The notes: generated from the letters alone by a model not told the origin. Positions 1-64,000 are shown, counted from the first letter of the stretch. The stretch is DNA of 64,000 nt from an uncultured Ignavibacteria bacterium (GCA_964593585.1 CAZQIZ010000009.1:306-64305), one strand, 5' to 3'. A program made the numbers and translations.

Positions 1-35
1 TGAAGAGTCCTGCACCCTGGCCCAGGAGGTGGGTC

Positions 36-3000
36 GTGAAGTGTATCTGTACCAGCGGTCGAACTACCAAGGCGCGATGTCGTGGCCTGCTGGTAGTCTC
101 GACCCTGCTCGTCGCGTTCGCGCTGGTCTCCAACGCGTTCTCCGCTTCAGATCCGGAACCATCCCCGCTCTTCCAGCACAGTCTCAAAACCTCGATCGAA
201 AAATTTGAGGAGCCGAATGCCGCCGCCAAGCCCGCCTACCCGGCGAAGCAGGCCAGGCCGCATCCGGAGCAGGCCCCCAATCCCGGCGCCGCCGGTGCCA
301 AGATGGCGACACTCGACGGTACCTACACCTGCACTGGGACTCCCACATGTGACGGGACGGCCACCTGCACCGGCGAGATGACCTGCAACGGCGCGCCCGA
401 CTGTCTGCCGCCGACCATGCCGGGATTCCCGACCTGCATCGGCACCCAGAGTTGCGAGGGGACGACCACCTGTCCCGGCACCGCCTCGTGCGCCGGCACC
501 GCGTCGTGCGATGGCTCGACCACCTGCTCCGGCCAGCAGACCTGCCCCGGCACCACCACCTGCGAGGGCACGCTGACCTGTCCGGGCTCGACCACCTGCA
601 GTGACCAGCCGACGTGCGGCGACCAGCCGACCTGTCTGCATTTCCCGACCTGCAACATGCAGCCGACCTGCGATGGCAAGCCGACCTGTTACAACACGGC
701 CAGTTGCCATGGCTCGATCACCTGCGATGCCGCCACGCCGACCTGCGATCAATCGCCGACCTGCGGCGGCACCGCCACCTGTACCGCGGGCGCGACCTGC
801 GATGGCACCGCCACCTGCGGCGGCGTCTCCTGCGCGGCTGGCGGAGCGACCTGTCCCGGCTACGTCACCTGCTCCGGGTCGAATACATGCGATCCAACCG
901 GCCCGACCTGCGATGGTTCGCCCTCGTGTGATGCCACCGGCGCCACCTGTGCCGGCCATCCCACCTGTCCGGGCAGCACCACCTGCAGCACCGAGCCATC
1001 CTGCGACGGCACCGCATCGTGCGCGGCCACGGTCGCGACATGCCAGGGCACAGCCAGTTGTCCCGGCTGGGCCACCTGCCAGGGGAGTGTGACCTGCCTG
1101 GGGTCGACCGGCGCCACCTGCGACGGCAACCCGACATGCAAGGGCTACGCGACCTGTAACAACGCGACCACTTGCGTCGGCTATCCGTCTTGTCCGGGCA
1201 CCTACACCTGCGAAGGATATCACACCTGCGCGGGCGCGGCGACTTGCGCCAGCAATCAGACCTGTCCGGGCACGCCAACCTGCGATGGCACCACCACTTG
1301 CGGAGCCGGTCTGCCCACTTGCGGGACTGCGGCCACATGCAGTGGCCAGAACACGTGCAACGCCAGTCTGACTTGTCCGGGCTCCAATACCTGCACCGGC
1401 ACCCAGACTTGCGACGCACAAGCCAGTTGCCCCGGCAGCGCCACCTGCGCCGGACAACAGACCTGCGCCGGCACCGTGACCTGTCAGACCGCGGCGACAT
1501 GCAATGTCACCTGCAACACCACGGCAACATGCACCGGTTACAACACCTGCTCGTGGTCGAACACCTGCCCCGGCACACCGACCTGCTCGGATCTGCAGAC
1601 CTGCGCCAATCAGCCCACCTGTCCGGGCGGAGCGGCCACCTGCCAGGGCACCACGACCTGCCACAACATCACCTGTTCCGATGTGCCGACTTGTCCGGGT
1701 TATCAGACCTGCGAGGGCTCCTACACGTGCGTGGGCTCGCCGACCTGTCCGAATCAAGCGACCTGCACCGGCTTCCAGACCTGCGCCGGCACCCCGACCT
1801 GCGCGCCGCTGCACACGTGCGGCGGAGCGGCCACCTGCGCCGGCACCGCGACCTGTTCGCCCACATTGCTGACCTGCGCCGGCCAGTTCACCTGTGCTGG
1901 CTCGATCACCTGCGCCGATGTGGTGACTTGTCCGGGCACACAGACCTGTCTGGGGTCGATCTCGTGCGGCCATACGATCACCTGCGCAGCGCTGTCGACC
2001 TGCCCCGGTTCGCCGACCTGCAAGGGCGCGACAACCTGTAAGGGCCAGGTGACCTGCAAAGGCGCGGCCACCTGTATCGGCATGCCAAGTTGCCCGCAGT
2101 CGGTCAGTTGCGCGGTGGTGACCTGCTCGCCCAGCCCGACCTGTGGCCAGCATTTCTCCTGCTGGGGACAGGCGACCTGCGCCGGTCAAAACACCTGCGC
2201 CGGCAATCCGTCATGTTTGGGTGCGGTCTCGTGCATCAACGCCAAGACTTGCGCCGGCGTGGCGACCTGCCATGGCGCACTGACCTGCCCGGGCACTCAG
2301 ACCTGCAATGGCACCACCTGTCCGGGTTCGGCGACCTGTCCGGATTCATATTCGTGCAGCGGCTTCAATACCTGCTCCGGCAGTTCCACCTGCCCGGGCA
2401 GCCCAACTTGCTGCACGCCGACATCGCCGGGATGGCCGACCTGTGAAGGCACCACCACCTGCTCCGGCTTCATGCCGACCTGCGGCGCGTGGGGACCGAC
2501 CTGCACCAACTGGCAGACCTGCACCGGCATGCCGACCTGCGGCAAGACACCGACCTGCAGCGCGACCGGCGTGACCTGCACTTCGCAGCCGACCTGCTGC
2601 TGGACCGGCACCTGCCAGGGCTCGCCGACCTGCGTCAATCAACCGACCTGCGACTTCGCCACCTGCGAAGGCAGCGTGACCTGCTTCGGCGCCTACACCT
2701 GTCAGGGCAACGTCACCTGCGAAGGCGGCGCGACTTGTCACTACTCGACCACCTGTGAGGGCTACCACACCTGCCCGAACAGCCCGACCTGCGACCATCA
2801 GGCGACCTGCGCCGGATTCACGACCTGCGTCGGCACCACGACCTGCGATGGGCCGACCTGCAACGGCACGATCTCCTGCGCCGGCACGCCGACCTGTCCC
2901 GGTCAGGCCACCTGCGCGCACACCGCGACCTGCTGGGATACGCACTCCTGCCAGGGCAACGTGACCTGTCCGGGCACAAGCACCTGCCAGGCGGCCACCT

Positions 3001-3335
3001 GCGCCGGCACCGCGACCTGCGGCGGCTACTTCACCTGCGGCCAGGCGGCCTGTGTGGCGACCTGCGTGTGCACCTGCCACGGCGACGCCAACTGCGACGG
3101 CGTCAAGGTGGATGTGCGCGACGTGGTCATTGCCATCAACATCGCCTTCCGCGGTACGCCTTCAACCTGTGATCCAGGTTGCCCGGCCGAACGCACCGAC
3201 GTCAACTGCGATGGCGTGAGCAACGTCGTCGACGTCGTCAAGATGGCCACCGTCGCCTTCCGCGGCGGCGACCCGGCCGTCGAGTTCTGCAACCCGTGCG
3301 ACACCGCGCCGCCAGGCGGCTCGACCTGCAATTAG
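36..3335 (+). CDS. Secreted 1099-aa Cys/Thr heptad-repeat protein (~130 imperfect x-G-x-x-T-C-x repeats) ending in the shared dockerin-like Cys-containing C-terminal module
   Basis: GTG start at 36 preceded by AGGAGGT (24-30). N-terminal signal peptide LLVVSTLLVAFALVSNAFSA. Residues ~95-1005 have Cys spaced every 6-7 residues (TCPGTAS-CAGTAS-CDGSTT-C...), with a matching 21-nt periodicity of ...acctgc... in the DNA. C-terminus CHGDANCDGVKVDVRDVVIAINIAFRG...TDVNCDGVSNVVDVVKMATVAFRGGDPAVEFCNPC has two D-x-N-x-D-G loops each followed by a helix, and is shared with five other proteins in the window. TAG stop followed by a terminator hairpin. Confidence 0.8.
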   Translation: MKCICTSGRTTKARCRGLLVVSTLLVAFALVSNAFSASDPEPSPLFQHSLKTSIEKFEEPNAAAKPAYPAKQARPHPEQAPNPGAAGAKMATLDGTYTCTGTPTCDGTATCTGEMTCNGAPDCLPPTMPGFPTCIGTQSCEGTTTCPGTASCAGTASCDGSTTCSGQQTCPGTTTCEGTLTCPGSTTCSDQPTCGDQPTCLHFPTCNMQPTCDGKPTCYNTASCHGSITCDAATPTCDQSPTCGGTATCTAGATCDGTATCGGVSCAAGGATCPGYVTCSGSNTCDPTGPTCDGSPSCDATGATCAGHPTCPGSTTCSTEPSCDGTASCAATVATCQGTASCPGWATCQGSVTCLGSTGATCDGNPTCKGYATCNNATTCVGYPSCPGTYTCEGYHTCAGAATCASNQTCPGTPTCDGTTTCGAGLPTCGTAATCSGQNTCNASLTCPGSNTCTGTQTCDAQASCPGSATCAGQQTCAGTVTCQTAATCNVTCNTTATCTGYNTCSWSNTCPGTPTCSDLQTCANQPTCPGGAATCQGTTTCHNITCSDVPTCPGYQTCEGSYTCVGSPTCPNQATCTGFQTCAGTPTCAPLHTCGGAATCAGTATCSPTLLTCAGQFTCAGSITCADVVTCPGTQTCLGSISCGHTITCAALSTCPGSPTCKGATTCKGQVTCKGAATCIGMPSCPQSVSCAVVTCSPSPTCGQHFSCWGQATCAGQNTCAGNPSCLGAVSCINAKTCAGVATCHGALTCPGTQTCNGTTCPGSATCPDSYSCSGFNTCSGSSTCPGSPTCCTPTSPGWPTCEGTTTCSGFMPTCGAWGPTCTNWQTCTGMPTCGKTPTCSATGVTCTSQPTCCWTGTCQGSPTCVNQPTCDFATCEGSVTCFGAYTCQGNVTCEGGATCHYSTTCEGYHTCPNSPTCDHQATCAGFTTCVGTTTCDGPTCNGTISCAGTPTCPGQATCAHTATCWDTHSCQGNVTCPGTSTCQAATCAGTATCGGYFTCGQAACVATCVCTCHGDANCDGVKVDVRDVVIAINIAFRGTPSTCDPGCPAERTDVNCDGVSNVVDVVKMATVAFRGGDPAVEFCNPCDTAPPGGSTCN

Positions 3336-3355
3336 TTCGCTTTGACATGCTCGTC

Positions 3356-3396
3356 CCGAGCGGGGAGTCGCACGACTCCCCGCTCGTTTTTTTTTG
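3356..3396 (+). terminator. Rho-independent terminator (GC stem gagcggggagtcg / cgactccccgctc followed by T9)
   Basis: Perfect 13-bp inverted repeat with a 3-nt loop, followed by ttttttttt, immediately downstream of the stop at 3335. Confidence 0.65.
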
Positions 3397-3494
3397 CGCC
3401 GTCGCCGCGCCCGAGTTTTTCTCTTGTTGATCCCCGACGCGCGCCGCTCCTTGATGCGACGGCGGAGGAGACCCGGCCGCATCGAGGAACAAAC

Positions 3495-4337
3495 ATGACC
3501 AATCGCAGCGAACCGGAAGATCACTGGTGGGAACGCTCCCGCTCCTACATCCGCGCCTACGAGGACCTCGAATTCCTCCGCCAGGATGAACTGCGCCCCG
3601 TGCGGCTGCAACTCGAACTGCTCAAGCCGGAGCTGACCCTCCAGAAGCACCGCATTCGCTCCACCATCGTGGTCTTCGGCGGCACGCGCATTTGGGAGAA
3701 ACCGGATGCCGAACGGCGTCTGTCGGAGCTGGACGCGCAATTGAAGGAGCATCCGAAGGACCCGCGGTTGCGCACGCTCCGCAAGGCGGCGGAACGGCTG
3801 CTGTCGCTGTCGCGCTTCTACGACGAGGCGCGCAAGTTCGGACGGATCGTCTCCGAGGCCAACCGCAGCGATGGCTCCGTCGACTATGTGATCGTCACCG
3901 GCGGCGGCCCCGGCATCATGGAGGCGGCCAACCGCGGCGCCTATGACGTCGGCGCCGAGTCGATCGGCTTCAACATCACGCTCCCCCACGAGCAGCGGCC
4001 CAATCACTACATCACGCCCGACCTCTGCTTCCAGTTCCGCTACTTCGCCATCCGCAAGATGCACTTCCTCCTGCGCGCCAAGGCGCTGGTGGCCTTCCCC
4101 GGCGGCTATGGCACCATGGACGAGCTCTTCGAGGCGCTCACGTTGGTGCAGACCCAGAAGGTTCCGCCCTTGCCGGTGGTGCTGATGGGACGCGAGTTTT
4201 GGAAGGATGTCCTCGACTTCGACGCGCTGGTCGAAAACGGCGTCATCGACCCTGAGGACAAGGACCTCTTCATCTACGCCGAAACCGCCGAAGAGGCCTG
4301 GGACTACATCCGCGAATTCCGCGCCAATCAGACGTAG
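3495..4337 (+). CDS. LOG-family protein (TIGR00730-type Rossmann nucleotide-binding protein; putative cytokinin-riboside 5-prime-monophosphate phosphoribohydrolase / nucleotide nucleosidase)
   Basis: ATG at 3495 with GAGGA RBS. Motifs VTGGGPGIMEAANRGA (GGGxGxM) and FPGGYGTMDELFE (PGGxGTxxE) are diagnostic of the LOG family. The longer ORF-track version starting at 3342 runs through the upstream terminator and is unlikely. Confidence 0.8.
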   Translation: MTNRSEPEDHWWERSRSYIRAYEDLEFLRQDELRPVRLQLELLKPELTLQKHRIRSTIVVFGGTRIWEKPDAERRLSELDAQLKEHPKDPRLRTLRKAAERLLSLSRFYDEARKFGRIVSEANRSDGSVDYVIVTGGGPGIMEAANRGAYDVGAESIGFNITLPHEQRPNHYITPDLCFQFRYFAIRKMHFLLRAKALVAFPGGYGTMDELFEALTLVQTQKVPPLPVVLMGREFWKDVLDFDALVENGVIDPEDKDLFIYAETAEEAWDYIREFRANQT

Positions 4338-4518
4338 TAGTCATTATCATCCGCGACCTCGTATTTGCGCCACGCATCTGTCATTTCAGACCGTTCGCGG
4401 CGCCCCGTGCCGCGAACGGTTTGCTGGCTTTGCCTTTCAGGAGGACAGACATTCTTGTCTGTCCATCGCCGCGTGATGCGGGTCCGTTTTTATGACCCGC
4501 CGAACGAGGCGATACGCA

Positions 4519-4618
4519 CGGCAGGGATGCCCGTCCGCGCCATGCCGTTCCCGATCGCGCGGCAAAAAAGCGCCCCGCAATCGGGAACGGCAGGTCAGAC
4601 AAGAATGTCCGACCTCCT
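4519..4618. repeat. Copy 1 of a ~100-bp structured direct repeat (internal inverted arms gccgttcccgatcgcg / cgcaatcgggaacggc around cggcaaaaaagcgcccc)
   Basis: About 95% identical to 5679-5777. Sits in a hairpin-dense intergenic region (4340-4730) that also contains accgttcgcggc/gccgcgaacggt and ggacagaca-ttct-tgtctgtcc hairpins. Confidence 0.6.
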
Positions 4619-4731
4619 CATCAAGGGCCAATGTCGCCTTCGCTCCGCCATCTCGCCGCCAGCTTGACAAACAGGAGCGGGTGTCATACTCTTTCATTGT
4701 AAGCGGCCCGCCATTTGTCCTCGGAGGAAAC

Positions 4732-5657
4732 ATGTCGTTCTTCAGGACCCTCTTCGCGTCCGCGATTCTCGTCGCCATGGTGGTTCATCCCGCGTTCGCC
4801 GACAATTCCATCGTCGTCGAGTCCCGTACCTTCGCGCCTGGACAGACCGTCTGCACCGTCGGCGTCTTCGTTTCCAATGAGGTCCCGATTGTCGGCATGG
4901 TCTTCCAACTCGAGGCTCGCGCGGTCTCCGGAGGCGCCTACTTCGTCGGCCCGGTAGGTTCATCATTCTTCCAAGTGCGGGCCGGCGCACGCGTGGATGC
5001 GTCTCCGCTGGGTTCGGCCGACCCGTTGGGGCGTTGGCCGGAAGCATTGTGCACACGCCGCCGTTTCGCCACGCCGGCCGCGACCAACAGTTGCAGCGGC
5101 CCGGTGTCGAGCACATGGGCAACCCCGACCGCCTCGGTCGACGGCATCAGCCCGGACCCCGTCGAGTACGCACCGTCAGCGTTGCCGATCCGCAGGCGGA
5201 TGAGGAGTATGCCCTGGCGGCCGGAGCCGATCCCGCCACCCGCGACAGCGCGTCCTTCTTCTTTGTTTTCGATGTGAACACGAACATCGGTTGCTTCGAG
5301 ATCGACTCCTGCTGCACCACGCCGGCCAATCACATCGCCTTCGTCGATGAATTCACCAATGCCATCGTGCCGTCTTTCACCAAGGGCACGATCTGCATTT
5401 CCGGCTGCTTCTGCGAGTGCCATGGCAATCCCGCCGTGGCAAGCAATCCGAACATCGATGTTCTCGATGTCGTTTACACCCTCTACGTCGCCTTTCGAGG
5501 GCAATCGAGTATCCCGGATACCAGCCCCGTGTGCCCGGTGAATGCCACCGACGTGGACTGCAATGGCCACAGCGATGTCATTGATGTCATCAAGATGATT
5601 GACGTGGCCTTCCGCTCCGCCGACCCGGCCTCGGTCTTCTGCGACCCCTGCCCTTGA
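4732..5657 (+). pseudogene. Secreted small protein with the dockerin-like C-terminal module, split by an apparent frameshift (N-terminal part in frame of 4732, C-terminal part in frame of 5034)
   Basis: ATG at 4732 with GGAGGA RBS and signal peptide MSFFRTLFASAILVAMVVHPAFA. The plausible protein sequence continues in a different frame from ~5150 on (TVSVADPQADEEYALAAGADP...CFCECHGNP...DVDCNGHSDVIDVIKMIDVAFRSADPASVFCDPCP) and ends at 5657. The frame-1 ORF degenerates into Arg/Pro-rich sequence before its stop at 5277. The shift is somewhere in 5000-5180. Confidence 0.45.
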
Positions 5658-5678
5658 CCGGTGACGCGAATAATCGTT

Positions 5679-5777
5679 GCGGCAGGGATGCCCGTCCGCG
5701 TAATGCCGTTCCCGATCGCGGGGCAAAAAAGCGCCCCGCAATCGGGAACGGCAGGTCAGACAGGAATGTCTGATCTC
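5679..5777. repeat. Copy 2 of the ~100-bp structured direct repeat
   Basis: gcggcagggatgcccgtccgcg..atgccgttcccgatcgcg.ggcaaaaaagcgccccgcaatcgggaacggcaggtcagaca.gaatgtc matches 4519-4618 with ~5 mismatches. Same orientation; the two copies flank the frameshifted gene. Confidence 0.6.
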
Positions 5778-5925
5778 CTATGAGAAACTTCTTTTCAATT
5801 GGGTCGCGGCGTCTTGTGCCGCGACCGGCTTGGAATCTTTGTTCCCCCGACCGCTTGCCAAATCCGCAAAATCCCGTACCTTGCGGAGTGATTTGCTCGT
5901 TTTACTTCACACAGACGGACTGCGA

Positions 5926-8631
5926 ATGACAATCAAACGTGTATTGCTGACCGCCGGCGCGCTGCTCGGCGTGGCCATCGTGTACCTGTCCCTGACCCAG
6001 CGCGAGCGCACTTCGCCCTCGCGCGCCTACTTCACCATGGTGCATGACTTTGTCGCCCAACGCGGCAAGGTTCCCAAGGCCAAGGCCCGTCCCAACGACT
6101 GGTTCTACCTCCAACGCGCCTGGCCGGGAGACGATGTCCCCGTCGAGGCGCGCATGAAGGCGAAGAACAAGGCGCTCGACCTCCAGCGCGCGTCCGCCGC
6201 CAAGGACGCCCAAACCGCGCCGGTCTGGTCCGATGCCGGACCGACCAACATCCCCGGACGGGTCGTCGACCTTGCCATCAATCCCTACAACTCCAGCATC
6301 GTCTTCGCCGCCTCGGCCGCCGGCGGTGTGTTCAAGTCAATCGATGGCGGCAACAATTGGACGCCGATCTTCGATGACCCCGGGCCGCAGCCGATGGGCG
6401 CGATCGCGATCCACCCGATCAACGACAACATCCTCTATGCCGGCACCGGCGAAGCCAACGCCGCCACCGACAACTACGAGGGCACCGGCATCTACAAGAC
6501 CATCGACGGCGGCGCATCCTGGACCCTGGTGGGCCTGCCCAACAGCTACAGCATCGGCCGCATCGTCATCGATCCCCTCCGCCCCGAAACCGTCTATGTC
6601 GCCGTCGCCGGACGCATGTTCGGCACCAATCCCGAACGCGGCCTCTACCGCTCGCAAAACGGCGGCGCCAGTTGGGAGCAATTGCTCTACATCAACGACA
6701 CCACCGGCTGCATCGATGTCGCCTTCCATGCCTCCACCGGCACCATTCTCGCCGGCATGTGGCAGCGCTGGCGCAATCCAATGCAACGGCAGGCGGGGGG
6801 ATGGTCGACCGCGATCTGGCGCTCGACCGACTTCGGCGCAAACTGGACGAAGCTCAATGGCGGTGTGACCCCCGGATTCGGATTGCCGGCGCCGTCGGCG
6901 ATCCTCGGACGCATCGGCCTGGCACTGACGCAAAACTCCGAGACCGTCTACGCGATGTTCGATGAGCATCCCGGCAACTTCGCCGGCATCTACCGCAGCG
7001 ATGACCTCGGCGGTTTCTGGTCGCGTGTCAACGATGCCGCCTTGAGCGGCTTTACCGGCGGATTCGGGTGGTATTTTGGCCAGATCCGCTGCCACCCCGG
7101 CGATCCCGAGGTGGTCTTCGCGCTCGGTGTGCCGCTCTACAAATCCGTCGACGGCGGCGCCTCCTGGAGTGAGATGGCCGGCAACATCCACGTCGATTTC
7201 CACGCGCTCGCTTTCAGCCCCACCAACAGCAACCAGATCTACCTCGGGGGCGACGGCGGCGTGGCCTACAGCGCCGACGGCGGCAACAACTTCACGCCGC
7301 GCGCCAACATGGGCAATTCGCAGTTCTATGCCATGACCATCGACAAACTCAATCCCGAACGTCTCTACGGCGGCACGCAGGACAACGGCACCCTGCGCAC
7401 GCTCACCGGCGCGCTCAACGATTGGGATCACATCCTCGGCGGAGATGGTTTCTACACCGTGGTCGATTTCACCAATTCCAACGTCATCTACGCCGAATTC
7501 CAGAACGGCTACCTGCTGAAATCCCCCGACCTCGGCGCGAATTTCTACTACGCCATGAACGGCATCGACTATAACAATGACCGACACAACTGGTCGACGC
7601 CCTTTGAGATGGCGCCCTACAACAACAATGTTCTCTACTACGGTTCCCATCGGCTGTATAAGACCAGCGATGGCGCCGCCAATTGGGCGCCGATCTCCGG
7701 CGATCTGACCGATGGCGATGATCCCGGCAACCTCGCCTTCGGCACCATCACCACCATTGGCGTGTCGCCCAACACGCCGGGCGTCGTCTACGTTGGCACT
7801 GACGACGCCAATATCTGGGTGACGCAGAATGACGGCGGCAACTGGACGAATATCACAGCCGGACTGCCCAACCGCTGGGTCACGCGCCTGACCGTCCACC
7901 CGACCAATCCCGCCATCGCCTATGTGACCCTCTCCGGTTACAAACTCGCCGACCATGAGGCGCACATTTACCGGACCAGCAACTATGGCGCGGCCTGGAC
8001 ACCGATCGCCGGCAACCTCTTCGATGCGCCGATCAACGATGTTGTCATCGATCCCGACTATCCCGATTCAGCGCTCTACATCGGCACCGACTATGGCGTC
8101 TACATGACTCATGACGGCGGCCAGAACTGGATCCCGCTCGATCAGGGGATGCCGCTTTTGACCCCCGTCCACGACATCGATTTCCATCAGGGCACGCGCA
8201 AGCTCGTCGCCGGCACCCATGGCCGCTCGATGTTCAAGACCACCGTTGCCTGCCCCGACGTAGTCGATGCCGACGGCGACAATGTCATGGATTTCTGCGA
8301 CAATTGCCCGGCCGCGAGCAATCCCGGTCAGGAGGATGCGGACGCCGATGGCATCGGCGACGCCTGCGAGGCCTGCGCCTGCGCCTGCCATGCCGATCCG
8401 CTCTGCGATGGCATCCGCAACAACGTGCAGGATGTCGTGCTCAGTGTCAGTGTCGCGTTCCGCGGCGCGGCCATCGCTCCCGATCCCAGCCCGACCTGTC
8501 CGCGCGAACCCACCGACGTGAACTGCGACGGCGTCACCGGGGTGGTCGATGTCGTCAAGATCGTCAATGTGGCGTTCCGTGGGGCCAACCCGCTCACGGA
8601 ATACTGCAACCCGTGCCCGCCGACTTCCTGA
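5926..8631 (+). CDS. Secreted BNR/Asp-box repeat beta-propeller protein (sortilin/Ycf48/GH74-like) with thrombospondin-type-3-like Ca-binding repeats and the shared dockerin-like C-terminal module
   Basis: At least 9 S-x-D-x-G-x-x-W Asp-boxes (SIDGGNNWT, TIDGGASWT, SQNGGASWE, STDFGANWT, SVDGGASWS, SADGGNNFT, TSDGAANWA, QNDGGNWT, TSNYGAAWT). DADGDNVMDFCDNCPAASNPGQEDADADGIGDACE repeats. C-terminus CACACHADPLCDG...TDVNCDGVTGVVDVVKIVNVAFRGANPLTEYCNPCP. Start set at ATG 5926 (MTIKRVLLTAGALLGVAIVYLSL signal/anchor); an upstream in-frame ATG at 5830 is possible. Confidence 0.75.
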   Translation: MTIKRVLLTAGALLGVAIVYLSLTQRERTSPSRAYFTMVHDFVAQRGKVPKAKARPNDWFYLQRAWPGDDVPVEARMKAKNKALDLQRASAAKDAQTAPVWSDAGPTNIPGRVVDLAINPYNSSIVFAASAAGGVFKSIDGGNNWTPIFDDPGPQPMGAIAIHPINDNILYAGTGEANAATDNYEGTGIYKTIDGGASWTLVGLPNSYSIGRIVIDPLRPETVYVAVAGRMFGTNPERGLYRSQNGGASWEQLLYINDTTGCIDVAFHASTGTILAGMWQRWRNPMQRQAGGWSTAIWRSTDFGANWTKLNGGVTPGFGLPAPSAILGRIGLALTQNSETVYAMFDEHPGNFAGIYRSDDLGGFWSRVNDAALSGFTGGFGWYFGQIRCHPGDPEVVFALGVPLYKSVDGGASWSEMAGNIHVDFHALAFSPTNSNQIYLGGDGGVAYSADGGNNFTPRANMGNSQFYAMTIDKLNPERLYGGTQDNGTLRTLTGALNDWDHILGGDGFYTVVDFTNSNVIYAEFQNGYLLKSPDLGANFYYAMNGIDYNNDRHNWSTPFEMAPYNNNVLYYGSHRLYKTSDGAANWAPISGDLTDGDDPGNLAFGTITTIGVSPNTPGVVYVGTDDANIWVTQNDGGNWTNITAGLPNRWVTRLTVHPTNPAIAYVTLSGYKLADHEAHIYRTSNYGAAWTPIAGNLFDAPINDVVIDPDYPDSALYIGTDYGVYMTHDGGQNWIPLDQGMPLLTPVHDIDFHQGTRKLVAGTHGRSMFKTTVACPDVVDADGDNVMDFCDNCPAASNPGQEDADADGIGDACEACACACHADPLCDGIRNNVQDVVLSVSVAFRGAAIAPDPSPTCPREPTDVNCDGVTGVVDVVKIVNVAFRGANPLTEYCNPCPPTS

Positions 8632-8814
8632 TGAGTCGCTGGACAATGTGGCAGGCGCACGATGCCGGCTCATCCCGCCCGGGATGGGCCGGCTCGTTTT
8701 TGGCTGTTTACTATCTGCCCTCCGCGCTATCTTGCGGCGGTAATCGAATCGACATCTGCACTTCCGCGCATCGGAAGCTTGTGCGCCGTTTCGCAAATAG
8801 GCTGGAGAGAGACC

Positions 8815-9417
8815 ATGGCCACAATCCACAACGCGGTTGTCACGATCAGTCTCGGACTCGGAATCGCGCTGCTCGCGCCGCGCGGCGCCGCGGCGCAGGC
8901 GCCGCCGATTCTTCAGCCCTGCCCCTGCCTGCTGGCCCAGGGGCCGGGCGGCCTCCCTGCCGAATCGCTCGCCCTACGTCTCGATACGCTACCCGGCTAT
9001 GTCTCCCCAGACAAGGCGTTCAATTACTCACTGTTGGGGACCGTACTCCCCGTGGCGACGCTGGTCGCGGCCTACCCCGGCTTCCTGTTTGGACCATCGC
9101 TCGGCTACTTCCATGCCGGTCAGCCGGGACGCGCCTGGACCGGCATCGGCATTCGCGCGCTGGCCACCGGCGGGATGGTCTCCGCCTTTGTGATCTGCGG
9201 CTGGGACTGCGGGGAGGGAGACTCGGCCTACAACATTGCGTGGGTCGTCTTTCTGGCCTCCGGCGGTACATTCATCGGCTCAGCGATCTATGACATCGCC
9301 ACCGTCAAGGGCGCGGTCCGCCGGCAGAACGAACGCCTCAAAGTCGCCTGGTCGATTTCACCGCGCTACGCGGCCAGCAGGGGAGAAGTGGGCCTGCAAT
9401 TGCGACTGACGTTTTAG
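8815..9417 (+). CDS. Hypothetical secreted/membrane protein (~200 aa)
   Basis: ATG at 8815 after GGAGAGAG. N-terminal signal-like hydrophobic segment, then a further hydrophobic Gly-rich region. No recognisable family. The ORF-track version starts earlier, inside the preceding gene tail. Confidence 0.4.
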   Translation: MATIHNAVVTISLGLGIALLAPRGAAAQAPPILQPCPCLLAQGPGGLPAESLALRLDTLPGYVSPDKAFNYSLLGTVLPVATLVAAYPGFLFGPSLGYFHAGQPGRAWTGIGIRALATGGMVSAFVICGWDCGEGDSAYNIAWVVFLASGGTFIGSAIYDIATVKGAVRRQNERLKVAWSISPRYAASRGEVGLQLRLTF

Positions 9418-9511
9418 TGAGACTTCGTCAGTACACCACTCCCACATTGTCACCCCGAGCGCAGCGAGGGGTCTGCTCTTTGCTCTCCCATTATCACCCG
9501 CTCGTCAAAGC

Positions 9512-11347
9512 TCAGGGCACAGCCGTTTCACTCGACCCGCCCAGCGAATACAGGATGTCTGCATAGAATGCAAATGGCCGCAACCGGTCTCCGCTGCCGC
9601 GATACTCAATGGCGCGCAGGCAGACCTTGACCCTCATGCGCCCCTGCTCCGCGGTGACCGTCATCTTCTCCGCGTCGATTCGGCCTCCACTGAAGTCATC
9701 GAAATGGCTCAGTAGCGTGTCTGCCAATGGCCCGAGCGGGATGGAAAGCGAGTCGGCGTGTGTGTCACCATCATAGGCCGCGATGGTCATGACGCTGGTC
9801 GCGCTGTCGACCCGGCAGCGCACTTCGCCGGTGGTGTCGGCAGGGGTTGGAATCGCGGGATTGAAGCGACGCCCCATGAGCATGCGCTCATAGCCGGCCA
9901 CTGTCACGCTGGACTGCGGATCGGCGGACAACTCCAGGAAGGTCCGGCCGTCCAACCCCATCGCGCGCCGGTATTCGATGCCCAAAAGCCGGGTCACGTC
10001 GGCGGGGTTCTTCGGAATGCTGTCGCCGCGCGATGTCCTGCTGGCCAGCGATTCGCCGAACCAACCTTGGATCGCGTCATAACCGTGAACCTCACGCAAA
10101 TAACCGATGATGGCACTGATCTGAATCGCGTCGTCGGTCTCCACCGGCGACTGCGCCTTCTGAATCTTCGCGTCCGTCAGGATTTGATGTTTCTCCAAAA
10201 GCCCCCGCAGACGGTTCACCTGGCTTCGCTCCGACACCTGAAATGCTCCCCACGGGCCAAATGAAATCAGCAGGGCGATCAGTGCCAGCGACGCCGGGAT
10301 GACTTTAATGCTCTTGGCGCGGCTGGCGATGAAATAGATCGCCATCGCCGCCAGCCAGGCACCGAGCACATAGCCGATGAACCGTCCCTCCGTCAGACCG
10401 TAATCCGTGACCCGTCGCCTGATTGCCAGCATCAGCATCACAATCGGCGGAATCATGATGACCCAGAACCACCGCGCCGCCGCACGGATCCATCGGTTCT
10501 CCGTCCTTTCACGGATGGGATGCAAAAGCACCAGCGTCGCGATGCCCCCCGCGGCGAAAAACAGCGTCAGACGGCTCCCCCACCCGTGCGGCCAGTTCCA
10601 CTGGACGACGATCTTTCCCAGATACGCATAGAGGATGATCAGGTAGACAAACATCAGCGGCAGGAGAATGTACTGCGCGAAGACCTTCAGCCCCCTCGGG
10701 TAGTCGGCGACTTCGTCGAGCGCATCCAGCTTCTCTGGAATGCCCGCGAGGAAAAACCAAACGGCAAAGATGCCCACAATCAGAATCCAGAGTTCGCCGT
10801 AACGCCGTTCCGGCACGTCGATCCCGAACAGATTGTCCAGCGCCGCCAGCGCGATCGCCAGCCCCGCAAACAGCGTTGCGGAGAAGAGTCCGGCCACCAG
10901 TAGGCGGAAAAGCAGGGTCTTCCCATACTGCCAGAATCCGTTAATCTGTCCGGGTCGCAAGTATGGTCCCACGATCAGGAACTCGCCGAGAGCGACCAGC
11001 AGCAGCGCCAAACGTTGCGCGTGATACACCGGCGCATCCGACATGTCCATCGGCACCGTGAGACCGTAGCCGGTCAGCAGGAGCACACCGAGCAACTGCA
11101 TGGCCAGCGTCAGGTTCTTCGACCATTCCCGCCGCTCGGCCACCAGCACCGTCCCGGCCAAGAGCGGTAGGCCGAGAATCGCGCCGAAGAGCACCGGGTA
11201 GAAAATGCTCGGCCCTCCGGTCTCCTCGTTCTCCACCAATACCAGCGCTGCCAGCGTGCCAATCGCGGCGCAAACGATGACCAGCGGAAACCGCCGGAGT
11301 GTCCGCTGTGCCCCTTCAATGACTTGCTGGATGGACGGCAGTCTCAT
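9512..11347 (-). CDS. Polytopic integral membrane protein of unknown function (~10 or more TM helices) with a C-terminal soluble domain
   Basis: 611-aa ORF with GAGGTG RBS upstream of ATG at 11347. Long series of hydrophobic helices in the N-terminal 370 aa, soluble C-terminal ~240 aa. Confidence 0.7.
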   Translation of the reverse strand: MRLPSIQQVIEGAQRTLRRFPLVIVCAAIGTLAALVLVENEETGGPSIFYPVLFGAILGLPLLAGTVLVAERREWSKNLTLAMQLLGVLLLTGYGLTVPMDMSDAPVYHAQRLALLLVALGEFLIVGPYLRPGQINGFWQYGKTLLFRLLVAGLFSATLFAGLAIALAALDNLFGIDVPERRYGELWILIVGIFAVWFFLAGIPEKLDALDEVADYPRGLKVFAQYILLPLMFVYLIILYAYLGKIVVQWNWPHGWGSRLTLFFAAGGIATLVLLHPIRERTENRWIRAAARWFWVIMIPPIVMLMLAIRRRVTDYGLTEGRFIGYVLGAWLAAMAIYFIASRAKSIKVIPASLALIALLISFGPWGAFQVSERSQVNRLRGLLEKHQILTDAKIQKAQSPVETDDAIQISAIIGYLREVHGYDAIQGWFGESLASRTSRGDSIPKNPADVTRLLGIEYRRAMGLDGRTFLELSADPQSSVTVAGYERMLMGRRFNPAIPTPADTTGEVRCRVDSATSVMTIAAYDGDTHADSLSIPLGPLADTLLSHFDDFSGGRIDAEKMTVTAEQGRMRVKVCLRAIEYRGSGDRLRPFAFYADILYSLGGSSETAVP

Positions 11348-12115
11348 GGCGCACCTCGTGTCGGGATCCTGCGCTCGCGGCTCACGGCATTACTCTCATG
11401 CGGAGGGAGCTCGCCGCGTGGAGTCAAGGAATCAACCCGGAAATTCTCCACAAGGGGAAAGTTCGCGGCCAATTCAATCATGGGTGGCCCGGCGCCTGTG
11501 CGACGCGGGATTGATGGATGAGCAATGGCGAGGCAGCAAGACGGCCCGCAAAAAAGCGGGCCGCGACCGAATACCCCCGGCACGACCCGCAGACCATCCG
11601 TGGTCGATCCCGGAGAAGGGTGTTCCTGACGGTTATACGCTCGCATCGTCTTGCGCGTTACGATCGGACCACTGTGGTCATATTATGGCCGGATGATGAT
11701 CGCCATACCATCCCGAACGAAGTCCCAGATCTCCTCTCCCGGGGGCTCTTGATCACCTCGACACTGTCAGCAGTGATGCGCGACGAATCGGCGGAGGGCT
11801 CCATGGCCGCCGCCGTCGTCGTCGACGCCAGCGCGTAACCGGACACCAAGGCCAGCCGTCGCCATGCCATGCCCCTTTCGCACCCGAGCGCGCAATAGCG
11901 TCCGTACTAATGTGCATAGGATTCATCTGGCATGACCAAGCCGGTCTCACAATCAGGGGAGACCAGAATTTGTCATGGGCGGAGCGCGCGCACGGAGTAA
12001 GTCGAGATGAACCTGCGCCGGAATGGCGTAATTACTCTGTCGGACCCTTGTGCTCTCGTACCGTTTTTCCGACAGTTCACAACCGCAGACTGACATCGCT
12101 CCCGGGAGGTATTCC

Positions 12116-13699
12116 ATGCACAACGTGTGCCGATTCTCATCGCTGACCGCGGCGGTCGCTTTATCACTCCTGGCCATTGGCCCGGCCACGGCGGGCGCGC
12201 AAGGAATCACCAGCTTCACCGCATCCCCGTGCGTGCTCAGCGTGCAATGGCAGGCCGACGGCGATGCGGCGGGCGACTTCTTCGGCTTCTCTGTCGACGG
12301 TAACGCCGATTTCAACGGCGATGGCAAACCCGACATTCTGGTCGGCGCGATGCTGGGCGACATCGTGTATGGCTACTACATCAGTCCCATGGGTGTCTTC
12401 GAGCGCGGGGTCTGGTGGAACGGCGTCAGCGGATCGGATTTCGGCCGCTCGGTTCGCTTCCTCGGCGTGCCGGACAATGACCTGCACGGCACCGCTTCGG
12501 CTCTCATCGGCGCCCCGGGACACTCGGGCGCCGGGTTCGACAGTTGCGGCTTTGTCCACGAGCGCGGGCGCAGTAACCTCTTCGGCTGGATCGGGGAAGC
12601 GACGGGGGAGAAGCTGGGCTATTCGGTCGGCAACGTCGGCGATCTCGACGGTGATGGCTTCGATGAGATCATCGCCGGCGCTCCTGAGGCCGCGGGTGCG
12701 CTCGGTCCCCGCGCCGGCTACGTGCTCCTGCTGTCGCAGAATCCCGGCAGCGGCTACCTGATCCGTCGATATGATCGCGGCGTGCCGAATGAATTGTTCG
12801 GACGCGCCGTGGCCGGCGCCGGGGATGTCGACGCCGATGGTGTCAACGATGTCCTCATCGGCGCGCCGTACACATCCCGGATCGGTCCCGTGCTGCTGCC
12901 CGTCGGCGCCGCGTATGTCTATCGCACCGACGGCACCGTCATCTGGACGTTTTACGGCGAAACCGCGGGTGACTACTTCGGCAACAGCGTCGCCACCGCC
13001 GGCGACGTCAACGCCGACGGCCATCCCGACATCCTCGTCGGCGCCTGGCTCGCCGACGTCAACAGCATGCATGATGCCGGTGCCGCCTACGTCTATTCCG
13101 GCGCCGACGGTTCATTGCTCTACAGATTCGTGGGCGAGGGGCCGTCGCACTGCTTCGGCTACTCGGTGCGCGGTCTCGGCGACATCGATGCCGACGGCTA
13201 TGATGACTTCATCATCGGCGCCCACCGCGCCGATCTCAACGGCACCACCGACGGCGGCGCAGTCTATGTCTACTCCGGCCGATTGGGCAATTACCTCTGG
13301 ATCATTACCGGTCTGCACTCTGACGACATCTTCGGCGTCTCCGCCGCGGCCGCCGGCGACATGACCCTCGATGGCCACCCCGATTTCATCGTCGGCGCCT
13401 TCGGCACCGACCCCGACGGCCGCGTCGACGCCGGCTCCGCCTTTCTCTTCGGCTGCGCATGCGATTGCGCCTACAACGGCGACCCCGCCCATGACGGCAT
13501 CACCGATGTCCGCGATGTCGTGATCACCGTCGGCGTCGCCTTCCGCGGCACGGCCTCCGAGCAGGGCGTCAGTTGCCGCTACCAGGATCCGGACGTCAAC
13601 TGCTCCGGTGCCTGCGACGTCGTCGATGTCGTCAAGATGGTCAACGTCGCCTTCCGCGGCGGCAACCCGGCCACGGAATTCTGCGATCCCTGCCCGTAG
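12116..13699 (+). CDS. Secreted FG-GAP (integrin-alpha-type) beta-propeller repeat protein with the shared dockerin-like C-terminal module
   Basis: ATG 12116 after GGGAGGT. Signal peptide AAVALSLLAIGPATAGAQG. Repeated FGxSVxxAGDVNGDGxxDLxVGA motifs (GDFFGFSVDGNADFNGDGKPDILVGA, FGRAVAGAGDVDADGVNDVLIGAP, FGNSVATAGDVNADGHPDILVGA, FGYSVRGLGDIDADGYDDFIIGA, FGVSAAAAGDMTLDGHPDFIVGA). C-terminus CACDCAYNGDPAHDGITDVRDVVITVGVAFRG...DVNCSGACDVVDVVKMVNVAFRGGNPATEFCDPCP. Confidence 0.8.
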   Translation: MHNVCRFSSLTAAVALSLLAIGPATAGAQGITSFTASPCVLSVQWQADGDAAGDFFGFSVDGNADFNGDGKPDILVGAMLGDIVYGYYISPMGVFERGVWWNGVSGSDFGRSVRFLGVPDNDLHGTASALIGAPGHSGAGFDSCGFVHERGRSNLFGWIGEATGEKLGYSVGNVGDLDGDGFDEIIAGAPEAAGALGPRAGYVLLLSQNPGSGYLIRRYDRGVPNELFGRAVAGAGDVDADGVNDVLIGAPYTSRIGPVLLPVGAAYVYRTDGTVIWTFYGETAGDYFGNSVATAGDVNADGHPDILVGAWLADVNSMHDAGAAYVYSGADGSLLYRFVGEGPSHCFGYSVRGLGDIDADGYDDFIIGAHRADLNGTTDGGAVYVYSGRLGNYLWIITGLHSDDIFGVSAAAAGDMTLDGHPDFIVGAFGTDPDGRVDAGSAFLFGCACDCAYNGDPAHDGITDVRDVVITVGVAFRGTASEQGVSCRYQDPDVNCSGACDVVDVVKMVNVAFRGGNPATEFCDPCP

Positions 13700-13992
13700 G
13701 GCGCACGGCGTCAACTGGCAACGTGACCGGAAGGGGGAAGGCGCGCCGGAGGAATCTCGCGCGTTCACTCCAGTATGACCGAAACGGTCTTGTTTCGATT
13801 TCGACAGTGTCAAAACCGACGACCGACGCCGCACGGGCGCGCCGTTTTGACTTCGCCGTGCCAGTCCGGAGCGTAACTGCCATTGATGATGGCATCGGTA
13901 TGGACATTACCGACGCCATTCCGAGCACGTGACGTCGATTTCGCCGCAATGCCAGTTGTCGCCGAAGACGAGCGATACTCAGGGCGGGAGCC

Positions 13993-16365
13993 ATGAGACA
14001 CATCCTGCAGTGGGCCTTTGCCCTCACCGTGCTTGGGTCCACCTTGACGCTGGCGGCCGTCCCCACCACGCTCAATGACTTCTTACTCCCGGGCTCACAG
14101 CCGACCCAATCCGGCCAACTCGAAACACCGGACAAATGCGACAACTGCCACGGCGGCTATGATCCCGCCGTCGAGATGGCGTTCAATTGGCGCGGCAGCA
14201 TGATGGCCCAGGCCGCCCGCGACCCTCTCTACTTCGCCTGCCTGGCCATCGCCAACCAGGATGCGCCGGAAAGCGGCGATCTGTGCATCCGCTGCCACTC
14301 ACCGGCCGGCTGGCTGGAGGGCCGCTCGATCCCCACCGACGGTTCGGCGCTCAACCTCAATGACCGCCAGGGCGTCCAGTGCGACTTCTGCCACAAGTTC
14401 GTCAAGCCGACTCCGATTGGAACCAACCCGTATCCCGCTGACGCGTCTTACACTGCTGGCACCTACCCGCGTGATCAGATCTATCTGGGGAACATCGACC
14501 CAATCCCCACGCACTCGGCCAACGGCATGTATGTGGTGGACAGCGACAATTCCAAGCGCGGACCCTACACCGACCCAAACGCGAAACACCAGTTCTTCTA
14601 TTCGCCGTTTCATCGCGCTGCCGCCCTCTGTGGCACCTGCCATGATGTGTCCAACCCCGTCTACATGAAGGTGGCCGATCGCGACTACGTGCCTAACACC
14701 TTCGACCAGCCATCCCCCAGCTTCGATCCCTACACCATGTTTCCGATCGAGCGCACCTTCAGCGAATGGCTGATGAGTGATTACAACACCCCGGCCGGTG
14801 TCTACGCGCCGCAGTTCGGCGGCAACAAGCCCCACGTATCCACCTGCCAGGACTGCCACATGAAGGATGTCACCGGCGTCGGCTGCAACAAGGCCGGCAC
14901 CCCGACCCGTACCGACCTGCCGTTCCATGACATGACCGGCGGCAACACCTTCATGCCCGACATCGTCGCGGCGGTCTTTCCGGCCGAGGTCAATACAGCG
15001 GCGCTGGATGCCGGCGAGGCGCGCGCGCGCGGCATGCTGCAGAAAGCCGCTTCCATGGCGCTCTCTGCCACTTCTGGCGCTGGAATCCATGACCTGCGGG
15101 TCCGCATCACCAACGAAACCGGCCACAAGTTGCCGTCGGGCTATCCCGAAGGGCGACGCATCTGGATCAACGTGCGCGCCTTCGACATCACCGGGCTGCT
15201 GGTCTATGAATCCGGCGCCTACGATCCGGCCAGCGCGGTACTGTCTCATGACGCGCACGCCAAGATCTACGAGATCCATCCCGGCATTTCGTACAGCGCC
15301 AGTCCCATTCTCGGTCTGCCGCCGGGCAAGTCCTTCCACTTCGTCGTCAACGACACAATCTGGTCCGACAACCGCATCCCGCCGCGCGGTTTCACCAACG
15401 CCGACTTCGAGATGATCCAGTCGCCGGTGGTTGGATATGCCTATCCCGACGGTCAGTACTGGGACGACACGCACTACCCGGTTCCCGGGATTGCGCGCAC
15501 AATTATCGCCACGCTGTATTACCAGACCACATCGAAAGAGTACGTTGAGTTTCTCCGCGACGAGAATCGCTCGAACGACTGGGGCGACTCGCTCTACAAC
15601 CTATGGGCCGCGCACGGGAAATCCGCGCCGGTTTTGATGGTCTCCGACACTCTGCTGGTTGTGCCCACTGCCGGCGACACCGATGGCGACGGCATCCCCG
15701 ATGTGACCGATAACTGCCCGACGGTGCCCAACCCCGCACAACTCAACGCCGATGGCGACGCCTATGGCGCGGCGTGCGACTGCGACGACGCCAGCGCGCA
15801 GGTCTATCCCGGCGCGTCCGAGCTGTGCAACGGGATCGATGACAATTGCGACGGCCTTATCGACAGCAACGCGGTCAATGCGCCGACTTGGTATGCCGAC
15901 GCCGACAACGACACCTGCGGCAACCTGGCGATCACGAAGCTTCAATGCACTCAGCCGACCGGCTATGTCGCCAACAGCTCCGACTGCAATGATGGCAACG
16001 CGCAGGTCCATCCCGGCGCCCCCGAACTGTGCAACGGCATCGATGACAACTGCAACGATGTGACCGACGAAAGCTGCGAGTGCGTGTGCGCCTGCCACGC
16101 CGATCCCGTCTGCGACACGATCATCGTCAATGTTCTTGATGTCGTCAGCGTGGTCAACGAGGCCTTCCGCGGGGCAGTGGCGATCACCGACCCGACGCCA
16201 TGCGCCTACAGCCCGTCCGATGTCGATTGCAGCGGCCTGATTAGCGTGCTCGATGTCGTGCGTATTGTAAACGTCGCCTTCCGTGGGAACAACCCCGCCA
16301 CGGAGTTCTGTTCACCGTGCCCGCCGGCGACCGAGACCCGCGCCGGGTCGGGCTTAACGGACTAA
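13993..16365 (+). CDS. Secreted multiheme c-type cytochrome (5 CxxCH) fused to Cys-rich metal-binding-type repeats and the shared dockerin-like C-terminal module
   Basis: Signal peptide MRHILQWAFALTVLGSTLTLAA. Heme motifs CDNCHG, CIRCHS, CDFCHK, CGTCHD, CQDCHM. Later DTDGDGIPDVTDNCPTVPNPAQLNADGD and two C-D-C-D-D-x-x-A-x-V-x-P-G-A-x-E-L-C-N-G-I-D-D-N-C repeats (MopE-like putative metal-binding motif). C-terminus CECVCACHADPVCD...SDVDCSGLISVLDVVRIVNVAFRGNNPATEFCSPCP. Confidence 0.8.
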   Translation: MRHILQWAFALTVLGSTLTLAAVPTTLNDFLLPGSQPTQSGQLETPDKCDNCHGGYDPAVEMAFNWRGSMMAQAARDPLYFACLAIANQDAPESGDLCIRCHSPAGWLEGRSIPTDGSALNLNDRQGVQCDFCHKFVKPTPIGTNPYPADASYTAGTYPRDQIYLGNIDPIPTHSANGMYVVDSDNSKRGPYTDPNAKHQFFYSPFHRAAALCGTCHDVSNPVYMKVADRDYVPNTFDQPSPSFDPYTMFPIERTFSEWLMSDYNTPAGVYAPQFGGNKPHVSTCQDCHMKDVTGVGCNKAGTPTRTDLPFHDMTGGNTFMPDIVAAVFPAEVNTAALDAGEARARGMLQKAASMALSATSGAGIHDLRVRITNETGHKLPSGYPEGRRIWINVRAFDITGLLVYESGAYDPASAVLSHDAHAKIYEIHPGISYSASPILGLPPGKSFHFVVNDTIWSDNRIPPRGFTNADFEMIQSPVVGYAYPDGQYWDDTHYPVPGIARTIIATLYYQTTSKEYVEFLRDENRSNDWGDSLYNLWAAHGKSAPVLMVSDTLLVVPTAGDTDGDGIPDVTDNCPTVPNPAQLNADGDAYGAACDCDDASAQVYPGASELCNGIDDNCDGLIDSNAVNAPTWYADADNDTCGNLAITKLQCTQPTGYVANSSDCNDGNAQVHPGAPELCNGIDDNCNDVTDESCECVCACHADPVCDTIIVNVLDVVSVVNEAFRGAVAITDPTPCAYSPSDVDCSGLISVLDVVRIVNVAFRGNNPATEFCSPCPPATETRAGSGLTD

Positions 16366-16384
16366 GGGCAACAGGAGCTGTCCG

Positions 16385-17920
16385 ATGCGACACCATTTCC
16401 GATTGATTGTTCCCGTTCTGGGGCTGTTCCTAGGATTTGCAGCGCCGACAGCCTTTAGCGATACCCTGCCGATCGAATTATTCCGCGGCGCCGATGGTCA
16501 GATCGATGTCGCGGCGGTCCGCGACTCAAGTCTGAATCATGCGATCGACCTGACGGCGCTTTCCATCAGTGATCCACCGGCTGCCTCGAGGCTGGCGCCC
16601 TGCGCCTGGAGCGCCACGCCGACCGGCGTCAGCAATTGGGTCTACGCGCTGGCCACCCACAACAACGATCTCTATGCCGGAGGATTATTCACCACGGCCG
16701 GTGGCGCGACCGTCAATCGCATCGCGCGCTGGGACGGCGTCGCCTGGAATCCACTGGGCGGCGGCATGAACAGCGGCGTGCTCGCGTTGGCTTCCTTCGG
16801 CGACCTGCTGATCGCCGGCGGATCGTTCGCCGTTGTCGATGGCGACTCGATTCCGCGCATCGCGGCATGGGATGGCAGCGACTGGATTCCGCTGGGCTCC
16901 GGCATGAATGACCGTGTGTATGCGCTGACCGTCTACAACGGCCGGCTGATTGTCGGGGGGGACTTTACGCTCGCCGGCGGTGTCGCCGCCAGCCATGTCG
17001 CCGCGTGGGATGGGGTCGCGTGGAGTCCGCTCGCGGCCGGAATCAACGGCCGCGTCTACGCCTTTACCGCCTACGAGGGCCGTCTTATTGCCACCGGCGA
17101 GTTCAGCGAGGCCGGCGGTGCGCCCGCATCGAGCATCGCCGCCTGGGATGGCGTCTCATGGTCCGCCCTCGGCGATGGCATCCATCGCGTGGGCTATGCG
17201 CTGGCCGTCTACGGGTCCGAGCTCATTGTGGGCGGACAATTCACCGCCTCCGGCAATCAGCCCGGCCCCAATCTCGCGTCCTGGGATGGCACGACCTGGT
17301 CCACACTCGGCGGCGGTGTTGCCACCGCGGTCAACGCCCTCCTGGTCGACTCCGGTTCACTCTATGTGGGCGGCTGGTTTACCAGCGCCGGCGGCGCCCC
17401 GGCCCTGCGGGTTGCGCGCTGGGATGGCGCCGCCTGGAATGCCCTCGGCGGCGGGATGGGAAGCCCGGTCAATGCGCTTTCGCTCTATCAGGGCAATCTC
17501 ATTGCCGGCGGGATGTTCACGACCGCCGATGGTCTTTCCGTTGGATACATCGCGGGATGGAGCATGGATCGCGACGGCGACGGCGTCTGCGCCGGCGACA
17601 ACTGTCCCGACGTCTTCAACCCCGATCAGGCCGACAGCGACGGCAACGGCGTCGGCGATGCTTGCGAATCGTGTGCCTGCGACTGCCATGCCAATCCCGT
17701 CTGCGATCTGCCCGAGCCCGATGCGCGCTCGGTGATCGCGATCATGAACGTGGCCTTCCGCGCCTACCCCGACATCATCGATCCGTCGCCCACCTGTCCA
17801 TTTACCACGACCGATGTGGATTGCGATGGCGTCACCACGATTCTCGATGTTCAGCGCATGATCAACGTCGTCTTCCGCGCCGGCGATCCGGCGACGGAGT
17901 TCTGCCTTCCCTGCGACTGA
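16385..17920 (+). CDS. Secreted seven-bladed beta-propeller repeat protein (46-47-aa A-x-W-D-G-x-x-W-x-x-L-G-x-G repeats) with TSP3-like linker and the shared dockerin-like C-terminal module
   Basis: Signal peptide. Seven tandem repeats (RIARWDGVAWNPLGGGMN..., RIAAWDGSDWIPLGSGMN..., HVAAWDGVAWSPLAAGIN..., and so on). Then DRDGDGVCAGDNCPDVFNPDQADSDGNGVGDACE and CACDCHANPVCD...TDVDCDGVTTILDVQRMINVVFRAGDPATEFCLPCD. Confidence 0.75.
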   Translation: MRHHFRLIVPVLGLFLGFAAPTAFSDTLPIELFRGADGQIDVAAVRDSSLNHAIDLTALSISDPPAASRLAPCAWSATPTGVSNWVYALATHNNDLYAGGLFTTAGGATVNRIARWDGVAWNPLGGGMNSGVLALASFGDLLIAGGSFAVVDGDSIPRIAAWDGSDWIPLGSGMNDRVYALTVYNGRLIVGGDFTLAGGVAASHVAAWDGVAWSPLAAGINGRVYAFTAYEGRLIATGEFSEAGGAPASSIAAWDGVSWSALGDGIHRVGYALAVYGSELIVGGQFTASGNQPGPNLASWDGTTWSTLGGGVATAVNALLVDSGSLYVGGWFTSAGGAPALRVARWDGAAWNALGGGMGSPVNALSLYQGNLIAGGMFTTADGLSVGYIAGWSMDRDGDGVCAGDNCPDVFNPDQADSDGNGVGDACESCACDCHANPVCDLPEPDARSVIAIMNVAFRAYPDIIDPSPTCPFTTTDVDCDGVTTILDVQRMINVVFRAGDPATEFCLPCD

Positions 17921-17989
17921 TCCGTGTCTGGGCGCGGGACTGTTCCGCGTCCGGGAGCCACGCAGCGATTCTCGCTGTCTGACGATCGC

Positions 17990-18892
17990 CTACCGGACCG
18001 GCGGCAGCACGTGCATCCTCACGCCCATCCCGAATCGGCGGAAGACATCCAGCGGCGGCTCGGTGCCCTCCGTTTCGATCACGGGGCAGATGTCCTGACA
18101 GTTCTGGCCGCAAGTGCTGGTGGCATAGTACACACTGCCCTGCGCCTCGGGATGGAAGCGCATGGTAAAGGCCAGCACCGAATCGGCGGTGATCACCGGC
18201 AGGGGAAAGCGGAACTGCGCCGCACGGTTGTCATCGCTCAGTCCGCTTAGTTCGATCACACAACGACTCTGCCCGATCAATGCCCCGTCATACCGATCGG
18301 CGCGGCAATCCATCAGGATCGTGTACACTCCCGCCGCGCTCGATGACAGATTGAGCACAACCTCCGCCAAACGCCCCAGCGGAACCTGGGTGACATAAAA
18401 GCCACGGCGCACGTGATCGCCGCCGGTGCTGAACGGGCACTCGAAAGCGGTCGCCATCGCGAATTGATCGTAGGGCGTTGCCATCGCCGCGTTCGAGAGC
18501 TCCGACCAGTTGTCGTCCTCGTCCACCGCGCGCAGGACAAAACCGTAGACCGTGCCCCAGCCCAACCCCTCGACCTCAAAGGTGTCGACATCCCCGGCGC
18601 GCTTCGGCGCCCACTGGTGGACCACCGCCGTCATGCCGCTCCAGTCCATCGAGTCCAGATCCACCCGCCAGTATCGCAGATCGTACCCCGACGCCTTGCC
18701 GGCGCTGCTGTCGTCGCCGGGCGAGGTCCAGGCCAACGTCACGCTTGATCCCGACGAGTCGATCACGCGCAAATCGGTGATCGCCGCCGGTGCCACGATG
18801 TCATCCTCGCCCTCCTCATCGCCGCATCCGCCCAGCCACAAACCCGCGACCAAGAGCATGGCCGCCGCCGCTGCCCACCTCCCTGCCTTCAT
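17990..18892 (-). CDS. Lipoprotein with fibronectin-III-like domain, unknown function
   Basis: ATG at 18892 (minus strand) preceded by GGAGGT. Lipobox MKAGRWAAAAAMLLVAGLWLGGC. Segment VTLAWTSPGDD...GYDLRYW suggests FN3-like. The longer ORF-track start at 19027 lacks an RBS. Confidence 0.6.
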   Translation of the reverse strand: MKAGRWAAAAAMLLVAGLWLGGCGDEEGEDDIVAPAAITDLRVIDSSGSSVTLAWTSPGDDSSAGKASGYDLRYWRVDLDSMDWSGMTAVVHQWAPKRAGDVDTFEVEGLGWGTVYGFVLRAVDEDDNWSELSNAAMATPYDQFAMATAFECPFSTGGDHVRRGFYVTQVPLGRLAEVVLNLSSSAAGVYTILMDCRADRYDGALIGQSRCVIELSGLSDDNRAAQFRFPLPVITADSVLAFTMRFHPEAQGSVYYATSTCGQNCQDICPVIETEGTEPPLDVFRRFGMGVRMHVLPPVR

Positions 18893-19241
18893 GTCAACCT
18901 CCGGGGAAGTGAAGGTATTGTGATTACTGCCACTATCTACCGGCAATCCACCGACGCGCGCGGTGCCATGCCATCGCAGACAGCAGGGGAGAGTCGCCTC
19001 GACAACGGACCCAACAAATGACCGCATTCACTTTGTAGGCGAGAGATTTCGGGCAATCGTATGGGGTGCGACAACCTGGACAAACGGGAGTTATACTGTC
19101 CTGTACGCTTGATCGGGCGACCGACCTTGTACCGCTGACGCCGTCGCGCCGTCCTGATAACGGGCCCCCGGCACATCGGGGGCGAGGCGGCATTCGCGCC
19201 AGACCCATTACATCCACACTCCGCATCTGAAGGAGACAGAC

Positions 19242-20915
19242 ATGCGCACAATCCTCGCCCTTCTGGCCGCGACGCTGGTCGCCGCGTCCGTCCGCGCCGA
19301 GGTCCCGACCGGAATCACCATCCAGGGCCGACTCACCGACGCCGCCGGCGTGCCGCTTCCCGCCGGCAACAAGGACTTCACGTTCAAAATCTTCGATGCC
19401 GCCGTCGGGGGCACCGAAGTCTGGCCCGGCGGGGCAGGGGAGGATCAGGTCATCGCCAGCGACGCCGACGGACTCTGGTCGGCCACCCTCGGCGCAATTC
19501 TTCCGGTTACCGGCGAGGCCTTCCAGGATTCGGCGCGCTGGCTGCAGATCACCGTGGAGGGCACCACGCTGCCGCGCGTGCGCCTCCAATCGACTCCCTA
19601 TGCCATCCGTCTCGAATCCATCGACCGCGCCTACGGCGGCACGATCCAAAGCCCGGTGGCCATCGGCCCCGGTCACACCAACAGCGGTCCCATGGGCTTC
19701 GTCGCCGGCGCAGACAATGCCGTGACCGCCGAGGCCGGCTCCATCTCCGGCGGCCGCTACAACGAAGCCACCGGAGTCGGCGCCACCGTCGGCGGCGGTG
19801 TCTTCAATCGCGCGCGCGGCGACTATTCTGTCATCGCCGGCGGCGGTGCCGATGGCATCGACTCGAATCTTGCCGCAGGCAATTGGTCGACCATTTCCGG
19901 CGGATTCCGGAACACAACTCGGGCCCCGTATGCCACCGTCGGCGGCGGCATCGGACACACCGTGGATAATCTGGCCTCCTATGGTGTCATCGCCGGTGGC
20001 GGCTTCAGCACGGCCGAGGGATTCTTTTCCGCCATCGGCGGCGGATGGGCCAATCGGGCCGCTGGACCGTACTCCACCGTGACCGGCGGCTCCTTCAACC
20101 GCGCCTACGGCTACGGCGCGGTCGTCCATGGCGGCTCGGGATCTCCCGCCGATTCGAACGTGGCCCGCGGCAATTTCTCCATGGTCCTCGGCGGAACGCG
20201 AAACCTCGCCAATGGCAACTGGTCGCTGGCCGCCGGCCATCGCGCCCGCGCACAACACACTGCCTCCTTCGTCTGGGCTGACAGCACCAGCGCCGATTTC
20301 TTCTCCACCGGCCCCAGTCAGTTCCTCATCCGCGCCCGCGGCGGCGTCGGCATCGGCACCAACCAGCCGCAGACCGCCACCGGCGGACAGGTCCTGCACA
20401 TCCTCAACCCCGTCGGCCCCTCCGTGCTGCGTCTCGATGACGGAGAATTCAATGGCATCCAGTGGGAGATCCAGTCCACCGTCTACGGGGGCATCGGCAC
20501 GCTCAACTTCAGTAACATTACCGCCTTTACCAATCCGTTCCAGTTCTATGCCACCGGCGACTTCCATGCCTCCGGCAACATCTGCGCCGCCAACCACGCC
20601 TGCCCCTCCGATGCGCGTCTCAAGGAGGACGTCCGGCCCATCGCCGGCGCCCTCGAACGCGTCCGGCAGTTGCGCGGTATCGAATACCGCTGGACGGAAG
20701 CGGCGCAACGCGACCGCCATCTGCCCGCCGACCGGCAGATCGGCCTCCTCGCCCAAGATGTCCGCGCCATCGCCCCGCAGGCCGTGATCGAGCAATCCGA
20801 TGGCACGCTCGCTGTTGACTACGCGCGACTCGTGCCCCTCTTGATCGAAGCAGTGAAAACTCGACAGCAGCAAATCGAATCACTGAATACCCGGTTGGAG
20901 CAACTCATTCCGTAG
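19242..20915 (+). CDS. Fibre-like surface protein paralog A: signal peptide, conserved N-terminal domain, Gly/Asn/Ala 14-residue repeats, C-terminal Peptidase-S74-like intramolecular chaperone domain
   Basis: ATG with AAGGAGA RBS. N-terminus EVPTGITIQGRLTDAAGVPLPAGNKDFTFKIFDAAVGG...WLQITVEGTTLPRVRLQSTPYA is homologous to the N-termini of the six downstream genes. C-terminus CPSDARLKEDVRPI...QIGLLAQDVRAIAPQAV...LAVDYARLVPLLIEAVK matches the SDxRLKxNI / IAQEV / LIEAIKEL pattern of phage tail-spike and endosialidase chaperone domains. Confidence 0.8.
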   Translation: MRTILALLAATLVAASVRAEVPTGITIQGRLTDAAGVPLPAGNKDFTFKIFDAAVGGTEVWPGGAGEDQVIASDADGLWSATLGAILPVTGEAFQDSARWLQITVEGTTLPRVRLQSTPYAIRLESIDRAYGGTIQSPVAIGPGHTNSGPMGFVAGADNAVTAEAGSISGGRYNEATGVGATVGGGVFNRARGDYSVIAGGGADGIDSNLAAGNWSTISGGFRNTTRAPYATVGGGIGHTVDNLASYGVIAGGGFSTAEGFFSAIGGGWANRAAGPYSTVTGGSFNRAYGYGAVVHGGSGSPADSNVARGNFSMVLGGTRNLANGNWSLAAGHRARAQHTASFVWADSTSADFFSTGPSQFLIRARGGVGIGTNQPQTATGGQVLHILNPVGPSVLRLDDGEFNGIQWEIQSTVYGGIGTLNFSNITAFTNPFQFYATGDFHASGNICAANHACPSDARLKEDVRPIAGALERVRQLRGIEYRWTEAAQRDRHLPADRQIGLLAQDVRAIAPQAVIEQSDGTLAVDYARLVPLLIEAVKTRQQQIESLNTRLEQLIP

Positions 20916-20926
20916 GAGGCCTTGTC

Positions 20927-23494
20927 ATGCGCTGCCTGACCCTTCTTGCTGTCATCGTCCTGGCGTGGAGCGCCACCGTTCAGGCCGCCGTTCCCGCCAG
21001 CATCACCGTGCAGGGCAAACTGACCGATCTGTCCGGCAATCCGCTGCCCGCCGGATCGAAGAACTTCGTTTTCAAGATTTACGATGCCCCCACGCTGGGC
21101 AATGAGATCTGGCCCAACGGAGCAGGGGAGAACCAGTCGCTGACCAGCGACGCCGCCGGTCTCTGGATCGGACTGGTCGGCGCGGTGGTACCGCTGACCG
21201 ACGCAGTCTTCAGCGACAGTGTTCGCTGGCTGGAGATTAACGTCGACGGCACGACGCTGCCGCGCGTGCGACTGGCGACCGGCCCCTATGCGCACCGTGT
21301 CGCGACCGTGGATGGTGCATCCGGCGGCTCGATCACCACCAAGGTCTCCATCGGTCCCGGGCATCTCAACAGCGGTGCGCACGCCTTCGTCACCGGGATC
21401 GGAAACACGACTACCGGCGATACATCGACGATTGCAGGCGGCGCGCGAAATGTGGTCGGCGGACCCGGCGCAGCGATTCTCGGCGGCGTGGATCAGACGG
21501 TGTCTGGTGGTTTCTCGGCAATCGCCGGCGGACAGAACAACACCGCCGCCGGTGTCGCGAATTTCATTGGAGGCGGTTCGGGAAATCATACGGAGAACAA
21601 CAACTCCGTTATCGCCGGCGGACGAGACAATGCCGCCACCGGTTTCGGCGCCACGGTCAGCGGCGGCATCAACGACACCGCCCTTGGTCCGGCAACGACC
21701 GTGGCCGGAGGCGCCTTCAACTCCGCCCGGGCCGACTACGGCGCCGTCTCCGGCGGAGTGCAGAACGCAGCCGTGGGGCAATGGGCGTACGTGGGCGGCG
21801 GATGGAAGGATTCCGCCCTCGCACGCGGTGCCACGGTCTCCGGCGGCGAGACCAATGTTGCCTCAGGAAACTGGTCGACAATCGGCGGTGGCGCCACCAA
21901 CGCCGCGCCCGGACAGGGCGCCACGGTGGCCGGCGGTGGCGGCAATCTCGCCATCGGCGCCAACTCGGTCGTCGGCGGCGGCGAACTGAATCGCGCCGGA
22001 GCCGTCGCATCCACAATCGCCGGTGGTTACGACAGTGACGCGGACAGCAGCTACACCGCCATCGGCGGCGGATACCAAAACCGCGCCCGCGCCGGATACG
22101 GCGCCATCTCAGGCGGGCGCGCCAATCTGATTGACTACAAAGGACTCTTCGGCACTATCGGCGGCGGCCTGTCGAATCGCGCCGGCGGTCCCGGTGCGAC
22201 AGTCGCTGGCGGCCGCAACTGCTTTGCCGATACCAACGGCACCGTCGGCGGCGGATATGCCGACAGCGCCACCGGGAACGGCGCCTTCGTCGGCGGAGGG
22301 TTTTACAACACCGCCGCCACCTTTCAATCCGCCATCGTTGGGGGGTACTATAATCGTGCCTTCGGCTACTCCTCGTTCATCGGTGGCGGCGGCTTCAACA
22401 AGGCGTATGGCTGGTACTCCGTCATCGGCGGCGGTGGCGGCACAAGCGTGGTCGACTCGAACGCGGCCATCGGCGACTACTCGTTTATCGGCGGCGGCTC
22501 CACGAACACCGCCAGCGGCGATTACACCACCCTTTCCGGTGGGCAACGCAATCGGGCCGCGGCGGTCGGCGGCACCATCGGCGGCGGTTACGACAACTAC
22601 ACCCAAGGGGTCATGGCAACCGTCGGTGGGGGCCAAGGCGACAGCGCGCTGGGCAACTATTCCACAATCCCCGGCGGGCAGCTGAATCGCGCCGCAGGAG
22701 ACAATTCCTTTGCCGCAGGATTCCTCGCCCGAGCCAATCACGACGGAACGTTTGTCTGGGCCGACGGCATCGGCGCCTCCTTCACCTCGACGGGCGCCAA
22801 TCAGTTCCTCGTCCGCGCTGGGGGCGGCGTCGGCATCAATACCTCGCAACCGGAAACTCCGCTGCATGTGCTGAGGGGGTCGACTCCCGTTTCGGGAACC
22901 GCCTGGCCATACGCCATCGCCAACTTCGAACATGCCGACAACGGGTACATCTCCATCACCACCCCGGATGTGAATGAGCGCGGCATCCTCTTCGCCGACG
23001 CCTCCTCCAACGTCGACGGTGCGATCATCTACAACTCAAGCATCGCCGGCGTGCCCGATGGATTCCAATTCCGCACATCGGGAAACCAGGCCCGGGTCAA
23101 CTTCTACTCCAACGGCGATGTCCTCGCTGTCGGCAATATTACCGCCTGGGGCAATGTCTGCGCCTTCAACGGCGGCGCATGCGTCTCTGACGGACGTCTG
23201 AAAACTGATGTCGCGCCGCTGACCAATGCCCTGGATGCTGTCGAACGGCTCCGTGGCGTCAGATACCAATGGAAACACGATGCCATACCCGACCATCCGA
23301 TGGCTCGGGGCGAGCAGATCGGTCTCATCGCGCAGGAAGTTAGAGAGATCATCCCTCAGGCTGTCACCGAGACGCGCGAGGGCTACCTCGCCGTTGACTA
23401 CGCGCGTCTGGTCCCGTTGCTCATCGAAGCGCTCAAGGAGCAACAACGCCAGATCGACGAACTGAAATCCGAACGGCGCGCCTCGACACCCTGA
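20927..23494 (+). CDS. Fibre-like surface protein paralog B (855 aa), with S74-like C-terminal chaperone domain
   Basis: AGGAGG RBS and ATG 11 nt after the paralog A stop. Signal peptide MRCLTLLAVIVLAWSATVQA. Conserved N-domain AVPASITVQGKLTDLSGNPLPAGSKNFVFKIYDAPTLGNEIWPNGAGENQSLTSDAAGLW...LPRVRLATGPYAHRV. About 45 repeats of the x-x-x-T/S-V-x-G-G-x-x-N-x-A-x-G type (YadA-head/Hep_Hag-like). C-terminus SDGRLKTDVAPL...IGLIAQEVREIIPQAV...LIEALKEQQRQIDELK. Confidence 0.85.
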   Translation: MRCLTLLAVIVLAWSATVQAAVPASITVQGKLTDLSGNPLPAGSKNFVFKIYDAPTLGNEIWPNGAGENQSLTSDAAGLWIGLVGAVVPLTDAVFSDSVRWLEINVDGTTLPRVRLATGPYAHRVATVDGASGGSITTKVSIGPGHLNSGAHAFVTGIGNTTTGDTSTIAGGARNVVGGPGAAILGGVDQTVSGGFSAIAGGQNNTAAGVANFIGGGSGNHTENNNSVIAGGRDNAATGFGATVSGGINDTALGPATTVAGGAFNSARADYGAVSGGVQNAAVGQWAYVGGGWKDSALARGATVSGGETNVASGNWSTIGGGATNAAPGQGATVAGGGGNLAIGANSVVGGGELNRAGAVASTIAGGYDSDADSSYTAIGGGYQNRARAGYGAISGGRANLIDYKGLFGTIGGGLSNRAGGPGATVAGGRNCFADTNGTVGGGYADSATGNGAFVGGGFYNTAATFQSAIVGGYYNRAFGYSSFIGGGGFNKAYGWYSVIGGGGGTSVVDSNAAIGDYSFIGGGSTNTASGDYTTLSGGQRNRAAAVGGTIGGGYDNYTQGVMATVGGGQGDSALGNYSTIPGGQLNRAAGDNSFAAGFLARANHDGTFVWADGIGASFTSTGANQFLVRAGGGVGINTSQPETPLHVLRGSTPVSGTAWPYAIANFEHADNGYISITTPDVNERGILFADASSNVDGAIIYNSSIAGVPDGFQFRTSGNQARVNFYSNGDVLAVGNITAWGNVCAFNGGACVSDGRLKTDVAPLTNALDAVERLRGVRYQWKHDAIPDHPMARGEQIGLIAQEVREIIPQAVTETREGYLAVDYARLVPLLIEALKEQQRQIDELKSERRASTP

Positions 23495-23583
23495 CGTCAG
23501 CGCGCCGACAATACCGAACGCGGTGTTTGTCCCAGTTGGACACCGATTCACCTCTCATCGCTGGAGCTTTGGTGGAGGACCTC

Positions 23584-25623
23584 ATGATTCGACGTGCCAT
23601 TGCGAGGATCTCGTTGGTGTGCGCCGCTGCCCTCACCGCGTACGCCGCTGTGCCCGCCAGCATCACCGTGCAGGGCAAACTGACCGATGTGTCCGGCAAT
23701 CCGCTGCCGGCCGGATCGAAGAACTTCGTTTTCAAGATTTACGATGCCCCCACGCTGGGCAATGAGATCTGGCCCAACGGGGCAGGGGAAAATCAGTCGC
23801 TGACCAGCGACGCATCCGGCCTCTGGATCGGCCTGGTCGGCGCGGTGGTACCGCTGACCGACGCGGTCTTCAGGGACACGGTTCGTTGGTTGGAAGTCAC
23901 CGTCGACGGGACTACGCTGCCGCGCGTGCGACTGGTCACGGGCCCCTATGCGCACCGTGCCGCGACCGTGGATGGCGCTTCCGGCGGTGCAATCATCGGT
24001 TCGCTGTCGGTCGGTTTGAACAATGCCGCCACCGGTTTCGAGACTTTCGCCGCCGGACGTGCAAACACCGCCAGCGGGCATTACTCTGCTGTCGATGGAG
24101 GCCTCGATAATGCGGCCATCGCGACTTACTCCGTCGTCGGCGGAGGCTGGAAAGACACCGCCTCTGGCTGGGCTTCCGTCGTCGATGGCGGCGAGTTAAA
24201 TCGCGCCTATGGTCTCTGGTCGACAGTGGGAGGGGGAGGCAGTAACCAGGCCATTGATCAGGGAACAACAATCGCAGGCGGCGGCAGCAGTATCGCGCGG
24301 GGGCTCAACGCTACAATCGGCGGAGGCGCGAACAACCTGACCGATGCGCCATTTGCAACACTGTCCGGCGGCGAATACAATGCCGCGCGCGGCACGCATG
24401 CGACAATCGGAGGCGGCAGGGGAAATTTGACGTATGGGCAATTTTCCACCATCGCCGGGGGCGGGGGCGGCCTCCCGCAAGACTCCAACTCCGCGCGCGG
24501 CGATTACTCAGTCGTCGTCGCCGGACGTCGAAACCATGCTTCTGGTTTTGAATCAACCATAGGAGGCGGCACAACCAATCGGGCCGCGGGCTCGGGCTCC
24601 ACCATCCCCGGCGGCAGCTGCAATAGCGCCGTCGGCGCAAACAGCTTTGCCGCGGGCGTTGGCGCAAAGTCGAACCACCCCGGCAGTTTCGTGTGGAACA
24701 GCGCGAGCAGTTGCGCCGACAGCTTCGCCTCTACGGCCGCGAATCAATTCCTCGTTCGTGCAGCCGGCGGTGTCGGCGTCAACACCGCAAGCCCGAATCG
24801 AACCTTGACCGTCATTGGGGACATGGGAGTAAGCGGCCCGGTCGGGATCGGGACGACCAACCCCAACAAGACACTCACCGTCGATGGCGACATGGAAATC
24901 GGCGTGGCGTCTGGCGACTATCATCACATGCGCATCGGCGGCGGCAATTCATCCGGTTTCCTCTATGGCAGTTACGCGCGTTATGGTGACGGCATTCACA
25001 TGGGCTATAACTACCACGCCAACGCGGCCGGAAATCCTGTCGTGATCGCGGCCGGAGGAGGGACAAGCCGCTTGTCGCTCGGGTACGGATGGATGGCGGG
25101 GTACATCGGCGGGACAGGCGCTGAGCCGACAACCCGATCCTTCTATGTCGAACCCAACGGCAACTTCCGGGTGGACGAGGCGCTGCTTGTCGACGGTACG
25201 GGCAATTTCTACAACGGCATGTACATCTGGAATGGCCTGAGTCTGCAAAGTGGCAACATGATACTCTACGGAGACATCTGGAGAGGCGGTTGTTACGCGA
25301 ACTTCACGTGTCCCTCTGACCTGCGCTTGAAGAAAAACGTCAAGCCGCTCGCCGATCCCATTGGCAATATCCGGCGATTGCATGGTGTGCGATTCGACTG
25401 GCGACGTGAGGAATTTCCCGATCGCGAATTCCCGGAAGACAATCAGATCGGGCTGATTGCGCAGGAAGTTCTTGAGGTTGCTCCGACGGCGGTCACCAGG
25501 CACACGGACGGCTACATGAGTGTCGACTACGCCAAACTCGTGCCGCTCCTCATCGAGGGTATGAAGGAACAGCAGAAGCGGATCGAGAAACTGGAGGAGA
25601 CCATTCGGCGAATGCAGCCGTAA
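23584..25623 (+). CDS. Fibre-like surface protein paralog C (~680 aa), with S74-like C-terminal chaperone domain
   Basis: ATG 23584 after GGTGGAGGA; the ORF-track TTG start at 23527 is less likely. Signal peptide MIRRAIARISLVCAAALTAYA. N-domain ~95% identical to paralog B at nucleotide level. C-terminus CPSDLRLKKNVKPL...IGLIAQEVLEVAPTAV...LIEGMKEQQKRIEKLEE. Confidence 0.85.
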   Translation: MIRRAIARISLVCAAALTAYAAVPASITVQGKLTDVSGNPLPAGSKNFVFKIYDAPTLGNEIWPNGAGENQSLTSDASGLWIGLVGAVVPLTDAVFRDTVRWLEVTVDGTTLPRVRLVTGPYAHRAATVDGASGGAIIGSLSVGLNNAATGFETFAAGRANTASGHYSAVDGGLDNAAIATYSVVGGGWKDTASGWASVVDGGELNRAYGLWSTVGGGGSNQAIDQGTTIAGGGSSIARGLNATIGGGANNLTDAPFATLSGGEYNAARGTHATIGGGRGNLTYGQFSTIAGGGGGLPQDSNSARGDYSVVVAGRRNHASGFESTIGGGTTNRAAGSGSTIPGGSCNSAVGANSFAAGVGAKSNHPGSFVWNSASSCADSFASTAANQFLVRAAGGVGVNTASPNRTLTVIGDMGVSGPVGIGTTNPNKTLTVDGDMEIGVASGDYHHMRIGGGNSSGFLYGSYARYGDGIHMGYNYHANAAGNPVVIAAGGGTSRLSLGYGWMAGYIGGTGAEPTTRSFYVEPNGNFRVDEALLVDGTGNFYNGMYIWNGLSLQSGNMILYGDIWRGGCYANFTCPSDLRLKKNVKPLADPIGNIRRLHGVRFDWRREEFPDREFPEDNQIGLIAQEVLEVAPTAVTRHTDGYMSVDYAKLVPLLIEGMKEQQKRIEKLEETIRRMQP

Positions 25624-25756
25624 TCACGGCCATCTCGCCTGAACCAACCGTGACCTTCTGCCAGCTCTTGCCCGCGCTCGGAAGCGAAGTGTGCCGTGCG
25701 CCCGCCGACTTTCCCCGGCGAATGAGGTTGAATTTCCTCCCTCTTTTGGCCGAGCT

Positions 25757-25770
25757 GGACTATATTAATC
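25757..25770 (+). promoter_or_regulatory. Conserved GGACTATATTA motif (-10-like TATATT) 66 nt upstream of the paralog D start
   Basis: The same CAGACTATATTAC motif lies 70 nt upstream of the paralog E start (28711-28725). AT-rich hexamer in an otherwise GC-rich intergenic region. Confidence 0.25.
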
Positions 25771-25835
25771 CCGATTTCCGTCTCGGACGGACGCAGTCTG
25801 CCCGTTTACCGCTGTCTGCCAATTTGGAGGACCTT

Positions 25836-28586
25836 ATGACCCGAAGTGCCATTGCGGGGATCTTGCTGGTGTGTGCCGCTGCCCTCACCGCGTACGCCGC
25901 CGTGCCCACCAGCATCACCGTGCAGGGAAAACTCACCGACGCCGGCGGCAACCCGCTCTCCGCCGGTCCGAAGAATTTCACATTCAAGATCTTTGACGCC
26001 TCTGTCGGCGGCGGCCAATTCTGGCCCGATGCCGGTGGCGAGAATCAAGTCATCACCACCGCCACCGATGGCACCTGGGTGGGTCTGGTCGGCGCGGTGA
26101 TCCCGATCCTGCTTGATGCCTTCGCCGACACATCACGCTGGCTGGAGATCACTGTCGACGGCATCACTCTGCCGCGCGTCCGCCTCGTGACCGGTCCCTA
26201 CGCGTACCGTGTCGGCACCGTCGACGGCGCCTCCGGCGGCACCATCACGAGCAAAGTGGCAATTGGCGAAGGGCACTTCAACGTCGGCTTCCACACATTC
26301 GTCGCCGGATTCGACAACAACGTCGACGGCGATTTCACGAGCGTGACGGGCGGCCGGAGCAATTCGGCCACCGGACAATTCTCGCACATCAGCGGCGGCG
26401 AAAATGACACGGCCAGTGGCAATCACTCAACCGTCGGCGGCGGCTTGCACAACCGGGCCACGCAATTGGAAACGACCATCGGCGGCGGACGCGACAATCT
26501 GGCCTCAGGCTTCGCCGCCACCATTGCGGGCGGCCGGGAGAATCAGGCGACGGCCACGGAGGCGACGGTCGGTGGCGGGCAACTCAATATCGCCGGCGGC
26601 AGCAACGCCACCATCGGTGGCGGTCAGGAAAACACCGCCACCGCTTTTGCCGCCACGATTGCCGGTGGCTATCAAAACAACGCGAGCGGAGGGCAGTCGG
26701 TGATCGGCGGGGGAGAAGGAAATATTGCCGCGGGGCTGTACTCGTCTGTCCTGAGCGGATTTGAGAATCGCAGCACGGCGGAGGGAGCAGTGATCGCGGG
26801 GGGCGCCGCCAACCGGGCGTCCGGCATCTATTCCTTTGTCGGCGGAGGCGGAGGAGCGTTGCCGGATTCCAATGCCGCTTCGGGCTCCTGGTCGAGTGTG
26901 GTCGGTGGCAGCCATAACGTCGCAAGCGGTCTGACGGCCTTTGTCGGGGGCGGTTCCGGCAATATTGCCAAGTCCGGAAGTGCCGCCATCGTCGGCGGAC
27001 AGAACAACCGCGCCGATACCGGCAGCACCTTCATCGGCGGCGGACGTGACAACCACGTCGATCAGGTGGATGCGGTCATCGGCGGCGGTTGGATGAACGA
27101 GGCATTGGGCAATACATCCGCGATTCTGGGCGGACGGAGCAATGTGGCCTCCGGCGCCGGCAGCGCCATCGTCGGCGGCGTTACCAACCGCGCACGCGGG
27201 GCGTTCTCATTTGTCGGAGGCGGCGGCGGAACCACCGCCACCGATTCCAATCTCGCGTTGGGAGACCTGTCCACAATCGCCGGCGGACGCGCCAATCTCG
27301 CGACCGGAGCATACAGCGTTGTCGGTGGCGGACAGAATAACGCCGCCACCCAGTTGGAAGCCAACGTCGGCGGAGGCAATGGCAACCGAGCCACCGGCAT
27401 TGCTTCAACAGTGGCCGGCGGACGGTCCGACACCGCCGCCGGGAGTTTTTCCACTGTCGGCGGTGGAATCCGCAATCGCGCCAATGACTACGCCACCGTC
27501 GCGGGCGGGATGGAAAACCGCGCCATCGGTAATTACGCAACCATTGGCGGTGGAAATCGCAACTTCGCTGAATTCGCCAGCACCATTGCCGGCGGACAAT
27601 TCAACACGGCGTCAGCCACCAATGGCGCCAGCATCGTGGGGGGCGTGCAAAACACGGCCGATGGTAGCTTCTCGTTTATCGGCGGTGGGTACCACAACCA
27701 GACCTACGGCGACTTGTCAACCATCGGCGGTGGAGGCGGAAGCAGCGACATCGACTCCAACGTTACGCGCGGATTGTGCGCCACCATCCCCGGCGGACGC
27801 CGCAACCGCGCCAACGGCAGCTTCTCCTTCGCCGCCGGACGACGCGCGCATGCCTTGCACCACGGCACTTTTGTCTGGGCCGATTCCACCGAAGCCGATT
27901 TCGTCTCGACCGCGCAGGACCAGTTCCTCATCCGCGCCTCCGGCGGTGTCGGCATCGGCACCAACGCGCCGGAAGGCCCCTGGCATGTGCAGAAGGGCAG
28001 CGCGGGCGCCGTCACCGCCAACAGCAACTCCATCGCCGTCTTTGAGACCAGCGCAAGCAATGGCTGGCTCTCCATCCTCGGCCCCGACAACGCGGAGCGC
28101 GGATTGCTGTTCACCGAACCGTCGAGCGCGGTGGCCGGGGCCATCGTCTTCGATCAGGGCGGCGGCGGAGATGACATCGGCTTCCGGACCGGAGGTAACG
28201 TTACGCGCATGACCCTTGATGCGTCTGGGAACCTCACGGTGTCAGGTTGTGTCGACGGCAACAACACGGCCTGTGCCTCCGATGAGCGATTCAAGACAAA
28301 CATCGCCACGGTCGATGACGCGCTGGCGCTTGTCGGGCGGCTGCGGGGTGTCCGGTACGAATGGCGCCGTGAGGAGTTCCCCGATCACTCCTTCGACGCC
28401 GGCGCACAGTACGGGGTCATTGCTCAGGAGGTCCGCGAAGTTCTGCCCGAGGTTGTCCGCGAGCGCGCCGATGGCTACCTCTCCGTCGAGTACAATGCGT
28501 TGATCCCGCTGCTGATCGAAGGCATGAAGGAGCAGCAACGCCAGATCGACGAGCTGAAGGCGGCGCTGCGCGCTCTCACCCCGTAG
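25836..28586 (+). CDS. Fibre-like surface protein paralog D (~916 aa), with S74-like C-terminal chaperone domain
   Basis: ATG 25836 after GGAGGA; the ORF-track start at 25650 lacks an RBS. Signal peptide MTRSAIAGILLVCAAALTAYA. Conserved N-domain. Very long Gly/Asn/Ala repeat region. C-terminus CASDERFKTNIATV...YGVIAQEVREVLPEVV...LIEGMKEQQRQIDELKAALRALTP. Confidence 0.85.
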   Translation: MTRSAIAGILLVCAAALTAYAAVPTSITVQGKLTDAGGNPLSAGPKNFTFKIFDASVGGGQFWPDAGGENQVITTATDGTWVGLVGAVIPILLDAFADTSRWLEITVDGITLPRVRLVTGPYAYRVGTVDGASGGTITSKVAIGEGHFNVGFHTFVAGFDNNVDGDFTSVTGGRSNSATGQFSHISGGENDTASGNHSTVGGGLHNRATQLETTIGGGRDNLASGFAATIAGGRENQATATEATVGGGQLNIAGGSNATIGGGQENTATAFAATIAGGYQNNASGGQSVIGGGEGNIAAGLYSSVLSGFENRSTAEGAVIAGGAANRASGIYSFVGGGGGALPDSNAASGSWSSVVGGSHNVASGLTAFVGGGSGNIAKSGSAAIVGGQNNRADTGSTFIGGGRDNHVDQVDAVIGGGWMNEALGNTSAILGGRSNVASGAGSAIVGGVTNRARGAFSFVGGGGGTTATDSNLALGDLSTIAGGRANLATGAYSVVGGGQNNAATQLEANVGGGNGNRATGIASTVAGGRSDTAAGSFSTVGGGIRNRANDYATVAGGMENRAIGNYATIGGGNRNFAEFASTIAGGQFNTASATNGASIVGGVQNTADGSFSFIGGGYHNQTYGDLSTIGGGGGSSDIDSNVTRGLCATIPGGRRNRANGSFSFAAGRRAHALHHGTFVWADSTEADFVSTAQDQFLIRASGGVGIGTNAPEGPWHVQKGSAGAVTANSNSIAVFETSASNGWLSILGPDNAERGLLFTEPSSAVAGAIVFDQGGGGDDIGFRTGGNVTRMTLDASGNLTVSGCVDGNNTACASDERFKTNIATVDDALALVGRLRGVRYEWRREEFPDHSFDAGAQYGVIAQEVREVLPEVVRERADGYLSVEYNALIPLLIEGMKEQQRQIDELKAALRALTP

Positions 28587-28600
28587 AAATCTGACACGGC

Positions 28601-28651
28601 CGATCCGCTTTCGCCCACTTTCCTGACCACAGGAGCGGCGAAAGCGGATCG
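28601..28651 (+). terminator. 15-bp inverted repeat (cgatccgctttcgcc ... ggcgaaagcggatcg) immediately after the paralog D stop; possible terminator or regulatory stem-loop
   Basis: Perfect 15-bp arms separated by a 21-nt loop. No T-tract, so function as an intrinsic terminator is uncertain. Confidence 0.3.
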
Positions 28652-28710
28652 CGCCAGTCCGGTTTGAACCCCGGAATCGGGCCGAAATCCCTCTCCTACT
28701 TCTTTCAGAT

Positions 28711-28725
28711 CAGACTATATTACTC
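28711..28725 (+). promoter_or_regulatory. Conserved CAGACTATATTAC motif (-10-like) 70 nt upstream of the paralog E start
   Basis: Matches the motif upstream of paralog D. Confidence 0.25.
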
Positions 28726-28794
28726 GCAAATCCCGTCACCGCGACGGCCGCTGTCTTACCTGTTGTTAAAACTGATCGTACCAGGAGGTCGCCA

Positions 28795-31302
28795 ATGACT
28801 CGCCGTATCATGACGGGAGTTCTCCTGCTGTTGGCTTTATCCACTACGGCGCACGCCGCCGTCCCGACCAGCATCACCGTGCAGGGCAAACTGACCGATT
28901 TGTCCGGCAACCCGCTGCCCGCCGGATCGAAGAATTTCACCTTCAAGATTTTCGATTCCCCCACGCTCGGCAATGAAATCTGGCCCAATGGGGCAGGGGA
29001 GAATCAGTCGCTGACCAGCGACGCCGCCGGTCTCTGGATCGGACTGGTCGGCGCGGTGGCACCGCTGACCGATGCGGTCTTCAGCGACACGGTTCGCTGG
29101 CTGGAAATCACCGTCGATGGGACCACGCTGCCGCGCGTGCGGCTTGTGACCGGGCCCTATGCCTACCGGGTATCGACGATCGACGGCGCCTCCGGCGGCA
29201 GGATCACCTCGAAGGTCACGATTGGCCTGTCCAACGCGAACACCGGCAACGACGGGTTTGTCGCCGGAACGGATAATCAGGCGCTCGCCAACTACACGGT
29301 CATCGGCGGCGGCGTACTGAACACCGCCACCGGCGAATCGAGCGTCGTGTCAGGCGGTCAGCAGAACGACGCGACCGGCTTCGCCGCCAGTGTCGCAGGT
29401 GGAGCGAACAACACCGCGTCCAACACACACGCGACCGTTGGCGGCGGATTGACGAATATGTCATCCGGCCTCCACTCCGTTATCGATGGCGGAATCTACA
29501 ATTTTGCGACGAGTACGGGATCCGTCGTTGGCGGCGGCGCCAACAATAACGCGCGCGGCCAGTATTCCACCGTCGCCGGCGGCGGGCCGGCCCTGACGGA
29601 CTCCAACACGGCCGGCGGCGACTTCTCGCGCATCGGCGGCGGCTTCGGCAATGTGGCGTCGGGGCACGCCAGCAGCATCGATGGCGGCCACTACAACATC
29701 GCGTCCGGGCTCTACAGCACGATCGGAGGCGGTCAATTCAACGCCGCCCAGGGCACGTTCTCGACGATCGCCGGCGGTGGAATCGCAAACATCTTCAATG
29801 GCCAGAACATCGCCGAGGGTTACGCGACGGTGATCGGCGGGGGCTCCGCGAACCGTGCCGTGCACAACTATTCAACGATCGGCGGCGGATTGAACGGACA
29901 GACACGGGGCGCATACTCCACGCTCGCCGGGGGATACAGCAATCTGACGGACGGCGACAATGCCACCGTGGGAGGCGGCGATCGCAACGCCGCCGCGGGG
30001 ACCGGCGCCACGGTGAGCGGCGGCACGCTTAACTACACAAACGCGATCGGTGCGGTTGTCGCCGGCGGCGACACCAATTCCGCGCAGGGCTTCTTTGCGG
30101 TCGTGGGCGGCGGCATCCTCAATGACGCCCCCGGCCACGAAAGCGTGGTCGAAGGGGGACGTGACAACACGGCCTCCGGCGATCTCGCCACCGTGGGCGG
30201 CGGCGCCTACAACACCGCATCGGGCGCCGGCTCGCACATCTCCGGTGGGTTCAATAATACGGCTGTCGGCGAACGCTCGACTATTGGTGGGGGAGAGCAG
30301 AACCGTGCCTATGGCAGTTTTGCCACTGTTTGTGGCGGCGGCGGCGGACTCCCAGTCGACTCGAATTCCGCCGCCGGCAATTTCTCATTCGTCGGTGGCG
30401 GGAGCCGCAACTCCGCCAGCGGCCCCGGCGCCGTCATCGCAGGCGGCGACTCAAACCGCTCCAAGGGCCAGAACTCAACGGTGGGCGGCGGCGGGTTCAA
30501 TGTCGCTGGCGGCACCAATGCAACAGTTCCGGGCGGCCTCGCGAACGAAGCCAATGCCCCCTTCACTTTTCCCGCCGGGTCGTTCGCGCACGCGAACCAT
30601 GCCGGGAGCTTCGTCTGGGCGGACCACAATTTTCTCGACTCATTCTACACGACTGCCACCAACCAGTTCATCATCCGTGCCAGCAGCGGCGTCGGCATCG
30701 GCACGAACACCCCGCAGCAGCTCCTCAGTGTCGCTCAGGGAATGAATATCGATCAGGCCAATGCGAACGATGGCGCACTTTGGAACGGCCTGAGCTTCGG
30801 CTCCACAAGCGGCGAAGGCATTGCTTCGAAACGTACCGCCGGCGGCAATCAGTATGGATTGGACTTCTACACCAACTCAATCAACCGTGTTAGCATTGCG
30901 AACGCGACCGGGTATGTTGGCTTCGGACTGACCAATCCATCCTATCGGATCGACCTGCCGAACGTCGCGAATGCCGCCGGCCAGGGCCGCGCGAATGCGT
31001 GGACGACGTATAGTTCACGCCGCTGGAAGACGAATATCACGACACTGTCCCACGCGGTCGACAAGGTCCGTCAACTCCGCGGCGTTGAATACGACAACGC
31101 CGCCGACAACCGCCACGCCATCGGGCTGATCGCCGAGGAAGTCGGCGCCGTCATCCCGGAAGTCGTGCAATACGAAGCCAATGGTGTCGATGCCGCCGCG
31201 CTGGACTATGGTCGTCTGGTTGCCGTGCTGATCGAGGCCATCAAGGAACAGCAGCGCCAGATCGATTTGCTCAATCGCAAACTGGAACGGATCACGCCTT
31301 AA
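28795..31302 (+). CDS. Fibre-like surface protein paralog E (835 aa), with S74-like C-terminal chaperone domain
   Basis: AGGAGG RBS. Signal peptide MTRRIMTGVLLLLALSTTAHA. N-domain nucleotide sequence ~100% identical to paralogs F and G over ~270 bp. C-terminus SSRRWKTNITTL...IGLIAEEVGAVIPEVV...LIEAIKEQQRQIDLLNRKLERITP. Confidence 0.85.
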   Translation: MTRRIMTGVLLLLALSTTAHAAVPTSITVQGKLTDLSGNPLPAGSKNFTFKIFDSPTLGNEIWPNGAGENQSLTSDAAGLWIGLVGAVAPLTDAVFSDTVRWLEITVDGTTLPRVRLVTGPYAYRVSTIDGASGGRITSKVTIGLSNANTGNDGFVAGTDNQALANYTVIGGGVLNTATGESSVVSGGQQNDATGFAASVAGGANNTASNTHATVGGGLTNMSSGLHSVIDGGIYNFATSTGSVVGGGANNNARGQYSTVAGGGPALTDSNTAGGDFSRIGGGFGNVASGHASSIDGGHYNIASGLYSTIGGGQFNAAQGTFSTIAGGGIANIFNGQNIAEGYATVIGGGSANRAVHNYSTIGGGLNGQTRGAYSTLAGGYSNLTDGDNATVGGGDRNAAAGTGATVSGGTLNYTNAIGAVVAGGDTNSAQGFFAVVGGGILNDAPGHESVVEGGRDNTASGDLATVGGGAYNTASGAGSHISGGFNNTAVGERSTIGGGEQNRAYGSFATVCGGGGGLPVDSNSAAGNFSFVGGGSRNSASGPGAVIAGGDSNRSKGQNSTVGGGGFNVAGGTNATVPGGLANEANAPFTFPAGSFAHANHAGSFVWADHNFLDSFYTTATNQFIIRASSGVGIGTNTPQQLLSVAQGMNIDQANANDGALWNGLSFGSTSGEGIASKRTAGGNQYGLDFYTNSINRVSIANATGYVGFGLTNPSYRIDLPNVANAAGQGRANAWTTYSSRRWKTNITTLSHAVDKVRQLRGVEYDNAADNRHAIGLIAEEVGAVIPEVVQYEANGVDAAALDYGRLVAVLIEAIKEQQRQIDLLNRKLERITP

Positions 31303-31313
31303 GGAGCGCTCTT

Positions 31314-33587
31314 ATGCGACAACTCACGCTCGGACTGCTCGCCTTGCTGCTGGCCACGACGCCCCTTCACGCCGCCGTCCCGGCCAGCATCACCGTGCAG
31401 GGCAAACTGACCGATCTGTCCGGCAACCCGCTGCCCGCCGGATCGAAGAATTTCACCTTCAAGATTTTCGATTCCCCCACGCTCGGCAATGAAATCTGGC
31501 CCAATGGGGCAGGGGAGAATCAGTCGCTGACCAGCGACGCCGCCGGTCTCTGGATCGGACTGGTCGGCGCGGTGGCACCGCTGACCGATGCCGTCTTCAG
31601 CGACACGGTTCGCTGGCTGGAAATCACCGTCGATGGCACGACCCTGCCGCGGGTGCGCCTGGTAACAGGGCCCTATGCGCATCGTGTCGCCACCGTCGAT
31701 GGCGCATCGGGCGGCACGATCACCAGCAAGGTCTCCATCGGTCCGGGTCACATCAACACGGGCACCCACGCCTTCGTCGCCGGCTCCTACAACGTCGGAA
31801 CGGGCAATTACTCGACCATTGCCGGCGGTGAAACCAACACCGCCTCCGGCGACCGCGGCAGTGTCGGCGGCGGCGCGCAGAATCACGCCGAAGGATTCGG
31901 TTCCACTGTTGACGGCGGCTGGTACGGCCACGCCTGGGGCAACTTTGCCGTGATCGGCGGCGGCGGCGGGATCTTCGATATGGATTCTAACAGCGCCGGC
32001 AACTGGGGCGTGGTGGCCGGCGGGCACATGAACCATGCGATCGGCGAAGGCGCGGTCGTCGGTGGCGGCGCGCGCAATCGCGCCCGCGGCGAATACTCCG
32101 TCATTGCCGGCGGCGGCGGCTTCACCGATGCCGATTCGAATGTCGCCTCCGGCTCCCACGCCGTCATCGGTGGCGGCACCGGCAACACTGCCTCCGGATT
32201 CCACAGTCTGATCGGCGTCGGACGCTCCAATCTCGCCAGCGGCTATCACGCCGCCATCCTCAGCGGCGCCATCAACGTGGCCGGCGGACAGTACGGCGTC
32301 GTGGCGGGCGGGTACGACAACCACGCCATCGGCTGGATGTGCTCGATTGTCGGCGGCGCCAGCAATCGCGCCGACAACAACAACTCCTTTGTGGGAGGCG
32401 GGGAATACAATGAGGCCACCGGCTCACATGCCGTCATCGGCGGCGGCCAGAGCAATCAGGCCCTCGGTGATTACTCCGTCATCGCCGGCGGCGGCAATAC
32501 CAGCGCCGACTCCAACCGCGCGCAGGGGGCATACTCGGCCATCGGCGGCGGAAACCTCAACCTCGCCATGGCTGACTACGCCGTCACCTGCGGCGGCCTG
32601 AAAAACGGCGCCTGGGGATATGGCAGCGGCGTCGCCTCCGGATACCTCAACGAAGCGGAGGGAACGTACTCGTTCATCGGGGGCGGCAACAACAACCTCA
32701 TCCTCTACGCGCGCTCCTTCATCGGCGGCGGCGAGGGCGGCCAGGTGAGCGGCCAGCACTCCGTCATCGCCGGCGGCAACGGCAATTACGTCGGCTCCGA
32801 TGTAGCCTCCATCGTCGGCGGCACACGCAACATGATCAACTTCACCAACTCGGGCGGTTCCTTCATCGGCGGCGGCTGGGAAAACTATGTCGATGGTTTC
32901 GACGCGGTTGTCGGCGGCGGATTCCATGATTCCGCCTCCGGCAATCAGGCGGCGGTCTGTGGCGGCCACACCAACCACGCCGCCGGAAACCTCTCGTTCG
33001 TCGGCGGGGGGGACTTCAACCGCGCCACCGGCGACTGGGCCTGCATCCCCGGCGGCGGCTCGAACGCCGCCGCGGGCCAGTTCGCCTTCGCCGCGGGACG
33101 TCAGGCCAAGGCCAATCACAGCGGCGCCTACGTCTGGTCCGACAACAACCCCTTCGACTTCGCCTCGCTGGCCAATAACAGTTTCTCGGCGCGCTGCCTC
33201 GGCGGCGCGCGCTTCGTGACCGCCATCAGCGCCGGCGGCGTCCCCACACAGGGCGTGACTCTGGCCGCCGGCGGCGGATCGTGGGCGGGGATCTGCGACA
33301 GCGCCGTCAAGGAGAACATTCGCGACGTCGACGGCGCCGAAATCCTCCGCCAACTCGCCGCCCTGCGCATCGCCGAGTGGAATTACATCGCCCAGGATGA
33401 CAGCGTCCGTCACCTCGGGCCCATGGCGCAGGACTTCCGACGCGCCTTCGGCATCGGCGAAGACGATCGCCACATCACCCAGGTCGACGCCGATGGCGTC
33501 GCGCTGGCCGCCATTCAGGAGCTCATCCGCCGCATCGAAATGCTGGAAGGCGAGCTCGCGCGGCTCCGCGCACGGAATGGCGATTGA
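31314..33587 (+). CDS. Fibre-like surface protein paralog F (757 aa), with a divergent S74-like C-terminal domain
   Basis: AAGGAG RBS, ATG 11 nt after the paralog E stop. N-domain identical to paralog G over ~370 bp. Divergent C-terminus CDSAVKENIRDVDGAEILRQL...LGPMAQDFRRAFGIG...LAAIQELIRRIEMLEGELARL retains the K-x-N-I and A-Q-x-x / I-x-E-L pattern. Confidence 0.8.
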   Translation: MRQLTLGLLALLLATTPLHAAVPASITVQGKLTDLSGNPLPAGSKNFTFKIFDSPTLGNEIWPNGAGENQSLTSDAAGLWIGLVGAVAPLTDAVFSDTVRWLEITVDGTTLPRVRLVTGPYAHRVATVDGASGGTITSKVSIGPGHINTGTHAFVAGSYNVGTGNYSTIAGGETNTASGDRGSVGGGAQNHAEGFGSTVDGGWYGHAWGNFAVIGGGGGIFDMDSNSAGNWGVVAGGHMNHAIGEGAVVGGGARNRARGEYSVIAGGGGFTDADSNVASGSHAVIGGGTGNTASGFHSLIGVGRSNLASGYHAAILSGAINVAGGQYGVVAGGYDNHAIGWMCSIVGGASNRADNNNSFVGGGEYNEATGSHAVIGGGQSNQALGDYSVIAGGGNTSADSNRAQGAYSAIGGGNLNLAMADYAVTCGGLKNGAWGYGSGVASGYLNEAEGTYSFIGGGNNNLILYARSFIGGGEGGQVSGQHSVIAGGNGNYVGSDVASIVGGTRNMINFTNSGGSFIGGGWENYVDGFDAVVGGGFHDSASGNQAAVCGGHTNHAAGNLSFVGGGDFNRATGDWACIPGGGSNAAAGQFAFAAGRQAKANHSGAYVWSDNNPFDFASLANNSFSARCLGGARFVTAISAGGVPTQGVTLAAGGGSWAGICDSAVKENIRDVDGAEILRQLAALRIAEWNYIAQDDSVRHLGPMAQDFRRAFGIGEDDRHITQVDADGVALAAIQELIRRIEMLEGELARLRARNGD

Positions 33588-33640
33588 TGAAATCGGAGTT
33601 TTTGCTCGCCCGTATCTGGGCGGATTGACAGGAGGTCCCG

Positions 33641-35731
33641 ATGCGATTCACCATCCGATTGTCACTCATCGTGCTCTTGCTGTTGCCGTCACTGGCGCAC
33701 GCCGCCGCCCCGACCAGCATCACCGTGCAGGGCAAACTGACCGATCTGTCCGGCAACCCGCTGCCCGCCGGATCGAAGAATTTCACCTTCAAGATTTTCG
33801 ATTCCCCCACGCTCGGCAATGAAATCTGGCCCAATGGGGCAGGGGAGAATCAGTCGCTGACCAGCGACGCCGCCGGTCTCTGGATCGGACTGGTCGGCGC
33901 GGTGGCACCGCTGACCGATGCCGTCTTCAGCGACACGGTTCGCTGGCTGGAAATCACCGTCGATGGCACGACCCTGCCGCGGGTGCGCCTGGTAACAGGG
34001 CCCTATGCGCATCGTGTCGCCACCGTCGATGGCGCATCGGGCGGAACCATCACCAGCAAAGTGTCCATCGGCCCCGGCCACACGAACACTGGCAACCATG
34101 CCTTCGTAGCTGGAGAAGGCAATGCGGCGTCCGGGCACTACGCCACCGTCAGCGGCGGCATCGGCCACAACGCCGGCGGTGAGAACGCTGTGGTGGGCGG
34201 CGGCGCTTACAACCGCGCCGATGGTCTCTCGTCCGTCGTGGCCGGCGGCTACGCCAACGCCGCGCTCAACACCGACGCGGTTGTCGTCGGCGGCTACGCC
34301 GATTCCGCCCTTGGCTATCGCTCCTTTATCGGCGGCGGCGCCGACAACAACACCAGCGCCGATGCCAGCAGCGTCGTCGGCGGCACCGCCAACCTCGCCG
34401 GCGGCGGCGGATCGTTCATCGGCGGCGGCATCGGCAACAAGACCGCTGGCTTCGATGCCGTCGTGGCCGGCGGCGCGACCAATGTCGCTTCCGGGTCACG
34501 CTCGTTCGTGGGCGCCGGGCAGAGCGATTCCGCGCTCGGAGCGCGCTCCGCCGTCGTCGCCGGACAACTCAATTCCGCCTACGGCTCTCAATCCTTCATC
34601 GGCGCCGGCGGCAGCAACCGTGCCGGCAACTCCGCCGCCGTCGTCGCCGGAAGCGCCAGCGAAGCCACCGGCAACGCCGCCTTCATTGGCGCCGGCACCC
34701 TCAACGAGGCGTCGGGACTGTACGCGGTCATCGGCGGCGGCTCCCAGAACATTGCCACGCACTACGGCGCCGTGGTGGTCGGCGGCGAGAACAACGATGC
34801 CGACTCGACGCTCACGTTTGTCGGCGGCGGCGTTCACAACATCGCCCGCGGTAACCTCTCTGCGGTGGTCGGCGGCAGCAGCAATCAGGCGCTGGCACCC
34901 AACGCCTTCGTCGGCGGCGGCGCCAATAATGTTGCCTCCAACTTCTACAGTGTCGTCGCCGGCGGATTCTACGATTCGGCCAGTGGAGGAAACGCCGTTG
35001 TCGGCGGCGGCTACTTCAATCTCGCCGAAGGTTCCGTGTCAACCATTGCCGGCGGCAGTTATGGACGCGCCCGTGGCGGTTTCTCCTTCATCGGCGGCGG
35101 TGGATTCTTCGGCGATGCCGACTCCAATTACACGCACGGCACCGGCTCCGCCGTCGTCGGCGGCGCCCGCAACGGCGCGCTCGGCGACTACGCCGTCGTG
35201 CCCGGCGGATATGGCAATCGCGCCGTCGGTAGCCACTCCATGGCGGCGGGCGAAAACGCCTCCGCCGACCACGATCACTCCTTCGTCTGGAATGACAACT
35301 CGGCGGGCGCGTTCGCCTCGACCGCCGCCAGTCAATTCGCGATTTCTGCCGCCAATGGACTGCGGCTGGCGCGCGCCGCCGGCGACGCCAAGGCGATTGT
35401 GCCGGGTGATCACTACCGCGACAACGGCATCATCGCCTGGGCCAAAGTCGCCGGCAGCAGCGGCGCCATCGGCACCAATGAGTTCGGCGTCGTGTCCGTT
35501 GTACGCAATTCCACCGGGTACTACACCATCACCCTCGACGCCTCCGCGAGCGTCTCCACGACACTTATTCCGGTGGTCACGGCGCTGGTCGACCGCGCGC
35601 CGACCGATCCCTCGTTCGCCCGGCTGATCTATGCCCAGCAGGTTGGCATCAACTCGTTCAGCGTCTATGTCACCGATGGCAACTACGCCGCCGCCGACAC
35701 CGATTTCACCTTCCTGGTGACCGCACGATAA
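33641..35731 (+). CDS. Fibre-like surface protein paralog G (696 aa), lacking the S74-like chaperone domain and ending in a different C-terminal domain
   Basis: AGGAGG RBS. Signal peptide MRFTIRLSLIVLLLLPSLAHA. Conserved N-domain. Gly/Asn/Ala/Val repeats. C-terminal ~150 aa (GIIAWAKVAGSSGAIGTNEFGVVSVVRNSTGYYTITLDASASV...) has no SDxRLK or LIEAxKE motifs. Confidence 0.8.
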   Translation: MRFTIRLSLIVLLLLPSLAHAAAPTSITVQGKLTDLSGNPLPAGSKNFTFKIFDSPTLGNEIWPNGAGENQSLTSDAAGLWIGLVGAVAPLTDAVFSDTVRWLEITVDGTTLPRVRLVTGPYAHRVATVDGASGGTITSKVSIGPGHTNTGNHAFVAGEGNAASGHYATVSGGIGHNAGGENAVVGGGAYNRADGLSSVVAGGYANAALNTDAVVVGGYADSALGYRSFIGGGADNNTSADASSVVGGTANLAGGGGSFIGGGIGNKTAGFDAVVAGGATNVASGSRSFVGAGQSDSALGARSAVVAGQLNSAYGSQSFIGAGGSNRAGNSAAVVAGSASEATGNAAFIGAGTLNEASGLYAVIGGGSQNIATHYGAVVVGGENNDADSTLTFVGGGVHNIARGNLSAVVGGSSNQALAPNAFVGGGANNVASNFYSVVAGGFYDSASGGNAVVGGGYFNLAEGSVSTIAGGSYGRARGGFSFIGGGGFFGDADSNYTHGTGSAVVGGARNGALGDYAVVPGGYGNRAVGSHSMAAGENASADHDHSFVWNDNSAGAFASTAASQFAISAANGLRLARAAGDAKAIVPGDHYRDNGIIAWAKVAGSSGAIGTNEFGVVSVVRNSTGYYTITLDASASVSTTLIPVVTALVDRAPTDPSFARLIYAQQVGINSFSVYVTDGNYAAADTDFTFLVTAR

Positions 35732-36245
35732 TTCCCGCGACACGGGCCGGCAGTTGTGCCGGCCCGTGCGCACGTACCGCCATGGCTGGATGGCAACGCG
35801 CCGTCAAGAGCGCCGCACATCGGATGACGCTTCCATAATGTCATCCTGAGCGAGGCGAAGGATCTGCTTTTCGCGGGTGGCTGCATTCGAAAGCAGATTC
35901 CGATCGGAGTGACATGGGGAGCAAGCGCGTCCTGGGAGGGCTCTCCGCCGCGGCGGATCGCCCTCCCGCGCACATCTACCTGACTTGGCTGCCGCCAAGT
36001 TTTCGCAACCTTTCGCGCTCCGCCCCGTCTAATCCGCAGGCGCCCCTGACGCGCCCCGATAAACCATTACATGGCTAGTCAGTCCATAGTCGCTGACATT
36101 CAATAGGATAGGGCCCTTCGCCTCGCCGATCGCTTCAATCTGCCTCTGGCGAAAGCAGACCGCTTTTGGCTATCCTTCCGCTCTGTTTTGCGCATCGAAT
36201 GACATTTCGTCCATGATCAATAACCAATCACCAAAAGGAGTCCGC

Positions 36246-38963
36246 ATGAAGTCCGCTCGTTGGGCGCTCGCCTTGGCCCTGCTGATCGCCTTCGCGACAC
36301 CGGCCCTCTCGGCCGACCTGCCGCCGATCAACCACGAGAAGTATGAACTCCCCAACGGTCTCGATGTCATCCTGCATGTCGACAAGACCATCCCGACCGT
36401 CACCGTCAACATCTGGTACCATGTCGGCTCCAAGAACGAAGAGAAGGGACGCACCGGCTTTGCCCACCTCTTCGAGCACATGATGTTCCAGGGCTCCAAG
36501 CACCACGACACCGACTATTTCGCCCCGCTGGAGAAAGTTGGTGGCGAGGTCAACGGCTCCACCTCCGAGGATCGCACCAACTACTACGAGACCGTGCCGA
36601 GCAACTACCTCGAGCTCGCCCTCTGGCTCGAAGCCGACCGCATGGGCTACCTCCTGCCGGCCATGACCCAGGAGCGTCTCGACAACCAGCGCGATGTGGT
36701 CAAAAACGAGCGCCGTGAGGGTGTCGACAACCAGCCCTATGGCCGTGTCTGGGAAAACCTCGGCTGGCTCATGTATCCCGAAGAGCATCCTTACAACTGG
36801 CCGGTCATCGGCTACATGGAAGACCTCTCGGCCGCCTCGCTGGAGGATGTGCAGAACTTCTTCAAGCTTTACTATGCGCCCAACAACGCCTCGCTGTGCG
36901 TGACCGGGGACTTCGATCCGGCGGAGGCCAAGGCGCTGATCGAAAAGTACTTTGCCGCCATTCCGGCCGGGCAGCCGATCATGCGCAAGGAAGCGTGGAT
37001 TCCCGAACTCGATGGCATCCGTCGCGGACAGATGGAAGATGCCGTTTCGTTGGCGCGCGTCTACTATGCGTTCCCCAGCCCCGGATATTACACCCCCGGC
37101 GACGCCGAACTCGACATTCTCGCCAATGCGCTCACCAACGGCAAGACCTCGCGCCTCTACAAGTCGCTGGTCTATGACAAGCAGATCGCGCAGGATGTCG
37201 CCGCCTTCCAGTCCTCCTCGGAGCTGTGCGGCAACTTCATCATTCAGGCCACTGCGCGCGAGGGGCACACGCTCGCCGAACTGGAAGCCGCGCTCGACGC
37301 CGAACTGAAAAAGATTCTGGCGGAAGGCATCACCGCCACCGAACTGGCCAACACTCAGGCGCAGTTGGAGGCCGGCTTTGTCCGCTCGCTCGAAGATCTC
37401 GGACGCCGCGCCGACAAGCTGAATGAGTACAACGTCTTCCTCGGCGATCCCGACAAGTTCGAGTGGGATCTCGATCGGTATCAGAATGCCACCGTCGCCG
37501 GCGTCAACGCCGCAGCCAAGCGCTGGATCGACCTCGACCGCCGCGTGATCTTCCATGTCCTCCCGCAGGGCACCTATGTCGCTGCCGAGGACAAGCTCGA
37601 CCGCTCCATCAAGCCGACCGCGGCGGCCGATCCGTCGTTCACTCCGCCGGCGATCCAGAAGGACAAACTCTCCAACGGCGTCGAAGTCTGGCTGGTGCAG
37701 GACGACAAACTCCCGCTGGTCCAGACCAACATCGTCTTCAAGGGCGGCTGGGCGCTCGAACCGGCCGGCAAGGCCGCCGTCGGCTCGATGACCTCCGACA
37801 TGATGGACGAGGGCACCAAGACCCGCACCGCTCTGCAGATTTCCGAGGAAGCCAAAAGCATCGGCGCCAACCTCGGCACCGGCTCCTCGTTCGATAACAT
37901 GAGCGTGTCGCTCAACGTGCTGAAAAAGTACCTCGATCGCGGCTATGCGCTCTTGGCCGACATCCTGATGAATCCCACCTTCCCGCAGGAAGAGCTCGAC
38001 CGGCAGAAGAAGATGTACATGGGACGTATCGCGCAGGAAAGCAAGCAGCCGAACACCGTGGTGCAGAAGACCTTTCTCAGGACGCTCTACGGCGCCGATC
38101 ATCCCTATGGCCGCCCCTTCACCGGATCCGGCACCAAGGCCTCAATCAACGCCATCACGCGCGACGACCTGGTCGCGTTCCATCAGGCCAACTATGTGCC
38201 GTCTAATGCCGCCATCGCGGTGGCCGGCAACATCACCATGGCCGAGGCCAAAGCCGCCCTCGAGAAGGCCTTCAAGGGCTGGGCCTCGACCGCGCCCGCC
38301 CCGGTGGTCAACATCCCCGACCCGGCGCCGGTCACCAAGACCCAGGTCGTGATCGTCGACAAGCCCGGCGCGCCGCAGAGCGCGATCATGGTCGGCCACG
38401 CCGGCATCAAGCGCTCCGATCCCGACTACATGCCGATCCGCGTCATGATGAACGTGCTCGGCTCGCAGTTCACCAGCCGCATCAACATGAACCTGCGCGA
38501 GGACAAGGGCTACACCTACGGCGCCTTCGGCAATTTCGCGGCGCGCCGCGGCACAGGCCCCTTCCTGGTCACCGCCCAGGTCCAGACCCCCAACACCAAG
38601 GAAGCCGTCTTTGAATTCGTCAAGGAACTGCGCGACATCATCTCCACCCGCCCCGTCTCCGCCGAGGAACTCGAGGACGCCAAAAACGACCTGATCAAGT
38701 CGTTCCCCAGCGGCTTCGAATCGATCGGCGCCGTGGCCGGCGGCATGAGCACGATGTTCTCCTATGACCTGCCCCTCGATGAGTGGCAAACCTTCGCCGC
38801 GCGCGTCAACGCCGTCGATCTGGCCGCCGCCAACCGCGCCGCGACCAACCACATCAATCCCGACGCGCTCCTGATCGTGATCGTCGGCGATCGCGCCAAA
38901 ATCGAGGAAGGCATCAAGTCGCTCAATCTCGGCGATGTGGCCTTTGTCTTGGCCGAGGAGTAG
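36246..38963 (+). CDS. Secreted M16-family (pitrilysin/insulinase-like) zinc metallopeptidase, duplicated M16 unit (~905 aa)
   Basis: AAGGAG RBS. Signal peptide MKSARWALALALLIAFATPALSA. Inverted zinc motif HLFEHMMFQG (HxxEH) near the N-terminus. A second M16-like half in residues ~470-900. Confidence 0.85.
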   Translation: MKSARWALALALLIAFATPALSADLPPINHEKYELPNGLDVILHVDKTIPTVTVNIWYHVGSKNEEKGRTGFAHLFEHMMFQGSKHHDTDYFAPLEKVGGEVNGSTSEDRTNYYETVPSNYLELALWLEADRMGYLLPAMTQERLDNQRDVVKNERREGVDNQPYGRVWENLGWLMYPEEHPYNWPVIGYMEDLSAASLEDVQNFFKLYYAPNNASLCVTGDFDPAEAKALIEKYFAAIPAGQPIMRKEAWIPELDGIRRGQMEDAVSLARVYYAFPSPGYYTPGDAELDILANALTNGKTSRLYKSLVYDKQIAQDVAAFQSSSELCGNFIIQATAREGHTLAELEAALDAELKKILAEGITATELANTQAQLEAGFVRSLEDLGRRADKLNEYNVFLGDPDKFEWDLDRYQNATVAGVNAAAKRWIDLDRRVIFHVLPQGTYVAAEDKLDRSIKPTAAADPSFTPPAIQKDKLSNGVEVWLVQDDKLPLVQTNIVFKGGWALEPAGKAAVGSMTSDMMDEGTKTRTALQISEEAKSIGANLGTGSSFDNMSVSLNVLKKYLDRGYALLADILMNPTFPQEELDRQKKMYMGRIAQESKQPNTVVQKTFLRTLYGADHPYGRPFTGSGTKASINAITRDDLVAFHQANYVPSNAAIAVAGNITMAEAKAALEKAFKGWASTAPAPVVNIPDPAPVTKTQVVIVDKPGAPQSAIMVGHAGIKRSDPDYMPIRVMMNVLGSQFTSRINMNLREDKGYTYGAFGNFAARRGTGPFLVTAQVQTPNTKEAVFEFVKELRDIISTRPVSAEELEDAKNDLIKSFPSGFESIGAVAGGMSTMFSYDLPLDEWQTFAARVNAVDLAAANRAATNHINPDALLIVIVGDRAKIEEGIKSLNLGDVAFVLAEE

Positions 38964-39122
38964 AAGACACAAACGCGCTCTGCCAACGGGCGGCTCCTCA
39001 CCGGAGCCGCCCGTTGTTGTTCGGCCCCGGACGTTTCGGCGTCAACAATTGATTGAATCGTCTCCGGCCACCGCTGATATTGCGCCCCACGCTGATACGC
39101 GGACCATGTTGAGGAGAGCCAG

Positions 39123-41921
39123 ATGAACATCGCCGTGCGTTTTCTCGTTGCCGTTCTCGCCGTTGTCGCCGTCACCGCCACTGCCTTCGCGGCCCCGCCG
39201 CTTTTGAACAACGGCAACGTCGCCGATCACTTCGCCCAGATCGCCTACGATCCCGCCGTCCCGACCCCGCAGTCGGTGCTCGGCTATCCGCTCGGGTCGC
39301 GTCCGGCCCGCTACGAGGAAGTCATCCGCTACCTGCGGACGCTCGATGAGTTCTCGTCGCGCGCCGAGTTGTTCGAGACCGGGCAGACGCACGAGGGACG
39401 GCCGCTTTACTGCATGATCATCGGTTCGCAGAAGAACTTCGACAACCGCGAGAAGATTCGCGCCGATCTGGCCGCGCTGGCCAATCAATCGTCCGATGGC
39501 GCCGTGTCCAACCGCGAGGCCATCCTCGCCGCGACGCCGGCGGCCGTCTGGCTGGGTTACTCCATCCACGGCGATGGAATCTCCGGCGTTGATGCCTGCC
39601 TCTGGGTCGCCTACCACCTGCTGGCCGCGCAGGACGCCGAAACCAAGATGATCCTCGACAGCGTGCTGGTCCTGATCGATCCCAGTCAGAATCCCGATGG
39701 CCGCGAACGCTTCCTCGCGCAGATTTTCGCCTGGAATGGACGTGTCCCCTCCACACGCGCCGGCGATCTGCAGCACGGCGGCTTCTGGCCGTGGGGACGC
39801 GGCAATCACTACCTCTTCGATCTCAACCGCGACTGGCTGCCGCTGGTCCATCCGGAGACCAAAGCGCGCGTTGATGTCCTCAACCAGTAAAACCCACAGG
39901 TGGTGGTCGACGCCCACGAAATGGGCTCCTACTCCACCTATCTCTTCTCGCCGGGACGCGAACCGATCAATCCCAACATCACCGCCGAACTGCTGCATTG
40001 GTGGGATGTCTTCGCCGCCGACCAGGGCGCCGAGTTCGACAGGCGCGGCTGGAGTTATTACACCGGCGACTGGCACGAGGAATGGTATCCCGGCTATGGC
40101 TCCGCCTGGTGCCTCTTCACCGGCGCGCTGGGCATCCTCTATGAGCAGGCCGGCGCCGAAGGATCATCGGTCAAACGCCCCGATGGCTCGGTGCATGACT
40201 ACCCGCGCGCCGTGGCGCAACAGGCGGTCAGTTCCTTCGCCAATCTCGCCACCACCGCGAAGAATCGCCGCGCGTTGCTGACCGACTACGCCAACTTCCA
40301 CCGCGATGGCGCCCTGGGCCGCGCCCGCGACGGTCTGCGCGGCGCCTACCTCTTCGCCACCGGCAACAACCCCGGACGCGAGGCCGAATTCCTTACCACC
40401 ATCCAGGGCCATGGGCTGCGTGTCGAGAAAGCCGCCGCCTCCTTCCAGGCCGCGGTGATCACCGCGCAGGGCGAACGCGCCAGCCGCACCTATCCCGCCG
40501 GGACTTACATCATCCCGATGAATCAGCCGCGCGCGCTCCTGGCGCAGGCGCTTCTGGAGTTCGACCCGCACCTGAAAAAGTCCTTTCTCGAGGAGGAACG
40601 CCGCTCGCTTGAAAAGGGAGAGGGCACCCGGATGTATGAAGTCTCCGGCTGGTCTTTGGCGCAGGCCTATGATCTCGACATTGCCTACGCCGAGTCGCGC
40701 CCCGGCGTCGCCGCCGACAACGCCGAAGCGCCGACTCCGTCGGAAGGAAAACTGCTCAACCCCGATGCGACCTACGGCTTCCTCGTTGCCGCGGGCGATG
40801 ACCGCGCCATGCCGGCGTTGGTGAAGATGCTCGACGCCGGCCTGAGTGTGCGCGTGGCGACCAAACCGTTCGTGCATCAGAATGTCCCCTATGAGGCCGG
40901 CACGCTCATCGCGCGTCGCGGCGAGAATGGCCCCGATTTGATCGCCAAACTCGAACCGATCGCCTGCGCCACCGGCGTGACGATCCTCGGCACCTCGAGC
41001 AATTACTCCTCCTCCGGCATCGACCTCGGCTCCGATCTCTGGGAACTGCTGCGCGCGCCGCGTGTCGGCCTCTTCTGGGGACCGAATGTCGATTTCACCA
41101 GCGCCGGCTGGCTCTGGTATGAAATCGATCAGCGACTGGGTGTCATCCATTCGCTCCTCGACATCAATTCACTGGACTGGTATGACCTGTCGGCCTACAA
41201 CGTGCTCATCATTCCCAACACCTGGGGCAATCCGAAGGAGGCCCTCGGCGAGCAGGGAGTGGCGGCGCTGAAGAAGTGGGTGCAGGCGGGCGGCACGCTG
41301 ATCGCGGTCAACGAGCCGGCGTATTTCCTTGCTGATTCCGCCGCCGGCTTCTCGCAGGCGCGCGAGTACAGTCAGGTTCTCGACAAACTCGGCGACTACA
41401 ATCTGGCGTTCCTTGAGGAACGCGCCGCGGCGACCGCCACGGTCGATACCAACGCGGTCTGGCGCGGCGTCACGCCGACTGCCTCCGCCCCCAAACCGGC
41501 CGAAAAACCCTCGCCCGAGGAGCTGGCCAAACGCAACGAGAAGGCGCGCACCTTCGGCCCGCAGGGTGTCATCATGCGGCTGAACCTCAATACCGAACAC
41601 TGGCTCTGCTTTGGAACCGGCGGACGCGCCAGCGCGATGATCTATTCACGCAACGCCCTCCTGGCAAAAGACCCGGTGCAAATCGCCGCCCGTATCGCCG
41701 GCCCCGACAAGATGCGCCTCTCCGGCCTCCTCTGGCCCGAAGCCCGCGAGCGCTGGGCCAACACCGCCTACTGCACGCGCGAATCGATGGGCAAAGGCCA
41801 ACTCATCCTCTTTGCCGATGAACCGTTCTTCCGCGCCTACTTCCACGGCACCCGCCGTCTCCTGGAAAACGCTATCGTCCTCGGTCCGGGCATCGGCACA
41901 GCATTCCCCGCGCCCTGGTAG
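39123..41921 (+). pseudogene. Secreted M14-family zinc carboxypeptidase-like protein interrupted by an in-frame TAA (39888-39890); the track ORFs 39123-39890 and 39900-41921 are one reading frame
   Basis: AGGAGAG RBS and signal peptide at 39123. SIHGDGISG (HxxE-position region) lies upstream of the stop, and the CPA-like third-ligand region VVVDAHEMGSYS (compare IHSYSQ) lies immediately downstream in the same frame (...RVDVLNQ*NPQVVVDAHEMG...). The conserved domain therefore spans the stop. Confidence 0.55.
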
Positions 41922-41964
41922 CAACGCTGCCGCCGGTTTGGCCGGTGCGATAGGTAATCACCCA

Positions 41965-42003
41965 ATCCCCTCTCCCCTGAAAGGGGAGAGGGGATTTTGA
42001 TTG
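41965..42003 (+). terminator. Stem-loop atcccctctcccc-tgaaa-ggggagaggggat followed by ttttgatt; probable intrinsic terminator after the M14 gene
   Basis: Perfect 13-bp palindrome arms with a 5-nt loop and a downstream T-run. The core (ctctccc/gggagag) is shared with the palindromic repeat family seen elsewhere in the window. Confidence 0.5.
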
Positions 42004-42056
42004 TGGATAGCCGCCTAACCCCCCTTTCTTCCCGCACCAACCCAGCGAGGGACACC

Positions 42057-43271
42057 ATGATCACCATCCGGCCGTTGCGCACCAAAGCGGAGCTTGAGCA
42101 GTACATGGAGCTCTGCATCTACTGCTTCTCCTTCTCGTCGGAGTACACGCCCTACTACGCCAACTTCATCGGCCCGCACCTCGACTGCACTATGGGCGCC
42201 TTCGATGGGCCGCGCTTGGTGGCGGCGATGTGGGGCATTCCCTTTGAGATGAATGTCATCGGCGCGCACCTGCCCATGGCCGGCATCTCGGTGGTGGCCA
42301 CACGCCCCGAGGTGCGCAACCTCGGTTTGGCCAAAGAACTGATGACCGTCTCCCACCAGCGGATGAAGAAGGAGGGCATCCCATTGGCGGTGCTCATGCC
42401 CTTCAAGCCGGTCTTCTATGCGCGCATGGGTTATGGCGATGTGTTCTACTACCACGACTGCCAGCTCCAGCCCGGCGCCATTGCCGAACTGGAACCGCGC
42501 GGCTATCGGGTTGCACCCGTCGACGGCAACAAGGAATGGAAGACCTTCGACCGCCTGCACCGCCAGTACAGCGCCCGCTATTTCGGGACCGTCAACCGCG
42601 GCGAACGGTACTGGAAGATCCGCTATATGAACTCGCCCTTCGGCCCGCGCTTTCACTACCTGATTCTGCGCGGGCAGGAGCCGGTCGGATACATCATCAC
42701 ACACCTCGATAAGCCCAACCCCGCGATTTCGTCCGATCTGCGCCGCGAGACGCGGCTCACCATCATGCAGGCGGTCTGGACCGACCAGGGCTCCTTCGAT
42801 GCCATCCTGCAATTCGTGCGCGCCCATCGCGACCAGCACGGCAAGATCGAATGGTATCTGCCCACCGATGTTCCGCTCCATGACCGGCTGGTGGATCAAC
42901 GCATCACCGTGGCGCTCAAACCCAAGATGATGCTCAAACTGGTCGACCTGAAGGCCGCCATTGAACGCCGTCCGTTCACCGCCGACTTCGACGCGGACAT
43001 CATCCTGCAGGTCAAAGGCGATGACACCAGCCCCTGGAACGATGGCCTCTGGCGCATTCACTGGCGCGGGGGAGAGGCGAAGGTGACACGGACCACCGCC
43101 GGCGCCGGCAGGGCCCGCATCGACATCGCCTCGCTGGCCGTGCTCTATTCCGGCCATCGTGACGCCGCCGCGCTCGAACGCCTGGGCCGTCTCTCCGGTC
43201 CGCGCGCGGCGATCGAGACACTGGCGCGCGCCTTCCCTGCGCGTGTCTGCTATATCGACGACTGGTTCTAA
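42057..43271 (+). CDS. GNAT-family N-acetyltransferase with C-terminal sterol-carrier-like domain (Eis-like architecture)
   Basis: ATG 42057 (MITIRPLRTKAELEQYMEL). The ~400-aa length and GNAT-like core motifs (VATRPEVRNLGLAKELM) followed by a long C-terminal extension resemble Eis-type acetyltransferases. Confidence 0.65.
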   Translation: MITIRPLRTKAELEQYMELCIYCFSFSSEYTPYYANFIGPHLDCTMGAFDGPRLVAAMWGIPFEMNVIGAHLPMAGISVVATRPEVRNLGLAKELMTVSHQRMKKEGIPLAVLMPFKPVFYARMGYGDVFYYHDCQLQPGAIAELEPRGYRVAPVDGNKEWKTFDRLHRQYSARYFGTVNRGERYWKIRYMNSPFGPRFHYLILRGQEPVGYIITHLDKPNPAISSDLRRETRLTIMQAVWTDQGSFDAILQFVRAHRDQHGKIEWYLPTDVPLHDRLVDQRITVALKPKMMLKLVDLKAAIERRPFTADFDADIILQVKGDDTSPWNDGLWRIHWRGGEAKVTRTTAGAGRARIDIASLAVLYSGHRDAAALERLGRLSGPRAAIETLARAFPARVCYIDDWF

Positions 43272-43417
43272 GCCCGGGCTCCCGGCCACAGGCAGCGGCG
43301 CGCTCGGCAATGGACCGGACGGGGTCCGATTTCGTGACATCCTCCCGGACAATCCCGCTTGCAAAAGCCCGGCTTCGCGTCGATCTTTTTTAGTGAGGTC
43401 AGATAAGGAGGTCGACG

Positions 43418-44605
43418 ATGAAACGCCGCCCACAATGGATGTCCTGGTGCCTGGCGTCTTTCGCATTGCTGGTGCTGGGCGCCGCTCCCGCGGCCCTGGC
43501 CCAATCCACCGAACCGATTGTCATCGGCGCGGTCATTTCACTCACCGGACGCGACGCCGCCTTCGGCCAGGAATGCCTGGCCGGGTTGGACATCGCCCTG
43601 GAGGAAGCCAACGCCGAGGGTGGGATTCACAACCGCCCGGTCACTCTGCAGGTCTTCGATGACAAGTCCGACCCGATCCTCGCCGCCGAGGGGGTGCGCA
43701 CACTGGTCCGCCAGTTCTCGCCCATTGCCATCATCGGCTCCAACACCTCGATGGTCACCAAGGCCGCCGCGGTGGCGGCGCAGAATGTCGGCGTGCCGCT
43801 GATTGTCCCCGAAGCCACCGAGCCCGACATCACTGCCATCGGCGAATGGATCTACCGTGTCTGCTTCGTCGATCCCGACATGGCCCGCGGTCTGGCAGCG
43901 TATGCCTACACCGATCTCGGCCTGCGCCGCGTTGCCGTGCTGACCGAAGACAAACACGATTACACCGTCTCGTTCACCCGCTACTTCCGCGACCGCTTCA
44001 TCGAACTGGGCGGCGAAATTGTCTACCAGTCGGGGTACCGTCAGGGCACCACCACCTTCGATGAGTTGCTCAAGCAGGCGTCGTCGCTGCATGCCGACGC
44101 TGTCCTGGTGTCCGGCTTTTATCCCGAGGCGGGCAGCGTGATCGCCTGCGCCAAGCGGCTGGGCGAGAACCTCACCTTCCTCGGCGGCGACGGCTGGGAA
44201 TCCGATGGCCTGTTCACCGCCGCCGGCGATGCAATTACCGATCGCTCGCGGATCTTCATCGCCTCGCACTTTTCTCCCGATGTTCGCCGCGCCAAGGTGC
44301 GCGGGTTTGTTGAGGCCTTCCGCGAGAAATTCGGACGCCGTCCCAACACCTCCTCCGCCCTCGGCTTCGACGCCGGCGGGCTGGTGATGGGCGCCGCCAT
44401 GCGCGCCGCCTCGCTGGATCCGGCCGGCATCAAGGCCGCGCTGGCCGATGCCCGGCATGAGGGCGTCACCGGCTACATAACCATCGGCGCCAACCGCAAC
44501 CCGTCGAAGAAGGTCATCATCCTCCAGGCCGGCGATGATCAGCGATTCGCCTATGTGCGCGCCATTTCCTCGGAAACGTTGCGTGTGCCGGAGTCGACAC
44601 AGTAG
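43418..44605 (+). CDS. ABC transporter periplasmic substrate-binding protein, branched-chain amino acid (LivJ/LivK, Peripla_BP_6) family
   Basis: GGAGGT RBS. Signal peptide. Sequence PIVIGAVISLTGRDAAFGQECLAGLDIALEEANAEGGIHNRPVTLQVFDDKSDP typical of Liv-type binding proteins. Confidence 0.8.
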   Translation: MKRRPQWMSWCLASFALLVLGAAPAALAQSTEPIVIGAVISLTGRDAAFGQECLAGLDIALEEANAEGGIHNRPVTLQVFDDKSDPILAAEGVRTLVRQFSPIAIIGSNTSMVTKAAAVAAQNVGVPLIVPEATEPDITAIGEWIYRVCFVDPDMARGLAAYAYTDLGLRRVAVLTEDKHDYTVSFTRYFRDRFIELGGEIVYQSGYRQGTTTFDELLKQASSLHADAVLVSGFYPEAGSVIACAKRLGENLTFLGGDGWESDGLFTAAGDAITDRSRIFIASHFSPDVRRAKVRGFVEAFREKFGRRPNTSSALGFDAGGLVMGAAMRAASLDPAGIKAALADARHEGVTGYITIGANRNPSKKVIILQAGDDQRFAYVRAISSETLRVPESTQ

Positions 44606-44691
44606 CGCCTGATGACATGCCTGACGTAAAACGGGGCGGGTCTTGCGACCCGCCCCGCTTGCTTTCCTGCCTGCAAGAGAAACGCCGTCGC

Positions 44692-45956
44692 TCAGGCCCG
44701 CGCGGCCCCGCGTCCTGCGACATACCCGCTCGACCACGCCCATTGGAAATTGAATCCGCCGATACGGCCATCGACATCGAGGATTTCGCCGCAGAGGAAG
44801 AGCCCGGGGACCTTGCGCGATTGCATCGTGCGGTAATCGATCTCGTTGAGCGCCACACCTCCCGCGGTCGCCTCGGCGTGGCTGTAATCGCGCGCGCCGG
44901 CGATCTCCACCGGAAGCGCAGTCAGCAGATGCGCCGTCTTGCGACGGTCGCGCGCGGCCAGTTGCGACAAGGGGGGATTGGCATCGCCGGCGATCGCCGC
45001 CGCCAACCGCTCCGTGTACACCGCGGTCAGCGCCGATGCCAGATGGCGTGTCGGGAACAGATGCGACTGCTCCAAGAGCCACGCATCGGCTTGCTCGGTT
45101 GAGTCGAATTGAGACGATCCAATGAATGCATCCAGCGCAACCTGCGGATGCTCCAGCCGCTCACGCAGCCAATGGCGCGACATGTTCATCGCCGCCGGTC
45201 CGGACAACCCGAAATGCGTGAACAACAGCGCGCCGGATTGCACGGACAACGGCTTGGCATGTCCGCGACGGCACAGTCTCAGCGTCGCGTCGATGGCGAT
45301 GCCGGAAAATTCGGCGAAGCGTCCGCCCAGGGCCGGCCCGCGACGCAACACCAGGGGCGTCAGCGCCGGCGTCGTCGGCACGATCGTGTGCCCCAGCGCG
45401 CGCATCATCTCCAGACCGGCGCCGTCGCTGCCCGATTTCGGCAACGCAAGTCCGCCGCAGGCCACCACCACCCGCTGCGCCGCGATACGCTGCCCGTCGG
45501 AAAGACCCAGCGCAAGACGCCCGTCCTCCGGCACAATCTCCCGCACCCGTGTCCCCGTCCAGAGCGTGATTCCCAACTGCCCGACACGCCGCAGCAGCGC
45601 ATCGAGCACCGTCTGCGCCCGGTCGGACACCGGAAAGTACTTCCCCTGCGGCTCCCGCTTCAGTTCGACTCCCAGCGAGGCAAACCACCGGCGCGTCCTC
45701 TGGTCATCGAACTGCGCCAGCACATTGCGGACGATCGCGCGCGATCCACCCCAGTAGTCCTCCGGCGTGACCTGCTCGTTGGTGACATTGCAACGTCCCC
45801 CGCCCGACACCAGAATCTTCGCGCCCGGCTTCTTTGCCCCCTCAATGATCAGCAATCGCCGCCCCGCGCCCGCCTCGGCGGCGCAGATGGCCGCCGCCAA
45901 CCCGGCCGCTCCCGCGCCGACAACCACAATCTCCCACTTGTCATTTCCCAGATTCA
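44692..45956 (-). CDS. HI0933-like / BaiN-family FAD-dependent oxidoreductase (flavoprotein)
   Basis: Rossmann motif IVVVGAGAAGLAAAICAA and family signature ILVSGGGRCNVTN. Start assigned to in-frame GTG at 45956 (MNLGNDKWEIVVVG), because the ORF-track N-terminal extension is translated from an upstream tandem repeat. Weak RBS, so the start is uncertain. Confidence 0.7.
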
Positions 45957-45966
45957 CAACCGCAAG

Positions 45967-46150
45967 ATAGGGGAGGGCGAGGCTTCCGCCGAGCCTGCTC
46001 TTTACTGATCGAACGCCGGCATACCCTTCTGACCGTTTCCCCGAATCGACAAGCAAGCTAGGGGAGGGCGAGGCTTCCGCCGAGCCTGCTCTTCATCCAT
46101 CACCCCAAAACAAACCGGGCCCGGAACAACTCCGGGCCCGGCTGACATGA
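45967..46150. repeat. Two tandem copies of a ~90-bp direct repeat (aggggagggcgaggcttccgccgagcctgctctt ... tgatcgaacgc...cccttc.gaccg.ttc) between the flavoprotein gene and the PEGA/TPR gene
   Basis: Copy 1 ~45967-46057, copy 2 ~46058-46150. The first 35 bp are identical; the rest is ~80% identical. Confidence 0.5.
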
Positions 46151-46166
46151 TTGATCGAACGCTCGA

Positions 46167-47810
46167 TCACCCTTCCGACCGCTTCGTCGGATCAACAATC
46201 TGCAACACCCGCAACCAATCCGGATTGTCGCGTAGTTTCTTCTGCATCTCCGGAGTGGCCACTTCGGTGAATCCCTTGTATTTCTTGCGCACCTGGTCGT
46301 CCTCGCCGCCGCGCGCCAGTGAGATCAGCATCTGCACATACGCATCCGCCGGCTGGTCGGACAGCTTGCGCGCCGCGTCGTACTCCTTGGCCGCGCGTTT
46401 GTAATCGCCGGCGACAAAACAGGCCTCCGCCAGCGCCAGGCGGGTCTTTTCCGCCTTCTTATCCAGCTTGACCGCGATTTCGCAGTCCTTGATCGCCTTG
46501 CCGTGTTCGCGCATCTGCGTGAAATAACGCGCCCGGCGCAGATAGCCGTCCGGATCCTCCGGCGCCATCTCGATCAAGTGCCCGGCGCAGGCAACCGCGT
46601 CGAGGAACCGGTTGGCGTCGGCGTGCATGTTGGCCGCCTTCAGGAGGTCGGCGCGCGCCCCGTCGGCGTTGCCCGCCTTGAACTGGCACCAGCCGCGGTA
46701 CTGATAGGCCGACGCGTTCTCCGGATCATCCTTCAAGCCGAGACTGTACTTCTCGATCGCCGACGCGTACAGCCCGCGGTCCAGCATCTCCTTGGCCTCG
46801 GCGAAATGCGCTTTGGCGCGTTTGATTGGGTCGACCCGCGGCACCAGATCGCTTTTGGCCACCTGCAGCGTGTGTGTATTGCGCGCCTTGACCGCCACAT
46901 TCTTCGAGAAATCCTCAAACCCGTCCAACTGGATCACCACCCGGTGCTCCCCGGCGGGCATGCGCTTGATCTTCTTGGCGTCTTTGCCGTAGAGCACGCC
47001 GTCGACAAAGACCAGGTAATCGTTGAAATCCGTCTCCAAACTGATGTTGCCGTAGGCCATCGCCCCCGCATCGGCGTCGGGGTTCTCGACCTCCGCCTCG
47101 GTGGCGGGCGCGGCCGCCATTCCGCTTTGAACCGACGATCCGGCCAGCGCCAGCGGCATCAGCGCGAACGCCAGTTGCGCGTCATTGCTGCCGGTGCGCA
47201 CCACCGAACCCGCCTGCGGCTCATAGCCCGGCGCGATCGCCGTCAGTTTGAACATTCCCGATTGGAGCCCGTTGACCGTGAACAGCCCGGCAGCATTCGT
47301 GGTCACGGTCTGGCCGCCGTCCAGGGTCACTGTCGCGTTCGAGATCACCCGTCCGGTCAAACGATCCACCACCACGCCAGTCACCGAGCCGCCCGTGGGG
47401 CTGCTGACCATCGACGAGATCCCAACTATCGCCAGCACCGACAAGACCAAGAGCCCCACCCCCTTTACGATCCACATCGGCGTGAGGACACGCTCCTTAC
47501 GCACTTCGAATGGTTTATGCCCGACCACCACGACCTCGCCGGGCACGATCTTCGTGTTAAAGGGAAACCGCAGGGTCAGTCCCGACAGGTGCGCAATTCC
47601 GGTGGGCGGCATGACGCCGTCGCTCAGGGGCCGGCGTGTGGAGGGCCCCGTCTTGGGCGTCTCCAGGTCGACCGGCTCGATCGCTGCGGTCGCCCCCTTG
47701 CCCGCCGGTTTGTTCTTGCCCGGACGCGGCAGGTCGCGCATGTGCGTCTCATCCCCCGCCTTGACGCCGGTCTGCGTGTTCATCGCCTCGGTATCGGTCG
47801 GATTGGCCAT
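46167..47810 (-). CDS. Membrane-anchored protein with CarboxypepD_reg-like and PEGA domains and C-terminal TPR repeats
   Basis: ATG at 47810 (MANPTDTEAM) after GGAGACC. TM helix VKGVGLLVLSVLAIVGI. TVTLDGGQTVTTNAAGLFTVNGLQSGMFKLTAIAPGYEP (Cna-B/CarboxypepD_reg-like). YLVFVDGVLYGKDAKKIKRMPAGEHRVVIQLDGFEDF (PEGA). C-terminal TPR-like helical repeats. Confidence 0.65.
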   Translation of the reverse strand: MANPTDTEAMNTQTGVKAGDETHMRDLPRPGKNKPAGKGATAAIEPVDLETPKTGPSTRRPLSDGVMPPTGIAHLSGLTLRFPFNTKIVPGEVVVVGHKPFEVRKERVLTPMWIVKGVGLLVLSVLAIVGISSMVSSPTGGSVTGVVVDRLTGRVISNATVTLDGGQTVTTNAAGLFTVNGLQSGMFKLTAIAPGYEPQAGSVVRTGSNDAQLAFALMPLALAGSSVQSGMAAAPATEAEVENPDADAGAMAYGNISLETDFNDYLVFVDGVLYGKDAKKIKRMPAGEHRVVIQLDGFEDFSKNVAVKARNTHTLQVAKSDLVPRVDPIKRAKAHFAEAKEMLDRGLYASAIEKYSLGLKDDPENASAYQYRGWCQFKAGNADGARADLLKAANMHADANRFLDAVACAGHLIEMAPEDPDGYLRRARYFTQMREHGKAIKDCEIAVKLDKKAEKTRLALAEACFVAGDYKRAAKEYDAARKLSDQPADAYVQMLISLARGGEDDQVRKKYKGFTEVATPEMQKKLRDNPDWLRVLQIVDPTKRSEG

Positions 47811-48008
47811 CGTACGGTCTCCGGATGGTGTGACGGCCGTTTTTGGGAGCAAACGGCCCGGTTTTCTGCCCTCGTGGTTGTTATCGGCCGCCGCCGCAAA
47901 AGTCTTAAGGGCCGACAGGGTATGGATTTGTCACCGAACCGTTGACCAGAGACTTATTATCCGGTAGGATTGCGGAGATGGACGCTGACACGTCCGGAGC
48001 GGGGTGCC

Positions 48009-48653
48009 ATGAGCGCGAAAACTGAACAGCCGACACCAGAGGCCAATGAGTCCCATTCGTCGTCGAATCGCTATATCCTGATTGCGGCGCTGGCCTTTGC
48101 CGCGGTGGTCGCCATCTACATCATCAAGACCAACATGGAGCCGCCCAAGACCGAGCAGGTTGCCGCCACTCAGGACGCCAACAGCCGCATGCCCGATGGC
48201 ATGGTCGACACCGCCGCCGCGCGCGAGCAGCTCCTGCACCAGATTGAGCACATCCAGGAAATCCTGAAGAAAGATTCCACCAACTTCGACGCTTGGGCGG
48301 CGCTGGGGAACATGTACTTCGACGCCAACATGCCCGAGGACGCGATCACCCACTACCGCCGCGCCCTGGAACTGCGCCCCGATGATCTGCATGTCCTGAC
48401 CGACATGGCCACCATGCTGCGCGCCGTCGGGCGCTCCGACACCGCCGTGGTCGTTCTGCGTCACGTGGTCGCCATCGACTCGACGCTCTCACAGGCCTGG
48501 TTCAATCTCGGCGTCATGCAGAGCTTCGACTTGAAGAATCACCGCGAGGCGCTCGAGGCCTGGAAGAGGTTCCTGGCCCTCTCGCCGCCCTCCGAGCACA
48601 CCGAGGCGGTGCAGGAGGAAATCAAACGGCTGGAGAAGGAACTCGGCTCTTAG
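48009..48653 (+). CDS. Membrane-anchored TPR-repeat protein
   Basis: ATG 48009. TM helix YILIAALAFAAVVAIYII. TPR-like repeats (FDAWAALGNMYFDANMPEDAITHYRRALELRPDD..., SQAWFNLGVMQSFDLKNHREALEAWKRFLALSP). Confidence 0.65.
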   Translation: MSAKTEQPTPEANESHSSSNRYILIAALAFAAVVAIYIIKTNMEPPKTEQVAATQDANSRMPDGMVDTAAAREQLLHQIEHIQEILKKDSTNFDAWAALGNMYFDANMPEDAITHYRRALELRPDDLHVLTDMATMLRAVGRSDTAVVVLRHVVAIDSTLSQAWFNLGVMQSFDLKNHREALEAWKRFLALSPPSEHTEAVQEEIKRLEKELGS

Positions 48654-48680
48654 CCCGACCGCTTCCCGTAACTCCCTCGC

Positions 48681-48872
48681 CCGTCATTGCAAGCCCGCCC
48701 GCGGCGAATTTCTCCTCGCAATGACGGAGGGATTCGGAACTCACGTCGACGATCCTACGATTCCCGTCATTCCAAGCCGGCGCTCTATGCCGGCTTGGAA
48801 TCTTTTTTTGGCACTCCCCATCCGTCATTGCGAGTCCCGCGCTTTATGCGGGGCGAAGCAATCTTTGTCCTC
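48681..48872. repeat. Cluster of nested palindromic repeat units (CGTCATT-hairpin-AATCTTT family): cgtcattgcaag...ctcctcgcaatgacgg; cgtcattccaagccggcgctctatgccggcttggaatcttt; cgtcattgcgagtcccgcgctttatgcggggcgaagcaatctttgt
   Basis: Three units, each bounded by cgtcatt...aatc(ttt), with perfect internal stems (ccaagccggc/gccggcttgg; cccgc/gcggg). The same units recur at 35840-35864, 53930-54035 and 60372-60678. They give rise to the spurious ORF peptides RHCESRALGG/AKQSL. Confidence 0.6.
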
Positions 48873-51327
48873 ACGCCGCCTGATTCGCCATCCCCGCCTG
48901 CAGCAACTGCTCCGCCCGCGAGCGGATGTCCCAATCGGGGTGCGTGGCCAGACGCGGCAGATCAAAACGGATCGCCTGCGGCGGCAGCGTCAGCCGGTAA
49001 TGCCCGCGGCCGTCGTTTTCAATCAACGTGTCGGCGCGCGGCCCGGCGGCGCTCAACTCGCGCCGCAACTGATAGAAGTACTTGATCTGATTCTCTCCCG
49101 GCTCGATCTCGGTCTTGTTGATCCAGCCGTCGCGGGTCAGCAAACGCGCCGCCGCCAGCGCCAACAGGTACTTGAAACTCTTGGCCCGCAGCATCAGCGT
49201 CCGCCCCTCCAATTGCACCGACATCCGCGCCCGGTGCCCGGCGCCGTCCAATTGCAGAATGGGTGACATGACTTCCTCCTGTCGTTTGTCTGCGGAATGG
49301 GGAACATGGAACTCGCCGCGCCCGGCCGCCGAATGCGCATCCCGCATTCCGCGCTCCGTCGCGGGTATCTCAGCAATCTGTTTCTGCGTCCAGGCGCGGC
49401 AGCGCGCGATCGTCCGTTCCGCCACCGGCAACGGGATCAGCGCCGCCAAGTCGGCCGCTTCACGCTGCGCCAGCGCCGCCGGATCATCCCAGCCGCGCCC
49501 CAGCAGCTCCAACAACGTCTGACGGGGGAGAAGGCCGCCCAATGCCTCGACCAAGGTCGCGGCGCTCTCCGGCAAGCCATGCCGCGTCCGGAAGGCGGCG
49601 CGTGTGAACTCGCGCGCAAACCGCGCCGTCGCCGGCGACGCCTGCGCCCATGCCCCGGCCGTCTCCAAGAGCCACGACAACGTGTCCGCCACCGGCTCCA
49701 GACGTCCCACCGGCAGACGGTACCGCTGCTCGATCTGCCTCGTGTCGACCCCGTGCATCCAATCGTCGAGCACAAGCGCCGTCAGTATCGCGCGCGCCTG
49801 CGCCGCCGCCGTGGCAAACGCCCCCGTCACCGCCGCGGGATCGTGCGCAAAACGCCGCCCCAGCGCGGTGAGGAAATCCTCACCGAAACGCGACAGCCAC
49901 ACCGACGCCGCCTCCCGCGGCGGCGGCTGCGTCAAACGCGCCTCCGCCGCCTCGGGACGCGTCGCCAGAAACGCGATCCACAATGCCGGATCAAAATCGC
50001 TGGCGGCATCCAGCGCCCGTGTCAACGCCGCCGCCGTTTCGAGCCCAATCCCCGCCGTCGCCGCAATCGCCCCGCGCGGCGTCGAACTCAGATATCCCTC
50101 CGGATCGACCACCACCAACCCCGCCCGCGCCAACCGCGCCAACGCCCGCTCCAGGGAGGGCGACGCTGCCGCCGCGCCCGCAAACGGCGACCGTGCCGCG
50201 ATCGCCGCCGCATCCTCCAATCGCCGCGCCAAACCGCAGACCACCCAATCCAACAGCCGCCGCTCCGGCGGAAAGACGGCCATCGGCGCCGGTTCCGGCG
50301 CCGACGCTTCCGGCGCGATGTAGGCCTGCCACAGCAACTCCGCTTCGCACTCGCTGTGGCTCCAGAGCACACCCCGCCCCGGCGCGCCCGCGTTGCCGGA
50401 GAGTCCCAGACGCCCGGCGCGTCCGGCCATGCCTTCGAACTCCAGACGCGCCAGCGGCGTCGGTACCGGATGTCCGGTGTAGGGCCCGCCGCTGTATTTC
50501 TCCGCGTCGACAAACGCGACCGTCGCCGGCAGATTCACCCCCCAGGCCAATGTCCCGGTGCAGAAGAGCGCCGCCAACTGCCCGCGCGCAAACAACCGCT
50601 CCACCAAGGTCCGCTGATGCGGCGTCAGGTCGGCGTGATGCACGCCCACCCCATGCTCCAGCCAATGCGCCAACGGCCCGGCCAGCGAGGGACCGCTGCG
50701 AATCGCCCAGCGATCCTCCTCGGTCAAGACCGGCGCCGCGGCGCGACGCTCGGCCAGCGCCTGCGCCCGACGGTGGCAGTCGGATTTCGACGGACAGAAC
50801 ACCAGGATGCGCTCGCCGCGATGGGCCAGCGCATCCAGCAACGCCAACGGACGCTCCGCCTCCGGCAACGTGCTGTCCCAGGGCAGCGCCTCCTCGCCGG
50901 TTTCGGCGGAATTGTGCTCGCGGAAACGGAACCGCCCCTCGTGCAGCACCCCGAGACGCAGCTCCACCGGACGCCGCCGCACCGTCAACACCGGCGCGCG
51001 CAGATAGCGCGACAACGCCTCCGCCTGCGGCAGATGCGACGCCAGCATGAGCACCCGCGGCGGCCGCGCCGCCGCCGCCAGCACATCGCACAGCGACGCC
51101 ACCACCGGCCCGCGCCGCCGCGCCAACGAACCCGCCGCCGCCACCTCCGCCAGGAAGGTCTTCCCCGACGAGGTCGGCGCGACCACAATCAGACTCCCGC
51201 GCCCGCACAGATCATGCGCGCGCACCGCATCCGCCTGCCAATCCAGCAACTCCGCCCCGGTCGTCGCGCCCCACCGCGCCAGAAACCGTTCGGAGATGCC
51301 ATACTCTGTCAGCCGCGAAAGCTTCAT
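48871..51327 (-). CDS. Superfamily-2 DEAD/DEAH-box helicase (Ski2/Lhr-like)
   Basis: Walker A LIVVAPTSSGKTFLAEVAAAG. Later CTGTLAWGVNLPATV (motif VI-like), followed by a long helical C-terminal region. Confidence 0.8.
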   Translation of the reverse strand: MKLSRLTEYGISERFLARWGATTGAELLDWQADAVRAHDLCGRGSLIVVAPTSSGKTFLAEVAAAGSLARRRGPVVASLCDVLAAAARPPRVLMLASHLPQAEALSRYLRAPVLTVRRRPVELRLGVLHEGRFRFREHNSAETGEEALPWDSTLPEAERPLALLDALAHRGERILVFCPSKSDCHRRAQALAERRAAAPVLTEEDRWAIRSGPSLAGPLAHWLEHGVGVHHADLTPHQRTLVERLFARGQLAALFCTGTLAWGVNLPATVAFVDAEKYSGGPYTGHPVPTPLARLEFEGMAGRAGRLGLSGNAGAPGRGVLWSHSECEAELLWQAYIAPEASAPEPAPMAVFPPERRLLDWVVCGLARRLEDAAAIAARSPFAGAAAASPSLERALARLARAGLVVVDPEGYLSSTPRGAIAATAGIGLETAAALTRALDAASDFDPALWIAFLATRPEAAEARLTQPPPREAASVWLSRFGEDFLTALGRRFAHDPAAVTGAFATAAAQARAILTALVLDDWMHGVDTRQIEQRYRLPVGRLEPVADTLSWLLETAGAWAQASPATARFAREFTRAAFRTRHGLPESAATLVEALGGLLPRQTLLELLGRGWDDPAALAQREAADLAALIPLPVAERTIARCRAWTQKQIAEIPATERGMRDAHSAAGRGEFHVPHSADKRQEEVMSPILQLDGAGHRARMSVQLEGRTLMLRAKSFKYLLALAAARLLTRDGWINKTEIEPGENQIKYFYQLRRELSAAGPRADTLIENDGRGHYRLTLPPQAIRFDLPRLATHPDWDIRSRAEQLLQAGMANQAA

Positions 51328-51782
51328 GCCCGCGTTTCCGCCTCTGAATCCTGCCCACCAGGAATTGTTTCACCCTCACCCGCGGCGCGACCTCTCCCTC
51401 TCAGGGAGAGGTTGGGAGGCTCACTTGTCTGACACTCCGCTCGAATCGCTTCCATGATATTGTCGAGGTTGCGGATGACATCGCCGTTGGCGAACCGGAT
51501 GACGCGATAACCGTTCTTCTTCAGCCAATCTGTTCGTTCCCGGTCATAGGCTTCCTGCTGCGCGTGCGTATCGCCGTCGATTTCGATGACGACGCGCACG
51601 GATGGGCAGTAGAAATCGACGATGTACTCTCCCAGCGGATGCTGTCGGCGAAACCGCAGTCCGGCCAGTCGTCGGTCGCGCAGACGGGCCCAGAGAATCC
51701 GCTCCATTGGCGTGAGCCCGCGGCGCAGAGCACGCGCCCGGTCACATATCACCGGATCAATCCGATGCGATCGCTCGGTCAT
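51324..51782 (-). CDS. DUF559 (very-short-patch-repair endonuclease-like) domain protein
   Basis: MTERSHRIDPVICDRARALRRGLTPMERILWARLRDRRLAGLRFRRQHPLGEYIVDFYC...VIEIDGDTHA...DRERTDWLKKNGYRVIRF is the DUF559 pattern. Start set at ATG 51782. The C-terminal tail reads through a palindromic repeat (PNLSLRGRG), so the true C-terminus is uncertain. Confidence 0.65.
   Translation of the reverse strand: MTERSHRIDPVICDRARALRRGLTPMERILWARLRDRRLAGLRFRRQHPLGEYIVDFYCPSVRVVIEIDGDTHAQQEAYDRERTDWLKKNGYRVIRFANGDVIRNLDNIMEAIRAECQTSEPPNLSLRGRGRAAGEGETIPGGQDSEAETRA
51395..51423. repeat. Palindromic repeat unit cctctccct-ctc-agggagagg (family 2), partial copy
   Basis: Same core at 51796-51850, 61535-61600 and 62795-62850 (inverted), and a related one at 41965-41995. 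Confidence 0.5.
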
Positions 51783-51795
51783 GCCTGCTCCCCTA

Positions 51796-51850
51796 ACCTC
51801 TCCCTGCAAGGGAGAGGTCGTCCCGGCTCGCCGGGACGGGTGAGGGTCCA
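51796..51850. repeat. Family-2 palindromic repeat: cctctccctgcaagggagagg + tcgtcccggctcgccgggacgggtgaggg
   Basis: Two adjacent perfect hairpins (ctctccct/agggagag; gtcccgg/ccgggac). Near-identical composite at 61535-61600. Confidence 0.55.
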
Positions 51851-51860
51851 AACCCCGTGC

Positions 51861-52124
51861 TCACCCGCACATCCCCATCCCGCACACCGTGCACGTGTCG
51901 CAGCCGCCCACACGCGCCATCGTCCCGCCGCAGTCGCGGCAAAACGACCGCCCGCAATGCCCGCACACCCACACCCCCAACGCCAGATCCGTCACCAGCG
52001 GCGTCCCGCACAGACACAAAGGCACCGACATCACCCGCTGGTGCGCCGCCCCGTGCTCGCTTTCCCGCGACAGAACCACCGGCTCCATCGCGCCCTCATC
52101 CGTCTTCCGCATCGCCCGCGCCAT
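51861..52124 (-). CDS. Small Cys-rich zinc-ribbon-like protein (87 aa), hypothetical
   Basis: AAAGGAGTG RBS 6 nt upstream of ATG (MARAMRKTDEG...). C-terminal half CLCGTPLVTDLALGVWVCGHCGRSFCRDCGGTMARVGGCDTCTVCGMGMCG has multiple CxxC pairs. No family assignable. Confidence 0.35.
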   Translation of the reverse strand: MARAMRKTDEGAMEPVVLSRESEHGAAHQRVMSVPLCLCGTPLVTDLALGVWVCGHCGRSFCRDCGGTMARVGGCDTCTVCGMGMCG

Positions 52125-52478
52125 CTGCGACACTCCTTTGTCCCGAGTCGTTCGTGAAGGCACCGTCACACCGCGCCCGCTTTGTATCCCTGATCTGAGT
52201 CCCGGCCTGAGGAAGGGGGGCTCTGTCTGCTTGTACGCAGGATACTGCTCAAATGTTCAGTTATCAAGACCGGCGGAGAGGAAGAAAAGCACAAAATGAT
52301 ATTGGGGTGGTAACTCGTTGCCAAACAAGAGGGTGGGAAATGAGGGCTGAAAAAGGAGGAAAAGAAATGCCCGGGCGTTGTAACTCAGGGCGACTCGACA
52401 CTACTAAAGCAGCGTGGGGGACGCTGTTCGGTCAGCGGTAGGGGCCTACTATCCGCCACACCGTGTCTACCCACCGAA

Positions 52479-52516
52479 CCCGGGCGTGAGCGACCGAACT
52501 CCGCCCGGGCGTTTTT
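52479..52516 (+). terminator. Rho-independent terminator (cccgggcg-15 nt loop-cgcccggg + cgttttt) with no protein-coding gene upstream on the + strand
   Basis: Perfect 8-bp GC stem followed by a T5 run. The upstream ~300 bp (52200-52480) is relatively AT-rich with no credible ORF. Confidence 0.55.
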
Positions 52517-52666
52517 CATTGCATCCCAAATCACTCACAAATTGTCAGGGCCGCGCAGAAGCCCCCGAAGCCGCCCTTGGCGAATGGCCGCGGCGCGGTT
52601 ACTTTCGCGCGAGTGGTTGGCGTCACGCCGGAACGGACACGACACCAAAACAGAAATGAGGCGGTC

Positions 52667-53893
52667 ATGGGCGCGCGCGGAATGCTGCTGGCAGTGCTGA
52701 TCGGGGCCTTGATCGGCATCTGGAACATCGAGCCGGCCCAGGCCCAGTTGGGCGGACTGAAAAAGAAGGCCGAAGAGAAAGCCAAAAAGGAAGCCGAGAA
52801 AAAAGCCCAGAAGGCGATCGAAGGCAAGGAAGAGGCCCCGGCCGAAGAGTCCACGTCGCAGCAGGGCGAATCCGCCAAGGGCGAAGCCGCCGCCGCCGGC
52901 GCGGCCGCCGAAAAGCAGGAGCCCGGCGCCGGTGTCTGGGTCAACTACGACTTCGTGCCCGGCAGCCGCGTCATCTTCTTCGATGATTTCTCCAAGGACG
53001 TGGTCGGCAACTTCCCGCAGCGCCTCGAGTTCGTCGAAGGCAACATGGAGGTTGCCGAATGGAAGGGGCAACGCTGGCTGCGCGCCTCCAGCGACAGCCG
53101 CTTCCAGGTCCCCCTGCCCGAGGTGCTGCCCGACAAGTTCACCATCGAATTCGACATGTATGCCCCCTACAGCTGGAACGAGACCAACCTCTGCGGCAGC
53201 GCCCGCGACAATTGGGACAACGCCGAAGTCACCCGCGCCCAGACCGGCTTCTGTGTCAATCCCTGGGACCGAACCGCCGGGCTCTTCCACAACGACAGCA
53301 AGGGGTACATCGCGTCCCTGCGGCTTCCCGATGAGACGTTTGACGGCATCTACCACTGCCGCATTCTCGCCGACGGCAAATACATGAAGGCCTACATCAA
53401 CCAGACCCGCGTCGCCAACGTGCCGAAGACCGCCTTCACCCGCACCAACGCTCTCTGGTTTGACACCTACGCGCAGACCGAAAAGCCGTCGATGTACACC
53501 AACTTCCGTATCGCCGTCAGCGACAAGACGATCTATGACGCCCTCTCCGCCGATGGACGTGTCGCCACCCACGGCATCCTGTTCGACTCCGGCTCCGACA
53601 AGATTCGCCCCGAGTCGACCCCGACGCTCAAGGAGATCGGGCAGATGCTGACCGATCATCCGGAACTGAACCTGATGATCGAGGGGCACACCGACAACGT
53701 CGGCGATGATGCTTCCAATCAGACACTTTCGGAGAATCGCGCCGCCGCGGTCAAGGGATACCTGATCGAACATCACAAGATCGACGCGGCCCGCCTCCAG
53801 TCGCAGGGCTTCGGCGAGACCAAGCCGGTCGCCGGCAACGACACACCCGAAGGCCGTCAGAACAACCGTCGCGTGGAGCTGGTGAAACTGTAG
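52667..53893 (+). CDS. OmpA-family protein (N-terminal signal/anchor, Lys/Glu/Ala-rich linker, central domain, C-terminal OmpA-like peptidoglycan-binding domain)
   Basis: ATG 52667. C-terminus ILFDSGSDKIRPESTPTLKEIGQMLTDHPELNLMIEGHTDNVGDDASNQTLSENRAAAVKGYLI...NRRVELVK is the OmpA_C pattern. Confidence 0.8.
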   Translation: MGARGMLLAVLIGALIGIWNIEPAQAQLGGLKKKAEEKAKKEAEKKAQKAIEGKEEAPAEESTSQQGESAKGEAAAAGAAAEKQEPGAGVWVNYDFVPGSRVIFFDDFSKDVVGNFPQRLEFVEGNMEVAEWKGQRWLRASSDSRFQVPLPEVLPDKFTIEFDMYAPYSWNETNLCGSARDNWDNAEVTRAQTGFCVNPWDRTAGLFHNDSKGYIASLRLPDETFDGIYHCRILADGKYMKAYINQTRVANVPKTAFTRTNALWFDTYAQTEKPSMYTNFRIAVSDKTIYDALSADGRVATHGILFDSGSDKIRPESTPTLKEIGQMLTDHPELNLMIEGHTDNVGDDASNQTLSENRAAAVKGYLIEHHKIDAARLQSQGFGETKPVAGNDTPEGRQNNRRVELVKL

Positions 53894-53929
53894 CGGCCGA
53901 ACATGATTTGCTTTCCGCCGCGGCGGACA

Positions 53930-54035
53930 GGCGTCGTCGTCCGCCTCCGGCGGACTCCTCCTCGCAATGACGAGGAGGTAGACCCCATCCGTCATTGCGA
54001 GTCCGCCGCAGGCGGGCGAAGCAATCTTTATTCCC
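53930..54035. repeat. CGTCATT-family nested palindromic repeat cluster (cgtcgtccgcctccggcggactcctcctcgcaatgacgaggagg ... ccgtcattgcgagtccgccgcaggcgggcgaagcaatcttt)
   Basis: Same unit types as at 48681-48872 and 60372-60678. Perfect stems ctcctcg/cgaggag and gtccgcc/ggcggac. Confidence 0.55.
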
Positions 54036-54097
54036 CCCACCGAATCCGCTTCAATCTTGTCTTTTTCCCCCGCCGCCGATATCATCCCCGCGGCGCC

Positions 54098-54295
54098 ATG
54101 AACACCATGCCTGAAACATACAAGTGCCCGCACTGCGGCAAGGACGCCCAAATCGATCTGGCCCACGAACTGGAACACGGCCAGACCGACCTGCGCCAAT
54201 CCATTGACGGCCGTCAGAATCTGAAACTCGATCTGCCCAAACGACTCCTGGTCGCTTGCGACCACTGCCATCGGACGATGGTGATCCAGCCCTGA
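54098..54295 (+). CDS. Small zinc-ribbon protein (65 aa), hypothetical
   Basis: MNTMPETYKCPHCGKDAQIDLAHELEHGQTDLRQSIDGRQNLKLDLPKRLLVACDHCHRTMVIQP has CxxC...CxxC. The upstream part of the track ORF is translated repeat sequence. RBS weak. Confidence 0.4.
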   Translation: MNTMPETYKCPHCGKDAQIDLAHELEHGQTDLRQSIDGRQNLKLDLPKRLLVACDHCHRTMVIQP

Positions 54296-54309
54296 GACGC
54301 TCAGCCCCG

Positions 54310-54738
54310 ATGCCCAACGATCTCGACATCCGCGCCCGCCAGGGGGAGATTCCCACCGACGAGGATCTCTTCTGGCCGCAGGCGATGCGTCAGGTGCAAC
54401 TGGGCATGCTGGCCAGCGCCCACACCGCCGCCGGCGGCCTCCTGGCGCTCTCGCTGGTGGCCTGGGCGTTGGTGGTCGCGGCGTTGCTTTATGGCGCGGT
54501 GGGGGAGGAGCTGGTCTTCTGGCTGGTGCCGCTGGGTTTCTGGACACTGTCGGCCATCGGCGCGTTGCGTGTCTTCATCGTCCGCCGCTACCGTTACTTC
54601 GCCAATTCCCCCGATTCCACCCGGCAGGCGGTCGCACGGATCGCCCGCAAGAAGATCCAGCAGCTCTATGCCGCCATCGCGCTCTGGGCATTCGGTGTTT
54701 TGTTTCTGCTGCTGGCGTTGTTACTTGAACGCGGATAG
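54310..54738 (+). CDS. Hypothetical membrane protein (3-4 TM helices)
   Basis: ATG 54310 (MPNDLDIRARQG...). Hydrophobic helices LLALSLVAWALVVAALLYGAV, LVFWLVPLGFWTLSAIGALRVFIV, LYAAIALWAFGVLFLLLALLL. Confidence 0.45.
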   Translation: MPNDLDIRARQGEIPTDEDLFWPQAMRQVQLGMLASAHTAAGGLLALSLVAWALVVAALLYGAVGEELVFWLVPLGFWTLSAIGALRVFIVRRYRYFANSPDSTRQAVARIARKKIQQLYAAIALWAFGVLFLLLALLLERG

Positions 54739-54802
54739 AAGTCCCCGTCTCCCGTCCGATTGATCGCGGCGCGGGAACCGAGACATCCGCTCACACAGCG
54801 CC

Positions 54803-56494
54803 ATGCTCCGCCGTCTGCACATCCGCAACTTCGCCATTCTCGAGGACCTCGAACTGTCCTTCACTCCCGGCCTGACCGTGTTCACCGGCGAAACCGGCGC
54901 GGGCAAGACCATCCTCGTCGAAGCGATCCGCTTCCTGCTGGGCGGAAAAACCGGCGTCGAGATGATCCGCACCGGCGCCGACCGCGCGGTGGTGGAGGGG
55001 GACTTCGACGGCACAGTCATCCGCCGCGAACTGAGCGCCGCCGGACGTTCGCGCTGTTTCCGCGACGAGGAACAACTCACTCTCGCCGAACTGGCGACGC
55101 TCGGCGAGTCACTGGCCGATCACTGCGGCCAGCACTCGCACCAGGTGTTGCTGGACCCGTCACGCCACCTCGAGTGGCTCGACCGCGCCGCATCCGCTCT
55201 CACAACCGTCGAGCGCGTCAAATCCACCTGGTCCGAACTGTCGGCCGTCGCGCAGAGCATCCGCGATCTCGAGGCCCGCATCGCCCGTCGCCGCGAGGAA
55301 GAGGAACTGCGCGCCTTCCAGATCGGCGAAATCCGCTCCGCCGCTCTGCAGCCCGATGAGGAAGAGCAATTGAAGGCCGAGGCCACCGTCCTCAAGCATG
55401 CGCGCCGTCTGGCCGAAACCGCCGAACTGGCGCTGCAACTGCTCACCGACGAGGAGTCTTCGGTTGAGGGGGCCATCGGACGCGCCCGCCGCGAGGCCGA
55501 AAACGCCGCCCACATCGACCCGCGCTGGCAGGAGATTGTCGCGCCGCTCACCGCCGCTGGCGATGCCGTGGTCGATGCCGTGCGCGCCCTCACCCACTAC
55601 CGCGACAGTCTCGCCTTCGATCCGATGCGCGCCGATCAGATCGAAGCGCGTCTGTCGGAAATCTACCGGCTGAAGAAGAAGTATGGCGACTCCGTCGCCG
55701 CCATTCTCGCCCGTCTGGCCGATCTCGAATCCGAGCAGTCCTCGTCGGCCGCGCTCGATGATCAACTGCGCGACGCCACGGCGCGCCGCCGTCAGCTCGA
55801 AGACACGCTGGTCGCCTTGTGCGCTGATTTATCGATCAAACGCCACACCGCCGCCGAATCGCTGGCCGCCGGCGCCAATGCGGTCATCCGGCGTCTCGGC
55901 ATGGCCAAAGCCGCGGTGCGCATCGACCTGACTCCGCACGCCGAGGGCGGATTGGTGATTGACGGCCACCGCCTTCATGACACCGGCGCCGAGTCCGCCC
56001 ACTTTCTCTTTGAGGCCAATCCCGCCGAGGGCTTCAAGCCCCTGCACAAGATTGCCTCCGGCGGCGAACTCTCCCGCCTGCTTTTGGCTTTCAAATCGGC
56101 GGTTCAGGACAACGGGACACAACGCGCCGCGACGAGACCCCGGCGCGGTTCACCGTCCGCTCCGATGGCCGCCCCGCTCTACATTTTCGATGAGATCGAC
56201 TCCGGCATCGGCGGGCAGACCGCCCACGCTGTCGCCCGCGAGATCAAAACGCTGGCCGCCGATGCGCAGGTCTTCCTGATCACCCACCTGCAGCAACTGG
56301 CCACCGTCGCCGACACCCACTTCCGCATCACCAAGAAGACCGCCGCCGGACGCGCCCGCGTGATTGTCGAGCCGCTTTCCGGCGATGCCCGCATTCAGGA
56401 ACTGGCGCGCATGATCGCCGGCGATGAAGTCACCGACCGCACCCTCGAACTGGCCGCCGAACTCGCCAGCGCCAAAACCCGCCGCAAGCGGTAG
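54803..56494 (+). CDS. recN: DNA repair protein RecN
   Basis: N-terminus MLRRLHIRNFAILEDLELSFTPGLTVFTGETGAGKTILVEAIRFLLGG, coiled-coil middle, C-terminal GGELSRLLLAFK and PLYIFDEIDSGIGG: the canonical RecN SMC-like architecture. Confidence 0.9.
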   Translation: MLRRLHIRNFAILEDLELSFTPGLTVFTGETGAGKTILVEAIRFLLGGKTGVEMIRTGADRAVVEGDFDGTVIRRELSAAGRSRCFRDEEQLTLAELATLGESLADHCGQHSHQVLLDPSRHLEWLDRAASALTTVERVKSTWSELSAVAQSIRDLEARIARRREEEELRAFQIGEIRSAALQPDEEEQLKAEATVLKHARRLAETAELALQLLTDEESSVEGAIGRARREAENAAHIDPRWQEIVAPLTAAGDAVVDAVRALTHYRDSLAFDPMRADQIEARLSEIYRLKKKYGDSVAAILARLADLESEQSSSAALDDQLRDATARRRQLEDTLVALCADLSIKRHTAAESLAAGANAVIRRLGMAKAAVRIDLTPHAEGGLVIDGHRLHDTGAESAHFLFEANPAEGFKPLHKIASGGELSRLLLAFKSAVQDNGTQRAATRPRRGSPSAPMAAPLYIFDEIDSGIGGQTAHAVAREIKTLAADAQVFLITHLQQLATVADTHFRITKKTAAGRARVIVEPLSGDARIQELARMIAGDEVTDRTLELAAELASAKTRRKR

Positions 56495-56637
56495 GCGAGC
56501 CCCGCATCGCCGGTGCTGCATCCAGTCAGAATTCGCAACTCAACCGCAGGGACTATTGCATCCGCTCCCGTCCACCGCACCACATGAAAAAGGGGCGTAT
56601 GCAATGCGCCCCAACGTCATCTGACTGGCAAGATCGG

Positions 56638-57549
56638 TCAGCGCTCGTCAAATCCCACCATCTGCCGCTTCTCCTCATCCCACAGCTTGAACCCTACACA
56701 GCGCAGACTGTCGCGCAGCGTCAGCCGCGTGACATTCCTCTGCAGGAATTCATTCTCCGCCAGCGCCTGGCGCAGACGGTAGTTCGGAATCCGGCTGCAG
56801 AGATGGTGCACATGGTGCACCCCGATGTTGCCGGTCAGCCAGTTGAGCGCCGGCGGCAATTCGTAGTAGGAACTGCCGCGCAGACTCGCCTCACGGTAAT
56901 TCCACTCCGGCTCCTCGCGCCAGTAGGTGTCCTCAAACTGGTGCTGGATGTAAAACAGCCACACCCCCAGCGTCCCGGCGATCAGAATTACCGGCAACTG
57001 CACCTTGAGCAGCGCCGTCCAGCCGATGACCGCCGCGGCCGCCACCGCCAGCCCGATGATCAACACATTGGTCAGCATCACGCTGCGCCACTCGCGCTTC
57101 CATGACCACGGCATGTCCAGCGGCAGACGATGCTTCAGCAGGAACTGGTAGGCGGGCCCGACGACAAACAAGGTCAGCGGATGACGGTACACCCGGTATC
57201 CCAACTGCCGCCACCGGCTCAGCTCACGGTATTCGGCGACCGTCAGCGTCGTCACATCGCCAAAATCGCGACGGTCGAGATTTCCCGAGGTGGCGTGATG
57301 GATGGCGTGTGTCCGACGCCAATAATCGTAGGGCGTGAAAGTGAGCACGCCGAGAATCGTGCCGAGGAAGTTGTTCCACGATTGCTTCGGGAAAAACGAT
57401 CCATGCCCGCAATCGTGCTGGAAGATGAACAACCGTACCAGGAGTGCGCCGGTCGGGACCGCCAGAAGCAGCGTGAGCCAGTACGAGTACTCCAGACTCC
57501 GGTACATCGCATACCAGAGCAGGGCAAACGGCCCGGCGGTGTTGATCAA
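56638..57549 (-). CDS. Membrane fatty-acid desaturase
   Basis: Three His boxes: HDCGHGSF, HAIHHATSGN, HHVHHLCSRIP. Multiple TM helices. Confidence 0.85.
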   Translation of the reverse strand: MINTAGPFALLWYAMYRSLEYSYWLTLLLAVPTGALLVRLFIFQHDCGHGSFFPKQSWNNFLGTILGVLTFTPYDYWRRTHAIHHATSGNLDRRDFGDVTTLTVAEYRELSRWRQLGYRVYRHPLTLFVVGPAYQFLLKHRLPLDMPWSWKREWRSVMLTNVLIIGLAVAAAAVIGWTALLKVQLPVILIAGTLGVWLFYIQHQFEDTYWREEPEWNYREASLRGSSYYELPPALNWLTGNIGVHHVHHLCSRIPNYRLRQALAENEFLQRNVTRLTLRDSLRCVGFKLWDEEKRQMVGFDER

Positions 57550-57681
57550 CTGCCATAGACTGCGCTTGACCTCGGGACGGATGTAGGGCGCAAGGGACGG
57601 AGGCGGAGCTTCAACGTCGGCGAAGGTGTCTACACGGGACAGCAGCGTGCTCCAGTCAGAGTGTGATCGTACAATCGGGGC

Positions 57682-59103
57682 CTAAGCGGCGCGCCGTGGT
57701 TTGCCCGGACCGCGCCGTCCGGCCGGTTTGCTCGTACGGCGTCCATAACCGCCGCCGGCCGGTTTTGGTTTCGACGGCGCCGCCGGTTTTGACACCGGGG
57801 CGGCGGGCACACGCCGTTTGTCCTTGGCTCGCGAGCGTTCCCTCTCGGCCGCCTTTCGCGTTTTGATCGCCGCAATCCGCTCGTGCAGCGGGATTTCCAG
57901 CTTCTCCGGCGCCTTGGCGTTGTAGTCGAACCCCGCCAGGGTCAGCCGCGGCAACCTCTGACCGACCGCCTTCTCGATCGCGCGCAGGTCGGATTCCTCC
58001 TCCGGCGCGACAAATGTGAATGCATCCCCGGTCATCGCAGCCCGCGCGGTACGTCCCACCCGGTGGATGTAGCTTTCCGGCATCTCCGGCACATCGAAGT
58101 TGACCACATGCGACAGCGCCTCGACATCGATTCCGCGCGCCGCGATGTCGGTGGCCACCAGCACCGGGAATTTCCCCTTCTTGAATCCCTCCAGCGCCTC
58201 GGTGCGCTGGTTCTGGCTGCGGTTGCCGTGAATGCGTTCGCAACGGACTCCGTGCTTCTGCAGGTATTCCGCCAGACGGTTGGCGCGGTGCTTGGTGCGG
58301 GTGAACACCAGCGCGCTCTTGATCGACCCCTGACGGATCAGTTCCAGTAGCAGGGGGGACTTCAAATCGCGGCGCACCGGATAGACCGCCTGCGCGATCC
58401 CGGTCGCCGGCTCCGACTTGCGGTCGATGTTGATCGCCACCGGATTCTTCAGCATCTCGCGCGACAACTCGACGATCGGCGGCGGCAGCGTCGCCGAGAA
58501 AAACAACGTCTGCTTGCGCGGCGGCAGATGCTCCAAGACCCGTCGGATGTCGGGGAGAAAGCCCATGTCCAGCATCCGGTCGGCCTCGTCGAGCACCAGA
58601 ATCTCCAGCCCGGCCAGCTTCGCATACGGATACTGAAAGTGATCCAGGAGACGTCCCGGCGTTGCCACGATCACATCGACGCCGACACGGAACGCGTGCT
58701 CCTGCGGACCCATGCCGACCCCGCCGAAGACCGCCGCGCTCGACAGCGGCGTGTGGGTCGCCAGAAGTTCCAGATGCTCGGCGATCTGCGCCGCCAGTTC
58801 ACGGGTCGGCGTGAGGACCAGCGCGCGCGTGGTGCGGCGACGCTTCCCCAGCAGTTGGTGCAGAATCGGCAGGACAAAGGCGGCCGTCTTCCCCGATCCG
58901 GTCATCGCGCAGGCCAGGACATCGCGTCCCTCCAGCGCCGGCGGGATCGCGTCGCGTTGAATCGGCGTCGCGGTACGAAACCCCAGATCGGCGAACCCGC
59001 GCAGCAAGTCGGGATGCAATCCAAACGAGGCGAAATCCCCGGATACGTCGATGGTCTTGGCGGCCGTGTCAGGGGCGGCCGCGGCCCCGGTCTTCGAAAT
59101 CAA
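57682..59103 (-). CDS. DEAD-box ATP-dependent RNA helicase (RhlE-like) with basic C-terminal tail
   Basis: Q-motif region. AMTGSGKTAAF (motif I), LVLTPTRELAAQI, VLDEADRMLDMGF (DEAD), SAT, HRVGRTARAG. Arg/Lys-rich C-terminus. Confidence 0.9.
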   Translation of the reverse strand: MISKTGAAAAPDTAAKTIDVSGDFASFGLHPDLLRGFADLGFRTATPIQRDAIPPALEGRDVLACAMTGSGKTAAFVLPILHQLLGKRRRTTRALVLTPTRELAAQIAEHLELLATHTPLSSAAVFGGVGMGPQEHAFRVGVDVIVATPGRLLDHFQYPYAKLAGLEILVLDEADRMLDMGFLPDIRRVLEHLPPRKQTLFFSATLPPPIVELSREMLKNPVAINIDRKSEPATGIAQAVYPVRRDLKSPLLLELIRQGSIKSALVFTRTKHRANRLAEYLQKHGVRCERIHGNRSQNQRTEALEGFKKGKFPVLVATDIAARGIDVEALSHVVNFDVPEMPESYIHRVGRTARAAMTGDAFTFVAPEEESDLRAIEKAVGQRLPRLTLAGFDYNAKAPEKLEIPLHERIAAIKTRKAAERERSRAKDKRRVPAAPVSKPAAPSKPKPAGGGYGRRTSKPAGRRGPGKPRRAA

Positions 59104-59297
59104 TAAGCCTCACAGTGCTGTCCCCTCCGGCCGCACACCATGTGCGCCGCGGACAGACTCATAAGTATACGGAAATCCTCTCCCGATTCCTTCCCTTATC
59201 TCGGCTCTCACACTGCGCGCCTGGCGCGATCCACCGCCCCCAATTCGGGGGTGCCGATCACGCCGCCGGGTAGGGTAGAGGCGATTGTCATCCGATC

Positions 59298-60080
59298 ATG
59301 AAATCACTCCTGTACGGCCAACTGGCCGTGGCCACCGGCAGCGTGTCGGCGGCCGCTGACACCCCGCGCGAACGTCTCGCCGCCCTGATCAATGAACGCG
59401 TTCAGCCGCCGGCGCCGCTTGCGCTCGATCTGTTGCACATCCGCGCCCTGCGCGTGGTCTCCGATGGCGTCAACGATCTCGGCGGCTGCTTCCCGCGCGA
59501 TGAGCATGCCCGTCTCTGCGAACTGCTGGTCGATTCGCCGGTCCTGATCGGCCATGACCATCGCCGTCTGCCGGTGGCGCGCAACTTCGCCGCCCGTTGT
59601 GTCGAGGATGGCGAGCGCGCCTGGGTCGAATCGTGGTTCTACTGGCGGCGCGGCGAGGGGCCGCTCCACGATCAACTTGCCTGCGACATCGACGCCGGCA
59701 TCGTCAAGGAGGGCTCGATCGGGTTTGTCTTCGAACACCCCCGCTGCGCCCTCTGCGGACAAGACATCCGCGCCTGCGAGCACATCCCCGGACGCGCCTA
59801 CGACGGCGCCGTTGCCTACTACGAGTACCGCGGCATCCAGCGGGTGCTGGAAACCTCGCTGGTCTACCGCGGCGCGACACCCGGCACACGGATCGTCCGT
59901 TATCCGCTCTTCTCCGACCGGGACGCGGCCATCAACTCCGACCTTCCCACCCTTCTCCGGGTGTCCCCCCCAACCTCCCGCGCTCTGTCCGCCTACCACT
60001 GTCCCGCCCGCCACACCCCATGGCCGCGTCCGCAACTCCGGCGCGGCCATGGGCCCCCGCCGCAACGGGAGGCACGATGA
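59298..60080 (+). CDS. HK97-family phage prohead protease-like protein (Peptidase S78/U35-like)
   Basis: VLIGHDHRRLPVARN (compare L-x-N-H-D...LG) and EGSIGFVFE (compare G-M-S-F-G-F) resemble the catalytic His and Ser regions of HK97 gp4-type proteases. Lies upstream of decoration-like and capsid-like genes. Confidence 0.5.
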   Translation: MKSLLYGQLAVATGSVSAAADTPRERLAALINERVQPPAPLALDLLHIRALRVVSDGVNDLGGCFPRDEHARLCELLVDSPVLIGHDHRRLPVARNFAARCVEDGERAWVESWFYWRRGEGPLHDQLACDIDAGIVKEGSIGFVFEHPRCALCGQDIRACEHIPGRAYDGAVAYYEYRGIQRVLETSLVYRGATPGTRIVRYPLFSDRDAAINSDLPTLLRVSPPTSRALSAYHCPARHTPWPRPQLRRGHGPPPQREAR

Positions 60081-60343
60081 ACAACAACTGGATCAAGCCG
60101 CTGACATCGATTGTGCTGATCGTCGCCGGCGTGCTGGCCGCCTACTACACCACCGTCTATGGCATCCGTCTGACCGTCAGCGAAAAAGCCGATCGCGCGA
60201 CCGTCGAGCAGATCGACCGCCGCCTGGTCACCATCGAAACACTCCTGCGCACCGACATCGCGCACCAGACCGACCTCCTCGAACTGCGCGCCGCCCTCGA
60301 CAACCGCCTGACCCGCATCGAAACTCTCCTCGAATCGCGGTAA
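60077..60343 (+). CDS. Small membrane-anchored coiled-coil protein (88 aa), hypothetical
   Basis: GGAGGCACG-ATG, overlapping the preceding stop (ATGA). TM helix LTSIVLIVAGVLAAYYTTVYGI followed by a heptad-like region EQIDRRLVTIETLLRTDIAHQTDLLELRAALDNRLTRIETLLESR. Confidence 0.45.
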   Translation: MNNNWIKPLTSIVLIVAGVLAAYYTTVYGIRLTVSEKADRATVEQIDRRLVTIETLLRTDIAHQTDLLELRAALDNRLTRIETLLESR

Positions 60344-60371
60344 CAGCGATGGCCAGCCTTTACCTCGCAAC

Positions 60372-60678
60372 GCCGAAGAGGCACGCCCCCACCCGTCATT
60401 GCGAGTCCCGCGCTCTTGGCGGGACGAAGCAATCTTTGTTCGCCCCACTACCCGGCCAAAAAAGATTGCCTCGTCGTCATCCGCCTTCGGCGGACTCCCC
60501 TTCGCAATCGCGGAGGAGCGCGGAACCCACGGCAACGATCAGACCAAAATCCGTCATTCCAAGCCGGCGCTCTTTGCCGGCTTGGAATCTTTGTTAAAGC
60601 GCCACCCACCATTCCGCGTCATCCGTCATTGTGAGTCCCGCGCTCTTGGCGGGACAAGGCAATCCTTGTTTCCCCCGA
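60372..60678. repeat. Largest CGTCATT-family palindromic repeat cluster (at least 4 units)
   Basis: cgtcattgcgagtcccgcgctcttggcgggacgaagcaatctttgt; cgtcatccgccttcggcggactccccttcgcaatcgcggaggag; cgtcattccaagccggcgctctttgccggcttggaatctttgt; cgtcattgtgagtcccgcgctcttggcgggacaaggcaatccttgt. All contain perfect GC stems. Confidence 0.6.
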
Positions 60679-60687
60679 AAGGACCAC

Positions 60688-60963
60688 ATGCCCGCCGACA
60701 CCAACTGGGAGATCATCCGCTCCCGTCTTTCCGAACGCATCCGTCGCCGCGTCATCGCCCTGCAACGCCTCCAGGGCAACCAGCCCGATCCGGAGGCCAT
60801 CGACCAGGAACTGAGTGAATGCGGCGATGACGCCGCCGCGCTGTGGGCGTTGGCCGAACGGGTCGACCGCGCGCTCGATGCCGCTGTCCGACCGCGCGCG
60901 GCACGGCTCCCCATCCCCGGCGCGCCGCCGGTCACCGCCAACCATGAATTCCGTACCCGCTGA
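60688..60963 (+). CDS. Hypothetical protein (91 aa)
   Basis: AAGGA RBS then ATG 60688 (MPADTNWEIIRSRLSERIRRRVIALQRLQGNQPDPEAIDQELSE...). No family recognisable. Sits inside the putative phage head module. Confidence 0.35.
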   Translation: MPADTNWEIIRSRLSERIRRRVIALQRLQGNQPDPEAIDQELSECGDDAAALWALAERVDRALDAAVRPRAARLPIPGAPPVTANHEFRTR

Positions 60964-60974
60964 GAGGAACCCCC

Positions 60975-61397
60975 ATGCCCATCCGCGATCACAACCTCGA
61001 TTCGATCGGCGAACTCTACGCCACTTTCAAAGTCAAGCAGACAGCCGGCGTCGATGACCTCAACGACTCCCACATCGGCCGTGCGGTCACACTCACCGGC
61101 TCCAACGAGGTCGGCCCCGGTGTCGACAACGCCGTACTGATCGGCAAACTCATCGACCTGACCCATGAAGACCGCGACACCGGACGCCGTCTCGCGACCG
61201 TGCAGATCGCCGGCGTCTGCCGTCTGCCCGTCGGCGCGCCGTTTCCGTCGGTCGGCGAGCGTGTCGTCTGCGCCGCCAACGCCACGGTCAAGCAGGCGCC
61301 AGGCCTCACGGGCAACGATCCCGCCGGCGGCAACACCGCCCGCGGCACCGTGCTGGCCGTCAACGGCACCACCGATTGCATCATCCTGCTGAATTGA
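60975..61397 (+). CDS. DUF2190-like putative capsid decoration (head fibre) protein
   Basis: GAGAGGA RBS. Pattern ...GRAVTLTGSNEVG...GKLIDLTHEDRDTGRRLATVQIAGVCRLPVGAPFPSVGERVVCAANATV...ARGTVLAVNGTTDCIILL resembles DUF2190 family proteins found between prohead protease and major capsid genes. Confidence 0.4.
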   Translation: MPIRDHNLDSIGELYATFKVKQTAGVDDLNDSHIGRAVTLTGSNEVGPGVDNAVLIGKLIDLTHEDRDTGRRLATVQIAGVCRLPVGAPFPSVGERVVCAANATVKQAPGLTGNDPAGGNTARGTVLAVNGTTDCIILLN

Positions 61398-61534
61398 CAC
61401 ATGGGTTCCCTTACCCGATTCGCTGACGGCGAATCGACCTTCCCCTTAGGTGGAGGTGAATCTCCAACGCCCAACTTGTTGCCCAAGCTCTGTGATAGGA
61501 CACGAATCTTCGTGTCAACAACCAAGAGGGTGTA

Positions 61535-61600
61535 TTTACCTCTCCCTCAGGGAGAGGTCGTCCCTGCCGTAGGCAGGGGCGGGTGAGGGGACCGGGCGCA
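61535..61600. repeat. Family-2 palindromic repeat (cctctccctcagggagagg + tcgtccctgccgtaggcaggggcgggtgagggg)
   Basis: Near-identical to 51796-51850 in the first hairpin. The second hairpin is a variant (ccctgcc/ggcaggg). Confidence 0.5.
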
Positions 61601-61686
61601 TGACCAGATTCCAGTCATCCCCGTGCATTCAATACGACAGCCAAGCGAGCGATCCCCACAACACCATCATCCCTCCAAGGACTCAC

Positions 61687-62790
61687 ATGGACCTCGATAA
61701 ACTCCTCTCCGATCCACCCGCCGACCTGCTGGCGCGCGCCTCCGTCGAACCCTCCGATGGCCGCGTCGACCTGCGGCGCGCCCGTCAACTGTCCATCACC
61801 CGCGACACTTACCTCGAAGCCGAGTCGCGCGGCCTGACCCTCTCCGAACTGCTCGAATCCCCCGACTTCGACCCCAGCCCCGTCGACAGCCCGTTGGATG
61901 CCTTCGAACGTCAACTGGCCGCGCGCGGGCTGCGCGTCGGCGGATCCAATCCGGTCACCGTCGAGCTGTTTTACCGCGGCGCGCCGGCGCTTTTGCCCGA
62001 ATTCATGATGCGCGAAATCCGCGCCGGCATGGCGATGCGTCCCGAACTGGCCGGCCTGGTCGGCGCCACCTCGCGCATCACCGCCAACCGCTACACCCCG
62101 TTCGATGTCGATGCCGCCATCACCGATCCGAAATGGTCGCTGCGTCCGACCGGCGATGGCGCCAATGTCCCGGCGGTGGTGGTCACCGAACGGGTCAACT
62201 CGATCGACATCCCGGACTATGGCCTGGCGCTGAAGGCCTCCTACAAGGCGCTGCGCCATCGCACCATGCCGCAATTCAAGGTGCTGCTCTGGTACATCGG
62301 CTACCGCATGCAGGTCGACAAACTCGGATTGCTGGTCGATGTGCTGCTCAACGGCGACGGCAACGACAACGCCGCCGATGTGATCAACACCGCCGTCTCC
62401 GGCGCCTTCACCTACGCCGACCTGGTCGCCTTCTGGTCGGAACTGCATCCGTTCGAGATGAACACGCTGGTCTGCGGCAAGGCGAAGCTGGCCGCCATCC
62501 TCACCATGGATGAATTCAAGGACGCCAACGCCGGGTTCCGTTTTCAGAGCACCGGCGAACTGGTCAGCCCGATCGGCGCCTCGCTGGTGCGCTCGGATGA
62601 AGTCCCCGCCGATCTGGTCATCGGCATGGATCGACGCTTCGCCGCCGAGGAGGTCATCACCCAGCCGCTCACCGTCGAATACGACAAGATCATCGAGCAG
62701 CGCTTCGAGGAGGCCGTGATCTCCGAATCCGTCGCCTACGCCAAGGTCATTCCCGACGCTGCCAAAGCCCTCGACACCGTCTGGCCGTAG
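61687..62790 (+). CDS. Putative HK97-fold phage major capsid protein (~367 aa)
   Basis: AAGGA RBS then ATG 61687. Size, helix-rich N-terminal ~100 aa (delta-domain-like) and position after protease and decoration genes fit a major capsid protein. No diagnostic motif could be verified by eye. Confidence 0.4.
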   Translation: MDLDKLLSDPPADLLARASVEPSDGRVDLRRARQLSITRDTYLEAESRGLTLSELLESPDFDPSPVDSPLDAFERQLAARGLRVGGSNPVTVELFYRGAPALLPEFMMREIRAGMAMRPELAGLVGATSRITANRYTPFDVDAAITDPKWSLRPTGDGANVPAVVVTERVNSIDIPDYGLALKASYKALRHRTMPQFKVLLWYIGYRMQVDKLGLLVDVLLNGDGNDNAADVINTAVSGAFTYADLVAFWSELHPFEMNTLVCGKAKLAAILTMDEFKDANAGFRFQSTGELVSPIGASLVRSDEVPADLVIGMDRRFAAEEVITQPLTVEYDKIIEQRFEEAVISESVAYAKVIPDAAKALDTVWP

Positions 62791-62885
62791 CGACCCCTCA
62801 CCCGCCTCACGCCTGTCGGCGTGAGGCGGCCTCTCCCTGAGGGAGAGGCGAACTTCTTTTCCGTCCATGTTGAACTAGCCCTGTA

Positions 62886-63044
62886 GGGCGGGCTCTGCCC
62901 GCCGGCTTTTCATCTCACGCCCCCTGCCGCATGCGGCTCGCCACCTTCGGGGATCGCCCTCCCACGAAGACTTGATCCTCCCACGTGGGGCGGGCTCTGC
63001 CCGCCGGCTTTTCATCTCACGCCCCCTGCCGCGCGCGGCTCGCA
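62886..63044. repeat. Two copies of a 57-bp direct repeat (gggcgggctctgcccgccggcttttcatctcacgccccctgccgc..gcggctcgc) with ~102-bp periodicity
   Basis: Copies at 62886-62942 and 62988-63044 differ at 2 positions. Each contains the hairpin ggcggg-ctct-gcccgcc. Further small palindromes (ccccctctgggggagg; ctctgcgaagcagag) follow. Confidence 0.5.
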
Positions 63045-63171
63045 GGGTGGCTCGCCCTTCCGAAGAGCATCCGGTTCTTCTGAATGGGAAGTTCACCTCC
63101 CCCTCTGGGGGAGGCCGCTCTGCGAAGCAGAGCGGGTGAGGGCACCCGCGCCCTCCGCTATCCGATCACTC

Positions 63172-64000
63172 ATGCACATCTCTCTCGACACGTCCACCGC
63201 CCAATTCCCCGCCGGTCTGCCGACGCAGAAACGGATCTTCCGTCTCGCGCACGGCGCGTACGCCGGACGGTTCCTCGCGCTGTTTGCGCGCACACCGTCC
63301 AATCTGGCCCTGTGCTGGTCTGATCCACCGCACACCGCCTGGACCGACCCGGTCGACTACCTCACCGAGTCGGATGACCTGCCCTTCGATGCGGTGATCG
63401 ATGATGATGGCCATGTCACCGTCGCCTACACACAATCCGGAATTGCCGCGCTGCGTGTGGTCCGTCTCGCGCATCTGAATGGCGCCTGGGCGCCGCAGAC
63501 CCCGATCACAGTCTATGATTCGGCGTCGTCGGCCAATCGTCAGCCGTCCATCACACTCGATGCCTACAATCGTCTTTGGATCGCCTGGGCGCGCGATGAT
63601 GCCGGCGCCATCTCGCTGCGGGTGAAATCCTCAAGCGATGACGGCGCCACATGGGGCGCGGGCGCGGCCGATCCGGGAACCGATCTGTCCGGCACAGTCA
63701 ACGCCGTCTTCCCGCGTCTTGTGCCGCGCCCGACTCATCTGCATTGCCTCTACACGGTGAACGGAACCGAGGCGCGTCATCGCCGCATCGCGCTCGATGC
63801 CACACTCTGGGATCCGGCCGATCTGCTCTACACCGGTTCCGGTCTCGGCGCCGACATCACCGGCGCGGTCGCCGCCGATGGACGGCTCGGCGCGCTCTTT
63901 GCCGCTGAGGGGCAATTTTTTCTGAAGGAGTACGATGGTGCAAGCTGGGGCGCCCTGCAGACCGTCGCCGCGCAACCTGCCGTCGCGCCGATCCTTCGCT
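63172..64000 (+). CDS. Hypothetical protein with Asp-box (BNR)-like motif, 5-prime partial in this window (continues beyond the window end)
   Basis: Stop-free frame from ATG 63172 to the window end with GC3-rich codon usage. SSSDDGATWG matches S-x-D-x-G-x-T-W. No RBS evident. Confidence 0.5.
   Translation, partial: MHISLDTSTAQFPAGLPTQKRIFRLAHGAYAGRFLALFARTPSNLALCWSDPPHTAWTDPVDYLTESDDLPFDAVIDDDGHVTVAYTQSGIAALRVVRLAHLNGAWAPQTPITVYDSASSANRQPSITLDAYNRLWIAWARDDAGAISLRVKSSSDDGATWGAGAADPGTDLSGTVNAVFPRLVPRPTHLHCLYTVNGTEARHRRIALDATLWDPADLLYTGSGLGADITGAVAADGRLGALFAAEGQFFLKEYDGASWGALQTVAAQPAVAPILR

Follow-up and report, generated by a model that had tools for sequence, protein, structure and literature searches.

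The last part of the window (the whole 64,000-nt stretch of DNA that was analysed), from 59237 to 64000, makes up the capsid-side locus of a particle system that derives from a phage and is fixed in the chromosomes of Zixibacteria, the host here being a high-GC Zixibacterium. We consider it a strong candidate for a type of system, resembling the gene transfer agents (GTAs), that has not been described before: judging from its genes, it is probably a domesticated, co-regulated DNA-packaging particle system that is encoded in two loci and is GTA-like by independent origin. The sequence-only reading of this stretch had proposed an HK97-type phage head module at 59298-62790, and profile matches, motifs and orthologues bear this out by identifying a probable protease, a probable member of a cement protein family and a major capsid protein (MCP) in that interval (Table 1). 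Its suggestion that the head module might continue past the window end also proved right: after the capsid gene the module extends for about another 5.5 kb and includes five to six more conserved genes, of which gene F begins inside the window and runs off its end.

Gene content of the capsid-side locus

Table 1. Features of the capsid-side locus, with positions counted from the first nucleotide of the window
Feature	Position	Strand	Basis or remark
~40-nt cis element	59237..59279	+	blastn and alignment; ends 19 nt 5' of the protease start codon
Gene A, probable prohead (head maturation) protease, XkdF/HK97 type, 260 aa	59298..60080	+	phrog_16951, conserved residues
Gene B, 88 aa, N-terminal membrane helix and coiled coil	60077..60343	+	ORF/translation, orthologues
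Spacer from A/B to C, dispersed palindromic repeats	60344..60687	.	two 57-nt copies, 60390-60446 and 60620-60676
Gene C, 91 aa, confined to the window's own clade	60688..60963	+	gene call, 9 loci
Gene D, probable capsid cement/decoration family, 140 aa	60975..61397	+	PF09956 (formerly DUF2190), phrog_4588
Palindromic structured repeat, Rfam whalefall-1-like, 5' of the capsid gene	61536..61590	+	RF01762, sub-threshold
Gene E, major capsid protein (MCP), HK97-type family, 367 aa	61687..62790	+	phrog_3922, PF25209
Spacer from the capsid gene to gene F	62794..63143	.	whalefall-1-like elements and direct repeats
Gene F, N-terminal 276 of 472 aa, cut by the window end	63172..64000	+	7-bladed β-propeller and β-sandwich

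The ORFs of the head module are all present where they had been placed, on the + strand, and their GC3 of 0.77-0.84 is of the coding type. The product of gene A displays the H-D and S-(I/F)-G-F motifs previously attributed to it, in the form of GHDHRRLP and EGSIGF, and a comparison of 29 homologues reveals that His86 and Ser140 are near-invariant. Furthermore, it contains a metal-binding cluster of the form CxxC...CxH, in which C150, C153, C160 and H162 are conserved. The window protein finds no match in Pfam; in PHROG it matches phrog_16951 (E 1e-16), the phage members of which score 23.9 and 20.6 bits for Peptidase_S78_2 (XkdF, PF14550), where the cut-off is 24, and also match phrog_18299 ('head maturation protease'). 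Homologues of gene A in phages are placed between the portal and MCP genes. In other clades of this system gene A has a ligase-like C-terminal domain, which is missing from the window protein. The start of gene B overlaps the stop codon of the protease gene (ATGA), and its orthologues occupy the same position in 64 loci, whereas those of gene C are limited to 9. Searches of Pfam, PHROG and further profiles gave no significant family match for gene B and none for gene C; for the former we would guess at a scaffold-like or membrane-associated role.

The likeness of gene D to the DUF2190 proteins is upheld by its family: 8 of 28 orthologues match PF09956, now named Phage_cement_2 (best E 3.1e-5), and the window protein itself has no Pfam match, with nothing against PF09956 at E values up to 10. 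The family corresponds to phrog_4588 ('virion structural protein'), whose phage members (E 1e-16) sit between the protease and the MCP, a typical placement, and no protein of the cluster is more strongly conserved than the product of gene D (mean column identity of 74% across 28 species). Gene E, which had been called capsid-like from its size and context, matches phrog_3922 with an E value of 5.4e-56 over residues 34-363, and Pfam PF25209 (Phage_capsid_4) with 28.5 bits (cut-off 27) over residues 100-357. It has 641 homologues, and its start at 61687 agrees with the conserved N-terminus of the family, while no encapsulin family matched it. By these profile matches gene E is verified as encoding a true phage major capsid protein. 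An AlphaFold model of this protein is of low confidence (pLDDT 47.5, pTM 0.26) because the aligned sequences are all at least 59% identical, and therefore the assignment of the HK97 fold rests on the profile matches.

Gene F, directly 3' of the capsid gene, codes for a propeller with an Asp-box followed by the C-terminal sandwich, and resembles polysaccharide lyases and lectins; we propose it as a candidate for the adsorption protein of the particle, which might bind or cleave glycans. Gene G shows a weak match through Ig-like repeats to a phage tail-tube model (46.7 bits, cut-off 60), and profile searches with G and H against PDB sequences returned nothing. Genes H and I encode two small proteins, and the product of gene K has a signal peptide and is predicted to be secreted, an unusual trait in a virion protein. 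Tape measure, sheath, adaptor and nozzle proteins found no match among the products of the system, for which no convincing tail was found, and no small terminase, holin or endolysin was identified for it. Downstream of the module lie host genes, including those for a photolyase and an AcrB-family pump, along with an M15 peptidase gene seen in this genome only; the flank contains neither an integrase nor a recognisable tail set, and hence the module is not the edge of a complete prophage contiguous with the window.

The palindromic clusters that had been thought to mark the ends of the element lie inside it, in the spacers, and their families also occur at 48.7, 51.8 and 53.9 kb. Repeats related to the copies in the spacer 5' of gene C are found at 48715-48868 and 53932-54001, and are therefore genome-wide repeats and not att sites. 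The structured repeat 5' of the capsid gene scores 27.8 bits against RF01762 (E 3e-4), under the gathering score of 37. On the 3' side of the capsid gene there are two more whalefall-1-like elements, at 62794-62851 on the - strand and at 63093-63143 on the + strand, as well as two 72-nt direct repeats with terminator-like hairpins (62870-62941 and 62972-63043).

A second locus for portal and terminase, and the inheritance of the system

As had been stated before, no portal, terminase or tail gene accompanies the module in the window: tblastn detects no portal or terminase homologue in the whole 64 kb, no tail gene is recognisable, and neither a portal nor a large terminase (TerL) is found in the 59 kb that precede the module. 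To describe the module as isolated is nonetheless misleading, since it continues past the window and a second locus of the same genome has both missing genes in four relatives. In most lineages portal and TerL genes lie directly 5' of the capsid module. The portal belongs to phrog_3753 (E 2e-33), and TerL matches phrog_2 (E 1e-33) as well as Pfam Terminase_6N/6C; its Walker A (GNRWGKS) and Walker B (DE) motifs and the aspartates of its nuclease domain are invariant. In the clade of the window, portal and TerL form a separate and intact locus in four relatives: 1) in JBFMGX010000047 it is 58.7 kb from the capsid locus on one contig; 2) in Ga0374056_00000094 the distance is 76 kb, again on one contig; 3) in ERZ13692934 NODE_3, whose MCP is 88% identical to that of the window and which has the same recN-desaturase-DEAD synteny, the two loci are ~101 kb apart on one contig; 4) in the MAG CAYTTY01 they are on separate contigs. 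This second locus has conserved host neighbours of its own (thioredoxin, peptidase S8 and cmk), and the relocated portal and TerL genes have dN/dS values of 0.09-0.28. Where it is contiguous the full gene set spans 12-16 kb, as against 59-101 kb in the clade of the window. Gene order around TerL varies, as inserted segments reach 6 kb and some loci are inverted, and at least one lineage (L057) retains just a TerL remnant beside an intact capsid module; the capsid genes may therefore serve without local packaging genes.

The two loci are further connected by the cis element, which consists of a CCCCC-N5-GGGGG hairpin followed by TG-N16-GGGTAGGGTAGA. A regular-expression search of both strands of 3.14 Mb of fetched DNA, allowing up to three substitutions, recovered 21 matches, all of them on the + strand and close 5' of a protease or portal gene; the called starts that were checked lie 40-170 nt away. 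The window has one match, with none expected. The element is thus common to the capsid operon and to the portal operon at the second locus of the relatives, and occurs nowhere else in the 3.14 Mb.

The capsid gene, as part of the same collinear cluster, is present in at least 100 GTDB species genomes at 56-88% identity, and the 80 genome loci that we fetched are nearly all from Zixibacteria. The genes keep the order A-B-D-MCP-F-G-H-(I)-K, and in most of the 80 loci their lengths differ very little. The GC content of the module follows that of its flanks (r 0.97 over a range of 0.37-0.65), and the flanks are syntenic host genes, namely those for TPR, PEP-CTERM and lipoyl synthase (LipA) proteins in 12-18 species, and recN in the clade of the window, where it lies at 54803-56494 on the + strand and not on the opposite strand as had been read. 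The chromosomal position is fixed across species in which LipA is only 52-60% identical. Pairwise MCP identity correlates with that of the adjacent LipA (r 0.86) and RecN (r 0.84), and the MCP is more conserved than these neighbours (72% versus 60% for LipA, and 80% versus 57% for RecN); MCP and TerL distances correlate with an r of 0.93. The dN/dS values of the module genes are 0.02-0.35, and those of host genes nearby are 0.085-0.24. Genes for integration, replication or lysogeny are absent from every flank examined, and the 10 kb to each side of the capsid gene, on the contig of the window and in its relatives, contain only module and host genes, with no conserved cargo enzyme beside the capsid gene. 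Going by these sequence comparisons, the cluster is vertically inherited and under purifying selection.

Relationship to phages and other particle systems

Among the 2.9 million viral contigs of IMG/VR there is one close relative of the system, a Zixibacteria-type contig (L085) classified as viral, which was recovered again with identical length and gene coordinates as a metagenome locus (L231); the next-best capsid match is at most 41% identical. Tailed phages with a phrog_3922 capsid, phrog_3753 or phrog_30703 portal, phrog_16951 protease and phrog_4588 protein have the same portal-protease-(cement)-capsid order, but their capsid proteins are only 26-41% identical to those of this system. 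The nearest viral contigs (L088 and L089) have the protease-DNA-ligase fusion in common with its other clades. The contigs of this group that were examined have the usual structural genes of phages: L089 codes for a tail sheath (E 1e-64) and a Dit, and on L087 and L104 the portal is fused to Mu-F-like minor head domains. Homologues of F, H, I and K are missing from the related viral contigs, and G has one on a single contig (L103).

GTAs, as viriforms, have been characterised by particles made from tailed-phage-derived proteins, endogenised genes that often occupy several loci, mainly vertical inheritance with co-diversification with the host, a head too small for the whole GTA gene set, and the packaging of mostly random host DNA for delivery to other cells (Kogay et al. 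2022, PMC9662315). In the present system the MCP, portal, TerL, protease and cement protein are of tailed-phage families, the genes are embedded between host flanks with no integrase and are seen in two loci in relatives, and flank synteny, the correlations of MCP with LipA and RecN, and the tracking of GC content speak for vertical descent. As known from genes alone, it resembles RcGTA of Alphaproteobacteria (Rhodogtaviriformidae), which likewise has a head and packaging cluster of ~13-15 kb that lacks genes for integrase and replication, descends vertically and diverges along with its hosts over a large clade, shows slow, host-like evolution of capsid and TerL, and has genes in more than one locus. 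The two differ in that no sequence relationship was detected (the sole NCBIfam GTA match, at 17.7 bits against a cut-off of 50, is noise), in the host phylum, here the FCB-group Zixibacteria, and in that a tail of the siphovirus type, a tape measure and a head spike are not recognisable in our system, which has an XkdF-type protease, often in a DNA-ligase-like fusion, and a β-propeller gene immediately after the capsid gene. PBSX of Bacillus is a single contiguous element of ~28 kb with a contractile tail and lysis genes. Our system is comparable, again by gene content, as a chromosomally fixed, non-propagating, phage-derived particle system whose protease falls, via phage intermediates, in the broad XkdF/Peptidase_S78_2 family, but it shows no sheath or tube and is divided between two loci.

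An alternative that we rate as unlikely, though ahead of the other rivals, is a particle domesticated for some use besides the transfer of genes, such as a PBSX-like killer or bacteriocin in which DNA packaging is incidental, a device for surface-glycan or biofilm remodelling, or a vehicle for non-DNA delivery. The evidence for domestication fits such a particle equally well; the XkdF family is named after the PBSX defective prophage, gene F looks like polysaccharide lyases and lectins, K is secreted, and no tail for DNA delivery was recognised. On the other hand, no toxin, sheath or tube genes of the kind usual in tailocins were found, and the intact portal and TerL, with their conserved ATPase and nuclease residues, have been kept under purifying selection even after relocation, which points to DNA packaging as a selected activity. 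A still-mobile element, that is, an ancient and highly successful temperate phage or a capsid-forming satellite of the cf-PICI kind co-speciating with Zixibacteria, would account for the tailed-phage-type genes, the viral classification of one IMG/VR contig and the variable gene order around TerL. It is quite improbable, given the fixed chromosomal position, a GC content fully equilibrated to each host, a gene set split over many kilobases in the clade of the window, and the sole close relative among viral contigs being of the Zixibacteria type; no integrase, excisionase, repressor, primase or replication gene lies in or beside any locus, and the integrase, replication genes and att sites of the mobile cf-PICIs form a pattern absent here.

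Like cf-PICIs and the system described here, encapsulins are small gene sets around an HK97-type capsid protein with no adjoining tail genes. The sequence-only reading had offered a domesticated capsid system in either of two forms, of which the GTA-like one agrees with the hallmarks of domestication, whereas an encapsulin-like nanocompartment derived from a phage-type capsid protein is very improbable. The HK97-type MCP family, a highly conserved partner (D) near the shell gene and the persistence of capsid genes where the local TerL has been deleted (L057) would suit a nanocompartment; nevertheless, the capsid protein matches phage and no encapsulin families, and protease, cement protein, portal and terminase co-occur and co-evolve with it, whereas encapsulins are found with cargo genes and without portal, terminase or protease. 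The decayed prophage remnant also considered in that reading, one without function, we regard as the least credible of all. It could explain the long spacers invaded by repeats, the loss of the C-terminal domain of the protease and the want of terminase, portal and tail in the window, but the genes are all intact and evenly sized under the constraint described above, the MCP evolves more slowly than RecN or LipA, and the partner genes elsewhere in the genomes of relatives are also under selection.

Under the preferred reading of a GTA-like system, a signal under host control would turn on both operons through the element that they share. The capsid protein would then assemble on the portal and be processed by the protease, with the cement protein stabilising the shell, and TerL would package DNA in a headful-type manner. 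Given structural genes in two loci 60-100 kb apart and no means of replication, integration or excision, the particle could not carry or propagate the system, and the packaged DNA should therefore be mainly that of the host; a separation of 59-101 kb likewise makes it unlikely that both loci would enter one particle. Gene F, together with G and H, would attach the particle to a surface glycan of the recipient cell. The scheme as a whole, each functional step of which we infer, would amount to a gene transfer agent, or viriform, that arose independently in the Zixibacteria.

The capsid gene cluster and its intergenic repeats

Examination of the end of the window reveals five closely ordered ORFs, genes A to E, with coding-type GC3 values of 0.77-0.84, preceded by a divergent DEAD-box helicase gene (see the table). 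The product of gene E matches phrog_3922 (E 5.4e-56) and, above its cut-off, Pfam PF25209 (28.5 bits against 27); on these profile matches it is a true phage major capsid protein (MCP). Its AlphaFold model, built from 37 homologues in an alignment low in diversity, reached a pLDDT of 47.5. Gene A, which the sequence-only reading had named a prohead protease, contains both motifs on which that name relied (GHDHRRLP and EGSIGF) and matches phrog_16951 (E 1e-16); an alignment of 29 homologues shows H86 and S140 to be near-invariant and a CxxC...CxH cluster to be invariant or nearly so. The phage proteins of phrog_16951 fall just short of the Pfam Peptidase_S78_2 (XkdF) cut-off (23.9 bits against 24), also match phrog_18299, annotated as 'head maturation protease', and are encoded between portal and capsid genes. 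The likeness of gene D to DUF2190 decoration proteins was borne out through its family: the protein of the window has no Pfam match when searched alone, while 8 of 28 orthologues match PF09956 (formerly DUF2190, now Phage_cement_2; best E 3e-5), and the family corresponds to phrog_4588, 'virion structural protein'. A candidate identification of gene B as a 'GTA head formation protein' was set aside and not used as evidence, the NCBIfam match (17.7 bits against a cut-off of 50) being at noise level; apart from this and one sub-threshold match of the downstream gene G, NCBIfam supplied no names. Profile searches against PDB sequences gave nothing usable for the protease, the portal, the cement protein, G or H. 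No portal or terminase homologue was found anywhere in the 64 kb of the window. As the ORFs, the family matches and this absence agree, the head module perceived from sequence alone is confirmed with two corrections, which concern the palindromes, discussed next, and recN: placed earlier on the opposite strand, this gene is transcribed in the direction of the module, and only the desaturase and DEAD-box helicase genes run the other way.

The palindromic clusters are real, but are found inside intergenic spacers rather than at the ends of an element. They constitute two families. The first has the core CGTCATTGCGAG, which occurs in exact form 6 times in the window where chance would give 0.03, and two 57-nt copies of this family fill the B-C spacer. 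The second is a two-hairpin repeat bounded by CACC...GGTGAGGG, whose second hairpin varies among copies, with both sides changing together. Copies of it around the capsid gene give three sub-threshold matches (26.6-29.2 bits against a gathering score of 37) to Rfam RF01762 (whalefall-1), an orphan metagenomic motif. The copies suggest that this motif may be a REP-like element scattered through Zixibacteria-like genomes. Since both families are dispersed in the window and in relatives, the clusters were rejected as att sites; they are host repeats that have colonised the spacers of the element, which fits a long chromosomal residence.

A 60-kb JGI contig (L001) encoding an identical capsid protein reveals genes F to K, so that the head module indeed goes on past the window end, as the sequence-only reading had envisaged. 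K is followed there by a reverse-strand gene, an M15 peptidase, a photolyase and an AcrB-type pump. In the window's contig and in distant clades, F to K gave no functional Pfam or PHROG match, except for an Ig-like repeat in G that is common to tail proteins; the NCBIfam match of G is to a tail-tube model (46.7 bits against a cut-off of 60). AlphaFold, given 27 homologues, returned a confident model of F (pLDDT 92.7, pTM 0.83) with an N-terminal β-propeller and a C-terminal β-sandwich, and the profile search of PDB sequences returned only weak sialidase matches. We propose that F is a putative particle adsorption protein, which could either recognise or cleave glycans. K, the last conserved gene of the cluster, has orthologues of variable length (333-632 aa) in 42 loci, nearly all with an N-terminal signal peptide, something one would not expect of a virion protein. 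The M15 peptidase lies 2.3 kb downstream and was weighed as a possible endolysin; none of the other loci has an equivalent gene, so it is probably not the lysin of the system. In one sub-clade (L024, L027, L029, L045, L071) G and H have changed places (F-H-G).

Coordinates of the module, its repeats and related loci (positions on the sequence named)
Feature	Sequence	Position	Strand	Remark
recN	window	54803-56494	+
DEAD-box helicase gene	window	57682-59103	-	divergent, before gene A
~40-nt element	window	59237-59279		inside 194-nt region upstream of A
Gene A	window	59298-60080	+	ORF
Gene B	window	60077-60343	+	ORF
Gene C	window	60688-60963	+	ORF
Gene D	window	60975-61397	+	ORF
Gene E (capsid)	window	61687-62790	+	ORF
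Gene F	window; L001	63172 to beyond window end	+	ORF; 472 aa (L001)
Gene G	L001			274 aa
Gene H	L001			124 aa
Gene I	L001			95 aa
Gene J	L001			196 aa
Gene K	L001	15244-16383		379 aa
Peptidase_M15_3 small protein	L001	18722-19111		~6.3 kb past window end; 23.4 bits, cut-off 23.2
CGTCATTGCGAG family	window	48715-48868; 53932-54001; 60390-60676
Two-hairpin repeat	window	51797-51846	+
Two-hairpin repeat	window	61536-61590	+
Two-hairpin repeat	window	62794-62851	-
Two-hairpin repeat	window	63093-63143	+
Two-hairpin repeat	L257	8961-9020
Two-hairpin repeat	L255	9916-9964
Fused protease-ligase homologue of A	L022	6086-8419
Fused protease-ligase homologue of A	L014	6268-8367
Fused protease-ligase homologue of A	L088	1759-4158
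Portal + TerL; capsid gene	JBFMGX010000047.1 (107 kb)	1.6-4.2 kb; 62.9 kb		capsid 79% identical to window's
Two loci	Ga0374056_00000094 (148 kb)			76 kb apart
Two loci	ERZ13692934 NODE_3 (1.46 Mb)		same	~101 kb apart; capsid 88.3% identical to window's
Two loci	MAG CAYTTY01			on different contigs
(T/G)GGTGA(T/A) core (examples)	L014, L017, L022, L036, L035, L049			upstream of portal
TerL C-terminus remnant	L057 (CP070766)	6224-6400		~57 codons

Distribution, inheritance and viral relatives

A protein search recovered 641 homologues of the capsid protein, the best 120 of which are 60-100% identical, with many on contigs of 0.1-2.8 Mb and with named sources that are mostly Zixibacteria; when one genome per GTDB species was scanned, 100 genomes had a capsid relative at 56-88% identity. 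Eighty loci were fetched for comparison. Some of the ENA records bear the label 'Ignavibacteria', which was treated as imprecise, because their loci have the same organisation as Zixibacteria-labelled records (e.g. L025, L026). Using tblastn and blastp with all module proteins, the order A-B-D-MCP-F-G-H-(I)-K was recovered in essentially every sufficiently long locus, with very uniform lengths (D ~140 aa, MCP ~367, F mostly 470-475, G mostly 270-281, H ~123).

Several observations are evidence that the module is inherited vertically and kept under selection. Its GC content follows that of the flanking host DNA across 56 loci (r 0.97, range 0.37-0.65). One large clade preserves a single fixed host context in 12-18 species, with TPR and PEP-CTERM proteins upstream and a dockerin/Ig protein and lipoyl synthase (LipA) downstream; in the window's clade recN lies upstream, joined in the nearest relatives by the desaturase and DEAD helicase genes. 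The desaturase neighbour also occurs upstream in L024, though its capsid identity is only 59%. Pairwise capsid identity correlates with that of the neighbouring LipA (r 0.86) and RecN (r 0.84) proteins. In both comparisons the capsid is the more conserved, averaging 72% identity where LipA averages 60%, and 80% where RecN averages 57%; capsid distances also correlate with those of the large terminase (r 0.93). The dN/dS of the capsid gene is 0.02-0.11 and that of all other module genes at most 0.35, against 0.085-0.24 for neighbouring host genes. No integrase, repressor, replication or excision genes were present in any flank with precomputed or tested annotation.

In IMG/VR a single-sequence scan found no capsid relative, and an alignment-based scan was needed to recover any; among 2.9 million contigs there was only one close relative (63% identity), the next-best viral capsids being at most 41% identical. 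This one is a Zixibacteria-type contig, as it was recovered again as a metagenome locus (L231) with the same length and gene coordinates. Related phages resemble the module only in the head genes, arranged portal-protease-(cement)-capsid. None of them has F, H, I or K, and a G-like gene is present in just one (L103). The closest phage examined 3' of the capsid gene, L089, has a normal contractile tail (sheath match E 1e-64). Virus-detection pipelines are likely to miscall such loci as prophage fragments, one being already in IMG/VR.

The relocated packaging genes and the shared upstream element

In most lineages gene A is preceded by two extra genes, for the portal (phrog_3753, E 2e-33) and for the large terminase TerL (phrog_2, E 1e-33, with Pfam Terminase_6N/6C), whose ATPase and nuclease motifs are invariant. 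In these portal-adjacent lineages A is a protein of 500-780 aa, in which the protease is fused to a domain resembling ATP-dependent DNA ligases (Pfam DNA_ligase_A_M, E 6e-29), some also having a LigD phosphoesterase-like domain. A few lineages retain an intact KYDG adenylation motif, most have a degenerate one (PAYEG), and in the window's clade only the protease domain is present. Such a fusion is unusual within a head module, and together with a propeller protein at the usual place of connector or tail genes it poses two unusual structural questions.

Portal and TerL genes next to A are missing from the window's clade and from a small number of other lineages. When metagenomes were scanned with a TerL profile, portal-TerL pairs came up that have no capsid module within 10 kb, and their terminases form a high-GC clade without counterpart among the capsid-adjacent ones. 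Relatives provide direct proof that the capsid and portal-TerL loci belong to one genome: in three relatives both occur on a single contig, in MAG CAYTTY01 they occupy different contigs, and the longest shared contig, ERZ13692934 NODE_3, repeats the recN-desaturase-DEAD synteny of the window. The host context of the second locus is conserved (thioredoxin, peptidase S8, sigma factor, thiolase, ECH and cmk), and its portal and TerL genes have a dN/dS of 0.09-0.28. Two genes that precede the relocated portal, for a 520-aa protein and the thioredoxin, were discarded as candidate members, not belonging to the system in other clades. No thiolase, ECH and cmk neighbourhood occurs in the window, which reaches 59 kb upstream of A, and the portal and TerL of its own genome most likely lie outside it. 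Loss also occurs: in L057, a chromosome, only a C-terminal remnant of TerL survives upstream of an otherwise intact protease-capsid-F-G-H set, indicating local deletion of packaging genes, with the capsid genes kept, in at least one lineage.

What speaks most strongly for the two loci still acting as one co-regulated system is a shared sequence element upstream of A. It consists of a CCCCC/GGGGG hairpin followed by TG-N16-GGGTAGGGTAGA, and may be either a promoter/operator or a structure in the 5'-UTR. With blastn it was matched upstream of A in relatives and also upstream of the second-locus portal gene of the same genome (L255 and L257, parts of one contig). A degenerate pattern allowing up to 3 substitutions gave 21 matches on both strands of the 3.14 Mb of fetched sequence; all 21 are on the + strand, near and upstream of A or the portal gene, with none elsewhere, and 9 of these sites are independent of the pattern definition. 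By eye, a (T/G)GGTGA(T/A) core, often followed by AGGAT(A)GG, is seen upstream of the portal in non-split clades, and may be the counterpart of the 40-nt element.

A candidate gene transfer agent of Zixibacteria

Few independently domesticated gene transfer agents (GTAs) are known. We tentatively propose, with slightly less than even confidence, that Zixibacteria possess a previously undescribed one, inherited vertically across much of the phylum. It would comprise two operons, portal-TerL and protease-cement-capsid-adsorption, co-regulated through the ~40-nt element, with a glycan-binding seven-bladed propeller instead of a recognisable tail and a protease ancestrally fused to a DNA-ligase-like domain. 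Of the GTA criteria in PMC9662315, where three genetically established, independently exapted groups are evaluated, three are apparent from sequence: phage-derived proteins, endogenised genes in several loci and vertical co-diversification. Three others need experiments, namely packaging of random host DNA, own genes that are unpackageable and delivery of DNA to other cells; hence we class it as a domesticated particle system that is GTA-like and of independent origin, and not as a proven GTA. Weighing against the proposal, no recognisable tail, small terminase or lysis genes were found in the system; further weak points are the secreted K inside the conserved set, the lineage retaining only a TerL remnant and the low-confidence capsid model. 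The GTA literature found by search contained nothing on the FCB superphylum or uncultivated phyla, and nothing in the library searched linked Zixibacteria to GTAs, capsids, prophages or terminase.

The gene set and the candidate regulatory motif can be tested through heterologous expression, or with data from viromes and particle DNA. Conservation of a capsid beyond that of housekeeping enzymes in at least 100 species of Zixibacteria would imply a particle that is strongly selected and under host control. Zixibacteria are widespread in sediments and groundwater, and such a particle would bear on DNA exchange in lineages of this kind.
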